From a virus (lineage: Duplodnaviria; Caudoviricetes), in IMG/VR virus record IMGVR_UViG_3300020045_008194, positions 1 through 46,500 of that record: a stretch of DNA of 46,500 nucleotides; one strand, given 5' to 3'. Positions within the stretch are counted from its first letter, which is position 1. Each line of letters starts with the position of its first letter. Positions 1 to 46,500 of this stretch are shown one piece after another. The notes below the pieces were generated by a model. That model was not told the origin of the DNA. It saw only the letters and a list, made by a program, of their open reading frames with translations, and did no database searches. Position numbers and translations under genes: made by a program.

Positions 1-1069
1 AAGCATCTTTTGTTCCTCCAAGTACTAAAGAGTCCCCTGTCGCAGCGTCGATATCTGGAGTCACTAGCACGGGAGAAGTATTAAAAACTGCAAGGCCTGT
101 ACCTGTCTCATCCGTTAAAGCGGTAGATAAATCTGACGACGAGAAAGACCCAAGAACCGTTGCAAGTCCTGTAGAAGTTACCGCCCCTGTCAGGTTTCCT
201 GCAGAAGGAAAATCCCACGAAGGAGCTAGAGTCGTTCCGTTTGATTTTAAAAATTGTCCAGCAGTACCGTTTGCTAAACGTGTACCTGTACCTGAAGCAC
301 CACCATAGATTAAATCTCCTCCAGTAGTCATAGGAGAAAGAGCATCAAAGGCCGTAGTTTTTGTAGAAGCTCCTGTACCTCCGTTAGCTATAGGAAGAAC
401 TCCTGTTACATCTGTAGTTAGATCTAAAGCAGAAGCTGATAAAAGACCTGATACGGCCTTTACTACTCCTGAGAGTGATCCGACTGTAGCAGTTCCATCT
501 ACATCAAGATCGTCAATACCTGAAAGATCTCCAGTGTCCGATAAAATACCTACAGAGTTTTGAACTAATTTTCCTGTAGTACTATCGAATCTTGCTAAAG
601 CATTGTCTGTAGCACTTGCAGGACCAACTACAAATGTAGATGTATCAGGACTTGCAGATAATTCCACCCAATCATTGTTTGCTAAATCTGTAGCGAATGT
701 ACCAGATGTATGCGCAGTTAAAGCATAATAAATTTTATTAGATTCGATTACCGTATCACCAATTACGTATGCCTTGGCAGTTTCCCACAATGCAAGATTT
801 CCTGCACCTCCACCACCTCCTGAAAGTTCTGTCCAGTCACCGTTAGTTATACCACCTATAAGAGTGTAATGTTTTCCATCTGCTACAACGTAAACTAACA
901 TTCCTTCCCATCTTCTTAAAGATGATAGAGCATCTCTAGCTGTAACGTCTGCGACACTCATTCTATCTTCGATAGGAAGTGCAGCGTTCATTGTAAAGTT
1001 AGAAGAAAGCGGAATACCTGCAAAGGTTTCGAAAGTTACCAAGAGTAAAAGTAATAACAATTTTTTCAT
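1..1069 (-). CDS. Tail fibre protein (3'-truncated at window edge) with N-terminal signal peptide
   Basis: Not in the ORF track; translated by hand from ATG at 1069 and open to position 1. MKKLLLLLLLVTFETFA-GIPLSSNF..., a CBM5/12-like stretch (WETAKAYVIGDTVIESNKIYYALTAHTS) and fibre shaft motifs GPASATDNALARFDSTTGKLVQNS, TGVLPIANGGTG, GTAGQFLKSNG, LTDETGTG. Confidence 0.85.
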   Translation of the reverse strand, partial: MKKLLLLLLLVTFETFAGIPLSSNFTMNAALPIEDRMSVADVTARDALSSLRRWEGMLVYVVADGKHYTLIGGITNGDWTELSGGGGGAGNLALWETAKAYVIGDTVIESNKIYYALTAHTSGTFATDLANNDWVELSASPDTSTFVVGPASATDNALARFDSTTGKLVQNSVGILSDTGDLSGIDDLDVDGTATVGSLSGVVKAVSGLLSASALDLTTDVTGVLPIANGGTGASTKTTAFDALSPMTTGGDLIYGGASGTGTRLANGTAGQFLKSNGTTLAPSWDFPSAGNLTGAVTSTGLATVLGSFSSSDLSTALTDETGTGLAVFNTSPVLVTPDIDAATGDSLVLGGTKDA

Positions 1070-1081
1070 ATATGCCTCGTA

Positions 1082-2401
1082 TTATCGTTTGAATGTAAAG
1101 TTTGTTGATCCAGCTACTACAGGGTTTTCAAATTCATAAATGAAATATGATACCGCGCTTGCATCTAGACCTGTAATGTTCTCAGTTCTTTTAGTCCATG
1201 ATGAGAAAGTTTCAAATCCGTTTTCATCTAGAATAGAAACTAAGTCACCGTATGATGCTGGATAAGCGAAATAATAAACATCACCATCTAGTGTAGTAAA
1301 AGTTGTGTTATAGTTAGCGTTTGAATTAATTACAAGTTTTGTCATAGCTGCAACTTGAGCAGCAGTCCTAGAAGGTGCTCCGTTACCTTTATAATAAGGA
1401 TAGACAAAAGAGTACGTTACGTTTGACGTAACTGTAGTTGGTCCACCACCACCTGCTGCATCTGTAACAGCAACTGTAAAAGTTGTAGTATCTGTAAATG
1501 GTCCTGCAAATATAGTGCTTGATGTACCTGATCCTGTTTGTACAGGAGGGGCCATATCTTCGATTGTTGTTGCACCTTGAGTGAATAAAATTCTAGCAAT
1601 ATCATTTGCTCTCTTGGTAACGTTAACACTTAAAGTGACGTTTGATACCGATGTACCTTTTTCTCTTAAACTATTTGATGATCCTGTAAAAGATGCTATT
1701 AATGGACCAAGATAAGTGAAGTCTAGAATTTTTTCTAAAGTATCTCTAAGACCTACGCTTGACCAAGCTCCAAAACGTGAAGAGAAACCTGTAAGTACAA
1801 AATCATCCCATTCAACGTCACCGTCTAGACTTGAAGCTTTTACTAAAGCTGCTCCAGTATCTCCACCCGCTGGAATTAAACCCGGATTATTAGTAGCAAT
1901 ACCAAGTTTAAAACCTGTACCTGTTTCGTTAATAATGATAGGAGCACCTGGATTAGTTGCAAGCCCAGGAGGTAAAGTAGTATCAAAATTATCGTCAAGT
2001 TCATGAACCTTTAAAGATCTTCCTACTAAATAGGCAAGACGTTGAACTGCACCAACGATCCAGTCCAGTGCCATTTCAAAAGTTTTTAAATCAAACGAAG
2101 ATTTGTTATTGAACTGATAAGGTTGTGTAGGTTCATCATTTGCTTCAAGAAGAATGATTGTATAACCTGTGAGTAAGTCTCCAGCAGCAAGTGTTACAGA
2201 TCCTCCACCCAAGATAGGATTAAATGTAACGCTTGAAAAAAGTCCACTGTCTCCGCGAACTCGATACTCTTCTTCATCGTCATCATTGAGTATTACTACC
2301 ATCAATTGTTCGAGTGCTTCGATTTTAAAATCGAAGGTATAGGTGTCCAGATTTCCTGCACCTACGTAAGACTGTTTTGGAGCGTATGTTTTTCTTGCCA
2401 T
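1082..2401 (-). CDS. Tail fibre anchor/adaptor protein (T7 gp17-like N-terminal anchor)
   Basis: N-terminus YVGAGNLDTYTFDFKI... and FEMALDWIVGAVQRL resemble podophage fibre anchor domains; Thr/Ser-rich beta C-terminal half; follows the ejection proteins. Confidence 0.75.
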   Translation of the reverse strand: MARKTYAPKQSYVGAGNLDTYTFDFKIEALEQLMVVILNDDDEEEYRVRGDSGLFSSVTFNPILGGGSVTLAAGDLLTGYTIILLEANDEPTQPYQFNNKSSFDLKTFEMALDWIVGAVQRLAYLVGRSLKVHELDDNFDTTLPPGLATNPGAPIIINETGTGFKLGIATNNPGLIPAGGDTGAALVKASSLDGDVEWDDFVLTGFSSRFGAWSSVGLRDTLEKILDFTYLGPLIASFTGSSNSLREKGTSVSNVTLSVNVTKRANDIARILFTQGATTIEDMAPPVQTGSGTSSTIFAGPFTDTTTFTVAVTDAAGGGGPTTVTSNVTYSFVYPYYKGNGAPSRTAAQVAAMTKLVINSNANYNTTFTTLDGDVYYFAYPASYGDLVSILDENGFETFSSWTKRTENITGLDASAVSYFIYEFENPVVAGSTNFTFKR

Positions 2402-2439
2402 AATGAAATCCTTACATCGACATTTATTCTTGTCAATTT

Positions 2440-5400
2440 TTAGTTATTAACTTGTCTTTTTAAATACTCTTTTACTTCTCTAACTGTTTTAAATTTTTCA
2501 AGATCAGGTATTCCAGCTTCATCACCAAGGATATCACTCAACTTCACATTGTCTTTTGAGTTGTATATAGAAATGTAGTTGTCTAAACCAAACTTGTGTG
2601 CTCCTAAAAGAGTAGATGTATCTACAGGAACTTCAGAGGCCAGAAGTCCACGAGTGTTGTCTTGTATTTGCCAGTTCATAGCTTTTTCTTGTTGAGCTGG
2701 ATCTTTAGCGACACGACCGTTTTCTGTAAGTCCCATATCAGGATTTAAAGTAGCAATCTCGTTCCAACGTTCTTCAGTAAATTGATAGATCCCAGCAGCT
2801 CCAGTAAAGTTATCTACCTTAGTCCAGTCTCCACCAGATAAAATATTTTTAATATCTTCCTTGGCATTTTCAGGAATTAAATCTTTTACAGGTTCATCAA
2901 ATTGCGGAAGAGTTTTTTTATACTCTATTAAATCATTAATGAATGGTTGAGCATCCGGTTCGTCTTTGAACATTTTAGCAAATGCAGAAATTTCTTTGTT
3001 AAGATCTCTTATGTTTTCTTCAAGGATCTTTCCACCTTTTCTCATCTCTTTGCTGTCCATAGCTTCGTAAGCTTTCCACGCTCCGTTAGTTGGTGCTCCA
3101 CCCACGATATATCCAGCAGTCGTTAAAAGGGCCTTACGTTGTGGTTTAGATAGTGTTGGAGTGACACCTTTCTTTTTCATCCCTAAAGCTTTACGAGCTT
3201 CAGCGCGTGCCATTTGAAGAAGTTCTTTAAGAGCGATAATACCCATTGCTGTATCTGATAAAACTCCCATGATAGGTGTTGAAACACTTCTGTAATCAGA
3301 TCGTACTTCCTGTCCAACAGCATATTTAACAGCGTCTACACCGGGAATATCTTCTAGTAATGCACTAACAGGAGCAGTCGCAAAATCCCATGCTTTATCA
3401 AGAGCAAAGTCAGAAGCAGACTCAAAGTCTTTTACTTTCTTTAATTCTTCTTCCCAATCGTCACCTTTGCCGCGAATTGTATTTAACAGTCCTTGAGCAA
3501 CACCTGCCATAGTCATAATCATTATAGTATTTGCAGCAGCTTTACCGTATTGTCCACGTTTAAAGTTACCTCTGATTCTGTTAATTTGAGCAATGGAAGT
3601 ATTTAATCGTGATCTTCTATCTGTAAAATATCTTGCAAAAATTGATACAATTTTATTCTTTTCAAATGCTGTTTTGTCTTCTGGTGAACTTGCAGTTAAA
3701 GATAAGTCTATAGCTTGTTGAACAACAGCCTGAAGTGTTTTATCACGTTCAGCTTCAGTCATAGCGTCTACTCTTTCTTTAGAATAACCTTCAATGTCAC
3801 CATTTAAAAATTGCTCAGAGATTGCACCTGTTGCGATTGACTTGATAAAATTATCTGTCTCACGTACAAGAGAGAATGAAGCATTGATTGCTTGTTTTTG
3901 TAGATCTCTTATCTTGGCAATTGATTGTCCTGAAGTGTTTAACCACTTTTTTAAAAATGCTCCATCTGAAACAATTAAACCATCGTACGAATCTTTAATC
4001 ATGGTATTATCAATACCGTCTTTTTCTAATTTGATATCTGGATTGATATCTGACATTTGTTTTACGTAACCACTAAAGTTAGTAATGTTACTTAAAACTT
4101 TTCCAACTTGAGCAGCTAGATATAGAGGAGTTTTCGGTCCCATTCTAACTACCAAGTTAGCTAGAGAAGTAGGCTGGATTGCAGCAGATCCTAAGTTTAA
4201 TCCAATAGTTTTTACAGCGTGTAGAGAATGAAGTTTACTAATTACTCCATTGAATAGAGCGTTTTGCTCTTGAAATAAAGTAGACTCTCTTTCGCTTGTT
4301 TTACTGATCGAATCTTTAACACTATTTAAAAAAGATGCAAATTCTTGTTGTCCTATAATCGCTTGCATATTTGCAGCGTTCTTAGGATTCTTTAATATTT
4401 TAAGAGCTTCGATTCCTGTCTCTCTAAAATGAATGTCATGTGCGAACTCATTAGAGAATTCAATGAAGTTAGTAAAGTTTAGATCAAGTGGACGATCTCC
4501 ACCACTACGACTTTTTAATCGACCTTGCTGAGTCTGTTCAGCAGATCTTAGTTTTGCAAACTGTATCCCTTCATCTGATAATGTAGAATTTTCTTCAAGA
4601 TCTGTTTGCATATCAGCAGCTCTCTGAGCAGCAGTCCTCATCATAGATTTTAAAGGATAGTATCCACCGGGTAAAACTTTTCCTCTGTGAATTATAGGAA
4701 CACCTTTTACAGCTTCTGGAGATTGTCCAGTTGTTCTTTCATGAAGTGCAAAACTTCTCGCTTCAAAACGCTTCCATCTATCAACTAAAAATGCTTGAAC
4801 AAAAGCTGCATCGTTTTCATCTAAATGAACGTCTAGAATTGATTGCATTTTTTCAGGAGTCATTTCAACACCATTAGAGTCTTTGAAATTTTTCATTCTT
4901 TCGCGACCGTCAGGATCTCCCATATACGCCTGAAGAACTAATAAATCAGTCTTGCGAATTGAAGCTTCACCATCAATACCAAGAGAAGAAATGTCTTTGA
5001 ACTCAGGTACATCTATCCATTCATTTTGCATTTCCTTAAATTTATCCATTCCGTAGAATTTCTTTATAAGTTCTTTATCATTTTTAACAATGTCGAAAAC
5101 TTCTAGTCTCTCATTTGTACGAGCATTTTTAAAAGGATTACCGAAAAGTTGATTGAAAAGACCGTTAGGTTTATCTTCATCTAACTTGCTGACTGTACTT
5201 TTAATACTTGCAAATGCTGAAATCAATGTACGAACACTTTTATAAAAAGTAGACATAACACTTAGATTTCTATCAGTTTCAACTTTAGTTTTATTCTCAT
5301 CGTAATCGAAATGAGCTTTAGCAGCGATATCAATTTGATTTTCTATACGCTCTTGGGTTTGTAGTTCTACGCGAGCTTCAGCAGCTCCTAAAACTTTATT

Positions 5401-8388
5401 CTTATATTTAGCTTTTTTAAGTAACCACTCACCAGCCTCAGTAATTGCTTGGTACTGTTCTAAAGTTATATCTTTGTATGATTGTTGTACGTCATCTAAA
5501 CGAGTAGGAATTACAGGTGTCCAATCTCCTAACTCTGCTTGAGACTTTACAAATTTTTGAAATGACAATTTTTCAGCAGCTCCACGAACTGCACCGTCAA
5601 GTCTATATACTGCCAAGAAATCATTTATTGCATCACTCATTCCAGCTTCTTTAAATGTTTGCTGAACTGAAGGAGTAGATATAGATTTCCAGAACTTCTC
5701 ATACTTCTTAATTTTCATAAGAGCATTAATAGACTCTTTTCTAAACTCGTTATTTAGAGCAGCTTTGCCTTTGTTCTCAAAAGCTTGTTCATAACGCCCA
5801 CCTAAGAAATCTTGTAGAGCAGCTTTCTGAGCTTTAGATTCTCCAACTTTAAATTTGTTAGGGATGATATTTTTAACAGTCATTTTATTGATTGTTTCTT
5901 TTGCTTCAAGATTTAAAGCTTCAACAGTCGGAGTAGGAGTAGCAATCTTAATGATACCGCGATTGTTAGTTTTATATTCTTTCGTGCGCATGTACTCAGC
6001 TTCTTTTAAATGAATACGAGTAAGGTTTGTGAAAGCTGCTTCACGTTTAGAAATCTTAGCAGGTTTAGTTGTCTGCTCAATTCTATTGCGAAGTTGTATT
6101 TCACGTTGAGCGCGAAGAGATTGCACTTCTTTACGCGATGGAGTTTCTGCAAGGATACGAAGTAACTCGTCACCTGACTCAACACCGTTAAGTGCAGCAG
6201 ACTCATCTAAAGATAGTCCACCTTCTACAAATACTTTACGCTTCTCCATCTTCACTCTGTTATCTACATTGCCAAGATAAATTTCACGTTGAGCTTCGTC
6301 TAGTGAACGAGGATCGATGGCCATTGGAGAATAGCCTTTCTTCTTATGATCTACAGTAATAGCGTTTATAACTTTTCTATCGTTAAACTTTTCTAAGATT
6401 TTAAATTCTGTATCAAGTTTTTTAATATCGTAAGCAATGTCTTTCTCATTAACATCTCTGAAAATTCTGTTGTTGATTGTTTCAAACTCATCGTCTACTT
6501 CTTGCTTTATAGCATCTGCAACTGCAAGACGTGCATCAAGGTGAGCAGATCCGAAAGCTATAGCTTCGTCCTTGGTCATTACACCTGGCATCTCGTCAAA
6601 CGTCTGTGATTCAATATATTCATTTCTACCTGCATACGGATTAGGATCTTCAGCAAGCTTTGAAAGTTCTTCTAATTTTGCTTGTAGCTCAGGAGTGATT
6701 ACACCGTCTACACCAAGAGTAGCAAGGATCTCAGCTCGTTTAGTATCTGCTTGTTCTAAGCGATCTATAAAGCCTTTAGCGTTGCCTTTAGCTGTTAAAG
6801 CGTTTTCACCTTCAGGAGTGAGAGTCATGTAGTCTGCAAGGTCAGGGTAGACCATTACAGCCTCGATGAGATCTGCTTTATTAACTGGAACAGGAGTACC
6901 TAGTCGAATTGAAGTTTTTGTAAGCTCGCTATCAGGATCAATAAGTTTTCTAACTAAATCACCTTTCTCTTTGTTGTCAGCAAACATTCCTAAATCTTCT
7001 ACACTGAAGAAAACATTTTCATCAATTCCCATCGAAGCGTTTACTTTTTTCATAAAGTAATTCATTTCAGTCGGAGCAACTTTATTCATCTTCGTATCTT
7101 TTACATCTTTAGCAAGAGCTTTCATGTTCTCAGCAGCAGTTACAACTTCTGTTCGCTTTTGTGATACTTGTTGAACTTCAGTGTATCTTTCTTTCAGTCC
7201 TTTATATCCTGCTGCTCCTGTAGCTCCAGATATTGCTCCACCTGCGAATCCACCAAGAGCTGCTGCTTTTCCAGCTTGTTTCCATGTTTGTAAATCAGTT
7301 AGAGACTCAGTTAAAGCATTTGTAAAACTTGCTTCAGTCTCATCCATCTTCCCAAACTTTTCACCAACAATTTGCAGGATTTCTTGTAAAGCTTCTTCTC
7401 CACCTTCAGCAGATACAGACTTTACAACTCCTCCGAGCACTTCCATCTTGGCCATTAAAGCAGGACTCTCAGTTAATAGCTTTGCTGCCAATTTAGGAGA
7501 TGTGAATCTTTTTAAGAACGGATTTGCTTTTGCTAGAACTTTACCTGCGATACCACCTGCAACACCTGAAACAACTCCCACGCCTTGAGAAATCATTCTG
7601 CGTCTTTCTGGATCTACATTTAAGTCTTTACCTGTAGCATCCTTTGCAAACATTAAAGTATTGTTTATGCTGTCTCTAGTTTGCTTATAGGCATCGAGTC
7701 CTGAGACTACTGTAGACGCTACAATGAATCCTTTCCCAAAACCTGCTACAGCACCGGGAGCTGCGCCTACACCACCTGCTAAAGCTCCTAGACCTGCTCC
7801 ACCTGCTGTGAATCCACCAAGGATACTAGCTGTCAAACCTGCGTTCTCTGTGTAAGCTCGTCCCATATCTACAATCGCACCTACACCTTCCGTGATAAAT
7901 TTTTCAGTATCACTGATATCTGGAATAGCTGCATGAGATTGAGACATTGTTTCGATTTGAGCATTGATGCTTTTTAAAGCTTCCATGTCTCCTTCAGATA
8001 AACTTCCATCTACAAGTTCTTTACCTGCAAGTTCATTCGCATCTCTTTGAAGCACTGGAAGATCAATAGTAGCTTCTTTGTAGTATTTAAAACGTGATTC
8101 AAAAGTATTCAGCTTTGATACGTCTTCTTTTGCAAGTGAAGCATGTTGTTCGGATCTCTTTAAATAATTTTGAGTTTCAGGTTGTACCTGTGCAGGCATT
8201 CTCTCAAATGTTTCAGCACGAGGATCAAGTTCAGTTTTTAAACTTTTATATTGATCTGGTCCAACTTCAAATAAGTTTGCACGACTAATGTTAGTAGCAG
8301 CTTCTTCAGGAGAAGTTTGAGCTGCTGTCAGTACTGGACCTAATGATTTATCTTGAGAAACAATTTCAGGGACGATTTCGATTTCCAT
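2440..8388 (-). CDS. Large internal virion/DNA ejection protein with C-terminal lysozyme-like domain
   Basis: 1982 aa, helical with Gly/Ala-rich membrane-like segments; C-terminal SGG...GAAGIYQFTEERW resembles lytic transglycosylase motifs; last of three ejection genes. Confidence 0.75.
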   Translation of the reverse strand: MEIEIVPEIVSQDKSLGPVLTAAQTSPEEAATNISRANLFEVGPDQYKSLKTELDPRAETFERMPAQVQPETQNYLKRSEQHASLAKEDVSKLNTFESRFKYYKEATIDLPVLQRDANELAGKELVDGSLSEGDMEALKSINAQIETMSQSHAAIPDISDTEKFITEGVGAIVDMGRAYTENAGLTASILGGFTAGGAGLGALAGGVGAAPGAVAGFGKGFIVASTVVSGLDAYKQTRDSINNTLMFAKDATGKDLNVDPERRRMISQGVGVVSGVAGGIAGKVLAKANPFLKRFTSPKLAAKLLTESPALMAKMEVLGGVVKSVSAEGGEEALQEILQIVGEKFGKMDETEASFTNALTESLTDLQTWKQAGKAAALGGFAGGAISGATGAAGYKGLKERYTEVQQVSQKRTEVVTAAENMKALAKDVKDTKMNKVAPTEMNYFMKKVNASMGIDENVFFSVEDLGMFADNKEKGDLVRKLIDPDSELTKTSIRLGTPVPVNKADLIEAVMVYPDLADYMTLTPEGENALTAKGNAKGFIDRLEQADTKRAEILATLGVDGVITPELQAKLEELSKLAEDPNPYAGRNEYIESQTFDEMPGVMTKDEAIAFGSAHLDARLAVADAIKQEVDDEFETINNRIFRDVNEKDIAYDIKKLDTEFKILEKFNDRKVINAITVDHKKKGYSPMAIDPRSLDEAQREIYLGNVDNRVKMEKRKVFVEGGLSLDESAALNGVESGDELLRILAETPSRKEVQSLRAQREIQLRNRIEQTTKPAKISKREAAFTNLTRIHLKEAEYMRTKEYKTNNRGIIKIATPTPTVEALNLEAKETINKMTVKNIIPNKFKVGESKAQKAALQDFLGGRYEQAFENKGKAALNNEFRKESINALMKIKKYEKFWKSISTPSVQQTFKEAGMSDAINDFLAVYRLDGAVRGAAEKLSFQKFVKSQAELGDWTPVIPTRLDDVQQSYKDITLEQYQAITEAGEWLLKKAKYKNKVLGAAEARVELQTQERIENQIDIAAKAHFDYDENKTKVETDRNLSVMSTFYKSVRTLISAFASIKSTVSKLDEDKPNGLFNQLFGNPFKNARTNERLEVFDIVKNDKELIKKFYGMDKFKEMQNEWIDVPEFKDISSLGIDGEASIRKTDLLVLQAYMGDPDGRERMKNFKDSNGVEMTPEKMQSILDVHLDENDAAFVQAFLVDRWKRFEARSFALHERTTGQSPEAVKGVPIIHRGKVLPGGYYPLKSMMRTAAQRAADMQTDLEENSTLSDEGIQFAKLRSAEQTQQGRLKSRSGGDRPLDLNFTNFIEFSNEFAHDIHFRETGIEALKILKNPKNAANMQAIIGQQEFASFLNSVKDSISKTSERESTLFQEQNALFNGVISKLHSLHAVKTIGLNLGSAAIQPTSLANLVVRMGPKTPLYLAAQVGKVLSNITNFSGYVKQMSDINPDIKLEKDGIDNTMIKDSYDGLIVSDGAFLKKWLNTSGQSIAKIRDLQKQAINASFSLVRETDNFIKSIATGAISEQFLNGDIEGYSKERVDAMTEAERDKTLQAVVQQAIDLSLTASSPEDKTAFEKNKIVSIFARYFTDRRSRLNTSIAQINRIRGNFKRGQYGKAAANTIMIMTMAGVAQGLLNTIRGKGDDWEEELKKVKDFESASDFALDKAWDFATAPVSALLEDIPGVDAVKYAVGQEVRSDYRSVSTPIMGVLSDTAMGIIALKELLQMARAEARKALGMKKKGVTPTLSKPQRKALLTTAGYIVGGAPTNGAWKAYEAMDSKEMRKGGKILEENIRDLNKEISAFAKMFKDEPDAQPFINDLIEYKKTLPQFDEPVKDLIPENAKEDIKNILSGGDWTKVDNFTGAAGIYQFTEERWNEIATLNPDMGLTENGRVAKDPAQQEKAMNWQIQDNTRGLLASEVPVDTSTLLGAHKFGLDNYISIYNSKDNVKLSDILGDEAGIPDLEKFKTVREVKEYLKRQVNN

Positions 8389-10226
8389 TACATGCCTGCT
8401 GTAGAAGAGTTAATCTGTTGAGTGCTTAACCAGTTTAGAAATTTCTTATCCTTAGAAGTAGGAAAAATTTGTCCATTTGTCATAGTGTCCCTATATTTCT
8501 TCTTAAAAGGTAAAAGTTCTTTATCGGTCATTCTAAGAGTATCTTTCTTGACAGGAGCTGTCGATGCAGGATCTTTAGGAGATGGAGCACCTACTACTTT
8601 TTTACGAGGTTCAGGATTAAAAACTCTTCCAGCAATTTCGTCAGCCGCAAATTTGTTGACAAAGTCTCTCGTTTCCTTCGGGTTCATTGGACCGTACTTT
8701 TCCATAGCATCTAGAAGCTTTGTACGTGAGTTTAAAATTACACGTTGCTCTTCACTGTCGTATCTACCGTAGTCGTTCTTCTCAATGAACTCACCTTTAA
8801 ATAATTGCTCTTCTAACATTGCACCAATGCGTTTTACAGATGCAGACTCCTCGCCAGGTGTAACTGTCTTGGCCTTATTGTAAATGTTAGTGTACTTAGT
8901 TTTATCGGCTTTACTTAAACCTACAGTGTACTTACGAAATTGTTCAGGTGAAAGATCTTCTAGACGTATATCTGGATTATCACCAAAGACTATTGCTTGC
9001 AGTTCCATCTCAGCTTTTTCATCTGTAACTTTGGGAGCAATAACCATTTCTTCAATGGCCTTACGTCCTTTAGCATCTAGGTTACTGTAGCGAGCTTTAA
9101 ATTCTGGATCAGCTTCAAGCTCTGCAAAACCGTTGAAAGGATTTTGAGAATTCATACGAGCTTCTACACTTTTTGCAAGTGATTCGTAGTTTTGAGTTTC
9201 TCTACGATTTTTCATGTTCTCTAAACGACGATCATCTGTATCTTTAATCTTCAACATCTCAGATCGTACTTCAGGATCTTTCTGACTGTTGATATACGAC
9301 AATTGTTCAGACTCAGACTTTCCACGGATCTTTGCGATCTCGTCATATGCTGTTTGCTTTACTCCAGCAGCTTGAAGTCTATTATCTAATGTTGTTTTAG
9401 TTTTAGCATCCAGATAAGGTCTGTACCTTTCCATTGCTTGCTTAGCTTCTTCAGTGTACCCAGCAGCTTCCATTGAAGCGATAGACTGTCCTACACCTTC
9501 AGAAATTTCCTTAGCCGTTCTCATCTTGGCGATGTCAGTTAACTTAACTTTTACGATTTTACCGTCACCGTCTGTATACGTATGATCCCAAGATTTCGCA
9601 TCGTCTGGAAGAACTTCTCCAGTACCTTTATCGATTGCACGTTGAGCTATCGTAGTTCTGATATCGTTGATACCTTTATCGAACTCCAAGTATGAACCGG
9701 GGTCATTCTTCTGAATGTAAGATGCTCTATTTGATAGATCAGTTTTTTTTAGTTTTACACTTGCTTCATATACGTTGTTTTTAAAAGTCTCTTGTTGAGC
9801 ACCACGCTGTTTAAGAGCTGCAACTTGTTCGTCTTGAGCAGTCTTAGTAAGTGCTCCAGTCAAATGTCTTTTTACACGCTCATTAACATCTGGACGAGAA
9901 TTTAAAATTGCATCATATTTTTCTTTAGCATCTTTATCGTATTGTACGTAAGCGTCTGTTGGATCACCTTCGTAGTTTTTTAATTCACTAAGTTTTTGAT
10001 CGTTCCATGTTTTATATTCGATCTCAGCTTGCTGAGAAAGAGATGCAATTTCTTGATCTTCAAACTTTTGATAAATATCTAAACCTTTCTCAGCAACACT
10101 TGTAACTGCGTTTGTTCTATTTAAAATGTCTGAAGCATTATCCTGAACACGTAAATTAATACGATCATTAGCAGGTAACGATTCGCTTGGAGTAACTCTT
10201 TTTAGTGTTGGTATTTCTACTGCCAT
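8388..10226 (-). CDS. Internal virion (ejection) protein
   Basis: 612 aa charged helical protein between the small and large ejection proteins; podophage synteny. Confidence 0.65.
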   Translation of the reverse strand: MAVEIPTLKRVTPSESLPANDRINLRVQDNASDILNRTNAVTSVAEKGLDIYQKFEDQEIASLSQQAEIEYKTWNDQKLSELKNYEGDPTDAYVQYDKDAKEKYDAILNSRPDVNERVKRHLTGALTKTAQDEQVAALKQRGAQQETFKNNVYEASVKLKKTDLSNRASYIQKNDPGSYLEFDKGINDIRTTIAQRAIDKGTGEVLPDDAKSWDHTYTDGDGKIVKVKLTDIAKMRTAKEISEGVGQSIASMEAAGYTEEAKQAMERYRPYLDAKTKTTLDNRLQAAGVKQTAYDEIAKIRGKSESEQLSYINSQKDPEVRSEMLKIKDTDDRRLENMKNRRETQNYESLAKSVEARMNSQNPFNGFAELEADPEFKARYSNLDAKGRKAIEEMVIAPKVTDEKAEMELQAIVFGDNPDIRLEDLSPEQFRKYTVGLSKADKTKYTNIYNKAKTVTPGEESASVKRIGAMLEEQLFKGEFIEKNDYGRYDSEEQRVILNSRTKLLDAMEKYGPMNPKETRDFVNKFAADEIAGRVFNPEPRKKVVGAPSPKDPASTAPVKKDTLRMTDKELLPFKKKYRDTMTNGQIFPTSKDKKFLNWLSTQQINSSTAGM

Positions 10227-10717
10227 TATTTACCCCTTTCGTATCCTGTAAGACCTGTCTTTGCAGCACCTGCGACAGAGTTAAACATTGTAGTAGCTGC
10301 TTTCATATTTGCATCTGCACGTTGAAGTGCTCCAGTATTTCTAAAGTCGTTAGCTTGTGATATATAACCAAGAGCTTTTTCTTGAGAGGCTTTCTCTATC
10401 TCCATAAGGTTCATCATGCCTGTAAACTTTGCTTCTTCTTTTTTAGCTGAAGCTGTACCGTATGAAGTATCTACATCTTGAGCAGCTTGAATAAGCTGTT
10501 GTTCTGCAAGTACATCGTCAATCACACCTTGGTAACGTGCCTGCTGAGTTTGTCCTTCAGCTAAAGCATCGTAAGCATCAAGCTCTGCGAACTCAGCGTT
10601 CTGATCTGCGATTTCTTGATTTAATTTTGCCGTTGCTTTAATGTTCTGTGAAGCGAAATATCCACCTGCTAATTCAAGTGCTGCTACTCCACCGTACAAT
10701 GCTAATTGTGCTGCCAT
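10226..10717 (-). CDS. Small internal virion (ejection) protein, T7 gp14-like position
   Basis: 163 aa, Ala/Gln-rich with hydrophobic Gly/Ala termini, directly after tail tubular protein B. Confidence 0.65.
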   Translation of the reverse strand: MAAQLALYGGVAALELAGGYFASQNIKATAKLNQEIADQNAEFAELDAYDALAEGQTQQARYQGVIDDVLAEQQLIQAAQDVDTSYGTASAKKEEAKFTGMMNLMEIEKASQEKALGYISQANDFRNTGALQRADANMKAATTMFNSVAGAAKTGLTGYERGK

Positions 10718-13297
10718 TTATCTATCACTCCTTTTTAAAATTTCCAAATCAAGTATGATTGAAAGTATTTCAAAATGTAATGGATCTACTTGTCTCATTG
10801 CAACTTTACCTTGAGTATTCCACGATCCACCTAAAGTTTTTTCAATCCTTCTAGATTGACCGGGTTTAGCACGATTTGCAATAATATCAGATCCGTCTGG
10901 TACTAAATTTGTATCAAGACTTTCCATTCCTTTAACACTTGTACCTTCTTCATCATTGGTAAGTGCTTCTGGAAACATGTTAGCTATGAATAAACCTTTA
11001 GTATCAGAAATTCTAATATAAACTTTATTAGGTGTCATTGACTCAATAACTGTAGGAGATTGTTCGACTGTACTTACATTTAGAGTTTGAACATCTGCAC
11101 ATATTGGACGACCTACAACCGTAATGGCCGAACGTATAGGTAACTCTAATTCTCCTCCGATAACTGACAACTGACTTATATCGTCTTCTTCGTTATCATT
11201 GTACGGAGAACTTACTACACCACCGTCACACATTACCGAAACTTCTTCACCTTCCAAGTAATCTAGACCTGTTACAGTGTCGTGAGTTTTATAAAGTCTA
11301 AAACCTTCAGCATTTAGAACTGGGAACTCTTCAGAAGGTTGAACTATAAGAGTATTTGTATTTGTAAAAGTTAAAACTGTAAGATCAATTTTATATTTTA
11401 ATTTAGGATGAAAAAATCTGAATACAGATCCAGCAGCTCCATTATCAGCAGTATTTGCAAATAACGCAGAAGTCCCACAAGTTAATGTCAACTGTCCTTC
11501 CCATTCACCTGATACAACAGGGATTAAAATTAATTCTTCTCCTGTTAACAAATTATCATTTAATGCTTCAACTTTAACAGTTAATGAATCCATGAAAGCA
11601 CCATATGCAATCATTTTATATTCAGGATTAGTTGATATCACAGAAGAAGGAGCATATCTAGGAACTGTACCTTCGATGTATCTCGTACCGTTTTTATTAA
11701 TTACAAAGAATGATGTATCAGCTAGTCCAGTACCCTCAACTTGTTCAGTAGGATAAATAGCATCATGTCTTGTCCATGCTTTTAGTTGGTGTTCATTACT
11801 GTAAGTATACGTTGCAAATTTTCCATCTGAGAATGTAACAATAATTAAAGGCACAACACCGTCTTGGTAACACCATGATTTAATCGTCCTCTCTTTGAAT
11901 AAATGGTTTGAAAATACTGACTGATCTAAAGCATCGTATTCTCCAGCTTCTTGTGAGTATGATAATTGACGTACACTACTTGTAGTTTTATCAACAAAGA
12001 ATAATCCTCCAGCAATTACCAAAGGGGGAATATCTACGTCAATAACCCATTTACCTCTACGTGCAAGTACAGTGTTGTCAGGTGAAAGAATTCCTACGTT
12101 TGCATAAATTCCCATCTTAGTAAAAACTATAAGTCCATCATTATCGATCATCCTTAAAACGTCTGCTCTTCCTGAACTACCTGCTTTAAAGTTTAAAGCT
12201 GAGTTTGCACTATAAGGATTGTCTCTGTAAAAATTATTTTGATATGCAGGACGTGAAGCTACAATTGCTTCTGGATTTGAACCTGCAACAATACCACCAG
12301 TAGCTATAAAAGCAGCATTACCTAGAAGCAATCTTTGTTGGTACATTATACCTGTTAAAAATTGATTTGAGGGGAAAGATGGAATATTAGAAAGTCCATC
12401 TAAGGTAACTAGCGTTTGAAGACTATTGTAATAATCAGGATCTGCACCAATGTCTTTAAAGGTAGCTTTAATCAATCCACCATCTACGAAAACCTTTGCT
12501 GCTCTACCAAGGAATCCAAATGCAGATCCTTCTTTGGGTCTTTGATATATTCTTACTTCGTTAAATGAATCAATCTGTGTGGGATCATCTCCTACTGTAA
12601 CAGTGAATTGATTTAATTCTCCAACATTGATCGGTTTTTTAAAAACTGGAGTAGCTGACATTATAGTTTCAATAGTTTCTTGTCCATCGTACATGACTGT
12701 CCATGCGTACTCAATATCGTAACCTGTCCCTCCAACTGATCCATCTTCGAAAGTATCTAAAACTGTAGTTGTAGGTATTTCAAAATATTCACCATTGTTT
12801 AAAACTGTCCAAGGAGATTGCAGAGGAATTACAGTTACAGCATAGTTAGATAAAGTTACTTTTCCACCAAAAATATAAACTCTGTCTTTGACTGTTTCAA
12901 AATGTAAATGTTCTAAGTCTTCAATTCCAAATAATGGAGCAGTATCTACTCCGATATCTGTTTCATATAAAAGATTGCCACCGAAATCATAAATTCTTAC
13001 ATAATTGTCTGCTTGAAAAAACCCCGGAATAAAATCGTCGTTAACGGTATCAGGATCATATCCTATTTCTAAAAGCAATCCTGCGTTTGGAGGACAGTAC
13101 AATCTTATAGGTCCATCATCGAATCTAGCTTTTTTAAATTGAAATCTTGAAAAACGAGAAATCAATGTACCAGTTTTTCCAATCATTGTATTTCTTGCAG
13201 TATCAAGTGCATTTTGAAATCTCTCCAGTGTTACTCGATCATGTAGTATTGGATCAAGTTCACCTGAAGAAAAACTGTATTGTGGTTTTAATGACAT
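10718..13297 (-). CDS. Tail tubular protein B (nozzle)
   Basis: N-terminal QYSFSSGELDP...R motif and internal QLKAWTRH motif typical of gp12-like nozzle proteins; 859 aa, beta-rich. Confidence 0.85.
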   Translation of the reverse strand: MSLKPQYSFSSGELDPILHDRVTLERFQNALDTARNTMIGKTGTLISRFSRFQFKKARFDDGPIRLYCPPNAGLLLEIGYDPDTVNDDFIPGFFQADNYVRIYDFGGNLLYETDIGVDTAPLFGIEDLEHLHFETVKDRVYIFGGKVTLSNYAVTVIPLQSPWTVLNNGEYFEIPTTTVLDTFEDGSVGGTGYDIEYAWTVMYDGQETIETIMSATPVFKKPINVGELNQFTVTVGDDPTQIDSFNEVRIYQRPKEGSAFGFLGRAAKVFVDGGLIKATFKDIGADPDYYNSLQTLVTLDGLSNIPSFPSNQFLTGIMYQQRLLLGNAAFIATGGIVAGSNPEAIVASRPAYQNNFYRDNPYSANSALNFKAGSSGRADVLRMIDNDGLIVFTKMGIYANVGILSPDNTVLARRGKWVIDVDIPPLVIAGGLFFVDKTTSSVRQLSYSQEAGEYDALDQSVFSNHLFKERTIKSWCYQDGVVPLIIVTFSDGKFATYTYSNEHQLKAWTRHDAIYPTEQVEGTGLADTSFFVINKNGTRYIEGTVPRYAPSSVISTNPEYKMIAYGAFMDSLTVKVEALNDNLLTGEELILIPVVSGEWEGQLTLTCGTSALFANTADNGAAGSVFRFFHPKLKYKIDLTVLTFTNTNTLIVQPSEEFPVLNAEGFRLYKTHDTVTGLDYLEGEEVSVMCDGGVVSSPYNDNEEDDISQLSVIGGELELPIRSAITVVGRPICADVQTLNVSTVEQSPTVIESMTPNKVYIRISDTKGLFIANMFPEALTNDEEGTSVKGMESLDTNLVPDGSDIIANRAKPGQSRRIEKTLGGSWNTQGKVAMRQVDPLHFEILSIILDLEILKRSDR

Positions 13298-13923
13298 TAT
13301 TCAGTCCTTGCAGAAACCCATTCAGATCTTTGTTGTGCAGTTTCAAAGTTACGGTTTTCACGAGCGTCTAGTTCTCTTGCGCTATCTAAAGCAAGAAGAT
13401 AATTTTGAAATATTTCTTGTCTTAAATTTTTTGCACCTTTTCCTGTAACCAGAGGAGCTGACAGGTATGCTAAAAGATAAGATACGGCCATACCTGCTGG
13501 AGAGCTTAAAGCATCCAAGGAAATATCAACAGGTACACACTCAATAACCGCTTGCTCTTGGTCAGTGTAGATGGCCTTTACACCATTATAGAGTTGAACT
13601 TTTTTATCGATAGCTGTGTAGATTGTATCTTGTCTAGCGCACGAACGAATTCTTCTCATAAATGCGCATCTTGTAGGATATTTGTAAGCATATCTATATT
13701 GATGTTCATTTTCGTCTAAAGTCGCTAGAAGTTCTAACGTGATTGATTCAGAGAGTGAATCGAGGTCCATCTCTTGTAAAGTCATCGTAAGAGCATCATC
13801 CCAAAATTGGTTTAATACTCTTACGATGTTTGTTTTGTTTGTTTCTGTATCTGACACCTGTTCGCTTAATAGCATTGCAGATATCGCATGATTGAAAGCT
13901 TTTACTTTTGAAAATGATGACAT
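13297..13923 (-). CDS. Tail tubular protein A (head-tail adaptor)
   Basis: YRYAYKYPTRC, IYTD and LAYLSAPLVTG motifs; 208 aa; immediately upstream of the nozzle gene. Confidence 0.8.
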   Translation of the reverse strand: MSSFSKVKAFNHAISAMLLSEQVSDTETNKTNIVRVLNQFWDDALTMTLQEMDLDSLSESITLELLATLDENEHQYRYAYKYPTRCAFMRRIRSCARQDTIYTAIDKKVQLYNGVKAIYTDQEQAVIECVPVDISLDALSSPAGMAVSYLLAYLSAPLVTGKGAKNLRQEIFQNYLLALDSARELDARENRNFETAQQRSEWVSARTE

Positions 13924-13950
13924 AAACTAATTCCCCTCTAAAAGACGAGG

Positions 13951-14463
13951 TTAATAGCGACTCATCTTTCTTCTTTGCATTTCTTTCTTTTCTCTTAAGA
14001 ATTGAACTCTCTTTTTCTCATGGTCTGGATCTACCATTCTCATCCAGTCTCCAACAGCTTCAAAACTATCTATAGTGAATTGATCATCTGTTTTAAGACG
14101 GAATTGATTGTAGAAGCCCGGTCTTGTAGCAATAGCTTCGAAACCTTCTTTCGACTCTGGAATTTTAAGACTGTTATGAATCTTAGTTTCAGCAGTTGTA
14201 TATTTAGGCTTCTTAAGTTCTGATTCTTCATCTTGTAAGAAGTGCTTATTAACCACAGGTTCTTGTGCTACTTCTTCAGTTTTTTCATTAAGGCCTACAG
14301 GACTTGAATCTGTGCCCGGAATCGCGCTCGCTGGCATATCCAAACTTGGAGTGCTAGCTTCTGCCGACACCCCAAGAGTAGGAGAGATCGAAGAAGGGGT
14401 ACTACCAACTTCGTCACTTGATTTTTTAGGAGCTGGCATCATTGATGGCATTTGTTTAGTCAC
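13951..14463 (-). CDS. Hypothetical virion-module protein (GTG start)
   Basis: Low-complexity Ser/Pro N-terminus plus small C-terminal domain (ATRPGFY...DQFTI...DWM); between cement and adaptor genes. Confidence 0.55.
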   Translation of the reverse strand: MTKQMPSMMPAPKKSSDEVGSTPSSISPTLGVSAEASTPSLDMPASAIPGTDSSPVGLNEKTEEVAQEPVVNKHFLQDEESELKKPKYTTAETKIHNSLKIPESKEGFEAIATRPGFYNQFRLKTDDQFTIDSFEAVGDWMRMVDPDHEKKRVQFLREKKEMQRRKMSRY

Positions 14464-14465
14464 GA

Positions 14466-14903
14466 CTACACCACCACGTTATTAACTTTAGGAAACGACT
14501 TGTACATTGGGATATCTTTTTGAAGACCAATGTAGATATCCATAGATGCAGTAGTTGTACCACCAGTAATAGTTACACGAGCACCAAGATACATCTTAGT
14601 CATTACACCTTGAGGAATTGGTACTTCGATTTCTTTACCTTTAATAAATTTTGCAGCGACAACAGATACACTGTTAAGAGCTTCAACGTTAGAAGTAAGA
14701 GCCGCATCGTCTGCTTGAATTACTTCAATTTGTACAGTTGATCCAGCACCTGCATTTACTGTAGGTCTTACAGAAAGTGCGATACGTTCCCCAATTGATA
14801 GATCTTGAGCTGCTGTTTGTTTTTTTCTTGAGTTAGTAGAAACAGTCGCAGCACCTGTAAAGGCCTGATTGACTGAAATTTGATCTTCAATATCTTCTCT
14901 CAT
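14466..14903 (-). CDS. Capsid cement/decoration protein (Bbp16-like)
   Basis: 145 aa beta-rich protein right after the MCP; SVNQAFT, DLSIG and KMYLGARVT patterns; AGGAG RBS. Confidence 0.75.
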   Translation of the reverse strand: MREDIEDQISVNQAFTGAATVSTNSRKKQTAAQDLSIGERIALSVRPTVNAGAGSTVQIEVIQADDAALTSNVEALNSVSVVAAKFIKGKEIEVPIPQGVMTKMYLGARVTITGGTTTASMDIYIGLQKDIPMYKSFPKVNNVVV

Positions 14904-14926
14904 AATCGTGATCTCCTGTAATGAGA

Positions 14927-14942
14927 AGGGGCTTTCGCCCCT
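14927..14942 (-). terminator. Stem-loop after major capsid gene (weak terminator or mRNA stabiliser)
   Basis: Minus strand AGGGGC-GAAA-GCCCCT (GNRA loop) followed by a poor U tract. Confidence 0.55.
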
Positions 14943-14954
14943 ATTAATTTTTTA

Positions 14955-15980
14955 TTAAGCAACTACTCTAGCTTCAGAGTTAAGAAGTGCATCCATTAAT
15001 CTCACTGGTGAGTTAAGGAACATTAAAACTCTTTGTCCTTGGTAGTTAGCGAAAGTCAGACCTGCACCTGCTGAAACTTTATTAAGAGCTTGCTTGTGAA
15101 GAGCAGCGAAAATCGTTCTGTTAACATACCAAACACCTTGACCATTCTCTTGTGAGTCGATCAGGTAGTCAGCAGAGATCATAAGATCGATCAAGTCTGC
15201 ACCTGTACCAGCTACAAGCTCAGAAATATCAATGTTAGCAATACGAGCAGCTTGACGGTAATCTTTTACAACTAGACCGTGATCTGTATGGAATTCTTCT
15301 TCGTAACCCCAGATTGAGCCAGGATTTCCGTTGATATCTAGAGCGTTGATCTTAACTTGCTTTCCACCAGCAGAGTGATCGATTCTCTTAATACCGTAAG
15401 TAGATCCAGCTTCATAAACACCAAAAATTGATCTCTCTCCCCAGTGGATTTTGTAGATCGAAGTGTTGTCTGAACCTGTACCACCAGCATCGATAATTTG
15501 CTTAGACGTTTCTTCTGCTGTGTTAAGAGTAGAATAAATATCTGCAAGACCTGCTGTTTTTTGATTTGATTGAACTGGAGAACCGTAGATGATTAACGAA
15601 GCGTGCTCGTTAGAGTGTGCTTGTAAATGTCCTTGAGCTTGATTCCAACGGTTGTAGTTAATGTTTTGCTCACCACCACGTCTAGCAACAGCAGCGTCGA
15701 TCTCTGATTTAGACTCGAAGTGAGTTGCAGAGAACGATCTTTCTTCTGTAGTTGTTTTAGAAGTTGGGATCGCTTGGTTAGCTTTTCTGTAATAAACTTC
15801 TGGAAGCGCAGAACGGATAGACTCTTTGTGAATTGTCCCTTCGTTCATTTGCATGTATGGAATGTCTCTCAACATGGCATTGTATTGAACAAGCACTTCA
15901 GCGACCTTTCCAATTTTTTTATTACCAGTGTCTTTAGAAACGTCCAGCATCGTTAAAATGTTTGCACCTTTTGCAGCCAT
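14955..15980 (-). CDS. Major capsid protein (BPP-1 Bbp17-like)
   Basis: 341 aa; DAGGTGSDNTSIY, GLVVKDYRQAARIANID and C-terminal DALLNSEARVV are characteristic of this MCP family; GGAGG RBS. Confidence 0.9.
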   Translation of the reverse strand: MAAKGANILTMLDVSKDTGNKKIGKVAEVLVQYNAMLRDIPYMQMNEGTIHKESIRSALPEVYYRKANQAIPTSKTTTEERSFSATHFESKSEIDAAVARRGGEQNINYNRWNQAQGHLQAHSNEHASLIIYGSPVQSNQKTAGLADIYSTLNTAEETSKQIIDAGGTGSDNTSIYKIHWGERSIFGVYEAGSTYGIKRIDHSAGGKQVKINALDINGNPGSIWGYEEEFHTDHGLVVKDYRQAARIANIDISELVAGTGADLIDLMISADYLIDSQENGQGVWYVNRTIFAALHKQALNKVSAGAGLTFANYQGQRVLMFLNSPVRLMDALLNSEARVVA

Positions 15981-16003
15981 ATCTTAATCCTCCATAAAGT
16001 TTG

Positions 16004-16771
16004 TTACGCGTAGAAATCGTCCACATCATTTGATTTCTTTTTTCCAGCTTCTGAAGGGTCTCCATGCACCAAGGGTGTTTTAGGATACAGAGCTTTAGAT
16101 AACTGAAAAAGATCTCTCATAAGATAAGGAGGCATCATACCTGCCTTCTCTGTCAACTGTTTTTTCATATTCGGTAAATTATTTTCTAATACCTTATTAA
16201 TTTGCTTGATATTGTGGTCAAAATTCTTACCACCTATCTCTGGATCTTCTTTAATTTCCTTCTTCCAAGCAGCATTTCTAGTCTTGATGGCCTCTGCTTG
16301 TTGTTTAGCAAAAGCTTCAGATTCTTCCTGTACAAGCTTTCCATAACTCTTTAATTGATCAGGAGTTAAATTATTATCCTTGGCAAATTTTTGAATTTTT
16401 TCTTTATCTAAAGTTTCTGGAAGTTCTTTTACAGCTTCAGCAATAGCGTGAGCTGCTTTTTCTTCTTCAGTTGCTGTTGCAGGATCGAAAGGTTTTTCTT
16501 CCTTTTTTTCAGGTGGAGGAGTTTCTTCAACTTCACCATCGTCTTCATATCCTGTTAAAGTTTTTTTCTCACCATCATCAACAGGAGTTTCATCATCTAC
16601 TGGTGGTGGATCATTTTTTGGAGCTGGTGTATTGTCATTGTCATAACCAAAATCACCATCGTCCACATTATTATTACTAGTAAGATCTAACAGATCTTCA
16701 ACTGTGATCTCTTCATTCTCTGTCGTCGTAAAGTCCGTTGTCGATTCTGTATTGTTCGTATTTGTCTGCAT
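16004..16771 (-). CDS. Capsid scaffolding protein
   Basis: Acidic, Pro-rich N-terminus, helical C-terminus with DPEIGG motif; directly upstream of the MCP. Start moved to ATG 16771 (AGGAG RBS). Confidence 0.75.
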   Translation of the reverse strand: MQTNTNNTESTTDFTTTENEEITVEDLLDLTSNNNVDDGDFGYDNDNTPAPKNDPPPVDDETPVDDGEKKTLTGYEDDGEVEETPPPEKKEEKPFDPATATEEEKAAHAIAEAVKELPETLDKEKIQKFAKDNNLTPDQLKSYGKLVQEESEAFAKQQAEAIKTRNAAWKKEIKEDPEIGGKNFDHNIKQINKVLENNLPNMKKQLTEKAGMMPPYLMRDLFQLSKALYPKTPLVHGDPSEAGKKKSNDVDDFYA

Positions 16772-17075
16772 ATCTCTCCTTCTCCAATTCTGATAATAGT
16801 GTTGCTGCCTCGTCCGAGTTAGCTTCACACGCTAGTTTATAAATTTCTTTTCCTGCCCTTAAAAAACCTAATGATTCAAAAAATACATTTCCACTCAGTG
16901 AAGGATCGGGAAGAGTCATTACTTCAAATGCCTTAAAAAGATATTTGAAAAACGATCTTCCTTCCCTAGTTTTCATTAATGCTGATATTGCCAAGAGTGC
17001 GTCCCGGTGTTCGGTTTGCTCTTGTATCTCTTTTCGTGCCTCACGCTCAAGTGCCCTTTGTGTTGCGTCTTTCAT
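16713..17075 (-). CDS. Bbp19-like head module protein
   Basis: LMKTREGRSFF...FFESLG pattern; lies between portal and scaffold as in BPP-1-like phages. Confidence 0.65.
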   Translation of the reverse strand: MKDATQRALEREARKEIQEQTEHRDALLAISALMKTREGRSFFKYLFKAFEVMTLPDPSLSGNVFFESLGFLRAGKEIYKLACEANSDEAATLLSELEKERYADKYEQYRIDNGLYDDRE

Positions 17076-17079
17076 ATAA

Positions 17080-17571
17080 TTAGTTAGCGTCTGACCACGT
17101 ACCTAGGATTCCAACAACTACCCATTGCGAAGCTGAGACTGCTTGTAATGTAATAGTATTTCCTAGAGTAGCGTTTCTGATCATATCTCCAGCAGCATTG
17201 GTCTGAACTAAAATTTGATCAGCAGTATCAGGATTTACATCAAAGTTAGCAGCATTAAGTGTAACAAAAGTTAACTTACAACCTGGCACTGTTGAAGCTT
17301 CTGGAAGTTCCATTTGTACTGCTGCTGTATTGTAGAATGTTCTTCCACACTGAGCTGATGTAATTGCAGTTGCTGTTGCTGCTACAAGTGTAGAGTTAGC
17401 AGATGATGAAACAACATTTACAATTCCACCTTTAATCTTAGTACATGTCAAACCTGCTGCGCAGTTCATTCCTGAAAATACACCTAAAGATTTTCCAGCA
17501 GACTTAACTTCAAATCCTGCGTGAGCTGTTAATGAGAAAAAAGCGACTGCGAGTAATAATAACTTTTTCAT
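17080..17571 (-). CDS. Signal-peptide-bearing beta-rich protein in head module (putative decoration/fibre)
   Basis: Start 17571 (GGAGGG RBS): MKKLLLLAVAFFSLTAHA-GFEV...; four Cys; C-terminus (ELPEASTVPGCKLTF...QWVV...GTW) resembles fibre/decoration tip domains. Confidence 0.7.
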   Translation of the reverse strand: MKKLLLLAVAFFSLTAHAGFEVKSAGKSLGVFSGMNCAAGLTCTKIKGGIVNVVSSSANSTLVAATATAITSAQCGRTFYNTAAVQMELPEASTVPGCKLTFVTLNAANFDVNPDTADQILVQTNAAGDMIRNATLGNTITLQAVSASQWVVVGILGTWSDAN

Positions 17572-17590
17572 AATTCCCTCCAAGGAATAT

Positions 17591-19306
17591 TTATTGTTGA
17601 AGACTTGAAATATCTTTTGCAGCTCCAGCTACTGCTGGTAAAGTTTCCTGAAGCATTTGTGTACGCTGTTGTTGCATTTGAGCTTGCTCTCTCATTGCAT
17701 CTACTTTGGCCTGAGGTCTATTTAATCCAGAAGGTAAGTACAGTCGATCTTCGTACATATCAGCATATTTATCAACATCAAATTTTTCAAGAATTCTTGG
17801 ATCAATTTGACCAACATTCATAACCATAGCAGCGTAACGATCCATTGCGGGTAGATCTGCTGCTTTTTGAGCTTGGGCAAAAATTGAAACCAATTCTGGA
17901 TTCAACGCTTGACCTTCTAGGCTTTCTGGAGGTGGTTTCAAATATGGATCTTCAAATAATACATAGTCCATAACCCATTCGAGTACAGGTACATTGTAAG
18001 TTCTATTTAGAGCTTGAAGTGCTGGACCTACTACGCGATTCTGTTCATCTACGATAGCAGCAGTTTCAGTAGCTGTTCTAGTCTTAGGATTTCTTGAAAG
18101 ATACAATAAGAAGTCAGCGTAGTATGCTTTCTCCACCATGTTTCTTAAGTCTGCTACATCTCCAATAAGAGGAGCTATACCTCGACCATCAATATTATAA
18201 ATAGATTCAAGTTTCATCTTAGCGTTCATTGATTTTGAATCAAGTGGAACGTAAGTATTAGCAGCTTGAGATATGTAAGATTTTTTTAAATTAGCTGGAC
18301 CTTGTAGAGCAGGAGCTAACATTTTTTCTAATGCTTCATCTTTACCAATTGCTTTTTTATTTAAAGACTTGATAAGACCAAGGATATCAGAAGACGCTCC
18401 CTTTAAACCGTACTCAAAATCATCTGTAGATTTTCCAACGATAAAAGGTTTTCTCTTAGTACTTTTGTGTTCTAAGAATACGTCCATATCTTTATCAGAA
18501 GTGAAAGGTTCAAATGCGCTTCCATCCGCATAGTTCCCTGTACCACGTCCAGCAGCTCCGATCTCATAAGTTAGATCCACCCAAAAACGATTGTAAGGGC
18601 CATCTGGATTTCTGATATCATATTCAGGGTTAGGCATGATAACCTGAACTAAATCTACCATCTCGTCATACACAGATTGTTCATACATTCTTTTTACACG
18701 AGAAGAAATATTTGACCAATCAGGACTTCCATCTTTTTTCTTTTTAGCATATCTATCTACGATTGCTTTTACATTTAATGAAAATTCTCTGATGAAAACA
18801 TTAGCTTCACCATAAGAATCGTTAAGTACAAAATATGAACCGGGGAGAAACGTGTGAACAAAAAACCCACCAGTCATCAATTCTTCCATATAGTGAGCAC
18901 CTGTATTAACTATATGGTAGTCACCGTAGAAAATCCCAGCAGCATTATAAAAGTTACTTGTAGAAAGATAATTCATTACCCTTCCAGTATAGTGTTGAAG
19001 CCATGCTTTATCTTCGTCGTTACCACTTGTCTCAGTATTTTTAGAAGTGATACGCGCCCAAGGACGACTAGTAGAAGTGTTACCTTCAGAAAATCCAGCA
19101 ACGCATGAACGATGCGCAAACAAATGTGTTGGGTCTACAATATGTTGATTTTGTCTTTCACCTGGCGTTTGACTTAAAATCCAACTTGCTCTTTCTGGAG
19201 AACACCATCTTAGTAAATCACACCATGTACCACGAACACGATCAAACTTGTTCTTGGCACGTTGACGTAAAATCTCACATTGTTGTTTTGATATTTTATT
19301 CATCAT
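17591..19306 (-). CDS. Portal (head-tail connector) protein
   Basis: 571 aa; STSRPW, YLSTSNFY, RTATE and Gln-rich C-terminus typical of T7 gp8/Bbp21-like portals. Confidence 0.9.
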   Translation of the reverse strand: MMNKISKQQCEILRQRAKNKFDRVRGTWCDLLRWCSPERASWILSQTPGERQNQHIVDPTHLFAHRSCVAGFSEGNTSTSRPWARITSKNTETSGNDEDKAWLQHYTGRVMNYLSTSNFYNAAGIFYGDYHIVNTGAHYMEELMTGGFFVHTFLPGSYFVLNDSYGEANVFIREFSLNVKAIVDRYAKKKKDGSPDWSNISSRVKRMYEQSVYDEMVDLVQVIMPNPEYDIRNPDGPYNRFWVDLTYEIGAAGRGTGNYADGSAFEPFTSDKDMDVFLEHKSTKRKPFIVGKSTDDFEYGLKGASSDILGLIKSLNKKAIGKDEALEKMLAPALQGPANLKKSYISQAANTYVPLDSKSMNAKMKLESIYNIDGRGIAPLIGDVADLRNMVEKAYYADFLLYLSRNPKTRTATETAAIVDEQNRVVGPALQALNRTYNVPVLEWVMDYVLFEDPYLKPPPESLEGQALNPELVSIFAQAQKAADLPAMDRYAAMVMNVGQIDPRILEKFDVDKYADMYEDRLYLPSGLNRPQAKVDAMREQAQMQQQRTQMLQETLPAVAGAAKDISSLQQ

Positions 19307-19668
19307 AGTCCTAAGAAGTCTGTAGTACCACCCAGAGGTGTTGCTGTTTTATTTGTTGTAGCTCTTCTAACTGTACTACTTCCAGCTTCCTGAGAAGCTT
19401 TAATTTGATTCTGTTGATTTTGTAATTGAGCGTTTTGTCTATTTTTCAAAGCGTCTTCTGTGCTTTTCTCAAATTGATCACGAGCAAGAGCATTAGCTTC
19501 TTCCGCTGCTGTTGCACCAGTTACTTCCTTCACACCTTTAACTACAGGTTTACCGGTAACTCCTGCCTTAGCTCCATCTTTTCCGTAACCGACAAGACCT
19601 GCTGTAGCAAGTTGCGTGTTGACGTTTATAAAGTCATCTAATACGTCTATACCTGTTCCACCACTCAC
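19303..19668 (-). CDS. Small virion-associated protein upstream of portal
   Basis: Gly-rich N-terminus, Gln/Ala coiled coil, ends ...DFLGL; usual position before the portal in podophages. Confidence 0.55.
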   Translation of the reverse strand: MSGGTGIDVLDDFINVNTQLATAGLVGYGKDGAKAGVTGKPVVKGVKEVTGATAAEEANALARDQFEKSTEDALKNRQNAQLQNQQNQIKASQEAGSSTVRRATTNKTATPLGGTTDFLGL

Positions 19669-20100
19669 TCATACCTCCAACCTGTACCAAACCTCTAACT
19701 CCTTAAATCCCCATCTCTTAATAGTTGCAGGTTTAATGTTAGTGTGCTTTGTCAACATAGTAATTATATGATTAGCTTCAGTTTTGCCAATGTCAATGAA
19801 ATTCTGGAATAGCTTGAAAGCCGTTCTACCTGAGTCAGGTTTTACGTAGAATATTTGCTGCTGTAGAATCTTTACGTTTACATCTAAGGGACTTCTAGTT
19901 AACCAAGAGATATGGAAACCGCGTATCTCTCCATCTCTGCGTCCAACTAAAAATACGGCCTTTTCGGTCATTGCTGGAAAAGCAGCGTTCTCATAATTAA
20001 ATACACCATCGAAAAGCTCGCTAAGATAGTCACCGTTGTCGATAATAAAAGTATGTAAATCACGATCGTATGTGTGAACTCTTTCAACAGTGTATAACAT
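19669..20100 (-). CDS. GNAT-fold-like protein
   Basis: FYVKPDSGR and KRWGFKELE resemble acetyltransferase-fold motifs; such genes often sit between terL and portal. Confidence 0.55.
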   Translation of the reverse strand: MLYTVERVHTYDRDLHTFIIDNGDYLSELFDGVFNYENAAFPAMTEKAVFLVGRRDGEIRGFHISWLTRSPLDVNVKILQQQIFYVKPDSGRTAFKLFQNFIDIGKTEANHIITMLTKHTNIKPATIKRWGFKELEVWYRLEV

Positions 20101-21660
20101 TTAATATTCTACCTCGTGTACAGGAAGAGTAAAAGCTTCTCCTCCAATTTTATGTTCATTAGATCCATCGTAGTCATCTTCATTGTGAGGAAGTTTCTCT
20201 TCAACAGGCCATGCGTATAAGAGTACAAACATATCGGCAATATCTGGAGACTTACCTACACGATCTTTAAGTTCTTTTTTAGACTCTACTAACTTTTGAT
20301 TTGTAATTTTATGTCTTGTACCTTTTGCCCAACACAATTCTTTCTTGGCAGGTTCTATCCAAGCAGGATCTCTTGAATCTAGAATAGCTCCAGCAAGTAA
20401 AGCTTTCTGGAAAAAATAGTACATCATTGCACGAATGTTTTTATATTCAGAGTCTCTTGATTCTGCTGTATCACTAGGGTTAGCGTTAAAATGTACCAGA
20501 ACCCAATGATGTTTCTCAGCATTCTGAGCAAGAGTATAAATTGCAGTACCTTCAGCTTGATCGATGTGAACTGCATCTGCTTTAAGTCTACGTTCCCAGT
20601 AACACAGTTTATTGTATGTAAGTTGATGAGTCTCTTTATCGATTTTAGAAAGTTTATATTTTTCTAAGATGCAATGGTAGTGTCCTTGCTTATAACCAAT
20701 TACAGTCTCATCTCCACCTTGCCAGGCAGGGTCGCATGATAAAATAACTGGAAAATTTGAAACACTTGTAACATCAAACTCTAAACGTTTAGCAAAAGCT
20801 TGTTCTACACTTTCTAATTTTATAATTGAATCACGCGCTGACTTTCTTGGTAGTCCACGTACACGTACTCTAAAGTCATCGTCATCTTCATTTCCACCAG
20901 CATCGTTTAACCAATCTTGAATTTGTTTTGGATCGATATGTCCTAACGTTCGCGTGTCGATTCTTCTAGAGTGCCAAGATGGTGACTCCATGTTCTGCTC
21001 GAACTTAGACTCAGGATCATCGGAGTTTCCAAATGCAAGCCAGATCTTGATAGTAAACTTTTCGGTAAATGCACCCGAAGCGTATTGCCAAATATTTGCA
21101 GGAATACCGGGTGCTTCCTCAAATGTATAAGATACAGCAAACCCTTCGTTGTGGAGTCCTGAGATTGCTGTTGCATTTTGCTCAGACCACGTAACAGTAT
21201 CAAGTCTCCATACGTTCGCCAATTCAGCTTTACGCGCTTTAATAGATGTTCCAAACTTTTCGAAGAAGTGTTCATTATATCTAGCATAGTGAAACCATTT
21301 ATCATACTCCGGCCAGATGATTGTTTTAGTTTGTGGATCTGTGTTGGAAGTGATTCGTCCTTTAAGTCTTTGCGTGTACATCAACATTAAATTTGTCATT
21401 GCACCGAACGCTGTCTTTGCAGCACCGTTACCTGAAGAGATAATTAATCTGTATGCTTCATAACGAGTTGCTGGATTTTGTAAATGCTTTGAAAGCTTCG
21501 CCCATTCTTCCATTTGCCAAGCGTAAGGGAGTTTGAACTCTAACTCGTGTCCTGCTTGTCCGAATGGAAAGATGATGAAAACTAATTTACAAAAGTCGTA
21601 GCGATTAGCTGCGATTAAGGAACTGAATAATTTTATTTCATCTTGTAAGTGGTTACTCAT
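20101..21660 (-). CDS. terL: Terminase large subunit
   Basis: Walker A-like SGNGAAKT, Walker B YTFEEA, FGNS coupling motif, FRVRVRG, RNase H-like CDPA and SPDIAD. Confidence 0.92.
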   Translation of the reverse strand: MSNHLQDEIKLFSSLIAANRYDFCKLVFIIFPFGQAGHELEFKLPYAWQMEEWAKLSKHLQNPATRYEAYRLIISSGNGAAKTAFGAMTNLMLMYTQRLKGRITSNTDPQTKTIIWPEYDKWFHYARYNEHFFEKFGTSIKARKAELANVWRLDTVTWSEQNATAISGLHNEGFAVSYTFEEAPGIPANIWQYASGAFTEKFTIKIWLAFGNSDDPESKFEQNMESPSWHSRRIDTRTLGHIDPKQIQDWLNDAGGNEDDDDFRVRVRGLPRKSARDSIIKLESVEQAFAKRLEFDVTSVSNFPVILSCDPAWQGGDETVIGYKQGHYHCILEKYKLSKIDKETHQLTYNKLCYWERRLKADAVHIDQAEGTAIYTLAQNAEKHHWVLVHFNANPSDTAESRDSEYKNIRAMMYYFFQKALLAGAILDSRDPAWIEPAKKELCWAKGTRHKITNQKLVESKKELKDRVGKSPDIADMFVLLYAWPVEEKLPHNEDDYDGSNEHKIGGEAFTLPVHEVEY

Positions 21661-21667
21661 TTTATCC

Positions 21668-21952
21668 TTAAAATGGTTTCGGCATTCCTTTAGGTTTTGT
21701 AACTACACCATTTTTCACAATGTTTCCATTAGCAAGAGGAATTACAACCATCGGTTTCTCATCTAACAAATGTCCCCACATGACTTCAACGTACTGTTCA
21801 ATCTGATCGATCTCTCGTGAGTGATATGCGTGAGGTCTTCCAGTTGGATCGTCTATACTGATATTATAGAATCCGTGCTTACCTTGGTGTTGAAAGCAGT
21901 AAGAGATTTTGTTAATTGATAATAGTGCGAGGATTTGAAATAGTGGTCTCAT
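21668..21952 (-). CDS. Hypothetical protein
   Basis: 94 aa ORF with ATGA overlap to the upstream gene. Confidence 0.55.
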   Translation of the reverse strand: MRPLFQILALLSINKISYCFQHQGKHGFYNISIDDPTGRPHAYHSREIDQIEQYVEVMWGHLLDEKPMVVIPLANGNIVKNGVVTKPKGMPKPF

Positions 21953-22341
21953 TCTAACAATCCTTTCTCAACTAACATATCTCTAACTTTATCCCAGTCT
22001 ACATAAGGCTTGCCAACATCTGGAGTTACTAGTGGACAACCAAGAGCTGCATCGTCGATATAAAAATTTCCGAATATCTTCTTACTCTCTGTCCAGTGCT
22101 TCTGAGACTTATTCTCATTCACACCGTACAAAGTAATTCCATTACATTCTAAAAAATCTACAGCGTCTGCAAGTCTATCACCTGCTCTCATTGTGTGAAG
22201 AATAATTTTGTGACCAGCACCTATTAATTCTTTTACAGTCTCAAGAGCACCATCAACTGGTTCACCCAGATCAGGATATTTGTACTCGACCATTGTGCCG
22301 TCGAAGTCTATGCAAATGTACTTTGATTTTATTTCGCTCAT
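21949..22341 (-). CDS. HAD-superfamily phosphatase
   Basis: Motif I IDFDGT, motif II HTMR, motif IV YIDD; start at 22341 overlaps the upstream stop (ATGA). Confidence 0.8.
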   Translation of the reverse strand: MSEIKSKYICIDFDGTMVEYKYPDLGEPVDGALETVKELIGAGHKIILHTMRAGDRLADAVDFLECNGITLYGVNENKSQKHWTESKKIFGNFYIDDAALGCPLVTPDVGKPYVDWDKVRDMLVEKGLLE

Positions 22342-22553
22342 TTTAACTTCTTCCATCCAGCAGCTTTCGCATCACTGTACGACTCGAACGGTTCATAGTC
22401 TTCTTTACCTTTCTTAGAAACATAAGTAAGAATAAAACAGCGAACGTACTTTTTAGCACCTTTGAAAAGTGCCATACCGTAGTTACCTCTATACTCTTTA
22501 CCTTTGTACTTTTTTAATTTCTTGTTAACCCATTTACTTGCTGGACGTGCCAT
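22338..22553 (-). CDS. Hypothetical basic protein
   Basis: 71 aa, AGGAGG RBS, operon continuity. Confidence 0.55.
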   Translation of the reverse strand: MARPASKWVNKKLKKYKGKEYRGNYGMALFKGAKKYVRCFILTYVSKKGKEDYEPFESYSDAKAAGWKKLK

Positions 22554-22572
22554 CGATCCCTCCTACATGATA

Positions 22573-22755
22573 TTATTTACTTTTGTTGTCGTGAGACTCT
22601 TGGTAAGCTCTCGCTAAATTTAAACTTGCTCTAGCTTCTGTTAAGTGACGAACAACTTGATGAGACTCATGAGATGATTTCTTATCATTAGCTTTTTGTT
22701 GTTCTTTGATTAATTTATCCACTTCTTCAATCTGACTTTTAATTTTTGTTTGCAT
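22573..22755 (-). CDS. Hypothetical helical protein
   Basis: 60 aa, AGGAG RBS. Confidence 0.55.
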   Translation of the reverse strand: MQTKIKSQIEEVDKLIKEQQKANDKKSSHESHQVVRHLTEARASLNLARAYQESHDNKSK

Positions 22756-22758
22756 CCG

Positions 22759-22992
22759 TTACTCCTTAAATTGTTTTATATCAAACCACTCTTTACATTT
22801 ATCGCAGTAAACTAAAGTACCTTCCATCTTTACGTCCGTCAAATAATTTCCACAACCACTTCTTAATGTACGGTTATTCCATACCTTGTACGATCCATCT
22901 GGCATTATCTCTTTCCAAAACTTATGTTTTCTTGTACTAGCGTCCTCGTCAAATACCAAGGGATGCTCTGGTCTAACTCCATCATGTCTCAT
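22759..22992 (-). CDS. Hypothetical protein with Cys motif (YCDKC)
   Basis: Start moved to ATG 22992 (AGGAG RBS). Confidence 0.5.
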   Translation of the reverse strand: MRHDGVRPEHPLVFDEDASTRKHKFWKEIMPDGSYKVWNNRTLRSGCGNYLTDVKMEGTLVYCDKCKEWFDIKQFKE

Positions 22993-23197
22993 ATCGCTCA
23001 CTCCTAGCAGCTTGTAAACTATCAATCATGTAACATAAGTCAATGTCTGTTATCTCATCCTCGATCAACACTCCAAATGTACCATCTTCCAATTTCACAC
23101 ACATGATTGCGTGCTTGGCCTGTAACTTAACTTTTAATAATTCTAAAGTTGTATCAGTACTCCACGCTTCATATAAGTTACGTACGTCACCCATCAC
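22982..23197 (-). CDS. Hypothetical protein
   Basis: 71 aa, overlaps terS stop, GAGGT RBS. Confidence 0.5.
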   Translation of the reverse strand: MMGDVRNLYEAWSTDTTLELLKVKLQAKHAIMCVKLEDGTFGVLIEDEITDIDLCYMIDSLQAARSERYET

Positions 23198-24003
23198 ACT
23201 ACCTCACCTTCTACATCTCTCAATTGTTTCGAAGCAGCTTCACCACGTCTCTCTGCACTTAACAATAACTCTGCCATGTTACTCGACACTGTATGCTCAA
23301 CCACTGAAGTATTCTTAAACAAGTTCTTCTCTTTCCCTACAAGCTCGATAGCTTTCTGCTTATCATAAAATTCCATCTTTATAATCTCACCGACGATCAT
23401 CTTTCTTTTAATACCGTTAATGTCTTCACAGATGTTGTACTTATTAAACACTTCAATCTTTTTAATGTTCCTACGCGCTTCAGGACTCATATCGTGTAAA
23501 TTAGACTTGAATGTACCATCGGGATTTTGAATCTCTATCGGATCGAAGTCTACAGCTTCCTTCGCTTTCTCCATCAACTCACTAGCATCAAAGCCATATT
23601 TCATCACCGACTTATCAATTAATTTCTGTATACAATTATGAATGTCCTTACGATGACGATAACTATAACCGATACTCTTATGTACTCCAGCTTCATGAGA
23701 TGCCTGAGCGATATCTTTACAACGAACGAATGAAGCAATAAATTTTAATACTGTCTCGTCTTCTCTATGCTTGGTTCTTAATGTACTTGTAAGTATAAAA
23801 TCAGCTTCAGCATCTGTAAGCTTTCCTTCTTCGTCGGGAGTAAGAGAAGGTGTAACTGTATTGACAGGAGTTAGTTCTTTAACGGTTACGACTGTGCCTT
23901 TATTTTTATCCTCAAAAATTACATTATCTTTAGGAGGCGCGAATGTACCAAGAGACTCTTGCTGTATAGGTTTATTAGGATTAGGCGGTATTGGCATACC
24001 CAT
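23194..24003 (-). CDS. terS: Terminase small subunit
   Basis: HTH-like IAQASHEAGV, then DFDPIEIQNPDGTFK...MSPEARRNIKKIEV...MEFYDKQKAIELVGK, a terS-type pattern; first gene of the packaging operon. Confidence 0.8.
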   Translation of the reverse strand: MGMPIPPNPNKPIQQESLGTFAPPKDNVIFEDKNKGTVVTVKELTPVNTVTPSLTPDEEGKLTDAEADFILTSTLRTKHREDETVLKFIASFVRCKDIAQASHEAGVHKSIGYSYRHRKDIHNCIQKLIDKSVMKYGFDASELMEKAKEAVDFDPIEIQNPDGTFKSNLHDMSPEARRNIKKIEVFNKYNICEDINGIKRKMIVGEIIKMEFYDKQKAIELVGKEKNLFKNTSVVEHTVSSNMAELLLSAERRGEAASKQLRDVEGEVV

Positions 24004-24048
24004 AAAAAATTACTCCAAAAAATTTACACATTTATAATATCAGACTTG

Positions 24049-24077
24049 ATTATCCAGCTTTATAATAGAGCAGTCAA
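24049..24077 (-). promoter_or_regulatory. Candidate sigma70-like promoter for the packaging/virion operon
   Basis: Minus strand TTGACT-N17-GATAAT about 45 nt upstream of the terS ATG. Confidence 0.4.
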
Positions 24078-24110
24078 CATACTTGCAAATGTACTGTAGT
24101 TACAAATAGT

Positions 24111-24123
24111 TGAACATTGTTCT
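24111..24123. promoter_or_regulatory. Operator-like palindrome TGAACATTGTTCT
   Basis: 12/13 match to TGAACAWTGTTCA, just upstream of the late promoter candidate. Confidence 0.55.
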
Positions 24124-24614
24124 ACATCTTTTTAGATACGAAAAATTTACACAAGTTTTTGATTTGACCTTTATAACTATCCTACGCATTCTATATTTTT
24201 GTCCCACCCCCTCCATATCTATCATCTCTATAAATCACTCTGTAAATTCTACACACTCCACGCCCACGTACATACAACTACATACTGTAAAGCTGTAGCT
24301 ATTTGCAAATGACTTGCATTTATTTGAAGCGTTTAAAGCCTATTAGAGCGTTTAAAACAATGTACCCTTAGTATTGGTATGGACTAAAAGAGTGCTGTAT
24401 ATGAGGCGATCTGTATAAGTGTATGTAATTATGTGTAGATATATGTACACGTAGAGATACGCGCGCCACTTTAATATGCAGCTATGTACAGTACGATAGA
24501 GATGTATAGATACTTAGAGTATGTATAGATATATAAAAGATGTAGAACTTGTAGAACTTGTAGCGATATAGATAGTATGTTGTGTATGTTTGGCCCGTTT
24601 AAACACCTTAAAGC

Positions 24615-24627
24615 TTAACATTGTTCA
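24615..24627. promoter_or_regulatory. Operator-like palindrome TTAACATTGTTCA
   Basis: 12/13 match to the consensus. Confidence 0.5.
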
Positions 24628-24845
24628 TTAATACTTACAGATGTTCAAACTTGTAGAGATACTTACGTGTATGTTTAATATTTAGCGTATCTCTAAATAT
24701 TGTACGTATCTCTATATCTCTGTACACATCTGCAAGCGCATCTTATAAAGATGTATAACTCTACTAACATTGCCAAGAGATAATCGAGTGTATAATTATT
24801 TTACACTATTTAACGATTTCTAATGATTACTTATAGTTATGTACG

Positions 24846-24874
24846 TTGACTTACAGTAATTTACAGAGTAACAT
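24846..24874 (+). promoter_or_regulatory. sigma70-like promoter overlapped by TTAC-N3-GTAA palindrome
   Basis: TTGACT-N17-TAACAT; TTACAGAGTAA at 24861-24871 overlaps the -10 box. Confidence 0.55.
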
Positions 24875-24880
24875 TATGGA

Positions 24881-24950
24881 ATACTCACACTTTGTGAGAG
24901 TTGTTCGACAGGCTTGCCCTGATCGGGCAATCTGCTCACAATCTCATAGT
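24881..24950 (+). ncRNA. Candidate structured small RNA or leader
   Basis: Long imperfect hairpin capped by TTGCCC-TGATC-GGGCAA, starting where the upstream promoter would initiate; no ORF. Confidence 0.35.
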
Positions 24951-24984
24951 GTATAATAAACATAATGTGGCGCGCGGGTCGTCA

Positions 24985-24997
24985 TGAACAATGTTCA
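24985..24997. promoter_or_regulatory. Operator-like palindrome TGAACAATGTTCA
   Basis: Perfect consensus, extends to ATGAACAATGTTCAT. Confidence 0.6.
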
Positions 24998-25115
24998 TAT
25001 TTACAACACTTGTATAAAACTTCTACATCTCTAACTATGTATCTATCTATAAGTTCTACAACTAATCTTGGCATTTAGCGTGCAATGTATATCTATATAA
25101 AGATTACACATGATA

Positions 25116-25143
25116 TTGAACATTGTTCAGATTAGTGTAATAT
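25116..25143 (+). promoter_or_regulatory. Early promoter with operator on the -35 box
   Basis: TTGAAC-N16-TAATAT; TGAACATTGTTCA at 25117-25129. Confidence 0.6.
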
Positions 25144-25172
25144 AGAGATAACCAAACAACTTAGGAGTATTT

Positions 25173-25445
25173 ATGAAAACTTTAATCTTAATCGCTACTT
25201 TAACAATGTCATTTACAGCTTCAGCATCTTATACGTTATCAGTTAGAGATATTAAGTTAGCAACTAAGAACATTAAGAGTTATTACAACGATGCATCTGT
25301 TAAATACGCAGGTAAGAAAACATTGATAGTAACTGTTAACGGTAACGAGTGTGTACTTAAGAATGTTACGTTTTTTAAAGACTATAAAGGTACTAAGATG
25401 ATCGATGAGAAGACTTACAATAAAGTTGAGACTTGTTTAGAGTAA
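25173..25445 (+). CDS. Secreted hypothetical protein (first early gene)
   Basis: AGGAG RBS; MKTLILIATLTMSFTASA signal peptide; two Cys in the mature part. Confidence 0.75.
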   Translation: MKTLILIATLTMSFTASASYTLSVRDIKLATKNIKSYYNDASVKYAGKKTLIVTVNGNECVLKNVTFFKDYKGTKMIDEKTYNKVETCLE

Positions 25446-25469
25446 TTAGTAATAACCTTGGAGATGTAT

Positions 25470-25682
25470 ATGCAAATAACAATAAGAATTAAAATAGTGT
25501 ACGGTAAGGATACTTTATATCCAGAGTGTGAAAATGCTTTAAAGCTTGTCAAACTTACAGGTAAGAAAACATTTAGTCATGCCGATATAGCAGTTATTAA
25601 ATCTCTTGGATATTCAATAAAGATAAAACAAGCAGGGTTAACGTACGATGAAATTTATGAAAAAGGTAAAATGTTTTTATAA
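25470..25682 (+). CDS. Phage hypothetical protein
   Basis: GGAG RBS before ATG 25470; VYG...YPEC...GKKT...IKSLGY pattern. Confidence 0.65.
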   Translation: MQITIRIKIVYGKDTLYPECENALKLVKLTGKKTFSHADIAVIKSLGYSIKIKQAGLTYDEIYEKGKMFL

Positions 25683-25703
25683 TGTATTTTTTATACGCTA
25701 TCT

Positions 25704-25732
25704 TTGAACATTGTTCATAAATGTACTAGAAT
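25704..25732 (+). promoter_or_regulatory. Early promoter with operator on the -35 box
   Basis: TTGAAC-N17-TAGAAT; TGAACATTGTTCA at 25705-25717. Confidence 0.65.
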
Positions 25733-25780
25733 GAATTTAACAACGGTACGATAATGTACCAACTTATAGGAGATACTCAA

Positions 25781-26065
25781 ATGAAACAATTAATTATCAT
25801 CGCTCTTGTTATCGGTACAATTATCACTAAGGCAAGCGCAGCGGATTGTAGCATTGTACTTAAAGCAAAAAGCACAAGTGCTGTATCAGGTAAACTTGGA
25901 AATGTATCGTTCTCTAAAAAACATATTAAAGCTCTTAAGTCTACAGGTTGTAATGTATCTATAGAATTAATGAGCAGAGATGAATTAGTTGCCGATGCAA
26001 CTAAAGCAATTGATAAACGTATCGCAAAGGCCGCTGCTGATAAACTTGAGGATGCAGCGGAGTAA
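25781..26065 (+). CDS. Secreted hypothetical protein
   Basis: AGGAG RBS before ATG 25781; MKQLIIIALVIGTIITKASA signal peptide; two Cys. Confidence 0.72.
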   Translation: MKQLIIIALVIGTIITKASAADCSIVLKAKSTSAVSGKLGNVSFSKKHIKALKSTGCNVSIELMSRDELVADATKAIDKRIAKAAADKLEDAAE

Positions 26066-26082
26066 TCTCTATAAGTTGTTAG

Positions 26083-26111
26083 TGCCTTTGGTTAACTCCA
26101 AGGGCATTTTT
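26083..26111 (+). terminator. Intrinsic terminator
   Basis: TGCCTTTGG-TTAACT-CCAAGGGCA followed by TTTTT. Confidence 0.7.
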
Positions 26112-26132
26112 ATTTTAAAGCGAGGTTATATA

Positions 26133-26381
26133 ATGTGGTTCTTATTATTGTTACAAGTCTATAGTAGTCCGGTTTTAACATTACAGTACCCGACTCCACC
26201 ACCTGTAATTAAGTTGCACGGCGCTATCTTGGCAACGTTCAAAACAGAACGTGACTGTAATGTACAGCTTGCAAAATACATTGAGACTCGTAAAGATATA
26301 ATTAAAAAACATGGAATGAATCCAACATGTATAACAATGTACGATAATGAAGCGATCGGTGAGATATCGGAGATTAAATAA
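26133..26381 (+). CDS. Hypothetical protein with hydrophobic N-terminus
   Basis: GAGG RBS before ATG 26133 (MWFLLLLQV...); two Cys. Confidence 0.55.
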   Translation: MWFLLLLQVYSSPVLTLQYPTPPPVIKLHGAILATFKTERDCNVQLAKYIETRKDIIKKHGMNPTCITMYDNEAIGEISEIK

Positions 26382-26660
26382 ATGAGCTGGGAACATATTG
26401 TAATCAAAGACTGGACAGGTAAGATATTATTTAAAGGCAATTACTTAGACAAAGAAGTTGATAGAGTTTTAAAAGCTAACAGATGTAGTAAATGTTTTGG
26501 CGATGGTACTGTTATTATAGGTAGAAGTTTTCAAGGTGGATCGATACCTGTTGATTGCAACGAATGTGGTGGATCAGGTTACCTTGGAGATTTTGAGGTT
26601 TTTTGGTTGAATGAAAAGCGTGGTGAGATTGATAATGTGTACGAATACATAAATTATTAG
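26382..26660 (+). CDS. DnaJ-type zinc-finger protein
   Basis: Two CxxCxGxG motifs (CSKCFGDG, CNECGGSG). Confidence 0.7.
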   Translation: MSWEHIVIKDWTGKILFKGNYLDKEVDRVLKANRCSKCFGDGTVIIGRSFQGGSIPVDCNECGGSGYLGDFEVFWLNEKRGEIDNVYEYINY

Positions 26661-26672
26661 AGGATAAAAACA

Positions 26673-26825
26673 ATGAAAACAAAGCTTACAAAAAAAGAGA
26701 TAGAATTTTTAATTTTCTTAGAACTTACATTGATTCCTGACTTAAAAGTTGCACAACCTGAAACGGCCAAAGACTTGTGGAAGTGTACTCAAATAATTAG
26801 AAAACTATTAGAGGATAAAAAATAA
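26673..26825 (+). CDS. Small hypothetical protein (50 aa)
   Basis: Hand-translated MKTKLTKKEIEFLIFLELTLIPDLK...; GAGG RBS; fills the gap in the operon. Confidence 0.6.
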   Translation: MKTKLTKKEIEFLIFLELTLIPDLKVAQPETAKDLWKCTQIIRKLLEDKK

Positions 26826-27026
26826 ATGAGCAGAGATTACAGTAATTATAATTCAAGTAATTCTTTCAAGTATAAACAAGGTAGAATTTTAACTGCTTAT
26901 TTTGGCAGTATTGAAGTTGTGAAAATGCAAGTAGATGCATGGGCATATGTAATTGAAGTTAAATCAATTCACGCTGCAAAAATTCTTATAACTAAACACT
27001 CTAAAAAATATGGTGGTGGAAAATGA
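26826..27026 (+). CDS. Hypothetical protein
   Basis: 66 aa, abuts the previous stop. Confidence 0.6.
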   Translation: MSRDYSNYNSSNSFKYKQGRILTAYFGSIEVVKMQVDAWAYVIEVKSIHAAKILITKHSKKYGGGK

Positions 27027-27187
27027 GTAACACAAGAAAATACACTAATGAATTACTAGACATGAATGATCAAGGTTTAATAAATAAAGACGATCTAATC
27101 AGAAATCTTTTAGGTTGGTTAAGTGAATCCGATGTAAAAGAATTTGGTGAGGCTAACGAATACTTCAATAACGACGAAGAAGAATAA
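27023..27187 (+). CDS. Small acidic hypothetical protein (54 aa)
   Basis: Hand-translated MSNTRKYTNELLDMNDQGLI...LLGWLSESDVKEF...; ATGA overlap. Confidence 0.65.
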   Translation: MSNTRKYTNELLDMNDQGLINKDDLIRNLLGWLSESDVKEFGEANEYFNNDEEE

Positions 27188-27217
27188 ACCTTTAACGGAA
27201 TAGGCAGGGATTTTAAA

Positions 27218-27508
27218 ATGAGTTTACAACTGGAAAAATTAAAAGATGCTATCAACGATAGAATATTTACGATTCCTATCTTGGAAGTTGTATCAGGTGA
27301 GGGTGAGACTACACGAATCAAGCTTGCAGAACAATATCGAGATAACGAGTTTTTGATCAAGCACAGTTTTGATGATCTTTTTATTTTAGATAGCAGAACT
27401 AAATTGTTTAGTGATAGATTTAAAAAGTTTGCACAAGAGATTGCAGATGATCAAGGTATTAAGATTAACATAATTTATTCACAATGTATAATTGAGGCGA
27501 GAACATGA
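27218..27508 (+). CDS. Hypothetical protein
   Basis: 96 aa ORF in the early cluster. Confidence 0.6.
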   Translation: MSLQLEKLKDAINDRIFTIPILEVVSGEGETTRIKLAEQYRDNEFLIKHSFDDLFILDSRTKLFSDRFKKFAQEIADDQGIKINIIYSQCIIEART

Positions 27509-27741
27509 TAAAATTAAAAGCTTACGATTTTAAATGCGGTAAGTGTGAGTATGTAACTCTTGAAGAAGATCATTTGTTTGAAGTCTACATGGAAATTTAT
27601 CATGAGCATAATAGTTACCATGTTAGATGTTTTAAAAGTGTAAAGAATTCAAGTGTTACAGATAGAATTACATGGGAAGTTTTTGACACTTTTAAACAGA
27701 CGAAAGAATATTGTTACAAGGTAATTAATTTTCACAAATAG
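27505..27741 (+). CDS. Hypothetical protein
   Basis: 78 aa, ATGA overlap, CGKC motif. Confidence 0.55.
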   Translation: MIKLKAYDFKCGKCEYVTLEEDHLFEVYMEIYHEHNSYHVRCFKSVKNSSVTDRITWEVFDTFKQTKEYCYKVINFHK

Positions 27742-27863
27742 GAGAAAGCGGTATGACAATCATAGAAAGCTTAGTTGCAACGATGCTTATATTTTTAGTT
27801 GCCCCTTGGCGGTGTACATTCGTTATTTAGAATTATCATATCAATTATAAATGAGGTCAAACG

Positions 27864-28142
27864 ATGAAATTAAAACATTTATTACTAGAATTAATTATGG
27901 CAGTAGAACGTAATCATAATTGTACGGATGATGAATTAAAAGAATCATTTGATGAAGTTGTGAAGTATTGGGAGATCATTAAGCCCATGATGAAACAATA
28001 CAATGAGAAAGATCGCACTAGCATTACCAATGACGTTGTAGGACTTAGGAGATGTCTAAGATGTGAAAAGCTAGTCTCTAAAAATAAAGGTTGGATAGAT
28101 AAAGACGGTTGGAAGTATTGTAAAAGGGGATGTAAAGGATGA
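27864..28142 (+). CDS. Hypothetical protein with C-terminal Cys cluster
   Basis: GAGG RBS; CLRC...CKRGC. Confidence 0.6.
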   Translation: MKLKHLLLELIMAVERNHNCTDDELKESFDEVVKYWEIIKPMMKQYNEKDRTSITNDVVGLRRCLRCEKLVSKNKGWIDKDGWKYCKRGCKG

Positions 28143-28294
28143 ATAAGATTTATATCACTGAAGACCAACTAGATTCTTTAATAGCTGGAGTAGGGTACTT
28201 ACAAGAAACGCCTTTAAGTCCAGTGGCCATAGCTCATTTAACCTTAATGAAAGAAGTTCTTGAAAATGTTAAAACGCAAGGGAGTAAAAAATGA
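28139..28294 (+). CDS. Small hypothetical protein (51 aa)
   Basis: Hand-translated MNKIYITEDQLDSLIAG...; ATGA overlaps at both ends. Confidence 0.6.
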   Translation: MNKIYITEDQLDSLIAGVGYLQETPLSPVAIAHLTLMKEVLENVKTQGSKK

Positions 28295-28548
28295 ATAAGG
28301 CATATAGATTTTTTGACTTAAACAAGACAGCTCAAGCGCGTGCAATAATTCAATATATCGATGGATGGGAAGAAACTCATGATGAGGATGACATGACCTT
28401 TGATGAAGTAAATGAAATTCTTTGCGATAACAATTTAGAGGAAGGATATTGGTACACTCGCAGAGGTTGGGAAATTCCAGAAAATGAAGAACACTTATAC
28501 AATTTTGAGGATAGTGATATAAATGAAGACATAGGAGTATTGATATGA
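28291..28548 (+). CDS. Acidic hypothetical protein
   Basis: 85 aa, Asp/Glu-rich, GGAG RBS. Confidence 0.65.
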   Translation: MNKAYRFFDLNKTAQARAIIQYIDGWEETHDEDDMTFDEVNEILCDNNLEEGYWYTRRGWEIPENEEHLYNFEDSDINEDIGVLI

Positions 28549-28829
28549 AATATAAAATAGATCAAGCATTAGAGTTATTGGAAAAAGTTTTGGATGACGT
28601 TCAAACACCAAAGAATATCGAAGCTGCGTACGAACTTAAGAAAATTCTTAAAGACTTACAAGGAAGTAGAGGCGACGAAATTATTTTTAGTTTAAATGTA
28701 GCTGACTTTGACGGTATTGCAGGAAGGGAGTTAACAGAAGACGAGATTGATACTTGCATTAGTAAGTTTTCGATTGAGTCATGGCCGGAATATGTAGAGA
28801 TATTTTTAAGCAGTAGAGGTATTGAATGA
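28545..28829 (+). CDS. Hypothetical protein
   Basis: 94 aa, AGGAG RBS, GRELTEDE motif. Confidence 0.65.
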   Translation: MKYKIDQALELLEKVLDDVQTPKNIEAAYELKKILKDLQGSRGDEIIFSLNVADFDGIAGRELTEDEIDTCISKFSIESWPEYVEIFLSSRGIE

Positions 28830-29005
28830 GTGTTGATAAAAAATATATAAGCTTTACAGCTTTATTACATGGAGATCCTGTACGTTTAACTGCCACTGTA
28901 GGAGATTTTGAAATTGTATCAAACGATAACACCGAAAGTTTTAACGTGGAACATTTTGCAAAACATTTAAAAGATATAGAATTCCAAGAGGTGTACGATG
29001 AATAA
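28826..29005 (+). CDS. Small hypothetical protein (59 aa)
   Basis: Hand-translated MSVDKKYISFTALLHGDPV...; ATGA overlap, GAGGT RBS. Confidence 0.6.
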   Translation: MSVDKKYISFTALLHGDPVRLTATVGDFEIVSNDNTESFNVEHFAKHLKDIEFQEVYDE

Positions 29006-29180
29006 ACCAATTAAACCAGAACAATTATTACAACCTTTAAATTCTACTCCAGCTACCAAAGAAGAAGAACTTATTGAAAAGCTTAAGCAATTTAAGAAGT
29101 ATTTAGAAAACGCTCGTAACTCCTCAACTGTCGATGTTTTACGTGATGGTTTTGACGATCTTTTTAGCGAGTACATTTGA
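28998..29180 (+). CDS. Hypothetical protein
   Basis: 60 aa, GAGGTG RBS. Confidence 0.55.
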   Translation: MNKPIKPEQLLQPLNSTPATKEEELIEKLKQFKKYLENARNSSTVDVLRDGFDDLFSEYI

Positions 29181-29205
29181 CAGTAAATGAACAATGTTCT
29201 AAAGT
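29177..29205 (+). promoter_or_regulatory. sigma70-like promoter with operator in the spacer
   Basis: TTGACA-N17-TAAAGT; TGAACAATGTTCT at 29188-29200. Confidence 0.65.
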
Positions 29206-29229
29206 ACTTTAACGGAATAGGAGCGGAAA

Positions 29230-29826
29230 ATGGAAACAAAAAGAAAGGAAAAAACCTTAAGTGCTACTGGTGGAGTAAGCTTAATTCAATATGAAAAGCT
29301 TTCAAACTTTTGTAAAATGTACAACACTTATATTAGTAGGCTTGTTGGAATTGCAATTCACAATGAACTTGAAAAAGATCAACCTTTTAAATTAGATTTA
29401 ACTCTTCCAGATTTAAACAACTATGTACCTAATGCGTTTGCCGAGCAAGCTGGAAAAATTCTACATTATTTAAAAGACTCCGAGATAAATTTCTCTTTAG
29501 AAATGTTATATTTAGTGAGAGATGATATAGGAATTTTAGATAAAGAAGAATTTTTAGGAGGTCTAAAAACGTGTTTAGACGCTGGAATTTTAGAAACCTT
29601 TATATACAATCCAAGAATAAAAGAAGATCGTTACAAGCGTGAAGATGTTCATCCGTTAAAAAGAAACCGTCACGTAGTTAAAGACGAAAAGCATTTCAGA
29701 TTGAAGCAAAATAGTCCAGCTATGAAAAAGAAAGCGATTAGAAAAAGCATGAAAGATGCTCGTGATATTGCAGCTTACGAGAGAGTTAAGAAGAAACTAA
29801 AACGTGAATTTGAAGGTAAAGTATGA
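29230..29826 (+). CDS. Putative DNA-binding regulator (possible N-terminal ribbon-helix-helix)
   Basis: GGVSLIQYEKLSNFCKMYNTYISRLVGIAIHNEL fits an RHH-like pattern; basic C-terminus; own promoter carries the operator. Confidence 0.5.
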   Translation: METKRKEKTLSATGGVSLIQYEKLSNFCKMYNTYISRLVGIAIHNELEKDQPFKLDLTLPDLNNYVPNAFAEQAGKILHYLKDSEINFSLEMLYLVRDDIGILDKEEFLGGLKTCLDAGILETFIYNPRIKEDRYKREDVHPLKRNRHVVKDEKHFRLKQNSPAMKKKAIRKSMKDARDIAAYERVKKKLKREFEGKV

Positions 29827-29978
29827 TCCTTATATTAATTGTTGTAGTTCTCTTGATTGTGTTACTTAATAAAAAACATAAAAGTGAGAAAGATATTTGT
29901 TGGATATGTTACACTTGTTATGCTGCTAATCCTTTAAGTGAAATTAAGTGTATTCATTGCGGAGACTTTAATGGTTGA
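29823..29978 (+). CDS. Membrane-anchored RanBP2-type zinc-finger microprotein (51 aa)
   Basis: Hand-translated MILILIVVVLLIVLLNKKHKSEKDICWICYTCYAANPLSEIKCIHCGDFNG. Confidence 0.65.
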   Translation: MILILIVVVLLIVLLNKKHKSEKDICWICYTCYAANPLSEIKCIHCGDFNG

Positions 29979-30099
29979 ACATTCAGTATCATTCTTGGAA
30001 GCTACAGAATCGTTATGGTTCTTAGTATTACTTGCGTGGTTTATATGGAAAGTAGTTGTAGTATTATTTACAGATGTTTTTAAAAGACCAAGGAGATGA
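29971..30099 (+). CDS. Small single-pass membrane protein (42 aa)
   Basis: Hand-translated MVEHSVSFLEATESLWFLVLLAWFIWKVVVVLFTDVFKRPRR; GGAG RBS. Confidence 0.55.
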   Translation: MVEHSVSFLEATESLWFLVLLAWFIWKVVVVLFTDVFKRPRR

Positions 30100-30102
30100 G
30101 AG

Positions 30103-30360
30103 ATGAGCAATCTACCGCCACCCACAAATTATAATTTTACTGTAAAGCTCAAACAAGAGCAGTTAATGATTAAAGAGCTGATAGAGTTCATGAAAATCAA
30201 CGGCCTTTCACACAAAGAGTTTGCTGATATCCTTGGTGTTACAATACAAGCTGTAAATTTATGGCTGGATGGTAAGCGTGAGATCAGTAAAACGACGACA
30301 AGATTAGTAAGACTGTTTCAGAAATATCCATTGTTATTAAGGGAGTTTGGAAAATGTTAA
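30103..30360 (+). CDS. XRE/Cro-family HTH transcriptional regulator
   Basis: GLSHKEFADILGVTIQAVNLWLDGKREI is a typical HTH_XRE signature. Confidence 0.85.
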   Translation: MSNLPPPTNYNFTVKLKQEQLMIKELIEFMKINGLSHKEFADILGVTIQAVNLWLDGKREISKTTTRLVRLFQKYPLLLREFGKC

Positions 30361-30500
30361 AATTAAAATTTGAGTATGAGAAATTTCCACAATCTTCGTA
30401 TTTTAGAAAAATATGGATTTTTAATAAATGGGGGTTCGGTTATCCATCACCCGTAAAAGGTATTAGAATTTTAGGTTTGAATATAGAGATTAGAAAATGA
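30354..30500 (+). CDS. Small hypothetical protein (48 aa)
   Basis: Hand-translated MLKLKFEYEKFPQSSYFRKIW...; overlaps both neighbours. Confidence 0.45.
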   Translation: MLKLKFEYEKFPQSSYFRKIWIFNKWGFGYPSPVKGIRILGLNIEIRK

Positions 30501-30757
30501 GCAGACCTTTCAACGACATAACAGGTAAAACATTTAACAAGCTTACAGCTATCGAACTAGTTGAAAGCAGGATGGTAGTTTACCCTAAGTCTGGTAAAAA
30601 GCAATGGCATTACTACTGGAACTGCAAATGTACTTGTGGCAACGAGCGTATTGTAAACTCCCTGTACTTGCGAAAGAATCAAGTCAAGTGTTGCAAGACT
30701 TGTGTACCTAAACCTAACAGAACAATATTTGAAGGAGTTCCTAGTGTCCAAGCTTAA
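30497..30757 (+). CDS. Stand-alone Cys-rich domain of the type found N-terminal in HNH/AP2 endonucleases
   Basis: DITGKTFNKLTAIE...YWNCKCTCGN...L...CCKTC; no HNH nuclease domain follows. Confidence 0.65.
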   Translation: MSRPFNDITGKTFNKLTAIELVESRMVVYPKSGKKQWHYYWNCKCTCGNERIVNSLYLRKNQVKCCKTCVPKPNRTIFEGVPSVQA

Positions 30758-30953
30758 AGGATGGAAAGAGCGTAAGATAGAGTGGCAAAATACTCCAGAA
30801 GGTAAACGCTTTAAAGAGTTAGCAGGTACAGAGCTTTTTGAAACTAAAGAGCTTGAAGATATTTGCGACCGATATCGTAGAGGTTATTATCAAGATAAAG
30901 ATTTCTTGGCCATTATAAAATCAGAAATAAAACAATTGGAGTTATTACCATGA
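30702..30953 (+). CDS. Hypothetical protein
   Basis: ORF in operon; true start may be the GTG near 30744 after AGGAG. Confidence 0.5.
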   Translation: MYLNLTEQYLKEFLVSKLKGWKERKIEWQNTPEGKRFKELAGTELFETKELEDICDRYRRGYYQDKDFLAIIKSEIKQLELLP

Positions 30954-31138
30954 AAACCAAAACAGTCGTTACAACATTCGGAAAACATCCTATCTTAGAA
31001 ATTCATGATGCAAATGAAGTAGGAATTAACGGTGGTGATAAAGCAAAAGCTCTAGTATCATTCGGTCTTAAAAAAGCTGAAGCAATTTTAGCGTCTATTG
31101 ATGAGATTAAAAAGTTTGTTGAGGAGAATAAGAAATGA
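30950..31138 (+). CDS. Small conserved-looking hypothetical protein
   Basis: 62 aa; HPILEI...SFGLKKAEAILASIDEIKKFVEEN. Confidence 0.65.
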   Translation: MKTKTVVTTFGKHPILEIHDANEVGINGGDKAKALVSFGLKKAEAILASIDEIKKFVEENKK

Positions 31139-31359
31139 AAACTTTTACAGTAACTTTTAACGAAGAAGATATAAAAAATATTAACCAAGCTTATCATGAT
31201 GCTATGGAAAATTTTAAAGTTATTGAATATAACAAATTAGCTGGACAAGTTTTAGGTAACAATGTCTATTTTAGAATGATTGTTGACGGACGTTACGGAT
31301 CAAATGTAAGAGATGGTGATCCTATCACATTCAATACAATTCAGGAGATTTTAAAGTGA
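31135..31359 (+). CDS. Hypothetical protein
   Basis: ATGA overlap, GAGGAG RBS. Confidence 0.6.
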   Translation: MKTFTVTFNEEDIKNINQAYHDAMENFKVIEYNKLAGQVLGNNVYFRMIVDGRYGSNVRDGDPITFNTIQEILK

Positions 31360-31592
31360 GTCAAACATGGGAGTGTATTGTTGATCCTAAAGATTTGCAC
31401 GCTGCTGGTGACATTCTAGCTTTTCATCAAATTGAGTTAATGAAAGGGCCTGTAGAATACGATGTAAAATTTAAAGAATTCAAATGTAAAAAAGGCTGGA
31501 GACTCGAAGCAGTTAGTGAAGAGATTATACTAAATGAAAAGAATCATCGTTATAGATTTATAAAAGATATTGAAAAGGATGAAATAAAATGA
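31356..31592 (+). CDS. Hypothetical protein
   Basis: GTGA overlap, AGGAG RBS. Confidence 0.6.
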   Translation: MSQTWECIVDPKDLHAAGDILAFHQIELMKGPVEYDVKFKEFKCKKGWRLEAVSEEIILNEKNHRYRFIKDIEKDEIK

Positions 31593-31891
31593 GCATCACA
31601 GATAAATTCGGTAAACCTTATTTCACTAAAGACGTAGAGATGGAGCAAGCTTCATTTCCTACACTGTCAGGTAAAGAGATTCGATTTCCAAACATGCGTT
31701 GGGGTTGGGAAGTTACTGTAGATATTAAAGGTGAGAAACCGATGTATCTTGGTAACAGAGAAGGTGAAGATTTTGAAACACAAGATGAAGCTCACGAACA
31801 CATGAAAGATTTCTCAGCAGATCTTTTAAATACTTTATGTAAGCAGCTAGGTCTTCCAGTTATTAGAAGTGATATCATTAAGGAAGTGTAA
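31589..31891 (+). CDS. Hypothetical protein
   Basis: 100 aa, ATGA overlap. Confidence 0.6.
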   Translation: MSITDKFGKPYFTKDVEMEQASFPTLSGKEIRFPNMRWGWEVTVDIKGEKPMYLGNREGEDFETQDEAHEHMKDFSADLLNTLCKQLGLPVIRSDIIKEV

Positions 31892-32073
31892 TGATTCCAC
31901 TTAAAGAACTTCCCACCATCTGGCTTATCGATATTGCTAAAGGTAACTGGTCACTCGTACCAACTATAAATCCTACAGCAATCACCAAGGAAATGAATGA
32001 GTGGTGTGAAGCTGCGAAAGCTAAAATGATAAAGGACTTAAGAGATGAACTTAAACGTAGAGGTAGCGAATGA
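31891..32073 (+). CDS. Hypothetical protein
   Basis: 60 aa, TAATG coupling. Confidence 0.55.
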   Translation: MIPLKELPTIWLIDIAKGNWSLVPTINPTAITKEMNEWCEAAKAKMIKDLRDELKRRGSE

Positions 32074-32438
32074 TACATTCACCAGAACTTAGAAAAGCTA
32101 AAAAAGAAATTGCAATAATTTTAAGAAAATATAACATTGCTGGAGCTGTACTACTTGCAGACGGAAAAGGCATGGGAGAATACGGCAACTACATTGATCT
32201 TCCAAACTGGTCGGCCGTTTCATTTGAAAATACATTTCTAAGGATTAAAACAACTGGAAAAGATATTGCGAGCAGAGAGGTTGCAGAAAAAACTGTAAAT
32301 GCTTTAGTTATTATTAGAGATATGGCAATTCAGCAAGCGACTTTAAATCAGCAAATTTTAGATAAACTTGGAGAGCATTTTAAAATTATAGAAGATAAGA
32401 ACCCTAAGAATAATCCTGAAGAAAATATTTTACAATGA
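32070..32438 (+). CDS. Hypothetical protein
   Basis: 122 aa, ATGA overlap; last gene of the early plus-strand run. Confidence 0.6.
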   Translation: MIHSPELRKAKKEIAIILRKYNIAGAVLLADGKGMGEYGNYIDLPNWSAVSFENTFLRIKTTGKDIASREVAEKTVNALVIIRDMAIQQATLNQQILDKLGEHFKIIEDKNPKNNPEENILQ

Positions 32439-34370
32439 TTAAACTTCCCTTCCTTCCATATCAGTAATAACAAAACATTTATCTTTAACAGTTAGATCAG
32501 GATTCTCGATCATTTTAATTCTTTCGCCTTGATGCCCTTGGTACTGAAGGAAATCAGTTGCACGCTTTACACGTTCTTTAGAAATCTTCTCGTCCATGAA
32601 ACTGAAATGTGTAGTGATAACAGAAATTGTAGGATAACGGCCACTCAAACGTTCTTCTTTAATGAACACAAAAATACGTTCGATATCTGTACCTTTCTCT
32701 TGAACCTCGCGCATCTTCTGCTCTACCAAGGTAACTCGCGAAAATAAATATCCCTCACGTACTATAAGAAAAGGTTTATTGTAAAGAGGGGAGCCATCGG
32801 AAAATTTGTTGACATTACAAAGAATCGCGGATTGATCGTCACCAAGCTCAAACCCTGTAAGTTCTCTATATTCATCTTCAAATACTGCTCGTAATACTCT
32901 TGAAACTCGGGCGTGAGATGGGAGTCCAGTACCTCCTCGTCCTGCAAATTGCGACATATCTTTACTCGTAGAGGAAGCTTTCCCCATGTGGTTAACCATT
33001 TCAGTACAGGCATTTGATCTCTCCGTTAGAGCTGACATAAATTTACTTACAGCTTTTGCCATGTCGTTAAGTGCTGCTTCAGATCCCCAAAATGAAGAGA
33101 TCGGATCGAACACAATTAAACCTGGACGTATATCTTCGATTGCTTGTGTAACTTTTTTAAGAGCATCGTGATTCATAGAAATGAAACCATCTTTCGTCTT
33201 GGTAATGAGACACATATCTGTATCAAGTTTAACAACGATAGAGTCCATGACCTTTGCAACTTTTATAGGATCGTCTAAAATTCCCATTTGTTTCATGATA
33301 GCACCAAGAAGTGCTCCGATCTTTTCGCGTGTATCTTCACCTGTGATAAAAAGTGTACGTCTAGGAGCTACACATTCAAAGCCGAGGAAGTTTTCACCTA
33401 GAGCAAGACAAATAGCTTCGTTTAATTTAAGGGTAGTTTTACCAGTACCACCATCTGCTGTAGTGATATGGATATCTTCAGTAGACCAATCTTTGAATAG
33501 TTGCGGTTTACGTAACTTACTCATGTTACATAAATCATACTTAGTAAAAAATGCGGGTGTCCAGCGGTCATTAACTACAGGTTCTTCTAAAGGGACTAAA
33601 AGTTGAGGAGCTGTGTTACCGAACGGACTGGTAAAGGCGTTTTTACCGCCTCCAGAGAGTCCAGATTCAATTGTAGCTTTAGCTTCATAGTCAGGCTTGC
33701 CTCGATCTTTAGCAGCTTTAAAAAGGGCCGTATAAGCTTCCTCGTAACTGATAGATCCTGAAGGGATTAATTGACCAACGCGGTATGATTCTACATTGAG
33801 CACGTTGTTAGATTCACCTTCAGGAGCTTGACGGATATTTTCACATGCTGACTCTAAAATAGCATTTACGATAGAGCTTTCAATCTTTACAAGTTGTGTA
33901 GGATCAACAGTTTGTTTTTCTTGCTTTAGTGCTTGAGCTAACAGCCAATCTGGTGCAGTCGCCAAAGGAGTATTATCTAAACCGTAATAAATTACATATC
34001 CGTCTTCTCCACGTATATCTAAACCTTGATCGAATCCGACTCTGTTACCGTAAATTTTCCCATCTTCAGGATATTTGAAAAGATAATGTTTTCCACCTGA
34101 CAAAGTATTTTGAGACATGGTTAAAGGAAGGTAATATTTTTTAATAGTCTCCATACCTCCAGACTTAACGTCCACATCTAAAGCTATAACTCTATTTACA
34201 GATCCGGTTGGCAAGCCCCAGAATTTAATTTTGTGTCCATAGTCTTGTTGCCACTTGGTAATTGTAGCTTGATCAAACGTAGAAATTTCTTTCCAGTTCT
34301 TTGCTTCAGCGATAGGAACTTTACGACCATCGTGAGTTAATGTAGCAGGAAATATTCTCCAATTTACCAC
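32439..34370 (-). CDS. Bifunctional primase-polymerase fused to AAA (RepA-like) helicase
   Basis: Prim-Pol motifs GLPTG, LDVDVK, TLSGGKHYLF, DIRGEDGYV; Walker A ADGGTGKT, ITGED, Walker B IVFDP, NHMGK, GRGGTG. Confidence 0.9.
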   Translation of the reverse strand: MVNWRIFPATLTHDGRKVPIAEAKNWKEISTFDQATITKWQQDYGHKIKFWGLPTGSVNRVIALDVDVKSGGMETIKKYYLPLTMSQNTLSGGKHYLFKYPEDGKIYGNRVGFDQGLDIRGEDGYVIYYGLDNTPLATAPDWLLAQALKQEKQTVDPTQLVKIESSIVNAILESACENIRQAPEGESNNVLNVESYRVGQLIPSGSISYEEAYTALFKAAKDRGKPDYEAKATIESGLSGGGKNAFTSPFGNTAPQLLVPLEEPVVNDRWTPAFFTKYDLCNMSKLRKPQLFKDWSTEDIHITTADGGTGKTTLKLNEAICLALGENFLGFECVAPRRTLFITGEDTREKIGALLGAIMKQMGILDDPIKVAKVMDSIVVKLDTDMCLITKTKDGFISMNHDALKKVTQAIEDIRPGLIVFDPISSFWGSEAALNDMAKAVSKFMSALTERSNACTEMVNHMGKASSTSKDMSQFAGRGGTGLPSHARVSRVLRAVFEDEYRELTGFELGDDQSAILCNVNKFSDGSPLYNKPFLIVREGYLFSRVTLVEQKMREVQEKGTDIERIFVFIKEERLSGRYPTISVITTHFSFMDEKISKERVKRATDFLQYQGHQGERIKMIENPDLTVKDKCFVITDMEGREV

Positions 34371-34885
34371 GGTGTTACTCCATGATAATCGAGATACGCT
34401 AAGAAAAATCTTTTGTAAGCTGATTCTTTATCTTTACTTCTTCCAAGTTTTATATTTTTACCTTCTATTACAATTTGCGCTACCCAAAGTTTTTTTCTTT
34501 TGTCAAAAGTAATTCCATATCTTTCCTTAGATCTAATTACGTGTTGAAGATGATTAGAATTGTGTCGAGATGTAGAGTACTCAAGATTTTCTAAATTATT
34601 ATTTTGCTTGTTTCCGTCTTTGTGATTGACTCCTAATTCAGATTCTTCCTGAAAAGCTAAGAGAACTAAACGATGCACTGACTGAGGGAATTTTTTACCG
34701 TCAATGCCGAATGTAACTTTACAATAACCTTTTTTGTCTAAGAAAATACTTAATATTTTTTCTCGAATAATACACACTCGTCCATTAGAATGGGTCGTAA
34801 ATCTTAATAGACTTTTAACTCTACCTAAATTTGAAACTTGATATCGATTTTCGTATCCGGGAATGTCTTTCCATATTTCATTCAT
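34364..34885 (-). CDS. NUMOD4-HNH homing endonuclease with AP2-like C-terminus
   Basis: EIWKDIPGYENRYQVSNLGRVKS (NUMOD4), VHRLV...VNHKDGNKQNNNLENLEY (HNH), WVAQIVIEGKNIKLG (AP2-like). Confidence 0.92.
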   Translation of the reverse strand: MNEIWKDIPGYENRYQVSNLGRVKSLLRFTTHSNGRVCIIREKILSIFLDKKGYCKVTFGIDGKKFPQSVHRLVLLAFQEESELGVNHKDGNKQNNNLENLEYSTSRHNSNHLQHVIRSKERYGITFDKRKKLWVAQIVIEGKNIKLGRSKDKESAYKRFFLAYLDYHGVTPW

Positions 34886-34985
34886 GAAGTCTCTCTTAGT
34901 TCAGTCTTGTTAAAAAATCACTCATCAAAGTAGAGACTGTATACTTGTCAGCAGGTTTATAACGTCTGCCTATTAATGAGTGAGG
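34886..34985 (-). promoter_or_regulatory. Structured pseudoknot-like leader of the HNH gene
   Basis: 8-bp stem TCACTCAT/ATGAGTGA plus U6, inner hairpin, and loop AGTCTCT complementary to AGAGACT next to the start codon. Confidence 0.5.
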
Positions 34986-34990
34986 TACTA

Positions 34991-35380
34991 TTATTTAAAA
35001 ATATTTAAAAGGTTGTCAAGCTTATTGATGAAAGCTGCAAAGCCTCCGTTAGCTTTCACCCAGTTAATAAAATTCAACTGTGCAATTTCACGCTCGTCTA
35101 ATTTTTTATCAGGACTCCAATCTTCCTTTTTAACTTCAACTGCTGTAAAGATCGCTACAGTTTTGCCGACCATATCTGGAGTAATTAATATCTTGGTAAA
35201 TCCAATGAGATCTGAAGATTTAATTTGCGAGCTATGTTTTTTACCGATGTTACCAAGACCGAAGAAAACCATTCGACCTGTATCATCTTTAAAAGCTCCA
35301 GAGTTATTTCTAAGCAAGTGACAGTTGAATGTACGTGCATTGATTTGTACTTCTTGTTGTACAATGTGTTCATCTTTCAT
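34991..35380 (-). CDS. VRR-NUC domain nuclease
   Basis: LLRNNSG, SSDLIG, AVEVK, QLNFINWVKANGGFA: PD-(D/E)xK VRR-NUC pattern. Confidence 0.88.
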   Translation of the reverse strand: MKDEHIVQQEVQINARTFNCHLLRNNSGAFKDDTGRMVFFGLGNIGKKHSSQIKSSDLIGFTKILITPDMVGKTVAIFTAVEVKKEDWSPDKKLDEREIAQLNFINWVKANGGFAAFINKLDNLLNIFK

Positions 35381-35580
35381 TTACATTTCTCTATTTGACG
35401 TTCAAACAATACATAGTCACATGTACCTTCTCCTGATCCGTCTTCGTATTCATAATCTACTGCAAAATAATTATTGTTATCTGCATCTTTCTTTTTTAAA
35501 ATGTTAGTAACCTTTACTTCAGATATTTCACCTGTAAAGGGATCTGGAATTTTATAAATTTTTCCCAGTGTAATATTCAT
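35377..35580 (-). CDS. Hypothetical protein
   Basis: 67 aa, ATGA overlaps. Confidence 0.55.
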   Translation of the reverse strand: MNITLGKIYKIPDPFTGEISEVKVTNILKKKDADNNNYFAVDYEYEDGSGEGTCDYVLFERQIEKCK

Positions 35581-35687
35581 TTCTTCACCTTCTCCTTCAT
35601 ATCTTCTAAAAATATTTTAAATCGTGCTAAACTTAAACATATCACACAGAGAACTATTCCAACTAAGCAAGCTGCAATCATTGTCAC
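35577..35687 (-). CDS. Small membrane peptide (36 aa)
   Basis: Hand-translated (M)TMIAACLVGIVLCVICLSLARFKIFLEDMKEKVKK; overlaps both neighbours. Confidence 0.4.
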   Translation of the reverse strand: MTMIAACLVGIVLCVICLSLARFKIFLEDMKEKVKK

Positions 35688-37330
35688 CTTCCCATCTGCA
35701 TAATGTTCTGTATTTCTTCTAACGTATTTTGCATCTGTTCTCTAGGTTCACCAAGAGCTTCAGTTACTGTCATTTCAAATTGCAGATAAAACTTTTTATT
35801 AATCTGTCTATCTGTATAACCATGTGCTCTCATTTTACCTGCCCACAATGCTATTTGATCGATAAGTTTCTTTTGAGTATGAATACGTTCTTGTTGATTC
35901 TTCATAGCTCGTAAACCAGCAGCAGCATTGACAGCAGCTCCTACTCTTTCGTAAATTTTAGCAGGATCTTCCAGTACTGATTTATCTAATAAAGATCTAA
36001 TCGTTTCAGGATCAACTAAAAATAAATCACCATCAACTTCTTGAGGTAATACTTTTCCACCGCCTCCACCAGTACTTTGTGAGATAGCTTCGAAACCACA
36101 GTAAGGACATTCAGTCATTGCTCTATCGTAAGGAGCATTACACATGAAGCTTGAGCAGATACGAAGGAAATTAATTTTATGTCCACGCTTAGTAATTCGA
36201 TCAAGCGTCCAACTTCTAATATCGCAAGGTAGACCGTGGTGCTGTACGTTCCCAACGTGATCGATGAGAATCATGAAGTCTTTACCTTTTGCCATTCGTA
36301 GTCCACGTCCAATCATCTGCAAGTATTTACCAAGAGACTTAGTAGGACGTGCCATAATTACACATTCAATTCCCGGTACATCTAAACCTTCATCGAAGAG
36401 ATCTACGTTAATTAAAACTTGTATTTTCTTTTCTTGAAACTTAATAAGATAATCAAGACGCTCACTGTCAGGAGTTGTAGCATCTACAGCTTTTGCAGCA
36501 ATACCTCTATCGGTAAATTGCTTCTCCATTTTCTTAGCGGTGTTAACATCTGTAGCAAAAAGAATCGCCTGTTTTCCCTTGGCAAACTTAAGATAATTTT
36601 CTACTACGTCACCGATGATATGAGACTTACTTGAAGCTTCAATCATGGCCTGTTTTGAGTAATCAGAGTTTTCAGATCCAGCGACTAAATGTTTATTGAA
36701 ATCTGAAACTGGAATTGCAATTTTATATTTCGATAGATAACCGTTATCAATTAACCATCGTGTTGTTGGACCTAAGATCATTGTATCAAAGATACCGTCT
36801 GCGTGAGATCCTAGACCTTTTTTATCTAAGCGTTCAGGTGTGGCAGTAACACCGAGGCACTGAGCATTTGTATAAAGAGCACGAGCTTTGCCCCATTTGT
36901 TATCTTTAGTAACGTGAGCAGCTTCATCTATTATAAGTCTTCTAACATTTGATGTTCGAGATCTATGAAGGTCTTGTCTGGAAATTAAAGTATCAACGGA
37001 TATAACAGTAATGATGGAGTTTGGATTATAAAATTGCTTTCCGTACATTCGTCTTTGAGCTTTTATAATTCCTGCGATATCTTTTCTAGAAGCTACAAGA
37101 TTGTGAGGTACACCTTCTTCTGCAAGTACCAAGGATATCTGCTGCACAAGTTCCTTACGATGTACCATAATATCTGTCGATATTGATAAATCATCTGTAA
37201 CTATTGAACAAAACGTTTTAGTCTTTCCAGCACCTGTAGGTTTTACAAGCAGTACATTCATGTACCCTGAGTTCCATGCTTGGTAAATTAACTGTTTAGG
37301 TTCAGCTTGATAGTTTCTTAAAATAATCAT
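35684..37330 (-). CDS. SF2 DEAD/DEAH-box helicase
   Basis: LRNYQ, PTGAGKT, DEAAH, TATPER, EGLDVP, QMIGRGLR and a CxxC zinc ribbon; likely start ATG 37330. Confidence 0.92.
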   Translation of the reverse strand: MIILRNYQAEPKQLIYQAWNSGYMNVLLVKPTGAGKTKTFCSIVTDDLSISTDIMVHRKELVQQISLVLAEEGVPHNLVASRKDIAGIIKAQRRMYGKQFYNPNSIITVISVDTLISRQDLHRSRTSNVRRLIIDEAAHVTKDNKWGKARALYTNAQCLGVTATPERLDKKGLGSHADGIFDTMILGPTTRWLIDNGYLSKYKIAIPVSDFNKHLVAGSENSDYSKQAMIEASSKSHIIGDVVENYLKFAKGKQAILFATDVNTAKKMEKQFTDRGIAAKAVDATTPDSERLDYLIKFQEKKIQVLINVDLFDEGLDVPGIECVIMARPTKSLGKYLQMIGRGLRMAKGKDFMILIDHVGNVQHHGLPCDIRSWTLDRITKRGHKINFLRICSSFMCNAPYDRAMTECPYCGFEAISQSTGGGGGKVLPQEVDGDLFLVDPETIRSLLDKSVLEDPAKIYERVGAAVNAAAGLRAMKNQQERIHTQKKLIDQIALWAGKMRAHGYTDRQINKKFYLQFEMTVTEALGEPREQMQNTLEEIQNIMQMGR

Positions 37331-37416
37331 GTACCGATCTTCATTAAAAGTTTGACAGATGTAAAGCATTTATTTATTAATTAATGACTGTTTTAAAATT
37401 TTTAAGGAGATATCAA

Positions 37417-38190
37417 ATGACTACAGTTCACTCTGTTACCTGCACAGGTAAGACACTTCCCGAATTAAAGAAAGCACTTCAAGCTGCACTAAGAGATTAT
37501 GATTCTGTTGGAGGATCTGTGTCAGTTAGTGGACCTGCAAAAAGTTTTAAAGAAACTGCTGAAGAAGTATACGTAGATGAAACAGAAATTTCGAATGTAC
37601 ATCAAATGCACCAACCAAGAGAAGTCTCTGCTTCTCCAGCTCTAAATGCTCCTTACACAGCTCCGACTACACCTGCTCAACACGTAAATCTAAATGAAGT
37701 AGATAATAGAGGAGTACCTTGGATCTCTGGAATTCATAGTGATAAAAAAACTTTTATGGCAAACGGAAATTGGAAATCACGTAGAGGTACTACAGATGCA
37801 CAAGTTGCTCAAGCTGAAGCTCAGTACTTAACTAAGTCTGCTCCGGTGACTGCCAGCTACACTCAACCAGTTCAGCACTCAGCACCAATTCAAAACCCTG
37901 TACAACAACATGTTGTAACTCCTCCAGTACAACAGAACACACACCAATTTAATCAAGCTCCAGTAATTCCTCCAATGGGAATGCCAACTGGACATACTGT
38001 ACAATCGTTCACAGCAAACTTTACTTTAATTCTTTCTCAGTTAATTTCTGAAGGTAAAGTATCTGCTGAGTACATTGAGCAATGTAAAGCATATTTCCAA
38101 GCTCCACAAATTTGGCAGATTACAGATGCTCAAAAAGCAGAAATGTTTGAGACATTTGCAGCTAGCGGTATTGTACAAAAAGTAGGTTAA
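37417..38190 (+). CDS. Phage replication-module protein with P/Q-rich linkers
   Basis: AGGAG RBS before ATG 37417; DNRGVPW...IHS..K....G.WKSRRG module. Confidence 0.65.
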   Translation: MTTVHSVTCTGKTLPELKKALQAALRDYDSVGGSVSVSGPAKSFKETAEEVYVDETEISNVHQMHQPREVSASPALNAPYTAPTTPAQHVNLNEVDNRGVPWISGIHSDKKTFMANGNWKSRRGTTDAQVAQAEAQYLTKSAPVTASYTQPVQHSAPIQNPVQQHVVTPPVQQNTHQFNQAPVIPPMGMPTGHTVQSFTANFTLILSQLISEGKVSAEYIEQCKAYFQAPQIWQITDAQKAEMFETFAASGIVQKVG

Positions 38191-38393
38191 TGATGTACGG
38201 TAAAAATTATTTTAATAAAATGCACGACAAGACTAAAGATATTGAGCTGGTAGTTTTTGTTGAAAGAAATAACTTTATAGTTCTTCAGACTACTGATGAA
38301 TTTGAAGCTAAAAACAAAGACGAAAAATTAAAGTTTTTAGACGGTATTCAAAAATCTTTAGTAGCTTTAGAAGCTAAGGTTATGGTGGAATAA
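38190..38393 (+). CDS. Hypothetical protein
   Basis: 67 aa, TAATG coupling on both sides. Confidence 0.55.
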   Translation: MMYGKNYFNKMHDKTKDIELVVFVERNNFIVLQTTDEFEAKNKDEKLKFLDGIQKSLVALEAKVMVE

Positions 38394-39499
38394 TGTTACC
38401 TATTAAAATACGTTCATCTAAGCTTGCACGGTACATGGTCTGTGCAGGTTATATGCATCTAGATCTTGTAGAACCTGAAGCAGGTGAACCTGCTAGAGAA
38501 GGTACTGCCGCTGGTGAATGGCTACAAGGACTTTTAGAAAATAAAGCTCTTGGATTGACTGCAACTAACGGAGTGTACTTCGACAATGATATGAAGTTCT
38601 TCACACAACCAATTGCCGATAAGATCAAAGCGAAAGCTTATGATCAGGTTCTGTGTGAAACTCGTATCGATTGGCAAACAGCTTCAGGGATCTGGATACG
38701 TGGACAGTACGATGCTGCTTTCGAAGATCACAGAGGTTATTTGTGTATTGACGATTTGAAGTACGGTTGGGGAATTATCGAAGTTAAAAACAACTGGCAG
38801 CTAATAAGTTATGCTATCGGTGAAGTAATTAGACGTGGGAAATATTACTCTCATATCGCTTTAACAATTCACCAACCACGTCCACACCATGAAGATGGTG
38901 AAAGTCGTGAATGGATCATTACATACGAAGAGCTTTTAGGATTTAAACAACAAATTGAAGATCGTATGACAGCTCTTGCGAATGGTTTAAAAAACTTTCA
39001 AACTGGTCCTAGCTGTAAATACTGTGCTGGAGCTGCTGAAGCTTGTACGGCCTTTAGTCGTCTTTACTACAGAGCACTTGAAATATCGACTGAATTTCAC
39101 CAAGACAGTTTAACTGAAGTTGAGATAGCTGCACAGCTTGATCAAATTAAACGTGCTGAAGAAGTAATTAAGATAAAGTTAGATTCCTTGGTAGAGCTAA
39201 GTACTTCTAGAATTAAAGCTGGAAAAATAATTCCCGGTTATATCCAAGAGAACAAAGTTAGTCAGAGAACGTGGAAGCACGGTGTAACTCCAGAAGCAAT
39301 TAAAACAATGACTGGAGTTGATGTAATGGAAAAACAAGTTATGAGTCCTGCAAAAGCTGAGAAACTTATTTCGAAGGACTTTGTAAAAACTTTAACTGAA
39401 ACAAGATTTGCAGGTGTGAGACTTGTAAAGAAGAACGGAAGTGACGTAGGTAACAAAATATTTGGCACACAAGATCCAACAGGAGGATTTAATTTATGA
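38393..39499 (+). CDS. Cas4-like PD-(D/E)xK exonuclease (DUF2800-like)
   Basis: AREGTAA, GQYD, IDDLKYG, NWQLISYA, TIHQPR, GPSCKYC...C, SPAKAEK. Confidence 0.85.
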   Translation: MLPIKIRSSKLARYMVCAGYMHLDLVEPEAGEPAREGTAAGEWLQGLLENKALGLTATNGVYFDNDMKFFTQPIADKIKAKAYDQVLCETRIDWQTASGIWIRGQYDAAFEDHRGYLCIDDLKYGWGIIEVKNNWQLISYAIGEVIRRGKYYSHIALTIHQPRPHHEDGESREWIITYEELLGFKQQIEDRMTALANGLKNFQTGPSCKYCAGAAEACTAFSRLYYRALEISTEFHQDSLTEVEIAAQLDQIKRAEEVIKIKLDSLVELSTSRIKAGKIIPGYIQENKVSQRTWKHGVTPEAIKTMTGVDVMEKQVMSPAKAEKLISKDFVKTLTETRFAGVRLVKKNGSDVGNKIFGTQDPTGGFNL

Positions 39500-39669
39500 G
39501 AAACAAAAGAGTAGATGTAGAAGAAGTTGAAAATGGGTACACTATTAGATGCTTCAACTGTGAAGAGAAAGATGAAAAAGGACATGACGGTTTTTACGAA
39601 GAACCAGTAGTTCACGTAGCTACTAAGCTGGATGAAGTTTTAGAAATCATTAAGAAAAATTTAAAATAA
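39496..39669 (+). CDS. Small hypothetical protein (57 aa)
   Basis: Hand-translated MRNKRVDVEEVENGYTIR...; AGGAGG RBS. Confidence 0.65.
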   Translation: MRNKRVDVEEVENGYTIRCFNCEEKDEKGHDGFYEEPVVHVATKLDEVLEIIKKNLK

Positions 39670-39680
39670 GGAAATTACAA

Positions 39681-40763
39681 ATGAGTCAACAATCAAACGG
39701 TACGCCTATCATGGTACAGGGAAGAATTATCTGGGGAATCGGACAAGATCTTTTCGCTGGTAAAATGAAAACAGATGAACATACAAAGCAACTTATTATC
39801 GATCCTAAAACTGGACAAGGTATTTTAGAGTATGGTTTCGGTTTAGCAGTTCCTAAATACAAACAAGGTACTACTGAATTCTCTCCACAGTGGATCGCTC
39901 TTTATCAAGCTCTAATGTCAGAAGCTATGACAATTTATCCAAACGGACAACCTCCTCAAGACTTCGCATGGAAATATAAAGATGCAGACGTTATAAGAGA
40001 TAAAAACGGAAAACTTTACAGTGAACGTGAAGGACAAGCAGGACATATCGTTTTGTCATGTACTACTCAAATTCCTATGAAATGGTTCAAATGGGACGGA
40101 CAACAAAACGTTGTAGTTAGTACTGGTTTTAAAGTTGGTGACTACGTTAACGTTCAGTTAAATATTAAAGCTCACCCTCCAGTTGGTAGAGGTAAGCCAG
40201 GTCTTTATTTAAACCCTTCTGCTGTACAGTTTATTACAGAAGGTAAGCCAATTTTCAATGCTCCTTCAGGTGATCAAATGTTCGGTATGAATGCTCCACA
40301 ATACCAAGGACAAGTTGATGCTCCAGTTATGGGAGCTATGCCTAATCTTGGTAATGCACAACCACCGATGCAACAGCAAGGTATGATGCCGATGAACAAT
40401 CCGCAAATGCAACCTCCAGCTCAACCACAATACCCACAACAGCCTCCAATGCAACAAAACTATCAACAGCAGTATGATCCTAACTACAATGTGATTCCAC
40501 AGCAGCACCAGCCACAACAAGGTCAAATGCAGGGAAACGGACAAGGGCAATATGGACAGATGAATACTGCGATGCCGGGCATTCAAAATCCAAACGTTCA
40601 GAATGGATCGGTCCAAAATTCTACCCCGACAGGTATGAATGGCATGACTGTACCTCAGAATGCATACCCTTCTAATCCTCCGCAAATGCCTAATCAGAAT
40701 TTCCAACAAGGCCCTCCACAACAGCAGGGACAAATGGGAATGCCAATGATGCCGCCTAGATAG
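39681..40763 (+). CDS. ssDNA-binding protein (DUF2815/gp2.5-like) with long Q/P/N/M-rich tail
   Basis: FAWKYKDAD, GDYVNV, GLYLNPSAVQFITEG; located between DUF2800 and the polymerase. Confidence 0.7.
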   Translation: MSQQSNGTPIMVQGRIIWGIGQDLFAGKMKTDEHTKQLIIDPKTGQGILEYGFGLAVPKYKQGTTEFSPQWIALYQALMSEAMTIYPNGQPPQDFAWKYKDADVIRDKNGKLYSEREGQAGHIVLSCTTQIPMKWFKWDGQQNVVVSTGFKVGDYVNVQLNIKAHPPVGRGKPGLYLNPSAVQFITEGKPIFNAPSGDQMFGMNAPQYQGQVDAPVMGAMPNLGNAQPPMQQQGMMPMNNPQMQPPAQPQYPQQPPMQQNYQQQYDPNYNVIPQQHQPQQGQMQGNGQGQYGQMNTAMPGIQNPNVQNGSVQNSTPTGMNGMTVPQNAYPSNPPQMPNQNFQQGPPQQQGQMGMPMMPPR

Positions 40764-40786
40764 TTTAACGCCCTCGTAGGCAAACT

Positions 40787-40844
40787 TCCAGTCAGAGACC
40801 ATCTATTAACTTAGAATGTGAATATCAACTCTGACTGGATTTTT
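40787..40844 (+). promoter_or_regulatory. Large-loop stem with U tract in the polymerase leader
   Basis: TCCAGTCAGAG (40787-40797) / CTCTGACTGGA (40829-40839), 31-nt loop, then TTTTT. Confidence 0.55.
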
Positions 40845-40854
40845 AAAAGGTTTT

Positions 40855-42810
40855 ATGGATAGAAAATATTACATTTACGATTTAGAAACGATGCCTAACT
40901 GTTTTTTATTCGGAGGAAAATTTGCAGGTGGATCAGAAGTTCAAATGTACGAAATTTCCGAACGTAGAAATGATCGTGAAGGTTTATTCGCGTGGCTTAG
41001 TTATTTAAAAAGTATAATGAATTTAGAAATGGTAGGATTCAACAACATCGGTTTCGACTATCCTATCATTCATGAATTCATGACCAATCCGTATACCTTC
41101 ACGTATGAGAAAGCTTCTCAGATTGCCACGCAAATTATTCAAGCTCAACGTGGAAACAGATTAAATTCTGTAGCTGCTCATAATAGATTAATTCCGCAAA
41201 TTGATATGATGAAAATCTGTCACTTTGATAACGATGCAAGACGTACATCTCTTAAAGCTTTACAGTTTGCAATGAGATCTGATTCTTTAGAAGACTTACC
41301 ATTTGGTATTAGAGAACTAGAACCCCAAGAGATGGATGTTCTTCGTTCTTACTGCGCTCATGACATTACAGAGACTGAGAAATTCTTTAAGTTACACGAG
41401 CACGCTGTAGACATGAGAAGAGAGTATTTAGAAGAAGGACTTCTTACAGGTGACGTTTTAAATTTCTCAGACGTTAAGATCGGTACAGAATATTTGATCA
41501 AGCGTATTGGAAAAAATAACTGTTATGCAGGTGGAAAACCTAAACAGACTTTTAGAAGTATTGTTGAATTTAATAAAATAATTTTACCTAAAATTGAATT
41601 TAGAACTGAGCTTTACAAGTCAGTACATTCTTGGTTCGCACAGCAAGTTATATATATCGACAAAACTGAACGTCCTTCTTTAGATATAAAACTAGGTGGA
41701 CTTGACTTTCATTTCGGAGTTGGAGGAGTACATGCATCAGCAGAAAATAAAGTATTTCATAGTGACGATGATTATCAAATTATTGATATTGACGTTGCTG
41801 GTATGTATGTCGCGGTTGCAATAGCGAATGGTTTTGAACCAGAACATTTAAAAGGTCATTTTCGTCCAGCGTATAAAGAAGTTAAAGATAACCGTTCTCA
41901 ATATGCCAAGGGTAGTAGTCGAAATGCAGCTATGAAACTTGCAGGTAACGGAGCTTACGGTAACTCTAACAATCCGTGGTCTCCATTTTACGATCCTCAA
42001 TATACTTTCTCAGTTACAGTAAATGGACAGCTTCAGCTTTTACAACTTGTAGAGTTGATCGATCTGCTTCCAGACTGTGAACTTATTCAAGCTAACACAG
42101 ACGGTATCACTGTACGCATTTTAAAAAAGAATGAAGTTTTCTTTAAAATGTGGTGCAAGATCTGGGAGAAAATGACAGGTCTAGAACTTGAGCATGTACA
42201 ATACAAGCGCATGTGGATTAGAGATGTTAACAACTACATTTCAGAAAAGATGAACGGTGAATTAAAACGTAAAGGTGCTTATTGGTATCCTATCACTACA
42301 AAAGATTATGAAGGATGGTACAATAAAGATTTCTCTAATCATGCTTCTAAAATTGCAGCAGAGTTAGCAATGACTCATTCTTTTCCAGTTGAAGCATCTA
42401 TAAGATTAGTAACAGATCCTTTTGATTTTATGCTTAGATATAAATGTCCTGGAGGATCTACATTGTGGATCGGTGACGTAAAACAATTAAAGACTGTACG
42501 ATATTACGTTTCTAAAACAGGTCAACAGATGAAAAAGATTTCACCACCTAAAGGTGAACTTGGACAATATTGTAGAAAAAATAGTTTGAAAGATTCGTAC
42601 TTCGATAACATAATGAAAGAGATTGGTAAAAACGTATGGGATGCTAGAGTCCATACTAAAAATAAAAGTACATATGAAATCCGTACTACTAATATTGAAA
42701 ACGGATGGAAAGTTAAAGAATGTAACGTTGCCAAGAACTTCGATTGGAATGACGTTGACTGGAATTACTACATCGAAGAAGCTAAGAAAAATATTATAGG
42801 GAGTAAGTAA
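40855..42810 (+). CDS. Family B DNA polymerase with 3'-5' exonuclease
   Basis: ExoI YDLE, ExoII GFNNIGFD, ExoIII YCAHD; motif A DIDVAGMY, motif B KLAGNGAYG, motif C ANTDG. Confidence 0.9.
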   Translation: MDRKYYIYDLETMPNCFLFGGKFAGGSEVQMYEISERRNDREGLFAWLSYLKSIMNLEMVGFNNIGFDYPIIHEFMTNPYTFTYEKASQIATQIIQAQRGNRLNSVAAHNRLIPQIDMMKICHFDNDARRTSLKALQFAMRSDSLEDLPFGIRELEPQEMDVLRSYCAHDITETEKFFKLHEHAVDMRREYLEEGLLTGDVLNFSDVKIGTEYLIKRIGKNNCYAGGKPKQTFRSIVEFNKIILPKIEFRTELYKSVHSWFAQQVIYIDKTERPSLDIKLGGLDFHFGVGGVHASAENKVFHSDDDYQIIDIDVAGMYVAVAIANGFEPEHLKGHFRPAYKEVKDNRSQYAKGSSRNAAMKLAGNGAYGNSNNPWSPFYDPQYTFSVTVNGQLQLLQLVELIDLLPDCELIQANTDGITVRILKKNEVFFKMWCKIWEKMTGLELEHVQYKRMWIRDVNNYISEKMNGELKRKGAYWYPITTKDYEGWYNKDFSNHASKIAAELAMTHSFPVEASIRLVTDPFDFMLRYKCPGGSTLWIGDVKQLKTVRYYVSKTGQQMKKISPPKGELGQYCRKNSLKDSYFDNIMKEIGKNVWDARVHTKNKSTYEIRTTNIENGWKVKECNVAKNFDWNDVDWNYYIEEAKKNIIGSK

Positions 42811-43061
42811 TGTTCAGCATGAGAGAAAATAGCGTAATTGAAAGACTAGGTGATGAAAAACTTACCATTAAAGATATATCGTACAGTTTATTTGGAGCAG
42901 ATGCAGACACTCCATTAAATGCTGAAAATCTTGTAAGTAACAATATCAATCGAATTAATAAGAAATGTAAGTTCTATAATCTTCCTTGGTTGTTAAAGAA
43001 AGAAAAGGTAGGTAAGAAGATGTACATTCACAAGATACAGGTCAAAGTTGCACATGAATAA
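42810..43061 (+). CDS. Possible winged-helix DNA-binding protein
   Basis: LTIKDISYSLFG...ENLVSNNINRINKK resembles wHTH patterns. Confidence 0.5.
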   Translation: MFSMRENSVIERLGDEKLTIKDISYSLFGADADTPLNAENLVSNNINRINKKCKFYNLPWLLKKEKVGKKMYIHKIQVKVAHE

Positions 43062-43095
43062 AAAGTGTGAAAGCATTATTGAAAAGGAGGATTTT

Positions 43096-43302
43096 ATGAA
43101 GAAATTACCTACAGATCAAGAGATGCTAGAAGCTTTAAAAAGTACCAGTACTGACTCTATTAGCCCTTCGTGGGTAGCTAGAAAATTCAGCTTAGGGTAC
43201 AATGACTCGCAGGAAGTTTTCGGTAAGATGCAAGGTTTAGATTACATAAATGCAAACGGACTGATTAAAGTTGATCAGTATCCGAAAGATGCAGAATTTT
43301 AA
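43096..43302 (+). CDS. FtsK-gamma-like winged-helix protein
   Basis: AGGAGG RBS before ATG 43096; SPSWVARKFSLGYNDSQEVFGKM resembles FtsK-gamma SxSxxQRxxxIGYNRA. Confidence 0.55.
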   Translation: MKKLPTDQEMLEALKSTSTDSISPSWVARKFSLGYNDSQEVFGKMQGLDYINANGLIKVDQYPKDAEF

Positions 43303-43314
43303 TAGGAGATCGTT

Positions 43315-43470
43315 ATGGCCAAGAAAGTCGCAAAAAAGAAAGTTTCTAAGAAAGCACCAGTGAAGAAAGCAAAGTCTAAAGCTGCTGCATCTACAGCAAA
43401 GAAGAAGAAAGTTACAAAGGCTTCAATGCCACAACCGGAAGCACCGTCAATTTTTAATCCAACTCTATAG
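43315..43470 (+). CDS. Lys/Ala-rich histone-H1-like microprotein (51 aa)
   Basis: Hand-translated MAKKVAKKKVSKKAPVKKAKSKAAASTAKKKKVTKASMPQPEAPSIFNPTL; AGGAG RBS. Confidence 0.7.
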   Translation: MAKKVAKKKVSKKAPVKKAKSKAAASTAKKKKVTKASMPQPEAPSIFNPTL

Positions 43471-43474
43471 GAAT

Positions 43475-43499
43475 AAAAAAAGCCCCGTGAGGGGCTTTT
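43475..43499. terminator. Bidirectional intrinsic terminator
   Basis: AAAAAAAGCCCC-GTGA-GGGGCTTTT between convergent replication and lysis operons. Confidence 0.85.
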
Positions 43500-43502
43500 C
43501 GT

Positions 43503-43934
43503 TTACTTAATTTGATCACACAAATCTTTACCAACTTCCATTAGTATAGATGCTCCAAGTTTTCTAGAACATACATACTTAGTAGGAATTTTTGCAATTA
43601 GTGCAGGTACAACATTGTTGTTTACAAAATTACAAGCAGCAGGAAGAACTTCAGAAGTTAAAGATTTATCGGCCATAGCTGCTACTTTTTGTTCAGCTTT
43701 TAAGAACTTCAACATTTCAGCTTCTACGTTTAGACCAATTTCTTCAGCTTCAGATTCACAACTAAACCCATCTACTACGATAAGATCTTCAGAAGCAAAT
43801 TTGCTTTTAAGTTCTTTAGTTACAAATTCTTTAGCAGTTTTAGACACATCAACTTTTGCATCGTTGAATTTATCCTTGGTAGATGCACAAGACACCAGAG
43901 ATAATAACATTGCAGACACAATTAGCATTTTCAT
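43503..43934 (-). CDS. Lipoprotein in lysis cassette
   Basis: MKMLIVSAMLLSLVSC lipobox; helical, four further Cys. Confidence 0.75.
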   Translation of the reverse strand: MKMLIVSAMLLSLVSCASTKDKFNDAKVDVSKTAKEFVTKELKSKFASEDLIVVDGFSCESEAEEIGLNVEAEMLKFLKAEQKVAAMADKSLTSEVLPAACNFVNNNVVPALIAKIPTKYVCSRKLGASILMEVGKDLCDQIK

Positions 43935-43948
43935 TTAATCCTCCCAGA

Positions 43949-44257
43949 TTATTTTTTATTAGAGATCGTCATATTATTAATACCGAATTTTACCATACAG
44001 TCAATGTCTCCCCATAAACATACTAGAGTTAATCGTCTGCACTCTTTCTTATCATTACCAAAGATAGTGCTTTTTGTACGACACTCTTCAGACTGATAGC
44101 ACATTCCTTTGTTGTGAAGTTCAGGGCCATCTAACTCTTCTTTACAGAAACGCCACTCTCTACGACTCGATTGAACATCTTCCATTTGCCATACACTCCA
44201 ATCTGCTGAGATTGAAGAACATGAGTAGAGACATAACAAAATTAATAAGTATTTCAT
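43949..44257 (-). CDS. Cys-rich lipoprotein (possible o-spanin)
   Basis: MKYLLILLCLYSC lipobox; six Cys after the lipidated one. Confidence 0.6.
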   Translation of the reverse strand: MKYLLILLCLYSCSSISADWSVWQMEDVQSSRREWRFCKEELDGPELHNKGMCYQSEECRTKSTIFGNDKKECRRLTLVCLWGDIDCMVKFGINNMTISNKK

Positions 44258-44499
44258 GCTGCTACCGCCTTTGCTTGAGTGATGTTTTGTTCAAGCTCTT
44301 TAGTGTATGCAATTAAATAGTTATCTAGATCCTGTTGAGCTTTCGCTACAGCAGCGTCTGAGTACATTGGATAACGAGCGTTCTTCGCATTCTGTAGAAC
44401 GTTTAAAAGATCGTAAAGATCTCCCTCGAACTTACGTCTACGTTCATCTGTAAAGATTGTAGCACCTGCTAAAATTAGTTTTAAAATTACTTCAGTCAT
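44254..44499 (-). CDS. Helical protein with hydrophobic N-terminus (possible spanin component)
   Basis: MTEVILKLILAGATIF then coiled coil; ATGA overlap with the lipoprotein. Confidence 0.45.
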   Translation of the reverse strand: MTEVILKLILAGATIFTDERRRKFEGDLYDLLNVLQNAKNARYPMYSDAAVAKAQQDLDNYLIAYTKELEQNITQAKAVAA

Positions 44500-44501
44500 G
44501 A

Positions 44502-44711
44502 CTATTTTCCTAGTTGTGATTTATCTTCTTTAACCACAAGAGCTTGCTTAGTTGTAAGTCTTAAGATACCGAAAATACCACCCAGAATTGCAGCATATTG
44601 TTCAGGATTTTCCGACATAAAATGTTGAACGTCTGGAAGAAATCCAGTAACTATAGCAAGTACAGCAGTCCATAATGTTTTTGATTTAAGAAAAGATTTG
44701 TCAAATTTCAT
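44502..44711 (-). CDS. Holin-like two-TM protein
   Basis: GGAGG RBS before ATG 44711; KSFLKSKTLW + TM, second TM ending ILRLTTKQ. Confidence 0.65.
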   Translation of the reverse strand: MKFDKSFLKSKTLWTAVLAIVTGFLPDVQHFMSENPEQYAAILGGIFGILRLTTKQALVVKEDKSQLGK

Positions 44712-44767
44712 AAGATCCTCCAGTTGATTAGGTTTAATTATCACCTATGAATCGACTGGAGGCAAGT

Positions 44768-45070
44768 TTAAGGTTTATTTGTTGGGAGGGTTCTAGCTAA
44801 ATCTTGAGCTTCTTTATTGTGACCAAGTACTTGCAATTTGTACATTTCCATAAATGTAAGAAAGCTTGCTTTAAATTCTTTATTTTCTAACTCTACTATT
44901 GTAAGTCGTGAGTCTAGTTTAGGGTAATTGGTTACAGCAGCGTTAACTCCGTTAAACCATCCCATTGTATAGGCAAAAACACCCCATAGAAATACAATAA
45001 CAGGTATTATAGTTTTAATATTTGTACCGATCCACTTAGGGTTTGTAATCATTCTTACGTACATCTTCAT
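44768..45070 (-). CDS. Single-pass membrane protein in lysis cassette
   Basis: IIPVIVFLWGVFAYTMGWF TM followed by coiled coil. Confidence 0.55.
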   Translation of the reverse strand: MKMYVRMITNPKWIGTNIKTIIPVIVFLWGVFAYTMGWFNGVNAAVTNYPKLDSRLTIVELENKEFKASFLTFMEMYKLQVLGHNKEAQDLARTLPTNKP

Positions 45071-45093
45071 CTCCTCTAACTCCTAGTTTGCAA

Positions 45094-45888
45094 TTAAAGG
45101 GCCGCACAAGCTGAAGGGTTTTGATCAATTATCTTTTCCACTTCTGTTAATAAAGCTACGACTTCAGGACGAAATTCAACTTCTTTTCTATTGATCGGAC
45201 CGTAATGTTTTCTAAGTGTACGTAGAGTGATAGCTGCATATTCTGCTGCGAAAGCTGGACATTGCCTTGCCATCTCTTGAAAAGTTCTACCCGGCCCAGA
45301 TCCGTAAATAGTACTAGATGATTGTGAACAAGTTATACCTTCTTTAAATACTTCTAAATAACACTCTTGGTGATACTCAGTAAGCATGTCTTTTAAAGAT
45401 TGGTGAGCAGATGAAGAGTTGAAAGAAGTTTGAAACATTCCAGCTTCAGCAGTTGTTGCAGTAACATTATTTGCTGAAAGATCTCTACCTTCGCAATATT
45501 TTCCTGAACTCTCGCGCATCCCTAGACCAATTAAAAAAGCGTAAGTATTTTTATTTGATGGAACGATATTGTAGTATTTTAACGCATCCTTATCTTCACT
45601 ACCAAGAATCATGTCTCCTGCGACCTTGTGAGGAGCACAGTAAGCTCTAGCGTAGACAAGAGACATTCCCTTCAGATAACTTACAGGAGCTTTTCCACGG
45701 CCTTTAAAAGAGTACTGAGCAGCTCCTGAAGTGGAAGCAGCAAGCATGATCTGAGCTTTAACAGCATTGACAGGTAATTGAGCACCGGGTTCTAGTACTA
45801 TAGGAGCATCTGGAATAGGTTGTGGTTTTTCTTTGTGGGCACAAGCAGCAATAAAAAGTGTAACGATAACTGAAATAAGTAACTTCAT
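45094..45888 (-). CDS. Lipoprotein with lysozyme-like (putative muralytic) domain
   Basis: MKLLISVIVTLFIAAC lipobox; GMRESSG and AEAGMFQTS match the ES...GxxQ signature of lysozyme-fold enzymes. Confidence 0.65.
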   Translation of the reverse strand: MKLLISVIVTLFIAACAHKEKPQPIPDAPIVLEPGAQLPVNAVKAQIMLAASTSGAAQYSFKGRGKAPVSYLKGMSLVYARAYCAPHKVAGDMILGSEDKDALKYYNIVPSNKNTYAFLIGLGMRESSGKYCEGRDLSANNVTATTAEAGMFQTSFNSSSAHQSLKDMLTEYHQECYLEVFKEGITCSQSSSTIYGSGPGRTFQEMARQCPAFAAEYAAITLRTLRKHYGPINRKEVEFRPEVVALLTEVEKIIDQNPSACAAL

Positions 45889-45902
45889 AAGTCTCTCCAT
45901 AA

Positions 45903-46301
45903 CTAGGGTTTGAAGAAAATTGTGCCAGTTGCTTTATAACTTGTAAATGCTACAGATTGAAAATGTACCCATGAACCTTGATCTTCTTCGATCCATAATC
46001 CAATTTCTCTCAAAAGTTCTTCGTTCTTTTTACACCACTCATAGAGCTTTCCATCTGGATCGGAAATATCAACTGCTTGGCAAAATAAATGTCTTGAACC
46101 CCACGGTACGTGTTTTCCAGCAGCGATTCGTTTTCTATAAATTCTTTTATGTTCTGCTACAGTTCTGTATCCAGATGTAACAATCATTGGTTGTGACCAA
46201 GCATCTCTAACTTTATTTATCTTTACCAAGAGATCTAAAAGATTTATCTCGTACTCAGGAGGACATTCAAAACCTTTTAGAATTTCTCTACGGTAAATCA
46301 T
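45903..46301 (-). CDS. Endolysin, peptidase M15 family
   Basis: VTSGYR, SRHLFCQAVDI (SxHx6D) and WVHF zinc-binding motifs. Confidence 0.88.
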   Translation of the reverse strand: MIYRREILKGFECPPEYEINLLDLLVKINKVRDAWSQPMIVTSGYRTVAEHKRIYRKRIAAGKHVPWGSRHLFCQAVDISDPDGKLYEWCKKNEELLREIGLWIEEDQGSWVHFQSVAFTSYKATGTIFFKP

Positions 46302-46337
46302 CTACGGCCCTACCCATTGTATTGAGAAATAATTTTA

Positions 46338-46500
46338 TTAATACACACCATTGCAAAAAAGTTTTCCATATGAATCAAATGCTATTGAAAAGTTATCAGT
46401 TTGAAAAGTTAATGAAGAGCAGTTCAAGCATGAGTTTGTTGGAAATTGTAACTCAAGACCGTTACCAGTGTTACCGACACAATTAAGTTCGCTATAAGTT
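46338..46500 (-). CDS. C-terminal end of a Cys-rich protein (5'-truncated by window)
   Basis: Open frame ...TYSELNCVGNTGNGLELQFPTNSCLNCSSLTFQTDNFSIAFDSYGKLFCNGVY*. Confidence 0.5.
   Translation of the reverse strand, partial: TYSELNCVGNTGNGLELQFPTNSCLNCSSLTFQTDNFSIAFDSYGKLFCNGVY

Follow-up and report, generated by a model that had tools for sequence, protein, structure and literature searches.

The window analyzed here is a whole viral record of 46.5 kb. Its gene content (terminase, portal, GP7-type capsid protein, Bbp16, tail and internal virion proteins) is that of a short-tailed phage, and its best capsid matches among cultured phages are approximately 40% identical. The virion genes form one minus-strand operon that runs to the contig edge, where the gene at 2-1069 is located (Table 1). 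This gene is open at the contig end, with 356 aa visible; the window ends do not overlap, and the gene cannot be rejoined. Because complete relatives measure 45-50 kb, little of the genome appears to be missing except the C-terminus of the fibre-like product. A scan of 30 ORFs, including every one longer than 300 aa, revealed no integrase. The initial annotation had guessed at a Bdellovibrio host. The lysis-region marker gene matches Bdellovibrio phages only, which makes a host belonging to Bdellovibrionota likely; the support comes from this single gene, which was present in one of five relatives tested.

Table 1. Features of the fibre-adaptor locus and of two further genes in the window
Feature	Position	Strand	Basis
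Putative Gly/Thr-rich mosaic fibre-like shaft, truncated at the contig end	2..652	-	Orthologue comparison
CBM5/12-like module, residues 95-122	704..787	-	Pfam PF02839 (E 2e-5), short of the curated cut-off
'Plug' domain, residues 18-84 (67 aa), predicted virion-attachment module	818..1018	-	PHROG 25379/24134
Predicted Sec/SPase I signal peptide, residues 1-17, cut between TFA and G	1019..1069	-	Leader conserved in orthologues
Shine-Dalgarno-like GAGG, 5 nt ahead of the ATG	1075..1078	-	Sequence
'Socket' region, adaptor residues 232-439: Ig-like domain and conserved C-terminal domain	1085..1708	-	Ig-domain hit, E 2e-5
N-terminal domain of the leaderless adaptor	1892..2401	-	Weak PHROG tail hits, E 5e-4 and 7e-3
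Second leader-bearing late protein, two Cys pairs, predicted tailspike/capsid-spike knob fold	17080..17571	-	Between portal and scaffold-region genes
Lysis-region protein, host marker	45094..45900	-	Matches only Bdellovibrio phages phi1422, phi1402 and MAC3UK among 50,697 phage records

Gene 2-1069 starts 12 nt past the stop codon of the upstream adaptor gene. The N-terminus of its product reads MKKLLLLLLLVTFETFA up to the predicted cut and GIPLSSNF after it, with an MKK n-region, an h-region of seven Leu plus Val, and T-F-A before the cut. An orthologue search that took in proteins of 624-2000 aa gave 1170 hits, of which the best 120 were listed. The same N-terminal domain was present in 10 of the 120 matches listed, and 9 of these 10 carried a leader. 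The leaders of the nine orthologues and the query were 17-20 aa long, with Ala at -1 and Gly at +1 in all ten and a small residue (T/V/A/S) at -3 in all ten; the n/h/c pattern was kept in 10/10 despite the changes in length. Mean identity among orthologues was 59% in the leader, versus 74% in the plug domain. The leaderless orthologue, P0152, begins M-GIPL at the protein level, exactly at the predicted cut position. No second hydrophobic anchor was found in the query or the nine orthologues. Leader calls were made with a home-made heuristic rule, which 10 of 294 internal windows of mature protein also pass; false calls at L053 8942 (the same as L066 6936 and L086 10247; an internal Met) and at L126 4554 were removed by eye. 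Judged by its conservation in sequence, the leader is a real feature and more than chance. The Sec-type signal peptide that the initial annotation had assigned to a fibre-like gene was thus borne out, under our own rule and with a ribosome-binding site before the ATG. The check for a downstream start also came out in favor of the leader: the in-frame Met27 has no ribosome-binding motif upstream, and its position is Val in most orthologues (consensus).

PHROG tail and virion families matched residues 23-83 of the protein (E 5e-13 and 8e-11). The plug domain also opens gp60 (E 4e-17) and gp61 (E 1e-25) of Cellulophaga phage phi18:1 (NC_021790), both leaderless and annotated from virion MS/MS. 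The CBM5/12 match scored 24.8 bits versus the Pfam cut-off of 26.2, and weak matches to this module were present in eight of the nine leader-bearing orthologues. Full-length orthologues are 530-1122 aa long and have Cys-containing distal modules. An AlphaFold monomer model of the fibre had a pLDDT of 41, insufficient for a structure search; neither the plug nor the fibre was matched when solved structures were searched by sequence, and an Atlas search returned viral clusters and CBM5/12-bearing clusters only. Cluster look-ups covering 10 proteins yielded neither names nor hosts. The gene sits in the tail module directly behind an adaptor with weak tail hits. These results indirectly suggest that the product of 2-1069 is a fibre. 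In single-protein scans of viral contigs, the fibre query yielded one locus, matched in the shaft only, and the adaptor query yielded none; a metagenome scan using fibre residues 1-84 likewise found no locus. The loci for the census described below came from alignment-based scans. Plug matches were absent from two MAGs (G011 and G012), which are incomplete genomes. A plug tree needed three leader changes and placed P0152 inside the leader-bearing group, with weak support (68 columns).

The adaptor gene (1082-2401) encodes 439 aa without a leader and is placed after the portal, capsid, tail and internal-virion genes. Its N-terminal domain, matched in 8 of 10 related records, likely anchors the protein to the short tail. 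The socket region weakly resembled the C-terminus of phi18:1 gp59 (HHalign 57%, E 1e-4; PHROG 23570, E 0.0075). This protein, which is annotated from virion MS/MS, is encoded immediately upstream of the plug genes gp60 and gp61. The socket also matched proteins of crAss-like phages. No Pfam family covers the plug or socket domain, and neither gave a sequence match to a solved phage structure.

We examined the pairing of the two domains across loci. The 66 viral loci contained 64 distinct socket domains, 63 of them C-terminal. A plug gene directly followed the socket in 61 of the 64 viral cases, was fused to it in one and was lacking in two; as background, a plug gene followed 10 of 471 other ORFs. 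In the 80 metagenome loci, a plug gene followed 80 of 80 evaluable sockets (85 were found, five of them too near an end), in a set that partly overlaps the viral one. The pair remained coupled across very different phages, including records of more than 300 kb (loci L063-L224). Leaderless chains running from a socket protein through a plug-plus-socket protein to a plug protein were found at L053, L054 and L078. Where the adaptor had no socket, the plug was absent as well (G001, G003, G004 and G005). One contig (L067/L083; L083:7701-11111) carried an in-frame fusion of adaptor and plug fibre, which is split in a near relative (L151:2884-4236). It may be genuine, or may reflect a lost stop or a sequencing error, and is weak evidence for the pairing. 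From the strict pairing of the genes, we infer that the socket terminating the upstream adaptor is the binding site of the plug domain.

The distribution of leaders within the pairs was then compared. Among metagenome pairs, 75 had no leader, four had leaders on both partners and one on the plug only. The leader rule was passed by 6 of 119 socket-bearing proteins. A leader on the plug only was found in the window and at L074-L077 and L145, and a leader on the socket only at one viral locus (L072). In phage pairs with leaders on both partners (L082/L146 and L177), a leaderless protein lies further upstream, and in the close relative L078 the entire chain is leaderless. In records G001-G006, which were reached via the head-module gene, the gene after the adaptor carried a leader in 6/6 cases, whether or not it had a plug; G010 agreed with this pattern, and G009 is cut off. 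At a chromosomal bacterial locus with NDK, HD, beta-CASP and SLOG neighbours (L191:4246-8690), a socket protein is encoded together with a fibre of 1177 aa that begins with a plug and ends in an S74 chaperone; both proteins have leaders. This locus appears to hold the phage pair in a cellular, secreted form, in which case the pair can work away from the virion. As a separate observation, a phage with a tape-measure-like gene (L001:5737-9936) encodes a fibre-like protein of 1068 aa that has a CBM5/12-like module and a leader-like N-terminus and is followed by a second leader-like protein.

Cysteine content was examined in relation to the leader. The nine leader-bearing full-length orthologues contained 12-21 Cys, compared with 3 in P0152 (761 aa). 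P0126, P0127 and P0152 share a module in which the first two have a Cys pair and P0152 has Phe/Phe. The median number of Cys per 100 aa was 1.75 in 12 leader-bearing plug proteins and 0.32 in 30 leaderless ones of at least 400 aa (p 6e-6, uncorrected for kinship). The fragment in the window (356 aa) contains no Cys. Three leaderless plug proteins reached 1.7-1.9 Cys per 100 aa, and several leader-bearing fibres were poor in Cys (7 in 1305 aa in G001, 6 in 876 in G003, 3 in 798 in G004 and 2 in 888 in G005), so disulfides cannot account for export in general. Oxidative folding nevertheless fits the sequences of the fibre family of gene 2-1069.

The protein encoded at 17080-17571 also carries a leader. 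The leader rule was passed by 105 of the best 119 of its 160 matches. Four Cys are invariant in the family, and the gene keeps its position behind that of the portal. A model of the protein (pLDDT 85) resembled CBA120 TSP4 (Z 11.1, rmsd 2.2, 91 aligned) and the capsid spike of Pa223 (Z 10.7, rmsd 2.5, 94 aligned), the latter described in the accessible text of a preprint (10.1101/2025.06.11.659172). It is likely a second exported appendage. The initial annotation had grouped it with the fibre as one system; an obligate pairing was unsupported. The gene was present in 1 of 10 socket-bearing records searched, and the plug gene of that record is leaderless, whereas the complete relative G014 has a leader-bearing plug fibre without the head-module gene. 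Some homologues of the 17080-17571 protein contain an insert of 70-110 aa. A phage-type contig in a Marinimicrobia MAG (L010:2534-5037 and 9128-10360) encodes three leader-bearing proteins around terminase and portal genes, one of them with a knob domain of this type.

The conservation of the leader implies that it works. If it does and the plug binds the socket, the inner membrane would separate the two partners, and they would meet only at lysis. We therefore consider it rather probable, on sequence grounds, that the fibre is exported by Sec, folds in the periplasm and docks on the virion at lysis. The fibre-like protein would likely be exported via Sec and its leader cut between A17 and G18, giving an N-terminus equal to that of the leaderless relatives after their Met. 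It would then likely fold in the periplasm, with predicted disulfides, while the adaptor would join the tail in the cytoplasm. The plug would dock onto the socket of the leaderless adaptor only once lysis mixes the compartments, and the fibre, as the host-recognition part, would be added last. The benefit, speculatively, could be oxidative folding in the periplasm and progeny that stay unarmed until release. In T4 and P22, fibres and tailspikes can be attached in vitro to particles that are already complete, which makes late docking plausible.

Export with docking at lysis, one of the possibilities raised in the initial annotation, stands as the best reading because it draws together the conserved leader, the plug/socket pairing with a leaderless adaptor, the gain and loss of Cys that track the leader, and leader-bearing proteins of the cultured Cellulophaga phage phi10:1 (KC821618). 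The late genes gp091-gp094 of phi10:1 encode proteins with classical leaders that are annotated as structural from virion MS/MS, although their presence is taken from GenBank notes and could reflect co-purification. They differ from the product of 2-1069 in having Gln at the predicted +1 position and few Cys, and are likened to it by leader and annotation. The wider proposal, that tailed phages have a second, extracytoplasmic assembly line in which secreted fibres and spikes snap on at lysis via a widespread plug and socket, with a signal switchable on either partner and with the pair taken up by bacteria for secreted fibres, has in our estimate a slightly better than even chance of being correct.

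The fibre might instead be exported and never join the particle, remaining on the infected cell or free as a MAT-like adhesin, or as a receptor mask on cells or debris. The remodelling of the host surface suggested in the initial annotation is retained in this form as a weaker rival, which we regard as unlikely but worth serious attention. Bdellovibrio makes signal-peptide-bearing phage-like fibres of its own, the MATs (PMC10769870, accessible text), and the host here likely belongs to Bdellovibrionota; the L191 locus, moreover, provides a cellular, fully secreted socket/plug pair with S74. However, the socket partner in the window has no leader, the plug remains on average 74% identical among orthologues, and plugs are missing where the adaptor socket is missing. 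The gene lies directly behind the adaptor in a late virion operon, and the query and nine orthologues show no membrane anchor. The lack of an integrase among the 30 ORFs scanned and the occurrence of the head-module family in only 2 of 185,579 prokaryote genomes, both at loci of phage-type genes, make lysogenic display unlikely. On this rival reading, phages like G001-G006 would be left without an evident distal fibre behind the adaptor.

A leaky leader would let a fraction of the protein escape Sec and assemble on the adaptor in the cytoplasm, with export as a sink or a second role. The relative L078/G013, which has the same lysis-region marker, builds its chain without leaders, so cytoplasmic assembly of plug and socket domains is possible. 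An uncut hydrophobic leader of 17 aa would, however, occupy the docking end, the cut site coincides with the natural N-terminus of the leaderless forms, and the Cys pairs come with the leader and vanish without it; we consider this explanation quite improbable. That the leader is not used at all, being an incidental hydrophobic run or bypassed by a downstream start, is very improbable indeed. Met27 could serve as such a start, but it is not conserved, has no ribosome-binding motif and would truncate the plug domain, and the n/h/c pattern persists in all ten leader-bearing sequences at a mean leader identity of 59%.

Short-tailed phages with an adaptor plus a fibre resemble the preferred arrangement, a fibre docking on a tail-bound adaptor, in having a tail-anchored adaptor, then a separately encoded distal fibre, and modular chains. 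Examples include the T7 gp17-type anchor, the K1-5 gp37 adaptor and the branching of CBA120 TSP4. To our knowledge, known adaptor-mounted fibres lack a signal peptide, and both their synthesis and their attachment take place in the cytoplasm. Gene 2-1069 departs from this classical pattern by its conserved leader. Cellulophaga phage phi18:1 is alike in its plugs on gp60 and gp61 and its weak socket on gp59, but it has no leaders, is long-tailed with a tape-measure gene, and has a Bacteroidota host.

Bdellovibrio phage phi1422 (NC_019525) encodes a leaderless protein annotated as 'tail fiber' (gp67), followed by the leader-bearing gp68 (614 aa, 8 Cys). The distal module of gp68 is common to the fibre family of gene 2-1069 (E 9e-9, in a 40-protein set). 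The phage differs in being contractile-tailed; gp67 and gp68 gave no plug or socket hit, and gp68 is annotated as hypothetical. The genome paper of phi1422 uses the word 'signal' a single time (PMC3391216). The tail-fibre region of phi1422 (L140) encodes, besides gp68 (40429-42273), the leader-bearing gp75 (44298-44810), which is also annotated as hypothetical.

The MATs of Bdellovibrio bacteriovorus are alike in combining a signal peptide with a mosaic phage-like fibre and variable tips. The accessible text describes them as host chromosomal adhesins with a beta-rich domain, approximately 130 aa long and conserved, after the signal peptide, 13 of 21 of which end in S74 (PMC10769870). Gene 2-1069 differs from them in being phage-encoded within a virion operon and paired with a leaderless tail adaptor. 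No S74 hit was found in 10 orthologues, although non-S74 MATs exist and the C-terminus is missing from the window, and no MAT chain was hit by the fibre fragment in the search of solved structures. We consider that the product of gene 2-1069 probably behaves as an adaptor-mounted tail fibre and is not a MAT. Other phage proteins use host Sec. M13, unlike the lytic tailed phages, is filamentous and assembles at the membrane. Its G3p uses host Sec (PMC8310372, accessible part). Signal-peptide genes of Porphyromonas prophages do so too, but they are of unknown function and are read as outer-membrane modifiers in the accessible text (PMC10367356). In the part of PMC12309495 available, a signal peptide is mentioned for Lom only. 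A Klebsiella dsbA screen was considered and set aside, as its effect is explained through host receptors in the accessible text (PMC13412088) and has no bearing here.

In the literature searched, with subscription journals largely outside it and some sources available in part, we found no description of Sec export and post-lysis attachment of tailed-phage fibres, and none of the plug/socket domain pair. The window contributes a candidate docking pair whose two partners are predicted to lie in separate compartments. The pair is a candidate general fibre connector, extending from 40-kb short-tailed phages to records of more than 300 kb and crAss-like phages. Tailed-phage particles are taken as complete before lysis. 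If docking at lysis is correct, host-recognition parts could originate in a different compartment and join the particle at lysis or later, disulfide-stabilised binding domains would become available to phages, and Sec and Dsb would become host factors for infectivity. Signal-peptide genes in tail modules would then have been misread as host-modifying cargo. The window adds natural leaderless controls, and the similar layout of phi1422, a cultured phage, makes the lysis-docking reading directly testable.

Proteins with leaders were also observed in other parts of the window. The early region encodes two small basic proteins with Sec-type leaders (25173-25445 and 25781-26065), neither with a Pfam match. 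The lysis region (43503-45900) encodes three Cys-containing proteins of 143, 102 and 268 aa with export or lipoprotein-like leaders. The 268-aa protein is common only to Bdellovibrio phages and is annotated in one record as a 'putative peptidoglycan-binding protein'.
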